A stretch of 64,000 nt of DNA, taken from assembly GCF_001194135.2 (NCBI RefSeq), contig NC_068989.1, forward strand, positions 13,024,446-13,088,445. Reading direction: 5' to 3'. Positions 1 to 64,000 of the stretch are shown piece by piece. The notes below the pieces were generated by a model. That model was not told the origin of the DNA, did no database searches, and saw nothing but the letters and a program-made list of their open reading frames with translations. The stretch comes from Octopus bimaculoides (Eukaryota). The position numbers were made by a program, and so were the translations under genes. How positions within the stretch are numbered: position 1 is the first letter of the stretch; each line of letters begins with the position of its first letter.

Positions 1-13725: not shown

Positions 13726-14635
13726 NNNNNNNNNNNNNNNNNNNNNNNNNNNNNNNNNNNNNNNNNNNNNNNNNNNNNNNNNNNNNNNNNNNNNNNNNNN
13801 NNNATATATACATATATATATACGGATATGTGCAAATGAATATACTTGCAAATGTCGGGGGATATGTAGCATACCCTCGTTAAGATTAATTTGTAGTATT
13901 ATTAGCCATTGTATCTTACACAGATATAATTCTCTAATACTTAAAATGTTTTATTGTGAAATCTACGGAAAAAATGCTGTGCTGTGTTGCAGAAGTTACG
14001 TGTCTTAAAATATTTACTGTGAAATAGAAAGACATGATATATAGAGAGAAAACGCTATTTTCTTTCTGGTAAATATATTCATTGAAAATATTGTGGAAAT
14101 TTTTTTACTGCAAGGAAAATTTTAATTAGAAATATTTGTAATATTTTTTATCATATTTTAGATTATTATGTACCAAACCGAATCATTAAAAATGCTATAA
14201 TCGAAAGGGAAATAAATGATAAAAGACCGAAAAAATGAACTGGTTTTGTATAAGCAACACGGAGAGAAGTCAAAAGGAGAAGGAAAATTAGAAGAAACTG
14301 AAAAAATATATAACGATTGAAATGAGTTTACATAGAAACTTACATATATTAAGGTATTCATACACATACAAAAACACAACACAACATATACATACTCACA
14401 CGAAACGCACGTGCGAGCATGCGTACACACAGACCACGGTTTTTCGGTAGTGTTGGGTATACCGGAAGAGTCACGAATTGATGGGCGTCGATTGCTTCAA
14501 TACAGGACAATAAGAAAAATACAAAAAACACGGGCGTGCGTAGAATGATAGATAGATAGATAGATAGATAGATAGACAGACAAACAGACAGACAGATAGA
14601 TAGATATTTTCCCATTGTTTCGAAATGTTATAAAG

Positions 14636-14956
14636 GAGCACTCCGTCGGTTACGACGATGAGGATCCCAGCTGATAAGATCAACGGAACAGCCTGCTCAT
14701 GAAATTAACGTGCAAGTGACTGAGCAATCCACAGACACGTGTACCCCTAACGTAGTTGTCAGGGTGACTCAGCGTGACACAGAGCGTGACAAGGCTGGCC
14801 CTTTCAAAATTAGGTACTACTCATTTTTGCCAGCTGAGCGGACTGGAGCAACGTGAAATAAAGTGTCTTGCTCAAGGACACACCACGTCGCCCTGGAATC
14901 GAACTCACCACCTTACGATCGGGAGCCGAATGCCCTAACCACTAAGCCACGCGTCT
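14636..14956 (-). mobile_element. SINE with head D joined to tail 1 of family C
   Basis: Head CGCGTGGCTTAGTGGTTAGGG...GTTCGATTCC, body GTGTCCTTGAGCAAGACACTTTATTTCACGTTGCTCCAG; below ~14815 it is colinear with the family C tail (AAAGGGCCAGCCTTGTCAC...CGACGGAGTGC). Confidence 0.9.
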
Positions 14957-16215
14957 TTCCATGTTATAAATAATATTAGTAAAGGTCATTACAAAACCTC
15001 ATTAATTGTTTTTGGTTTTAATCGACGAGGCAACTTATTATAAATGCAAAAATATCAAACCACATTGAAAATGTTAAGATTATGTATACCTAACCATCTG
15101 TCACTTAATTTTGAGCAGAAGTATCACTCTATCAATAAAATTCACAACATTTCCCCTTTAAGCGCTGTATATAATATTGCTAAAACATTCCTAGAGCAAC
15201 TTCATAAAACTCGTAACACAAGCAGAATATAAATTGACTTTGGCTTAAGGTACATTCAGCAACAAAATTTATGGTCCCTTAAGGAATGATGTAATATTTA
15301 AACGTTAATATATTCGTGAAGATGTAACCTACACAACACAGAAACTTCTGAGAAGGAGTAGACATAATGGTAACATGGTGGAAGACAAATCTTGTGACTG
15401 TTATTTCTCAACAATTTCTTCAAATGTAGATTAAAACGGAATATATTAACTATATACAGTCATGTCAAATATATGGATATCGAAAGGAATTCATTTCACT
15501 AATTCCTATTATACATAAACGTGTAAAATATGCGCTTTTCATAACGCTAGCAATAACCTCAAAGAACTATTCAATAAATGCAACACATTGATAAGTAACT
15601 GCTAAATTACTGGAAGATAATTAAACATTCATCAACTGACCAACAATTATTTCTTTTATACATGCACTTTATCTTTTCACCTCACACCTATTATCTTTGC
15701 AAAAATTCTGTATAGGTCATCACGTGTTTAAGCATTGTCACTTCCTGTGCCGCATATTAATCGAATATCCTGGCCTCGGTATCAGTTTTGCAATTCTATA
15801 TTCCTATATACTTATTTATATTGTTCTATTTTCAATGTATTTCATTTTTCGTATTGTTTCCGTTGTGCATTTATACATCCATATCCGTTTATGGTTATTC
15901 TAAATACTTCTCCCTCTGTATTGTGTGTTCGTTTCGCTTTTTGCCATCTGTGATATAATTTTTGATCTTCTATATAACTGAAGATATTTCCTCCGTCTGG
16001 CTACTTTTCTCTCTACAAAGGGGAAACTTACATTGCGGAATATTCGTTTATAACGAGCTGTATTTATTTATCATCCGACGAGCTACATCTGCACTGCCGG
16101 AAGCTCCTCAAGCAGTCGTTAAGAGTCCCACCCAAGAGGAATCGATGCTAGATGTGTCCAAACAATTGTGATTAATTATAAATGTTCGTATATTCCTTCT
16201 TCTGTCTTTCATTTG

Positions 16216-16258
<43 letters not shown>

Positions 16259-16262
16259 TATC

Positions 16263-16420
16263 AGGAGTGGCTGTGTGGTAAGTAACTTGCTTGCCAACCA
16301 CATGGTTCCTGGTTCAGTCCCGCTGCCTGACACCCTGGACAAGTGTCTTCTTCTATAGCCTCGGGCCGACCAAAGACTTGTGAGTGGATTTGGTAGAGGG
16401 AAACCGAAAGAAGCCATAGG
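16263..16420 (+). mobile_element. SINE family B left arm
   Basis: GGAGTGGCTGTGTGGTAAGTAACTTGC...GGTTCAGTCCC...AAACCGAAAGAAGCC followed by TA/TG repeats. Confidence 0.92.
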
Positions 16421-16479
16421 TATATACATATATGCTTGTGTGTGTGTGCGTGTGTGTGCATGGGTGCATACATGTCATG

Positions 16480-17490
16480 CTTGAACGTAAATGCTGTATG
16501 TAGTTAGGAAACAAGTTAAACGATGCAGCGTTGCGTGAGGATAGAAGTTTGTGGGTGGATGGTAGAAGTTGAGGGAGAAGGTAAGAGGTGTGGGGATGTG
16601 TAAGTAGGTGTGGAGGAAGGGTTAACATGAAGAGGGGTGAGGAAATTAGATCATGAGCAATACTTCCTTGCTGCAGAACGAAGCAGAAATACGGGCGGTC
16701 ATTGTACAAGGGTAGTACGAACACAGAAAGATAGATAAATATTGCACTCGAGTGGGAATGACACTCGAGTGGGAATGGTGCGAAACAAGGGCTCATTGGC
16801 GAGTGCAATGTCTTTAAATTCTTCGGCAAAAACATTTAGCCGTAGTCGGCCGGTTTGTCCGATGTATGAAGAGTGGCTAAGAGAACAATGAATCCCATAA
16901 ATCAAATTAATAATGGTTCATATAAATAAGTTGGTGATGTGAGAGTACCCATGTGGATGGTAGTGTTGGAAATGAAGGCGCATTTGCGGAAGCATGGGCG
17001 CGATTACGTCAATGAGACACGGTGTGTGTTAGAAGTGGGGGAAAAGCAAAGGGCCAGTTGGTCGGATAGGTAGTAGGTGTATTTGAATGGGGGAGGAGGA
17101 TAAGAGTTGGTGAAAAATGTGTAAAATGGTCCATTAGATAGGTAGGGTTGAGGGTAGTAGGATAAATGAAACACAGTAGAAGGATGGTTCTGAGGATAGA
17201 AGGCGGATGCACGGTCAACATGGTAAGTACTGTTTGGGTAAAAGTTCGAAGTTACCCCGTTGGGTGAAGTCGAAAGCCAGGAATTTGAATTGTCTGATCT
17301 AAAAGTCATGATCGTCAGAAAAAAAGCCGAGGAGGACGGAGAAACTGTGTGTACTGAATGGATAGGTTAGTGTGCGTAAGGCGGTAGGAGGATAAGTTGA
17401 TGTAGGAGTCTTTGAATTTCTAGTGGACAGAGGCGGTATGAGTTGAGAATTCAAATATCTAGGGAATTAGAATTAGAATTGCTGGAGCCT
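16480..17490 (-). mobile_element. Decayed Penelope-like element (RT C-terminus, CxxC linker, GIY-YIG endonuclease)
   Basis: Minus-strand pieces THTNLSIQYTQFLRPPRLFSDDHDF, SRPCFRKCAFISNTT, IYGIHCSLSHSSYIGQTGRLRLNVFAE match the PLE RT thumb and GIY-YIG motifs; frameshifts, stops and a 17-bp internal duplication at 16745-16777. Confidence 0.85.
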
Positions 17491-18375
17491 AATTAGGAGA
17501 GTTCAAGTGCGTGTCATGTGTATAAATATACATACATGCATACGTGGATACGTACGTACATACATACATACATACATACATACATACATACATACATACT
17601 TATACAGGAAGCCTGAAACGAAATGTGCGTGAACGATTTTCAGATTTATGTATACAAAATTTCAAATATTTTACTGAATATATAGATATGGCAGGTTCTT
17701 TGTGCGCATGTTTGTGCATGTGCGTCTGTGCGTGTGTGCGTGTGTGTGTGTGTGTNNNNNNNNNNNNNNNNNNNNNNNNNNNNNNNNNNNNNNNNNNNNN
17801 NNNNNNNNNNNNNNNNNNNNNNNNNNNNNNNNNNNNNNNNNNNNNNNNNNNNNNNNNNNNNNNNNNNNNNNNNNNNNNNNNNNNNNNNNNNNNNNNNNNN
17901 NNNNNNNNNNNNNNNNNNNNNNNNNNNNNNNNNNNNNNNNNNNNNNNNNNNNNNNNNNNNNNNNNNNNNNNNNNNNNNNNNNNNNNNNNNNNNNNNNNNN
18001 NNNNNNNNNNNNNNNNNNNNNNNNNNNNNNNNNNNNNNNNNNNNNNNNNNNNNNNNNNNNNNNNNNNNNNNNNNNNNNNNNNNNNNNNNNNNNNNNNNNN
18101 NNNNNNNNNNNNNNNNNNNNNNNNNNNNNTATATATATATATATATATATGGATGTCTTTCTTCAGTTTTTAACCTATATGCATATCAGCAGAAACTCTG
18201 GAAAATGTAGTTAAATCACACACGAGACAGAAAGAAATATATGCATATACACATAAGTGCTTATCCTACTATTGTACATATGTACACGCAAATACACACC
18301 CACGCACCTACACGCACAGACTAATACAAGCAGATATATATATGTATGGGAATATGTGTATGGGTATGTGCGTAT

Positions 18376-18412
<37 letters not shown>

Positions 18413-19900
18413 TGCATTTATACTTATATACGCGTGTGTATATGTATATGAAGAAAAAATGAATTTTGAGAGAGAAATAGGTACATGCATGAATATATTA
18501 TATCGTTTATACGTATATGAGTGTGTGTGCGTGTATGTGTGTGTATGTGTATAATGAGAGAAAGAGAGAGAGAGGGAGAGAGAGAGAGAGACAGAGAGAG
18601 AGAGAAAATGAAAGAAAGAAAAGGTGAGCGAGATAGAAGGCGAGAGAGAGAGACATGCTATATATCTTCATGTGCGTGCTTTTGTATGTGTGTGTCCGTG
18701 TGGGTGTATGTTAGTGTTTGTGTGTACGTATGCATGCATGTGTGTGTGTATGTTTGTGCCTATGTGTGCCACCGTCTGTGCGTGCGTGCGCGCTTGTGCG
18801 TGTATGTGTGTATGTGTGGTGGGATGCACGTATACACAACAAAAGCAGAAAATCAGATATGTAATGTGCGGTGTTATATTTTTGTATGCCCATACGGACA
18901 ATGTTTTAAATATGAAATATGCGTGTATGAAAGATAAATATATGAATGTTATATTGCGAGTGATTACTCCTTGTACAAGCGGTTGGGGCCATGGCGAGCG
19001 TTCGGGAATGATTCTAAAATTAAATAAAATCTCGCTGCACATCTGTAGCGTTGCTTCATTTTATATACTATTTCAACACTTAAATACACGTGTTGATAGA
19101 TGTAGCGTGTGTATTTAATTGTATGTCTTAACAAAGGTAGATTCTCAAAGTATTTATATACATGACGAGAGCATTCATATATTCCCTCATATATATATAT
19201 ATATATANNNNNNNNNNNNNNNNNNNNNNNNNNNNNNNNNNNNNNNNNNNNNNNNNNNNNNNNNNNNNNNNNNNNNNNNNNNNNNNNNNNNNNNNNNNNN
19301 NNNNNNNNNNNNNNNNNNNNNNNNNNNNNNNNNNNNNNNNNNNNNNNNNNNNNNNNNNNNNNNNNNNNNNNNNNNNNNNNNNNNNNNNNNNNNNNNNNNN
19401 NNNNNNNNNNNNNNNNNNNNNNNNNNNNNNNNNNNNNNNNNNNNNNNNNNNNNNNNNNNNNNNNNNNNNNNNNNNNNNNNNNNNNNNNNNNNNNNNNNNN
19501 NNNNNNNNNNNNNNNNNNNNNNNNNNNNNNNNNNNNNNNNNNNNNNNNNNNNNNNNNNNNNNNNNNNNNNNNNNNNNNNNNNNNNNNNNNNNNNNNNNNN
19601 NNNNNNNNNNNNNNNNNNNNNNNNNNNNNNNNNNNNNNNNNNNNNNNNNNNNNNNNNNNNNNNNNNNNNNNNNNNNNNNNNNNNNNNNNNNNNNNTATAT
19701 ATATATACCAATGTATCGTCAGTTTTATGATCTGTAGCTTGGCAATTTCGTGTCAATGAAATATTTAAATGTTCTTGTAACACGAAATTCGTTCGCTATT
19801 TGAATATGCAAATATTTATGTTGTTTATCGATCCTTTTTATTTTCACCGAATTCAAAAATATATTTTATATGTCCTCTATACAGAAATGGTCATGTACGG

Positions 19901-19936
<36 letters not shown>

Positions 19937-20135
19937 ACATACACAAACACACACACACACACAAAGATTGTAAGGAACGACATATATAGAGGATAGAATA
20001 AAGTGTGTCTATATGTATGTGTGTGTGTGTGTGTTTGCATTTATTTGTTTGCATATATATTCATGCGTGTGTATATATAGTTCTAAATATGCATGTAATA
20101 AATAGGTATAGGTAATGTGTATGATTGTATACACA

Positions 20136-20203
<68 letters not shown>

Positions 20204-21754
20204 GAGAGAGAGAGAGAAAGAGAGAGTTATAGGTAGATAGATAAATAGATAGATGATGCATGCATACACAGAGGCATATATATACATATATTAGCATATA
20301 TGTACATGCATACATACATATACTTGTATATGAAGTGTTCGTGTACATTGTCTCCATAATTTGTGATGAAATACACGTATGTACATATATGCATATAAAT
20401 GTATGTATATACATACATACATACGTTCATACATACATACATACATGGATACACACGCAGAGACACATATATATGTATATGTATGTGTGTATATATATAT
20501 AAAATATATGTTTGTCTGTGATGTTCTTCTTTTGTGATGGCAAACATATACATACACATGTACACATGAAACGCAAAAATGGAAAATATATGCAAAAACG
20601 ACCAATAATTACGAACTTAGTATGTTTGACAACATATGCAGCATTTCATCTTCTTTATTTTGAAACCATAGCTCCATTGTATCAAATATGATTTTCAATA
20701 TTTTAAATTATGAATACACTTGAAATTAAAACAGGAACTTCATTTATTTATGAACACATCTCTGTTGTTTATGTTTTATAGACCCTACTATAATGAAAAA
20801 AACATCGACACACATAAATACAGGCATATATATACATACATAGACATATGCATACACATAACCATACACATACACACACACATATATTATACTAGAACTG
20901 CATCGACGAAACAGTTCTCCCACGTGAGATGATTCTTTACAAGCATTTTCGTTCGACACCTCATAAACTTTTTACCGAGAGGAATATGAAGAAAAACAGA
21001 GTAAAGAGCACAGCCAATGGTACTGAGTGTGCGTAAACCATTAAAATAGCGCGTTTACTATTCCCGTTTTAATTATAAGGTTACCAATGTGCTTGTGTAC
21101 ACTACAGATTTCAGATAGATCTGGTTCGGAAATTTCGTGTAATTCTACTTCTTCGGTTTGTGCTGGCAATTCCAAATATATTACACTCATTAAGAAGGTA
21201 AATGTTCTTAGCGAATACAATTTCCAAATCTTCTCTGTTACACAACGCGTATGGAGTTCTATTCCAGTGGTACGGCATATCTTAACACCGACCATTTTAA
21301 TCAATATCTAATCACACTTGTTTAAGTTCTGTGAATACTTAACGGACAAGGTTTAGAGCCTACGTCTCAGTGTGGAGAAGGAGTGCTTAAGCATAGAAAT
21401 GCATTGTTGCACGGGTTAACTATGGTGGCTACGTAATATTTCTTACTATTGAGTGTCAACACCCAGCTTCTACGCCGTGTGTTTATATGCTAACTTTGAC
21501 TGCCCAGCGGGTAATCCGTAGGAGTCTGAATGTTACATCCCGGTAGCGGTAGACAGTTCTAGTAGTCAACATACGAGCAGTGGGGATTGGAAGAATGCAT
21601 GTCTGGGTAGTGGATTCTAGTTTGCCAGGTCCATATCCAACTGGACCTATTTCCGGTAAGTCCGTCGTTCCTGAAACAGTTACCGCGCTGCATATTCTCA
21701 AGAAAACCGAAAATGTGGTAAGTCTAAACTTGGACGGTGCTATCTCGTGGGATG

Positions 21755-22425
21755 CCCCTCAGCGTCACCAGCTTCCGCAGTAGAGACTCAAGCGACAATA
21801 TATACAGAAGCGATGAGAGGGGGAACCCTTGACGAACCGAACGCATGATGTTAAATGGTCTGGATAGATGACCATTTACGCGAACTACCGAGCGGATACT
21901 GCTGTATAAGGCAGCGATCCAACCGCTGAGGATGGGACTGAAACCATTCGCTTTAAGGACAGCCCCAAGGAGTGATGGTCTACCCTATCGAAAGCTTTTG
22001 TTTGATCCATATTGATCAGCGCCTCACCCATGCCAGGATTCTTAACTACTCTGTTTATGATGTAGCACATCAGATAGAGGTTGTCATGGATACTCCTACC
22101 CGGTACGGCGCGCGTTTGCGCCTTGTCCTTGTCGACTAGTTTCTCGATGACAAGCGCCAACCACTCGGCTAACACCTTGGCCAAAATTTTCAAATCTGCG
22201 TTGAGCAGAGTGACGGACCTGAAGTTATCTATGACGTTCCCCTTGTTTGGATCTTTCTTTAGCAGTGCCACCGCTCTTCGCTTTACAAAGACGGGGATAC
22301 TCCCGTTTTGCTGCCATTGTCTGATTATCATATATCGCGCAGTCTTCAAATCATTTGGACGGAAAAAATATGAACTCTTTAGACTAGGTCAGAACAGTAC
22401 TGGAGGAGCGTTTTTCGTCACGGAC
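21755..22425 (-). mobile_element. Tx1/L1-clade LINE reverse transcriptase fragment (decayed)
   Basis: LLKKDPNKGNVIDNFRSVTLLNADLKILAKVLA...PGRSIHDNL...LINMDQTKAFDRVDH, then after a frameshift VRLNGHLSRPFNIMRSVRQGFP: RT domains 1-4 of L1/Tx1 type. Confidence 0.88.
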
Positions 22426-22990
22426 AAGCGAATTTTGGAAGAGCATTGTAGAAAATGAAGGAGAGTATATTATAGATTAAAAAAGAAGTTTGTTTAACTT
22501 AATTTTGAAAAATGAATATATTAAAAAAAAAACCGCATAATTTATGGGATGACCCGATACTTTATTACATTGCTGGATTTAATGTGTTTCTGTCAGGTAT
22601 TAAATGATATAGCTACGCATACGAATATACTAGATAACCTCTAAAACAACATGAATGTTATTTGCAATGTATCATTCAGACCCACTGTCCCTTCAGTAGT
22701 TTATACAACGATTCCCTTTTATTTGCTGTTTTGAAAGACACGGTTCTTGTGTGCTCCAGCTGGTGTCGCTCCTCCAGCTATATTATGAGTCTCTCTCACG
22801 AAATATATTATGAATATTTTGGCTCAAGCTCCGTTGTAATAACTGCTTGTCTTTTCTTTACATCAAATATGAAGCTGTATTTGATGTTTAATATTAACTA
22901 TGACAAATTCATTACTCTTGTTGTCAGTGAAACTACAGGAAACAAACCATTTCTCTCATAAGAAAATACAATACAAAAGGCAATCTTATC

Positions 22991-23103
22991 TCGACTTCGG
23001 GTTTCATTGTGTGGGGTCGATAAAATGATGTACCAGTCAGGGTTTCGATGGTATCAACTGAGTGCCATCCGAAGTATTTGGCTTTGTGCCAATATCAGGA
23101 ACA
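22991..23103 (+). mobile_element. Degenerate SINE family A body and tail A2
   Basis: GGGGTCGATAAAATGATGTACCAG...GGCTTTGTGCCAATAT similar to 32270-32385. Confidence 0.6.
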
Positions 23104-24415
23104 ATTTTTCTTTCAAGACTATCATTAGAATTCATGATGGCGTATTACTAGAATGTCAGTATAACATGTTTTAAATGTAAAGCTGCACACGGAATCATAT
23201 CTTCTCCTTTTAAATTTCACTATAAGACTAAATATTATGAAATTAAACACGATACGATTAAACACTATAAAACTAAACAATTCGAGGACTTTACAGCAGT
23301 ACGGAATAAGAATTGAACCGACATGTTTTGTGAGTGTAAGGTATTGGAATGTAGAACGTACCTCGTACTATGTATTAAACTTATGCTAATTGCTTTGTTA
23401 TACATATAGCTTGGTAAAAGCGTAAACTTGTTCAATTAGTAAAGCAAAGTAGTATTGCGATTCAGAAGTGACATGCATGAATCATAGATCATAATTTAAC
23501 CAAAGAAACCACTGTTTTAACAAAAATACTCCATCCATCAATAATAACACCTCACAAGTTATATCTAGCTAATGTGAACGGCCTTATAGTCATTCTGTTT
23601 GGTTGAGGATTTTATTTACCAACCACGTCGTTCTTATCTACGCACACACCAATTTGGACGGGCATCTACTCCAACACAAATAAGTGATAATCTGCAGACA
23701 GGAACTGCGTGAGAGTATGTCTGAGGAAAGTGTTATATGCGGGGCATCATGCATTACCCTGTATAACTGGAATATATCTCACTTTGAGTATAAGCGCAAC
23801 GAATGATGGTATGTTTCTCCCATCCTCCGTCGTTTCCAGTCTCACAGACATGTATGACATCACGTGCCCTAGGCGTCGCCCCCAACTTTGTTATCAAAAT
23901 AAAATAATCTAACAATATAGTTTCTATCTGTCAGTTACCATCTAAAAAAGTGCGCCAAAGATGAAAAGTAATCAAAATGAAGCAGTAGTTTTATTCGAAT
24001 CAATTCCGTTTCATTTCATTCCTTAACTTGTAAAATCTGACAAGACATGTTTCTGTACTCTGTGAAATGTTATTGCAATGTTACATGCTTACACACATTA
24101 ACATATACAAATACACATTCACACAAACATAGTCACACACAGACACACATACACATACATACACACATACATATACACATGTGTGCACATACACTCAGTT
24201 TTTTCTTATATATTTTCATAGACTAGTGTCTTCGTTTCCAAATAGATCTCACGGTGTGCACTGAGTCCGAAAGACGGCTTGGAGACGCATGGAATGTAAC
24301 ATAACTCTTCAACATTACTGTATTAGTTGCTCTTCTTTTAAATTTTGTGTATATTAAGTAGTAGTTATCTCTAACTAGATGGAATGCATTTTCTTCTCTA
24401 TAACGGAATAGAACG

Positions 24416-24498
<83 letters not shown>

Positions 24499-25135
24499 TA
24501 TGGATGTGTGTATTTATATTTTACGCGATTATGCGCGTTAGAATTTACATTTCTGTACTGACATATATTCTTGTATATGTGTAAATGCACTGATAAACAA
24601 ACGGTGTATATTCATATCTCGAAGAATCATTAAAACATTCAAAGATATGCAAATCGTTGATAAACCGATATATCTTCTTATTTGTTCACAAAGATTAGTT
24701 TGTTTTTCAAAACATTTTACTCTGATAGAATAAAGTTTGCTATATTTTTTTTTTGATAACTTCCCCGTTATTGTAAATTCCCCGAGCCAAACCATGCCAA
24801 GCCTAGCCAAGCCAAAGAGAAACAAGATTGAATTTGAAAGGAAATAATACAGGATAACAAACAGAAATAATAAAGCACCACAGATCAAAGCAAATAAATA
24901 AGCCGTACACTCTGGAAAATAGATTTACGAAGATTTGCGATTCTCTTTAGAGATCCTTCTGAATATATTTGATTACAGATTCAGGCTAAAAATTTGCATG
25001 CCGATAACATTCAAGAGAAATAGTCTATCGGAAACTTGTTTAATCAAACTTTGCACACATACGAACATGCAAATGTACGTATATTATGAATACATATATG
25101 GAAAGATGCGTATACGTATGCTTATATCTATTTGT

Positions 25136-25167
<32 letters not shown>

Positions 25168-25600
25168 TTATCTTTATATCTCTGTCTTTTTCTCTCTCTC
25201 TCACTCTCTCTCTCTATCTTTCTCTCCACACACGCACATAGGTATGCATATATATATATATATATATATATNNNNNNNNNNNNNNNNNNNNNNNNNNNNN
25301 NNNNNNNNNNNNNNNNNNNNNNNNNNNNNNNNNNNNNNNNNNNNNNNNNNNNNNNNNNNNNNNNNNNNNNNNNNNNNNNNNNNNNNNNNNNNNNNNNNNN
25401 NNNNNNNNNNNNNNNNNNNNNNNNNNNNNNNNNNNNNNNNNNNNNNNNNNNNNNNNNNNNNNNNNNNNNNNNNNNNNNNNNNNNNNNNNNNNNNNNNNNN
25501 NNNNNNNNNNNNNNNNNNNNNNNNNNNNNNNNNNNNNNNNNNNNNNNNNNNNNNNNNNNNNNNNNNNNNNNNNNNNNNNNNNNNNNNNNNNNNNNNNNNN

Positions 25601-25661
<61 letters not shown>

Positions 25662-26239
25662 TTGTATATATATATACACAATTTAGGACGCTAGGACGTA
25701 TAGTTAGTATATACGCATTTAAATAAAAACTGTATATATTTTAACATATGTAATTTAATTTGTTAGTGAATATGGCTTGCATATTTGTTCAAGTGTGTCT
25801 ATATCTCTCACAGGAGCGAATATATGTGAATGCATTTATATTCCGAAATTCATATGATATATGGAACTTCTGTCTTGATAATATGGTGTACATGTATATT
25901 GTAATAGAAAGGACACACACCTGCACCCGCACACAGATACACATACACACTCACACACACATTATAATTGTCACTAAATGTGACTAGGGTGTTAGAAATA
26001 TTGCTAGAAATAAGAGGTACAATGCTCTCCATCTGTCTGTCTGTCTGTCTGACAGGAAAATAAAAGACGAAGACAGTTGTATTAGTTTGACGATCAGTAA
26101 AGTGTGAAAGTCTTTTAAGTTTCGGGCTTACGCACTTTTACAGAAATGTTCAACAAACATTTTAACGATATAATCCCCGCTTCATGTCTTTAACATTTCT
26201 CTCTTTCTTTTCATTGCTAAACTCCCACTAACCACTTAC

Positions 26240-26310
26240 CGCATGAGTGACAGCAAATGCATCGACTGACAATTTGCACTCTTGCTCACCCTCACATTCC
26301 CTCCTCCTCT
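26240..26310 (-). CDS. Candidate internal exon (71 nt; alternative acceptor gives 26240-26318), product unknown
   Basis: Donor GCG|GTAAGT; acceptor TTTACATTTTACGCTTTAG|TTTGTTAG|; frames RGGGNVRVSKSANCQSMHLLSLM or LLERRRECEGEQECKLSVDAFAVTHA. Confidence 0.25.
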
Positions 26311-26406
26311 CTAACAAACTAAAGCGTAAAATGTAAACAAACACGTAGAAGAATGATATTACAGATTTAGTTCAATTAAAATCTACTCTTCACTATCAAC
26401 ACACGT

Positions 26407-26550
26407 CTTTGCCTTTCATCCATTCGGGTTCAATTAAATAGGTACCAGTTACATACTGGAGTCGATTCGATGTAATCGACTTAATCCCTTTGTCTGTCCT
26501 TGTTTGTCCTCTCTATGTTTAGCCCACTGCGGGCAATAAAGAAATAAATA
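26407..26550 (+). mobile_element. SINE family A, 5'-truncated, tail A1
   Basis: CTTTGCCTTTCATCC...GATGTAATCGACTTAATCCCTTTGTCTGTCCTTG...GGGCAATAAAGAAATAAA matches the reverse complement of 5738-5880. Confidence 0.85.
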
Positions 26551-26959
26551 GAAAACCGTATCTACTATCTCTCTCGTTTCTGTTTCTGTCTTTGCTTTTC
26601 TCTCTCACTTTCTCTCTCTGTTTCTCACTTTAATTTAACTGCATCCCGTGTCCATCTCTCTATCTGCCTTTCTTTAACCCTACCACCAGAACATCACCCT
26701 CAGTTAAATATTGTATCCCAAACGTATCTCTTTCTCATTACATTTCACTCTTCACCTGACAGCATGTCATTAATACTCTTCTTTCGCTCTTTTCTTTCAC
26801 CGACATTTTCTCTCGCTCTTCGCTTCTCGCTTCAACTAACCACGAGTTGCATTTGGCTTTAGTGTACTATTATATTCCTCTCGTCTTACATCTCTATTCA
26901 CGTTCTTCTCTCTCTCTCTCTATTTCTCTTCCTCTCTCTCTTTCTCTTTATCTCTCTTT

Positions 26960-27105
26960 GAGTTTCCATCTGTCAAAACAACCCACAAGGCTTTGGTTGG
27001 TCTGAGGCTACAATAAAAGACGCTTGGTGAAGGTGCCATGCAGTGGGACTGAACCCAGGACCATGTTCTTGGGAACATGCCTCTTACTACACAACCACGC
27101 CTTCA
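26960..27105 (-). mobile_element. SINE family B left arm, diverged
   Basis: CACAAGGCTTTGGTTGG...GGTGCCATGCAGTGGGACTGAACCC. Confidence 0.8.
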
Positions 27106-27126
27106 CCTATGTATATTTTTATATAC

Positions 27127-27460
27127 TCTTTTATCGATCCCAGGACTTCTTCTTTGTAAGCTTAGTACTTATTCTATCGGTCTCTTTTGCCGAAAGCTAA
27201 GTTACGGGGACGTAAACACACCAGCATCTGTTGTCAAGTGATTCTAGGGGGACAAACACAGACACACAAATACACACACACACAAACACACACACACACA
27301 CACANNNNNNNNNNGTTTCCTTCTACCAAATCCACTCACAAGGCTTTGGTCGGCCTGAGGCTATGTAGAAGACACTTGCCCAAGATGCCATGCAGTGGGA
27401 CTGAACCCGGAACCATGTGGTTGATAAGCAAGCTACTTACCACACAGCCACTCCTGCGCC
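27127..27460 (-). mobile_element. SINE family B with internal (CA)n and gap, 3' deletion
   Basis: Both arms match 34605-34940; head ends ACCACACAGCCACTCCTGCGCC. Confidence 0.92.
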
Positions 27461-39817: not shown

Positions 39818-41949
39818 TGTGTATGACTGTGCAGGTGTGTGTAAATGCGTGCGTGGTGTAATTCTGTATTTCTGTGCACGTATGTACTTGAGCGTTTCTA
39901 CCGAATTAATTATATATTCCCAAAAAATAATATCCTTCAAATTGTGATATATATCCACCACACGTATTCTAGTATTCTGTAACTATTTTCACTTCAACAG
40001 AGCGACCAACATTTTCAATCTTACCGACAGCCTCGAAAATAAATATTTTTAAAAAGCATTTCATGACACAAACAGAATATAAATTAACCGGAAATTAGAC
40101 GTAATAAGCAAATAATAGTTTTATGTATATAGTTCAATAGTAATACTGCTTTAGTACATTTGCATGGTTGCTAGCTGTCATTCAATACAGATAGTCACAT
40201 AGTTTGAATAACAAGTAGCTTTGCTGAAATAGTATGGCACAAAGACGTTTGTTGTTGTATTGTAAATTTTTTCAGATTTTCTGTTCTGTTGTTGGCGTTT
40301 TGAATGTCAGTTACAGTCGTGTTTTTTACGAGGCCGTGAGACACAGAAAAAAGGAAGTATTATTTTCAAATAGATAGCTTTTCTCATTTGAGTGTTTTTT
40401 CTTGCCTGGATCCATAGCTTATATTAATATAAAGGCTTTTTTTTATGATAAAGGAAAAATATGCTTGGAGACTACTCCGTACCCTCAAAAGAAAACATTT
40501 TTCGTTTTGAAATTTGTATGTGCGTATGTGTGTATGTGTGTGTCTTAGTATCAGCATTCAAGAAAACACGAAAGCTCTACGTACGTTCTGGTGTAAGATT
40601 TTTATCGTAAAATATATCCGTTTACATATGCTTCTTTGCATTATCTAAGTATTCAAAAGTGTCTATGTAATTATCTCGACATCTCTATATCACTAAAATA
40701 TATTTTCACTGGAAAGCTGGATTTAAAAAAATATATAATCCATAGTGTTATTCGATAAAACGTTGAGGAGTTTTCGAGTGCTGAAAAAATTCTACAATTG
40801 AAATAAAAGTTTCCTAAAATTCTATGGGGATTATCTATTAGTATTTTGGAGATATAATGCAAATTAGGGTAAACAAAAACCCAATACAGAAAATGTCGAC
40901 ATTAAATCGTTTGTCAATAAGATAAAATTAATCTTATGTAGTCTTCCAAAGTTAGCGGGTTTCAGTTGTAATCAATGGATTTAATCAAGAAAGAGGAAAT
41001 TACAAACGCTGAACAAATTGTTCAGTATTATCTATTTGTAGCTATTTCTGTCGCCTTTAGTCTAGATTAATACGATGCCGGAGTGTAAACAGCAGCTCAT
41101 ATTCCATTACTAATGCTATGTTGCATCAATGACCAAATATTTAACTTTAAGTATGATCTGCTCCACCAAGCTGATAATCGTTACTACGAGTAGAAAACAA
41201 GTAGTCATTAACGAGACTAGAGTATAGTCGCTAAAATTGTAGTCTAAGTACTTAGTATTTTTTTCTTTGTTTTAATTTGAAGGCATGTGCTCAAAACATT
41301 ACATGAATGTTATTTGAAGACGAATGTGATAGAAAAACGAATTATTTTCCATTCAGAAAAATAGCATTTTATTTCTAGTTTTGAAAAGTTTTCAGCATTT
41401 TAAAATATGTCTTAATATCAAAAATACACATACATGGAAAAACTCACTATCTGAAAGTATAGATCGTGAATTCAAGGATACAGATCTGTCGAAGATACTA
41501 CATCGTAACAATGTGCAGAAATTGAATATGGAGCAACATACTTAGTTCCCAATATGGAATTCCAGTTAACTACATGAAGCCTACGTATAATATGATTCTG
41601 TCCAACCATTAGCGGCATAGCAAAATAAATTGAATATTTACAGTTTATGGTGAAGGTGCAATACTTTCCGACCGAACCAGACAACTGTGGGTAAGAACAT
41701 TTATATTTTGGAACTACAAAAGCAATGGCTAAAGAATATATGTGTGTGTATGAGTGTGTGCGTATAAAATTCAAGTAAAATGTAAAGGTATATATATATA
41801 TATACGCGTGGATCATATATATATGTCATAATGAAATGACAGAATATTAAATGTCCATTCTGATTGTACTAGTACTTTCATGCATTAACCTATGAAATCT
41901 TCAGGTTCGTGTAGTATTGGCCATCACTCTTTTTCAATAGCTATACTTA

Positions 41950-42890
41950 TGTCATTGGCCTTTGATGACGGAAGGTTTTCGACTTTGGTACTCTCTTTTG
42001 TGTTTGTTGGTTTGGTCTATATTCATTCCTGTAAAAACCTGGACAGAAAGAGGTGAAGTTGTTTCTTGTAAATCCTACTACATGTAGATCTCTCAGTAGT
42101 GGTTTCTTGAAAAATCCTACTTTATGTAGAGCCCTTAAGTGTCTTGGCAAGTTATTAAATAGCTGTGAGCAGTTGAAGCCCAAGCTGTTGTAATTCATGG
42201 TCACTATCATGACGGGGCAGGTGGGAACTTTAGAACTGTGCATTAACATCCAATTCGGCGAATTCGAAGTTCGGTGCCAACCCCTCCACGATCTTTCATA
42301 TATCTATCATTGCATAGCTATCAGGTCTTAGCTCACGGGAGTAGAGTCGTAGCTTCTTCAGTCTCTCACACTGGGGCATATGTTCCATTTGACGCAATCT
42401 TTCTGGCGTAGCACTGCTGAATTGCCTCACGTTACGCTAATAATTTAACATTGTGGCATGACCAGAGTTGAGAGCAGTAATACAGACGGCTGATTACATA
42501 TGTCCTCCATAGTACCAGCATAATTTCCTGGTCTCCTGTTTAGAAAGTCTTCAGAATTCATCCAACCAGTCACCTGCATATTGTCACCATATTTGTACAT
42601 GAAACGAGACGTTGCAGCTCATATTAATCCCCAGATCGAGCACTGTATTTGTCTCAGTGTTTACCGCAACTTTTGATCCAAAGTGTTATTGTTGAAGCAA
42701 TGAACACAATCTAACTAATAGCAGTGGGCTTGGAATTTGCATGTATTAAATCGCATGTTGTTTTCTTCAACCCGTTTATATATGGAAGCTAGGTCTTTCT
42801 GTATAAGATTAACATTGAAAGGTTTCTTGACTGCCTCTACTGTTCTTGTTTCATCGCCATAAAATTTTTGTGTCACGCTATCTGTGAAAT
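41950..42890 (-). mobile_element. CR1-like LINE, decayed RT C-terminal half
   Basis: FYGDETR (degenerate FADD)...LIQKDLASIYKRVEENNMRFNTCKFQ; NSLGFNCSQLFNNLPRHLR; resembles the 49079 fragment. Confidence 0.8.
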
Positions 42891-44084
42891 ATGCAGCAAA
42901 ACCCGAAAGAGTTACCATAAACAAAGCCATCTTTTGTTTTTCTTTTGTCTTTTGTTGCAGTCATTGGTATATGACCTTAATCACGCAAGTGTGCCAATGC
43001 CGTTACCCATGTGTAATGTGTGTTCGCACGCGTGCGTGTATATGAGTATGTGTGCGCACGCGTGTGTCTGTGTTTAGATTTACATACACTATTTCCGTAA
43101 AACTAAATATATTATTCCATTATTCATCGTATCCATAAATACATGAATACTTATATGTATACACACACAGATACACATACACATACACACACACACATAT
43201 ATGTATGTAATTATGTATGTATGACTGTGTATGTATATGTACATATATATNNNNNNNNNNNNNNNNNNNNNNNNNNNNNNNNNNNNNNNNNNNNNNNNNN
43301 NNNNNNNNNNNNNNNNNNNNNNNNNNNNNNNNNNNNNNNNNNNNNNNNNNNNNNNNNNNNNNNNNNNNNNNNNNNNNNNNNNNNNNNNNNNNNNNNNNNN
43401 NNNNNNNNNNNNNNNNNNNNNNNNNNNNNNNNNNNNNNNNNNNNNNNNNNNNNNNNNNNNNNNNNNNNNNNNNNNNNNNNNNNNNNNNNNNNNNNNNNNN
43501 NNNNNNNNNNNNNNNNNNNNNNNNNNNNNNNNNNNNNNNNNNNNNNNNNNNNNNNNNNNNNNNTATATAAATGTATGTATATGTGTGTGTATGTGTGTGT
43601 GTACATACATAAGTATGTATGAATATATTCATCTATATATGTATGTATGTATATAAGAATGTTTCGCGTTTGTTTATCGTTTTGTGAATCACCGCGAAAG
43701 ACACAACCTTACTCCAGCGTGTATTCGACAGTGTGATGTCTTTACAATTAAAATTTATAGGAAGACACATCTCTGCTTGTTACAATAAAACTTCCTCCCA
43801 ATTAATTTGAAGAGGATTCAGTTCAATAGTGTTTAAAATAATCAAATTTTCATATCCACTGGACTATTTAAGAATTTATTCTACAACACACACTTTCATA
43901 TCCACTTCTAATGAGAGTTTGAGAGATTCTTTTATTCGTGTTTCTGTCGAACGCCATGTTACATGTTGTTCTATCGTCATGTATGATAAAATTGAATACA
44001 TTCACTTTAAGTAGACATTTCATGTTTCCATCCTGATGGCAAGATGCAATAAATTAGTATTTTAAAAGTCAATTCATGTTAGCT

Positions 44085-44290
44085 GGCATTCGAATTGCGT
44101 TAGCGGATTCAAGTAGGCGACGCGATCAGCTGTATATTGGCAGCTCTTCAAGAGATTGCGCGGAACGAAGTTAATTTGGCTTTTAGATTCACAGAGAGCG
44201 ACGGAGATAGTATTAATACTTGAGAGCGTTTATTGTTAGAGGAGAAGTTGTATACGACGCGTTTGCTATGAACAGTACCATTGACTAAGT
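44085..44290 (+). mobile_element. Possible highly decayed RTE-like RT fragment
   Basis: IQVGDAISCILAALQEIARN resembles RT domain 4 (VRQGDxISPxLFxAALxxI); weak. Confidence 0.35.
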
Positions 44291-44908
44291 AAGATAGCCA
44301 CATACAAGAACGTACGCGTGTTTATGGTATGTACATATATATATATATATATAGATCGGANNNNNNNNNNNNNNNNNNNNNNNNNNNNNNNNNNNNNNNN
44401 NNNNNNNNNNNNNNNNNNNNNNNNNNNNNNNNNNNNNNNNNNNNNNNNNNNNNNNNNNNNNNNNNNNNNNNNNNNNNNNNNNNNNNNNNNNNNNNNNNNN
44501 NNNNNNNNNNNNNNNNNNNNNNNNNNNNNNNNNNNNNNNNNNNNNNNNNNNNNNNNNNNNNNNNNNNNNNNNNNNNNNNNNNNNNNNNNNNNNNNNNNNN
44601 NNNNNNNNNNNNNNNNNNNNNNNNNNNNNNNNNNNNNNNNNNNNNNNNNNNNNNNNNNNNNNNNNNNNNNNNNNNNNNNNNNNNNNNNNNNNNNNNNNNN
44701 NNNNNNNNNNNNNNNNNNNNNNNNNNNNNNNNNNNNNNNNNNNNNNNNNNNNNNNNNNNNNNNNNNNNNNNNNNNNNNNNNNNNNNNNNNNNNNNNNNNN
44801 NNNNNNNNNNNNNNNNNNNNNNNNNNNNNNNNNNNNNNNNNNNNNNNNNNNNNNNNNNNNNNNNNNNNNNNNNNNNNNNNNNNNNNNNNNNNNNNNNNNN
44901 NNNNNNNN

Positions 44909-44946
<38 letters not shown>

Positions 44947-44947
<1 letters not shown>

Positions 44948-45108
44948 GACGGGCTTCTTTCAGTTTTCGTCTACCAAATCCACTTACAAGGCTTTGGTTG
45001 CTCGAGGCTATAGCAGAAGACACTTGCCCAAGGTGTCACGCAGTGGGACTGAACCCAAAACCTTGTGGTTGGTAAGCAAGCGAGTTACCACTCAGCCTCT
45101 CGAACGCC
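44947..45108 (-). mobile_element. SINE family B left arm next to (TA)n and gap
   Basis: ACGACGGGCTTCTTTCAG...GCAGTGGGACTGAACCC...GGTAAGCAAG. Confidence 0.9.
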
Positions 45109-45339
45109 TATTCTTGTATATGTATTAATATTCTGAAGACTACACGTGTAAAGACAAATATTTACTTACACAAATCTGAATATAAACACATGCACACACA
45201 CACACAAACTCACACTCACATGTGTGTTTATATGTATATATATATATATATAGGGAGAGCATGTATTCATGTATGTACAGACATGCAGATGGACAAACAG
45301 ACACACAAACAAAGGGACAAAAGACAGACAGGCAGAAAG

Positions 45340-45481
45340 ATAGATAGAGAAACATGCAGACGGATAGATAGACAAATAGATAGACCGATGGATATATATA
45401 GATAAATGGACAGACAGGCAGATCGATCGATCGATAGATAGATAGATAGAGAGATAAATAGATACATAGATAGATAAATAA

Positions 45482-45544
<63 letters not shown>
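45340..45544. repeat. (TAGA/CAGA)n microsatellite running into a gap
   Basis: Read directly. Confidence 0.93.
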
Positions 45545-46529
45545 NNNNNNNNNNNNNNNNNNNNNNNNNNNNNNNNNNNNNNNNNNNNNNNNNNNNNNNN
45601 NNNNNNNNNNNNNNNNNNNNNNNNNNNNNNNNNNNNNNNNNNNNNNNNNNNNNNNNNNNNNNNNNNNNNNNNNNNNNNNNNNNNNNNNNNNNNNNNNNNN
45701 NNNNNNNNNNNNNNNNNNNNNNNNNNNNNNNNNNNNNNNNNNNNNNNNNNNNNNNNNNNNNNNNNNNNNNNNNNNNNNNNNNNNNNNNNNNNNNNNNNNN
45801 NNNNNNNNNNNNNNNNNNNNNNNNNNNNNNNNNNNNNNNNNNNNNNNNNNNNNNNNNNNNNNNNNNNNNNNNNNNNNNNNNNNNNNNNNNNNNNNNNNNN
45901 NNNNNNNNNNNNNNNNNNNNNNNNNNNNNNNNNNNNNNNNNNNNNNNNNNNNNNNNNNNNNNNNNNNNNNNNNNNNNNNNNNNNNNNNNNNNNNNNNNNN
46001 NNNNNNNNNNNNNNNNNNNNNNNNNNNNNNNNNNNNNNNNNNNNNNNNNNNNNNNNNNNNNNNNNNNNNNNNNNNNNNNNNNNNNNNNNNNNNNNNNNNN
46101 NNNNNNNNNNNNNNNNNNNNNNNNNNNNNNNNNNNNNNNNNNNNNNNNNNNNNNNNNNNNNNNNNNNNNNNNNNNNNNNNNNNNNNNNNNNNNNNNNNNN
46201 NNNNNNNNNNNNNNNNNNNNNNNNNNNNNNNNNNNNNNNNNNNNNNNNNNNNNNNNNNNNNNNNNNNNNNNNNNNNNNNNNNNNNNNNNNNNNNNNNNNN
46301 NNNNNNNNNNNNNNNNNNNNNNNNNNNNNNNNNNNNNNNNNNNNNNNNNNNNNNNNNNNNNNNNNNNNNNNNNNNNNNNNNNNNNNNNNNNNNNNNNNNN
46401 NNNNNNNNNNNNNNNNNNNNNNNNNNNNNNNNNNNNNNNNNNNNNNNNNNNNNNNNNNNNNNNNNNNNNNNNNNNNNNNNNNNNNNNNNNNNNNNNNNNN
46501 NNATATATATATATATATATATATATAGG

Positions 46530-46690
46530 GAGAATTCGCGAAAAAACAACAGACGAAGACAGGTGGTGTAGACAACAAAAGGATGTATTAGTATAATGCT
46601 CGGGAATAGAGAAAGTCCTTAATGTTTCGAGCCTACGCTCTTCAACAGAAAGGAACACTGAAAAAAAAAACAAGGATAGAAACAAGGAGA
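46530..46690 (-). mobile_element. Probable Penelope-like terminal (pseudo-LTR) fragment with a degenerate minimal hammerhead motif
   Basis: Minus strand 46653-46617 reads CCTTT-CTGTTGA-A-GAGC-GTAG-GCTC-GAAAC-ATT-AAGG; PLE assignment is from recalled similarity and the motif. Confidence 0.5.
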
Positions 46691-48149
46691 GAGTGTTTAT
46701 GTGAATGTGTGTGTATATGTGTTTCTTCTATTTTTTTAATTATTATAAATCTTCCACTGAAGAAGAAGCCTGTCTCCAACAAAAATACTAGGCTCCATCT
46801 TTGGGATGTAATAAATACAAACAAATTGTATGTATGTATGTATGTATGTATGTATGTATGCATGCATACATGTGTGTATGTACATACGTTTTTATATATA
46901 TACAACAGATGTATATGTCAATTCCCTGCAGATATTTCCAACGATGTTTTAATTGATTGATGGTGATATTACATCGTTTAAGTGCCTTGTTATACATGTT
47001 ATACAAAATCCGCAAATCTTGATAAATACGGCTTTCCAATGTTTCCTGGTCAAAATAATAATTTATTTTCCCTTTTTTCAACCTAAGGACAAGACCATTG
47101 GTCAGTTGTCTTTTGAGCAGATAAATCTTAAAACAAGATGTCTGATGTCTAACGTACGATTTGTTCTTATTGAATATGTTTAGACGTATTCTAACTTTGA
47201 AAATATCACTATCTAACGGGTATAAAGTAAAGATGTAAGTATTTAGAAATCTAGGGTGAGGCGTATGAGAAAAATGGTTTCTCGTAACTGGAATACAGTA
47301 TGAGTTGTTACGCATTAAATTCTGCAGTGTTGTTGGCAAGTTCAGTCCTCCAACAGATAAAGTTGTCGATACAGAGCAGCTTCTTGTGTAAAGGACATTA
47401 AAGCTTTATGTATGTATGACAGAGTGACTGCTTGCGAGAATGGAAGGTGACGATTTAAACGAATCGAATGTCATAGGATGCTAGACAATAAGAAATAATG
47501 AAAAATATATGTGAATGAATTGCAACAAAACAGAAAAGGAAGAGGCAAATATGCAAATAAAGTTAAATTATGTATGTTACTTATGTTATTAAGTTTACTC
47601 AAGGCACAGTTAGCAGACACCTTGCTTTGGATAAATTCACATTAAAGGAGAAAATTTGTAATGAATAATACAAGTAATAACTAAAAATGATAGAAATAAG
47701 TATATAGGTGGAAGGGTGCATAAGTGGATGTGTGTTAAAGCGTCTATGAGTTTCAACACGTTTCAACACGTTTCTAATGACGTACACTCGCAACCATTAT
47801 GCGAAACGAATCTTTGTTCTCTTTCCCCAGGCAGATGCCTAAATATTCCATCATGTTTATTAAATATATTTTTGTAGTATTGAAAGTACATTTCTTTGCA
47901 TTCTGTTGATATTTTCCACCAATTGATGTTTTCACTTTTAACGTTGCCAAAAGGCTAAAAGATAAATTGCTTTTACTTTTTTTCGGTACGGCTATTTTAT
48001 TAACTCTAGTTCTTGACTATTTTCTTATTTTTACAGATATATGACGGATGAACGCTAACATCTCTCACACTAAAATTTGAACTCGGAAGGTAAACTTTTC
48101 TTAATAATTTTTTTATCTACGCAACCATTTTGGAAGTATTATCACAATC

Positions 48150-48470
48150 GGTCGGCGGATATACTCAGACAAAATGGTACTACTTGGATCGGTAGAAAAT
48201 GATCTCCAGCATAAAGGGAGCAGGTACACTGTGGAGTGCTACAAGGTAGGGATGAGAATTATAATTGCGAAGACTCAGATATTATCTCAATAAAATATCC
48301 AGTGCATTCTTCATATTAGTGGAACATCGCTGGGACAACAGGGAATATTTATGTACATCGAGGATGTATATACGAGTTGTTGATAGCAATAACCTCACTT
48401 AGATGATAGAACTACGGTGCTATAACAGTAATGCAGCAGTTCCAACATTCCATCCTCAAAAGAGGATAGG
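48150..48470 (+). mobile_element. RTE/Expander-like RT fragment (domains 5-7)
   Basis: YSDKMVLLGSVENDLQH...VECYKVGMRIIIAKTQIL...CILHISGTSL resembles FADDxVLLASSxxDLQHxLxxFAAECxxxGMRIxxxK. Confidence 0.6.
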
Positions 48471-49078
48471 TTGGTAAAAAATCAGGCCCTGTATGAATGT
48501 ATGTATGTATGTATATACATACACAAATATATCTTTATATATATACATACATATGTATATATATATACATATGTATATATATNNNNNNNNNNNNNNNNNN
48601 NNNNNNNNNNNNNNNNNNNNNNNNNNNNNNNNNNNNNNNNNNNNNNNNNNNNNNNNNNNNNNNNNNNNNNNNNNNNNNNNNNNNNNNNNNNNNNNNNNNN
48701 NNNNNNNNNNNNNNNNNNNNNNNNNNNNNNNNNNNNNNNNNNNNNNNNNNNNNNNNNNNNNNNNNNNNNNNNNNNNNNNNNNNNNNNNNNNNNNNNNNNN
48801 NNNNNNNNNNNNNNNNNNNNNNNNNNNNNNNNNNNNNNNNNNNNNNNNNNNNNNNNNNNNNNNNNNNNNNNNNNNNNNNNNNNNNNNNNNNNNNNNNNNN
48901 NNNNNNNNNNNNNNNNNNNNNNNNNNNNNNNNNNNNNNNNNNNNNNNNNNNNNNNNNNNNNNNNNNNNNNNNNNNNNNNNNNNNNNNNNNNNNNNNNNNN
49001 NNNNNNNNNNNNNNNNNNNNNNNNNNNNNNNNNNNNNNNNNNNNNNNNNNNNNNNNNNNNNNNNNNNNNNNNNNNNNC

Positions 49079-49426
49079 TGCATCTCACATAAGAACAAGA
49101 TACTGCAGCAGCCTCGGTTTCAGAGGACCTCAGCTCTTCAATGCCCTGCCAAAACATTTGAGAGACCTGCAAGACACGGATATGGAGGTCTTCAAGACAA
49201 AACTCGACGCTTTCCTCTCCACGATACCAGACGAACCAATGGCAGCGATGTCAAATTCTCTTATACACCAGATGTGCCATCAAAACTCTTGATTGGACTA
49301 TATCAGGTGCAGGAGAAGAGCCATGCAAGGAACGTGAAGAGAGCAAAACATAAAGACAGAAAATCACGGTGGTGCTCCAGCATGACCACAGCCACTTGGC
49401 TGAACCCCATAAATAAATAAATAAAT
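49079..49426 (+). mobile_element. CR1-like LINE 3' end (ORF2 C-terminus, 3' UTR, double hairpin, (TAAA)n tail)
   Basis: CSSLGFRGPQLFNALPKHLRDLQDTDMEVFKTKLDAFLSTIPDEP, stop at 49292, GGTGGTGCTCCAGCATGACCACAGCCACTTGGCTGAA at 49368-49404, then ATAAATAAATAAATAAA. Confidence 0.88.
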
Positions 49427-49451
49427 GTATGTATATATATACGTATGTATA

Positions 49452-50633
49452 TCAGGTCATTAAGAATGAAATGTTCGATTTTCTTATGCACCAAGATTGA
49501 CTGAAATGTTTTATCCTGACAAGTCTTTGTTTTACAACATTGAAGAATTATATCATCACTTTTCGAAATGCAATTCATGGTGTCTGATTATATTGTGAGA
49601 GTTTTCCCTTGTAAATCAATGGATAGATCGAAATTTTGGTTGTTTATTAATATGAGTTCCGTCGTGGAACCAATGCATCCCAGACAACTCGAAATATCAA
49701 TGAGGCAAATGGACGCAATCTACGTCGATGTTTTGAGAAGGTCCCGACTGTGACTTTACTCTTGAAATTCCGCCCCGTGATAAACCCGAGGCCAAGGAGG
49801 ATAATGATGAGATGGAAATTGTAGTTGAAGCGGATACATCTCAAACTACGCGCGAGTTAGCAGCAAGGTTTGATGTTTCGATTCCAAAGGTATTGGGCCA
49901 TCTGATAGGCAGGCTAATGAAGCTGGACAAGTAGGTACCACATGAACTGAACGAGCATCATATGATACTTGCTGTTCTTTGCTGCCACGGTATAAAAGCG
50001 AACCATTTTTGCATCGCATTGTTAGGTGTGATGAGAAATGGATTCTTTTCAACAATAGCAAGCCTTCTGCACGGTGGTTGGATAGACGAAGTGCCAAAGC
50101 ACAATTCAGAAAAGAGTATTCACCAAAGAAAGCTAACAGTGTCTGTTTGGTGGTCAAGATTCATGAGAGCTGGTAAGTCAATTACAGCGGATGTATACAT
50201 GAAACGATTGGATGAAATGACGAGTGGACTTCTTATTAAACAACCGAGATTGGTCAATAGAGACAGGCCCATTCTCTTGCAAAGAACGTTACTGAAGTTA
50301 CAGGAACGTTACTGAAGTTACAGGAACTGAACTCGGAAGTGCTCTGTCATCCACCATATTCACCAAGCTGACTATCACGTTTTCCAGGCATTAGACAACT
50401 TTTTGCAAGGAAACAAAATTAAATGTGAACAAAATGCAAAAAGAACCTTTCGTGATTTCATCACCTCTTGCTCTTCAGGATTCTTCGCTGCCGGCACAGA
50501 TAAGCTACCAATAAAATGGCAAAATTGTGTTGATAATTTAGGTGCATACATTGATGAATTAGATTACTTTTTGTTGAGATAAAGTAAAATAAACTTTGAG
50601 TTCGAAATTGGACATTTTATTATTAATGACCTG

Positions 50634-50634
<1 letters not shown>
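49452..50634 (+). mobile_element. Near full-length dead mariner (DD34D) transposon with ~30-bp TIRs and TA target duplication
   Basis: TIRs TCAGGTCATTAAGAATGAAATGTTCGATTT and AAATTGGACATTTTATTATTAATGACCTGA; TA at 49450-51 and 50635-36; frameshifted transposase with ADTSQTTRELA, *VPHEL, FLHRIVRCDEKWI, HPPYSP, KWQNCV. Confidence 0.93.
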
Positions 50635-50666
<32 letters not shown>

Positions 50667-50849
50667 AACACGCACACACACACAAACACACACAGACACA
50701 CACACACACACATAGACACACACATTGAAAGAGTCTCTTTCGCATGTGGAGAAACAGATAGCAATCAAAGAAATAGATAGACAGACTGATAGACAGAAAG
50801 AAAGAAAGAAATGTAGAAAGTAGCTAGCTAGTGAGCTAGCTATCTAGCC

Positions 50850-50851
50850 AA

Positions 50852-50933
<82 letters not shown>

Positions 50934-50967
50934 GGATAGATAGATGGATAGATAGATAAATAGATAG
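50850..50967. repeat. (TAGA)n microsatellite
   Basis: Read directly. Confidence 0.95.
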
Positions 50968-51459
50968 ATTTCACCTGATTTTCCATTTAAAAAATAGATT
51001 AAATTTTTTTTACATTTGTTGGGAATGAAATTAATTTCAAAGAAATTGTGAGTCACGTCGAAGGTGGAAAATATTTTAAAGCACATCTATAATTTTAAAG
51101 TGTATAAAGGAAATATTGTCTGTTCATCTTTGTATCTACAATGTTTCTCTTGATATCTGTAGGTATGTGAAATTTCATTTGCTTATGCATAATTTTATTT
51201 GATTTATTCGATAAGATGTTTTCTTCGTTTCCTAATTTCTGCCGTAGGTTCTGCTGTAAATGTTATTTCTAAAAACGTATTATCATTGTTTGATTTTATA
51301 TTCTAGCCAGTCTGTCTACAAATATGTATATAGTGCACATTTGCATATACGATTATATATATATATATATACTTACTTATATATAAGAATTTATATATAA
51401 ACACGTACGAGCGTGTATATGTATATCTGCAGTTTATAACTATGTAGTTTAGTGTATGA

Positions 51460-51465
<6 letters not shown>

Positions 51466-51544
<79 letters not shown>
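51466..51544. repeat. (TG)n microsatellite
   Basis: Read directly. Confidence 0.95.
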
Positions 51545-51546
<2 letters not shown>

Positions 51547-53034
51547 CAATGCTATATTTGAATTTTCAGTATGGATGAAGAATTCCTAAAACACAGAGAA
51601 CACTTCCAGGAAACTAATTTTTGTGAAGCCATGTTTCAGACAAAGGTACGTGTGTAAGGGAGGACATGGGTGTTTGAGAAATGTATGATGTTGAAGTGCA
51701 TACCGCAAAACATTTTGAAAGAAATTAAAAATTATTAAATATGTTGATAATACTACAGACTTAAATATTGGAGATTTCCTTATGAAACAAACGAAGATTT
51801 TTTTTTGGGGGGGGGGTTATGCACCAATTTTTGCTTCTCATAAATTGTCGACACAAGGAAAGCAACAACGCTTCCGAGTTTAGGCAATTTGTCTAAATAT
51901 GTTTTTCAAGAAATCAAACCAAAATTCATCTTTTTAATTCGCTGTTTTCCTGAAAATACTGATATAAAGGTGATCATATTCGTTCGTCAATGATCGTTAT
52001 TATATCTCGTGCTAATTGTTCCAGTTCTCTGCGTTACGGGTTCAAAACTTGCCGATGTCAACATTGCCCTTATACGTCTGAAATGAAAACATAATCAAGA
52101 TATAGAACTGCTTTTTCTATCTATTTGTCTCGATACCACTCGTGCTGCCTCACTATAGACTGTGTTCTGTAATAATAAAGCAGGAAAATATGCAGCCAGA
52201 AGCAAGGTTTGTTATTTTCACACGAATATTTCATGACAAACACAGGAAACGTACAAAAATATTATGGCATCTCCTTCATAAAGACCAAATCACTCTCGTA
52301 CAAATATAAAAAAAGAATCCCGTCATATAATAGTTTCTGGGTCACTGTCCGAATTGATGAGAGGCAGTTAGTAATTTTTTGCAATGTTCTTTCAGATAGT
52401 TTCAGGAAGAAATCAGAAACTGTTGTAGTTCCACCGACTGGGTAGAGATTTCGTATGATATAAATCCACCAAGTTTGAAAATTTTAAAAGATCTAACGAT
52501 CATGGAAATAGTTCTTAATCTTCGGCCTTGGGGGTTTGAGGAAATGAGATTAAACAAGAATAACGACAAAGCAGAAACAATATATGTATTTGATAGCGGA
52601 TTGATATTCTAGTCCTCACTTTAAACGCTTATTGTTCCCACAGATTACAGTATACAGAATCTTTGGACACATGCTGAAAAAGCAATGAAACATTACTTAC
52701 TGCATACCACAACATTAGCAAATGCTAAGAATGCGATTCTCGCTAGCTTACTGCGGGATTTCAGTCTTCTGATAGTTTCACCACACTGTGTGTCTTAACA
52801 TATGTTTCAATAATTTTTATGCGGTGCATCAAAGAACGTCGCATTCTTAACGATTCAGTTCGGGACTCAGAGCTTGATCAATGCTTAATATTATATATGA
52901 TGATGATTAAATATTAAGTAAAATTATTATGCAAAATTCTTTAGAATTTCTTTCGTCTATGTAGAATCGCTAATTCTTCGGGTAAATCCTTCACTAAAAT
53001 GAAAATTCTTAGAAGAGAGATATGCATACGTGTA

Positions 53035-53073
<39 letters not shown>

Positions 53074-64000: not shown

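What the first reader, a model, noticed from the sequence alone, without database searches (positions are those of the whole stretch)
49368..49404. CR1-like LINE and SINE family B share a 3' double hairpin with compensatory substitutions
Seen: the LINE 3' UTR ends GGTGGTGCTCCAGCATGACCACAGCCACTTGGCTGAA and the SINE B tail (34947-34983) is GGCGGTGCTCCAGCATGGCCACAGTCAAATGACTGAA, 31/37 identical. Four of the six differences are two compensatory pairs (T3-A18 vs C3-G18 in hairpin 1; C25-G32 vs T25-A32 in hairpin 2) and the other two lie in the hairpin 2 loop. The B copy at 37818 keeps the CAGTC/GACTG stem with a different loop. Established: stringent LINEs such as eel UnaL2 recognise a 3' stem-loop that partner SINEs borrow. 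Inference: this identifies the autonomous partner of an abundant octopus SINE and the RNA structure its RT binds.
Basis: partly seen in the sequence, partly recalled or inferred. Interest (0 to 1): 0.72.

Follow-up and report, generated by a model that had tools for sequence, protein, structure and literature searches.

The report
Octopus LINE and SINE share 3' hairpins
A CR1-like jumping gene (LINE) and an abundant short octopus repeat (SINE) end in the same 37-base RNA double hairpin, which is the usual sign that the short element is copied by the long element's enzyme; this is a good new example of a well-known mechanism, not a new one.

Summary
Window 49368-49404 and 34947-34983 match at 31/37 bases. 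The six differences are two stem-preserving pairs plus two loop bases.

The motif belongs to the LINE and is not a chance SINE insertion. Nine LINE 3' ends of the same lineage carry it at the same place: after the ORF2 stop, a 1-128 nt non-alignable spacer, then the motif and short A-rich tandem repeats. These are the window copy, two Octopus vulgaris chromosome copies and six octopod-like assembly contigs, three of them with intact 984-1041 aa APE+RT ORF2. The motif is 82% conserved among families whose last 180 coding bases are only 56% identical.

A more distant LINE (L132) keeps hairpin 1 with a further compensatory change (U-A to C-G) and has a different second hairpin. CR1-like relatives at about 40% identity, and a second CR1-like LINE in the window, have other tails.

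RNAalifold predicts the proposed fold on its own, and 94% of stem cells pair, against 23-42% in shifted registers. Covariation is real but modest, about 3-4 independent events.

All nine SINE B tails carry their own hairpin-2 variant (U-A), which none of the sampled LINEs has. The partner is therefore identified at lineage level only. RT binding is inferred by analogy.

This is a new member of a known kind.

The parts
48583..49077 (.). Assembly gap (N run) that hides the rest of the LINE
   Evidence: tblastn with the full-length relatives finds only their last ~72 aa in the window, downstream of the gap.
49080..49292 (+). C-terminal 70 codons plus stop (TGA, 49290-49292) of the ORF2 of a CR1-like LINE (...SLGFRGPQLFNALPKHLRDL...FKTKLDAFLSTIPDEP...)
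   Evidence: Translation. It is 57-65% identical to the C-termini of the full-length APE+RT proteins P0001, P0151 and P0152.
49293..49367 (+). Non-conserved 3' UTR spacer (75 nt)
   Evidence: the spacer is 1-128 nt long in related LINEs and does not align between them.
49368..49387 (+). Hairpin 1. Pairs are G1-C20, G2-C19, U3-A18, G5.U16, U6-A15, G7-C14 and C8-G13, with a G4.G17 mismatch and loop UCCA.
   Evidence: Mean pairwise identity among LINE families is 88%.
49389..49402 (+). Hairpin 2: stem CAGCC/GGCUG with loop ACUU
   Evidence: The stem is kept or covaries, and the loop varies freely in sequence and length (3-6 nt).
49403..49425 (+). 3' terminal tail: AA CCCCA (TAAA)4, a short-unit tandem repeat instead of poly(A)
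   Evidence: Related LINEs end in (TTAAA)n, (TTAAAACA)2, (TAAAAGAA)2 and similar units.
34607..34996 (+). Full-length SINE B copy. It consists of a tRNA-like/CORE-like head (34607-34770), an internal (TA/TG)n stretch (34771-34799), the body (34800-34946), the double hairpin (34947-34983) and the tail AACAAG(TAAAAGAG)...
   Evidence: Covariance-model hit of 77 bits.
35173..35222 (-). SINE B tail (5'-truncated or gap-cut copy) with the double hairpin
   Evidence: (66.6 bits).
37816..37865 (-). SINE B tail of the full-length copy 38261-37816(-). Hairpin 2 reads CAGUC UGGU GACUG.
   Evidence: (61 bits).
7187..7236 (+). SINE B tail of an old, decayed copy (6858-7236). Its hairpins are partly broken.
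   Evidence: (57.7 bits).

Best explanation
The 37-nt motif is the conserved 3'-terminal RNA module of one lineage of CR1-like, stringent-type non-LTR retrotransposons in octopods. The module is two adjacent hairpins followed by AAC and short A-rich tandem repeats. The abundant tRNA-headed SINE B carries a copy of the same module as its own 3' end.

The most likely mechanism is as follows. The LINE's ORF2 protein (endonuclease plus reverse transcriptase) recognises the double hairpin on its own transcript. It then starts target-primed reverse transcription within the terminal repeats. Pol III transcripts of SINE B present the same module and are copied in trans.

Shown here:
- The module is shared.
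- It sits at the extreme 3' end of many LINE families.
- It is conserved more strongly than the coding sequence.
- It has an energetically favoured fold with stem-preserving substitutions.

Inferred:
- Binding by ORF2p.
- Trans-mobilisation of SINE B.
- Which family is the actual master.
- A division of labour in which the near-invariant hairpin 1 is the main protein-contact element and hairpin 2 is a structural or specificity element.
For: (1) The motif is intrinsic to the LINE.
- L001, L002 and L003 encode intact ORF2 of 984-1041 aa with APE+RT domains and are 64-72% identical to each other. They carry the motif 7-21 nt after the stop codon.
- The Octopus vulgaris chromosome copies L126 and L127 carry it.
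- The contigs L128, L129 and L130 carry it.

(2) Selection acts on the motif. Mean pairwise identity is 81.9% for the motif (87.6% for hairpin 1), against 55.6% for the last 180 nt of the ORF. The spacer before the motif does not align.

(3) The structure is supported.
- Every LINE tail folds to the same double hairpin as its MFE structure.
- RNAalifold predicts the same fold on its own.
- 94.1% of cells are paired, against 23-42% in shifted registers. Five pairs show changes on both sides. The covariation score is 0.251 against 0.151 in shuffles (0/500).
- U-G intermediates link C-G and U-A at pairs 3-18 and 25-33.

(4) L132, a more distant LINE, keeps the shape of hairpin 1, including the G.G mismatch and the G.U pair. 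Its pair 6-15 has switched from U-A to C-G. Its second hairpin is different and 7 bp long.

(5) The motif is specific to this lineage. CR1-like relatives at about 40% identity (L124, L125) and the second CR1-like LINE in the window (42924-41950, minus strand) have other tails.

(6) All 9 SINE-type covariance-model hits lie at the end of SINE B bodies. The L126 LINE has the same AACAAGTAAAAG tail as SINE B.

(7) There is precedent: UnaL2 (PMC1636434), ZfL2 (PMC4176376), the amniote CR1 hairpin plus octamer repeat (PMC4316615), and oyster SINE-CR1 tails (PMC4758252).
Against: - No experiment was done, so binding and trans-mobilisation are inferred.
- Only about 19 tails were examined and many are related, so there are few independent compensatory events (about 3-4).
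- Hairpin 1 is almost invariant, so most of its pairs give no evidence for or against the structure.
- L001 and L002 have a C.C mismatch at pair 26-32, leaving a 4-bp stem.
- None of the sampled LINEs has the SINE's own hairpin-2 version (U25-A32).
- The source organisms of L001-L003 and L128-L130 are not stated. For L001 and L128 an octopod origin is inferred from a flanking repeat shared with the window and with O. vulgaris. For the other four it rests only on similarity to the octopus LINE copies.
- Placement in the CR1 clade was not tested by phylogeny.
Confidence: 0.78

Rival explanations
1. Coincidence: a severely 5'-truncated SINE B copy inserted directly behind an unrelated LINE 3' end in this window.
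For: SINE B copies differ from each other by 10-30%. The 84% identity of the 49368 motif to a SINE B tail therefore does not by itself separate it from a SINE B fragment.
Against: Nine independent LINE 3' ends from at least two sources carry the motif at the same position relative to the ORF. LINE tails share C25-G32 in hairpin 2, whereas all SINE copies have U25 and eight of the nine have A32. The alignment of L128 with the window LINE runs through the junction.
Confidence: 0.02
2. The tail is shared by descent, but the hairpins are not what is recognised. Either SINE B is mobilised mainly through the A-rich terminal repeats, or it is mobilised by another octopus LINE (for example RTE or Dong-R4). 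On this view the conservation of the motif reflects another role, such as RNA stability or 3'-end processing.
For: - The SINE's hairpin-2 variant matches none of the sampled LINEs.
- One SINE B copy (27453-27133, minus strand) lacks both hairpins but keeps AAAAGAGTA.
- RTE and Dong-R4 are more abundant than CR1 in O. vulgaris, and an RTE is the LINE reported as transcribed in the brain (PMC13282606, PMC9115989).
Against: - The shared module starts exactly at the first base of hairpin 1 and includes both hairpins.
- The stems are preserved by compensatory changes in LINE masters and in the SINE.
- In every stringent LINE tested so far, the 3' stem-loop is the ORF2p recognition element (PMC1636434, PMC4176376).
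Confidence: 0.13
3. Reverse direction: the module arose in the SINE or elsewhere and was captured by the LINE by template switching.
For: Sequence identity alone does not show the direction of transfer.
Against: The module is present in many LINE families whose coding ends are only about 56% identical, and in modified form in the more distant L132 lineage. It is therefore old in the LINE lineage. SINE B copies are comparatively uniform and all share one derived hairpin-2 state.
Confidence: 0.05

Closest known systems
Eel UnaL2 LINE / UnaSINE1 (L2 clade, stringent type); zebrafish ZfL2-1/ZfL2-2
   Same: [quoted passage not shown] The stem-loop is required for retrotransposition and is bound by the ORF2 region between the endonuclease and RT domains. 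Recognition can be bipartite, with the stem read generally and the loop read specifically (PMC1636434, PMC4176376).
   Different: Here there are two adjacent hairpins rather than one stem with an internal loop. The sequences are unrelated. Hairpin 1 is nearly invariant, including a G.G mismatch and a G.U pair, while the loop of hairpin 2 varies freely. Nothing has been tested experimentally.
Amniote CR1 3' UTR (hairpin plus octamer microsatellite) and CR1-mobilised SINEs
   Same: There is a short 3' UTR whose hairpin and short-unit terminal repeat are conserved across subfamilies and are proposed as the RT recognition site (PMC4316615). The terminal units here are 4-9 nt, often 8 nt (TAAAAGAA, TTAAAACA).
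   Different: The hairpin sequence and the repeat unit are different. This is an invertebrate lineage, and CR1-clade membership was not tested phylogenetically.
Oyster Vhc_1 SINEs with CR1-1_CGi / CR1-14_CGi tails
   Same: A mollusc tRNA-derived SINE has a 3' tail homologous to the 3' ends of CR1-clade LINEs, and these LINEs are proposed as its partners (PMC4758252).
   Different: That case is in a bivalve rather than a cephalopod, with a different SINE superfamily and a different tail. No structure or covariation analysis was reported in the passages read.
Octopus OR1/OR2/OK SINEs (Ohshima and Okada 1994), CORE-SINE superfamily
   Same: SINE B has a tRNA-like head followed by CCTTGGGCAAGT. 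From memory this resembles the start of the CORE domain. The literature lists octopus OR1 or OR2 as CORE-SINEs (PMC4824008, PMC4758252).
   Different: I could not obtain the OR/OK sequences, so identity with SINE B is untested. I found no statement about their LINE partner in the papers available to me.

Membership tests
Stringent-type LINE/SINE pair with a common 3' tail | The SINE 3' end is homologous to the extreme 3' end of the LINE | tested here: met
   The two 37-mers match at 31/37 bases, and one covariance model finds both classes at 51-77 bits. The homology starts exactly at base 1 of hairpin 1.
Stringent-type LINE/SINE pair with a common 3' tail | The tail is an intrinsic, conserved feature of the LINE family or lineage | tested here: met
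   It is present in 9 of the 10 related LINE 3' ends. The motif is 82% identical, against 56% for the ORF end.
Stringent-type LINE/SINE pair with a common 3' tail | The tail forms a stem-loop supported by compensatory changes | tested here: met
   The support is modest, at about 3-4 independent events, and the sample is small and related.
Stringent-type LINE/SINE pair with a common 3' tail | The element ends in short tandem repeats rather than poly(A) | tested here: met
   The tails are (TAAA)4, (TTAAA)n, (TTAAAACA)2 and (TAAAAGAA)2 in the LINEs and (TAAAAGAG)-like units in the SINE.
Stringent-type LINE/SINE pair with a common 3' tail | ORF2p binds the tail and mobilises the SINE in trans | not testable with these tools
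   This needs binding and retrotransposition assays.
CR1 clade of non-LTR retrotransposons | ORF2 has an N-terminal apurinic-type endonuclease and an RT, with no RNase H | tested here: met
   P0001, P0151 and P0152 carry PF03372/PF14529 and PF00078 only.
CR1 clade of non-LTR retrotransposons | The RT domain groups with CR1 in a phylogeny, as opposed to L2, Rex1, Jockey and others | not tested
   No reference LINE set was available. The C-terminal motif (RLxxLxLYSLExRRxRY..IY.WKIL) resembles CR1/L2-group elements from memory only.
CR1 clade of non-LTR retrotransposons | The 3' UTR has a hairpin and a roughly 8-nt microsatellite | tested here: inconclusive
   Hairpins are present. The repeat units are 4-9 nt with 1-5 copies, and only some are octamers.
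tRNA-derived CORE-SINE (octopus OR-type) | tRNA-related head with pol III A and B boxes | tested here: inconclusive
   TGGCTATGTGG and GGTTCAGTCCC are seen by eye. ARAGORN and Rfam do not call a tRNA.
tRNA-derived CORE-SINE (octopus OR-type) | CORE central domain | not tested
   Only a 12-mer resemblance recalled from memory; no CORE reference was available.

The most novel reading that the evidence does not exclude
The double hairpin may be a bipartite address label. On this reading hairpin 1, with its fixed G.G mismatch, G.U pair and NCCA loop, is a lineage-wide handle read by a conserved part of ORF2p. It is kept even in the distant L132 lineage. Hairpin 2 would be the rapidly evolving, family-specific discriminator. 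SINE B carries a private hairpin-2 variant (U-A, loop WAAU) matched by no sampled LINE. It could therefore either track a not-yet-sampled master family or escape family specificity and parasitise many CR1-like families at once. The second option would help explain why SINEs make up about 12% of octopus genomes.
Probability: 0.25. Interest if true: 0.55.

Novelty: new member of a known kind. Interest (0 to 1): 0.4.

Why it matters
SINEs make up about 11.7% of the Octopus vulgaris genome and almost all are 'unclassified' in the latest annotation (PMC13282606). Their mobilising LINE is not stated in any paper I could search.

Tying the abundant SINE B to a CR1-like lineage with intact ORF2 copies and a defined 37-nt RNA module has three uses:
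- It gives annotators a classifier, namely the tail covariance model.
- It gives a concrete hypothesis for the SINE and LINE expansions in octopods.
- It provides a compact, mutable RNA element for retrotransposition and binding assays.

It does not change the general picture of LINE-SINE partnership.

Tried and rejected
- A word-index protein search with the 70-aa LINE fragment found nothing. The HMMER representative search was needed instead.
No extra SINE copies came from these collections.
- CR1-like relatives at about 40% identity (L124, L125) have different tails and so did not help with covariation.
- L131 (P0260) breaks off just after the PDEP motif of the ORF, before the normal ORF end, and runs into GC-rich unrelated sequence. 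It has no motif and is uninformative.
- 29508-29537(-) resembles the tail (GACTGAAGAAGTAAAAGAG), but no element context was found and I judged it chance.
- The sequence upstream of the N gap (46503-48582) does not match this LINE at E <= 1e-3.
- Rfam has no family for the motif.
- A literal sequence search of papers found nothing relevant.
- No supplements are held for the SINEBase and MetaSINE papers.
- The Albertin 2015 and Ohshima 1996 papers are not held.

Full report
**1. The observation**

- Window 49368-49404 reads GGTGGTGCTCCAGCATGACCACAGCCACTTGGCTGAA and 34947-34983 reads GGCGGTGCTCCAGCATGGCCACAGTCAAATGACTGAA. They match at 31/37 bases, with differences at motif positions 3, 18, 25, 28, 29 and 32, as reported.
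- The first motif lies 75 nt after the stop codon of a reading frame ending ...SLGFRGPQLFNALPKHLRDLQDTDMEVFKTKLDAFLSTIPDEP...NS*. It is followed by CCCCA(TAAA)4.
- An N gap (48583-49077) hides the rest of the element. tblastn with full-length relatives finds only their last ~72 residues here.
- The second motif ends a ~390-bp SINE (34607-34996). This SINE has a tRNA-like head, an internal TA/TG microsatellite, a ~150-nt body and the tail.
- BLAST finds LINE-SINE similarity only in the 37 nt.
- A 21-nt core has 4 matches in the window and 0 in 100 shuffles.
- Both 37-mers fold into the proposed double hairpin. The MFE values are -18.1 and -17.9 kcal/mol and the fold makes up ~97% of the ensemble. 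Old, decayed SINE copies fold worse, as expected for dead copies.

**2.

- The word-index protein search failed.
- An exhaustive HMMER search found P0001, a 984-aa APE+RT protein that is 65% identical over the fragment.
- P0001 and its closest relatives P0151 and P0152 (64-72% identical, intact ORF2 of 984-1041 aa) sit on assembly contigs L001-L003.
- All three contigs carry the motif 7-21 nt after the stop, followed by short A-rich tandem repeats.
- A profile of C-terminal fragments (A1) retrieved two proteins annotated in the Octopus vulgaris chromosome assembly GCA_951406725.2. Their loci, L126 and L127, show the same arrangement.
- So do three more contigs, L128-L130.
- L131 breaks off just after the PDEP motif of the ORF, before the normal ORF end, and runs into unrelated sequence, so it is uninformative.
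- In total, nine LINE 3' ends including the window's carry the module.
- L001 and L128 are flanked by a repeat (TTTCTTTACTACCCACAAGGGGCTA...) that also occurs in the window (26546-26440, minus strand) and on the O. vulgaris chromosome. These anonymous contigs are therefore octopod DNA.

**3. Conservation pattern**

- Among eight LINE families, the last 180 coding nucleotides are on average 55.6% identical.
- The spacer between stop and motif is 1-128 nt and does not align.
- The 38-nt motif is 81.9% identical, and hairpin 1 is 87.6% identical.
- The module is therefore under stronger constraint than the protein-coding end.
- It lies in variable frame and at variable distance from the ORF, so it is not coding.

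**4. Structure**

- On 17 tails (9 LINE, 8 SINE; alignment A2), RNAalifold predicts (((.((((....)))).))).(((((.....))))) on its own.
- Counting pairs on that structure gives 94.1% of cells paired, against 23-42% in registers shifted by 1-3 columns.
- Five pairs have changes on both sides. The covariation score is 0.251 against 0.151 +/- 0.016 in shuffles (0/500).
- The informative pairs are:
  - 3-18: C-G 11, U-G 3, U-A 3.
  - 25-33 in alignment columns, which is motif pair 25-32: C-G 8, U-A 7, U-G 1.
  - 26-32: C-G 11, U-G 2, U-A 1, with C.C in L001 and L002.
- The hairpin-2 loop varies freely in sequence and length (ACUU, GCAU, CUAG, UUCG, CAUG, AUAU, AACUC, ACU, AAAU, UAAU, UGGU).
- Hairpin 1 is nearly invariant, including a G4.G17 mismatch and a G5.U16 pair. 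Only its first loop base varies (U, C or A).
- Each LINE tail folds to the double hairpin as its MFE structure.
- Caveat: the SINE copies inherit one U-A change from their master, and the LINE families are related. I therefore count about 3-4 independent compensatory events. The shuffle control does not correct for relatedness.

**5. An independent test from a more distant lineage**

- L132 has a C-terminus of the P0003/P0025 type.
- One nucleotide after its stop it has GGUGGCGCAUCAGCGUGGCC.
- This is hairpin 1 with the same shape, the same G.G mismatch and the same G.U pair. Pair 6-15, which is invariant U-A in the other 14 hairpin-1 sequences counted, has changed to C-G.
- It is followed by a different, 7-bp second hairpin.

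**6. Specificity**

- CR1-like relatives at ~40% protein identity have other tails. L125 ends in (TTACCAAAG)n. L124 has another hairpin plus (ACAAATAT)n.
- The second, related CR1-like LINE in the window (42924-41950, minus strand) also lacks the motif.
- A covariance model built from A2 finds 18 hits of at least 50.9 bits in 146 kb. The next best hit scores 11 bits.
- Nine of the hits are LINE ends. The other nine all lie at the 3' end of SINE B bodies.

**7. The SINE-LINE relationship**

- The shared module begins exactly at base 1 of hairpin 1. Upstream sequences are unrelated.
- All nine SINE B tails have U at motif position 25, and eight of the nine have A at position 32. Most LINEs have C-G there. 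The O. vulgaris LINE in L126 has the U.G intermediate and also the SINE-like tail AACAAGUAAAAG.
- None of the sampled LINEs has the SINE's exact hairpin 2. What is identified is therefore the partner lineage, not the master family.

**8. Mechanism (inferred)**

- By analogy with stringent LINEs, ORF2p would bind the 3' hairpins and start target-primed reverse transcription in the terminal repeats. SINE B RNA would be copied in trans.
- Precedents:
  - In UnaL2, the 3' hairpin is needed for retrotransposition and is shared with its SINE (PMC1636434).
  - In amniote CR1, the hairpin and octamer repeat are conserved and proposed as the RT recognition site (PMC4316615).
  - In oyster, SINE tails match CR1 3' ends (PMC4758252).

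**9. Novelty**

- The principle is textbook, and CR1-SINE pairs are known in molluscs.
- I found no paper describing this octopus pair or this motif. Rfam has nothing.
- The 2026 O. vulgaris repeat annotation lists SINEs at 11.7% of the genome, nearly all unclassified. It also lists 169 CR1 families, 13 of them recently active, and gives no partner analysis (PMC13282606).
- Repbase could not be consulted.
- Verdict: a well-supported new member of a known kind.

Noticed in passing
window 27133-27453 (-): This SINE B copy has the head, microsatellite and body, but the sequence jumps from ...GGGATCGAT straight to AAAAGAGTATA. Both hairpins (about 56 nt) are missing while the terminal repeat is kept. 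It could be a later deletion or a tail-less variant.
   Followed up: partly
window 41950-42924 (-): A second, decayed CR1-like LINE 3' part, 34-61% identical at protein level to P0001, with frameshifts. Its 3' UTR does not contain the double hairpin, so related LINE lineages with different tails coexist in this genome.
   Followed up: partly
window 26440-26546 (-); L001 3238-3285; L128 677-707; L126 17386-17406: Another interspersed repeat (TTTCTTTACTACCCACAAGGGGCTA.ACATAGAGGGGACAAACAAGGACAGACAAAGGG...) is shared by the window, the O. vulgaris chromosome and two anonymous 'metagenome' contigs. I used it only to argue that those contigs are octopod DNA. Its family is unknown.
   Followed up: partly
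L132 842-891 (Logan SRR30067250): A more distant LINE lineage keeps hairpin 1 in shape, with a compensatory U-A to C-G change. Its second hairpin is different (7 bp) and it ends in (TG)n. This suggests the hairpin-1 handle is older than the octopus LINE lineage studied here. The source organism is unknown.
   Followed up: partly
P0261: A 94-aa protein labelled 'hypothetical protein, partial [Escherichia coli]' in NCBI/UniRef is 78% identical to part of this octopus LINE C-terminus. It is probably contamination of a bacterial assembly with cephalopod DNA.
   Followed up: no
L126 7341-7754 and flanks: A young SINE B copy in O. vulgaris, 89-91% identical to the window copy, is flanked by AATGTA on both sides (a possible 6-bp target-site duplication). 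It sits inside an inverted-repeat element, since its flanks are reverse complements of each other.
   Followed up: no
L127 15348-15690 (+) and 15987-16353 (-): Two SINE B copies lie tail to tail about 300 bp apart and form a large inverted repeat.
   Followed up: no
window 21885-22349 (-), 38906-39235 (-), 48170-48300 (+): Fragments of other non-LTR retrotransposons: an RT-domain ORF, a C-terminal zinc-knuckle region cut by an N gap, and a post-YADD RT piece. None matches the motif-bearing LINE lineage at E <= 1e-3.
   Followed up: no
window, whole: There are 22 N runs totalling 8049 bases, most of them bordered by TA/TG microsatellites. Several cut SINE B copies at their internal microsatellite (for example 53571 and 44912). 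In this assembly SINE B therefore appears to break contigs.
   Followed up: no
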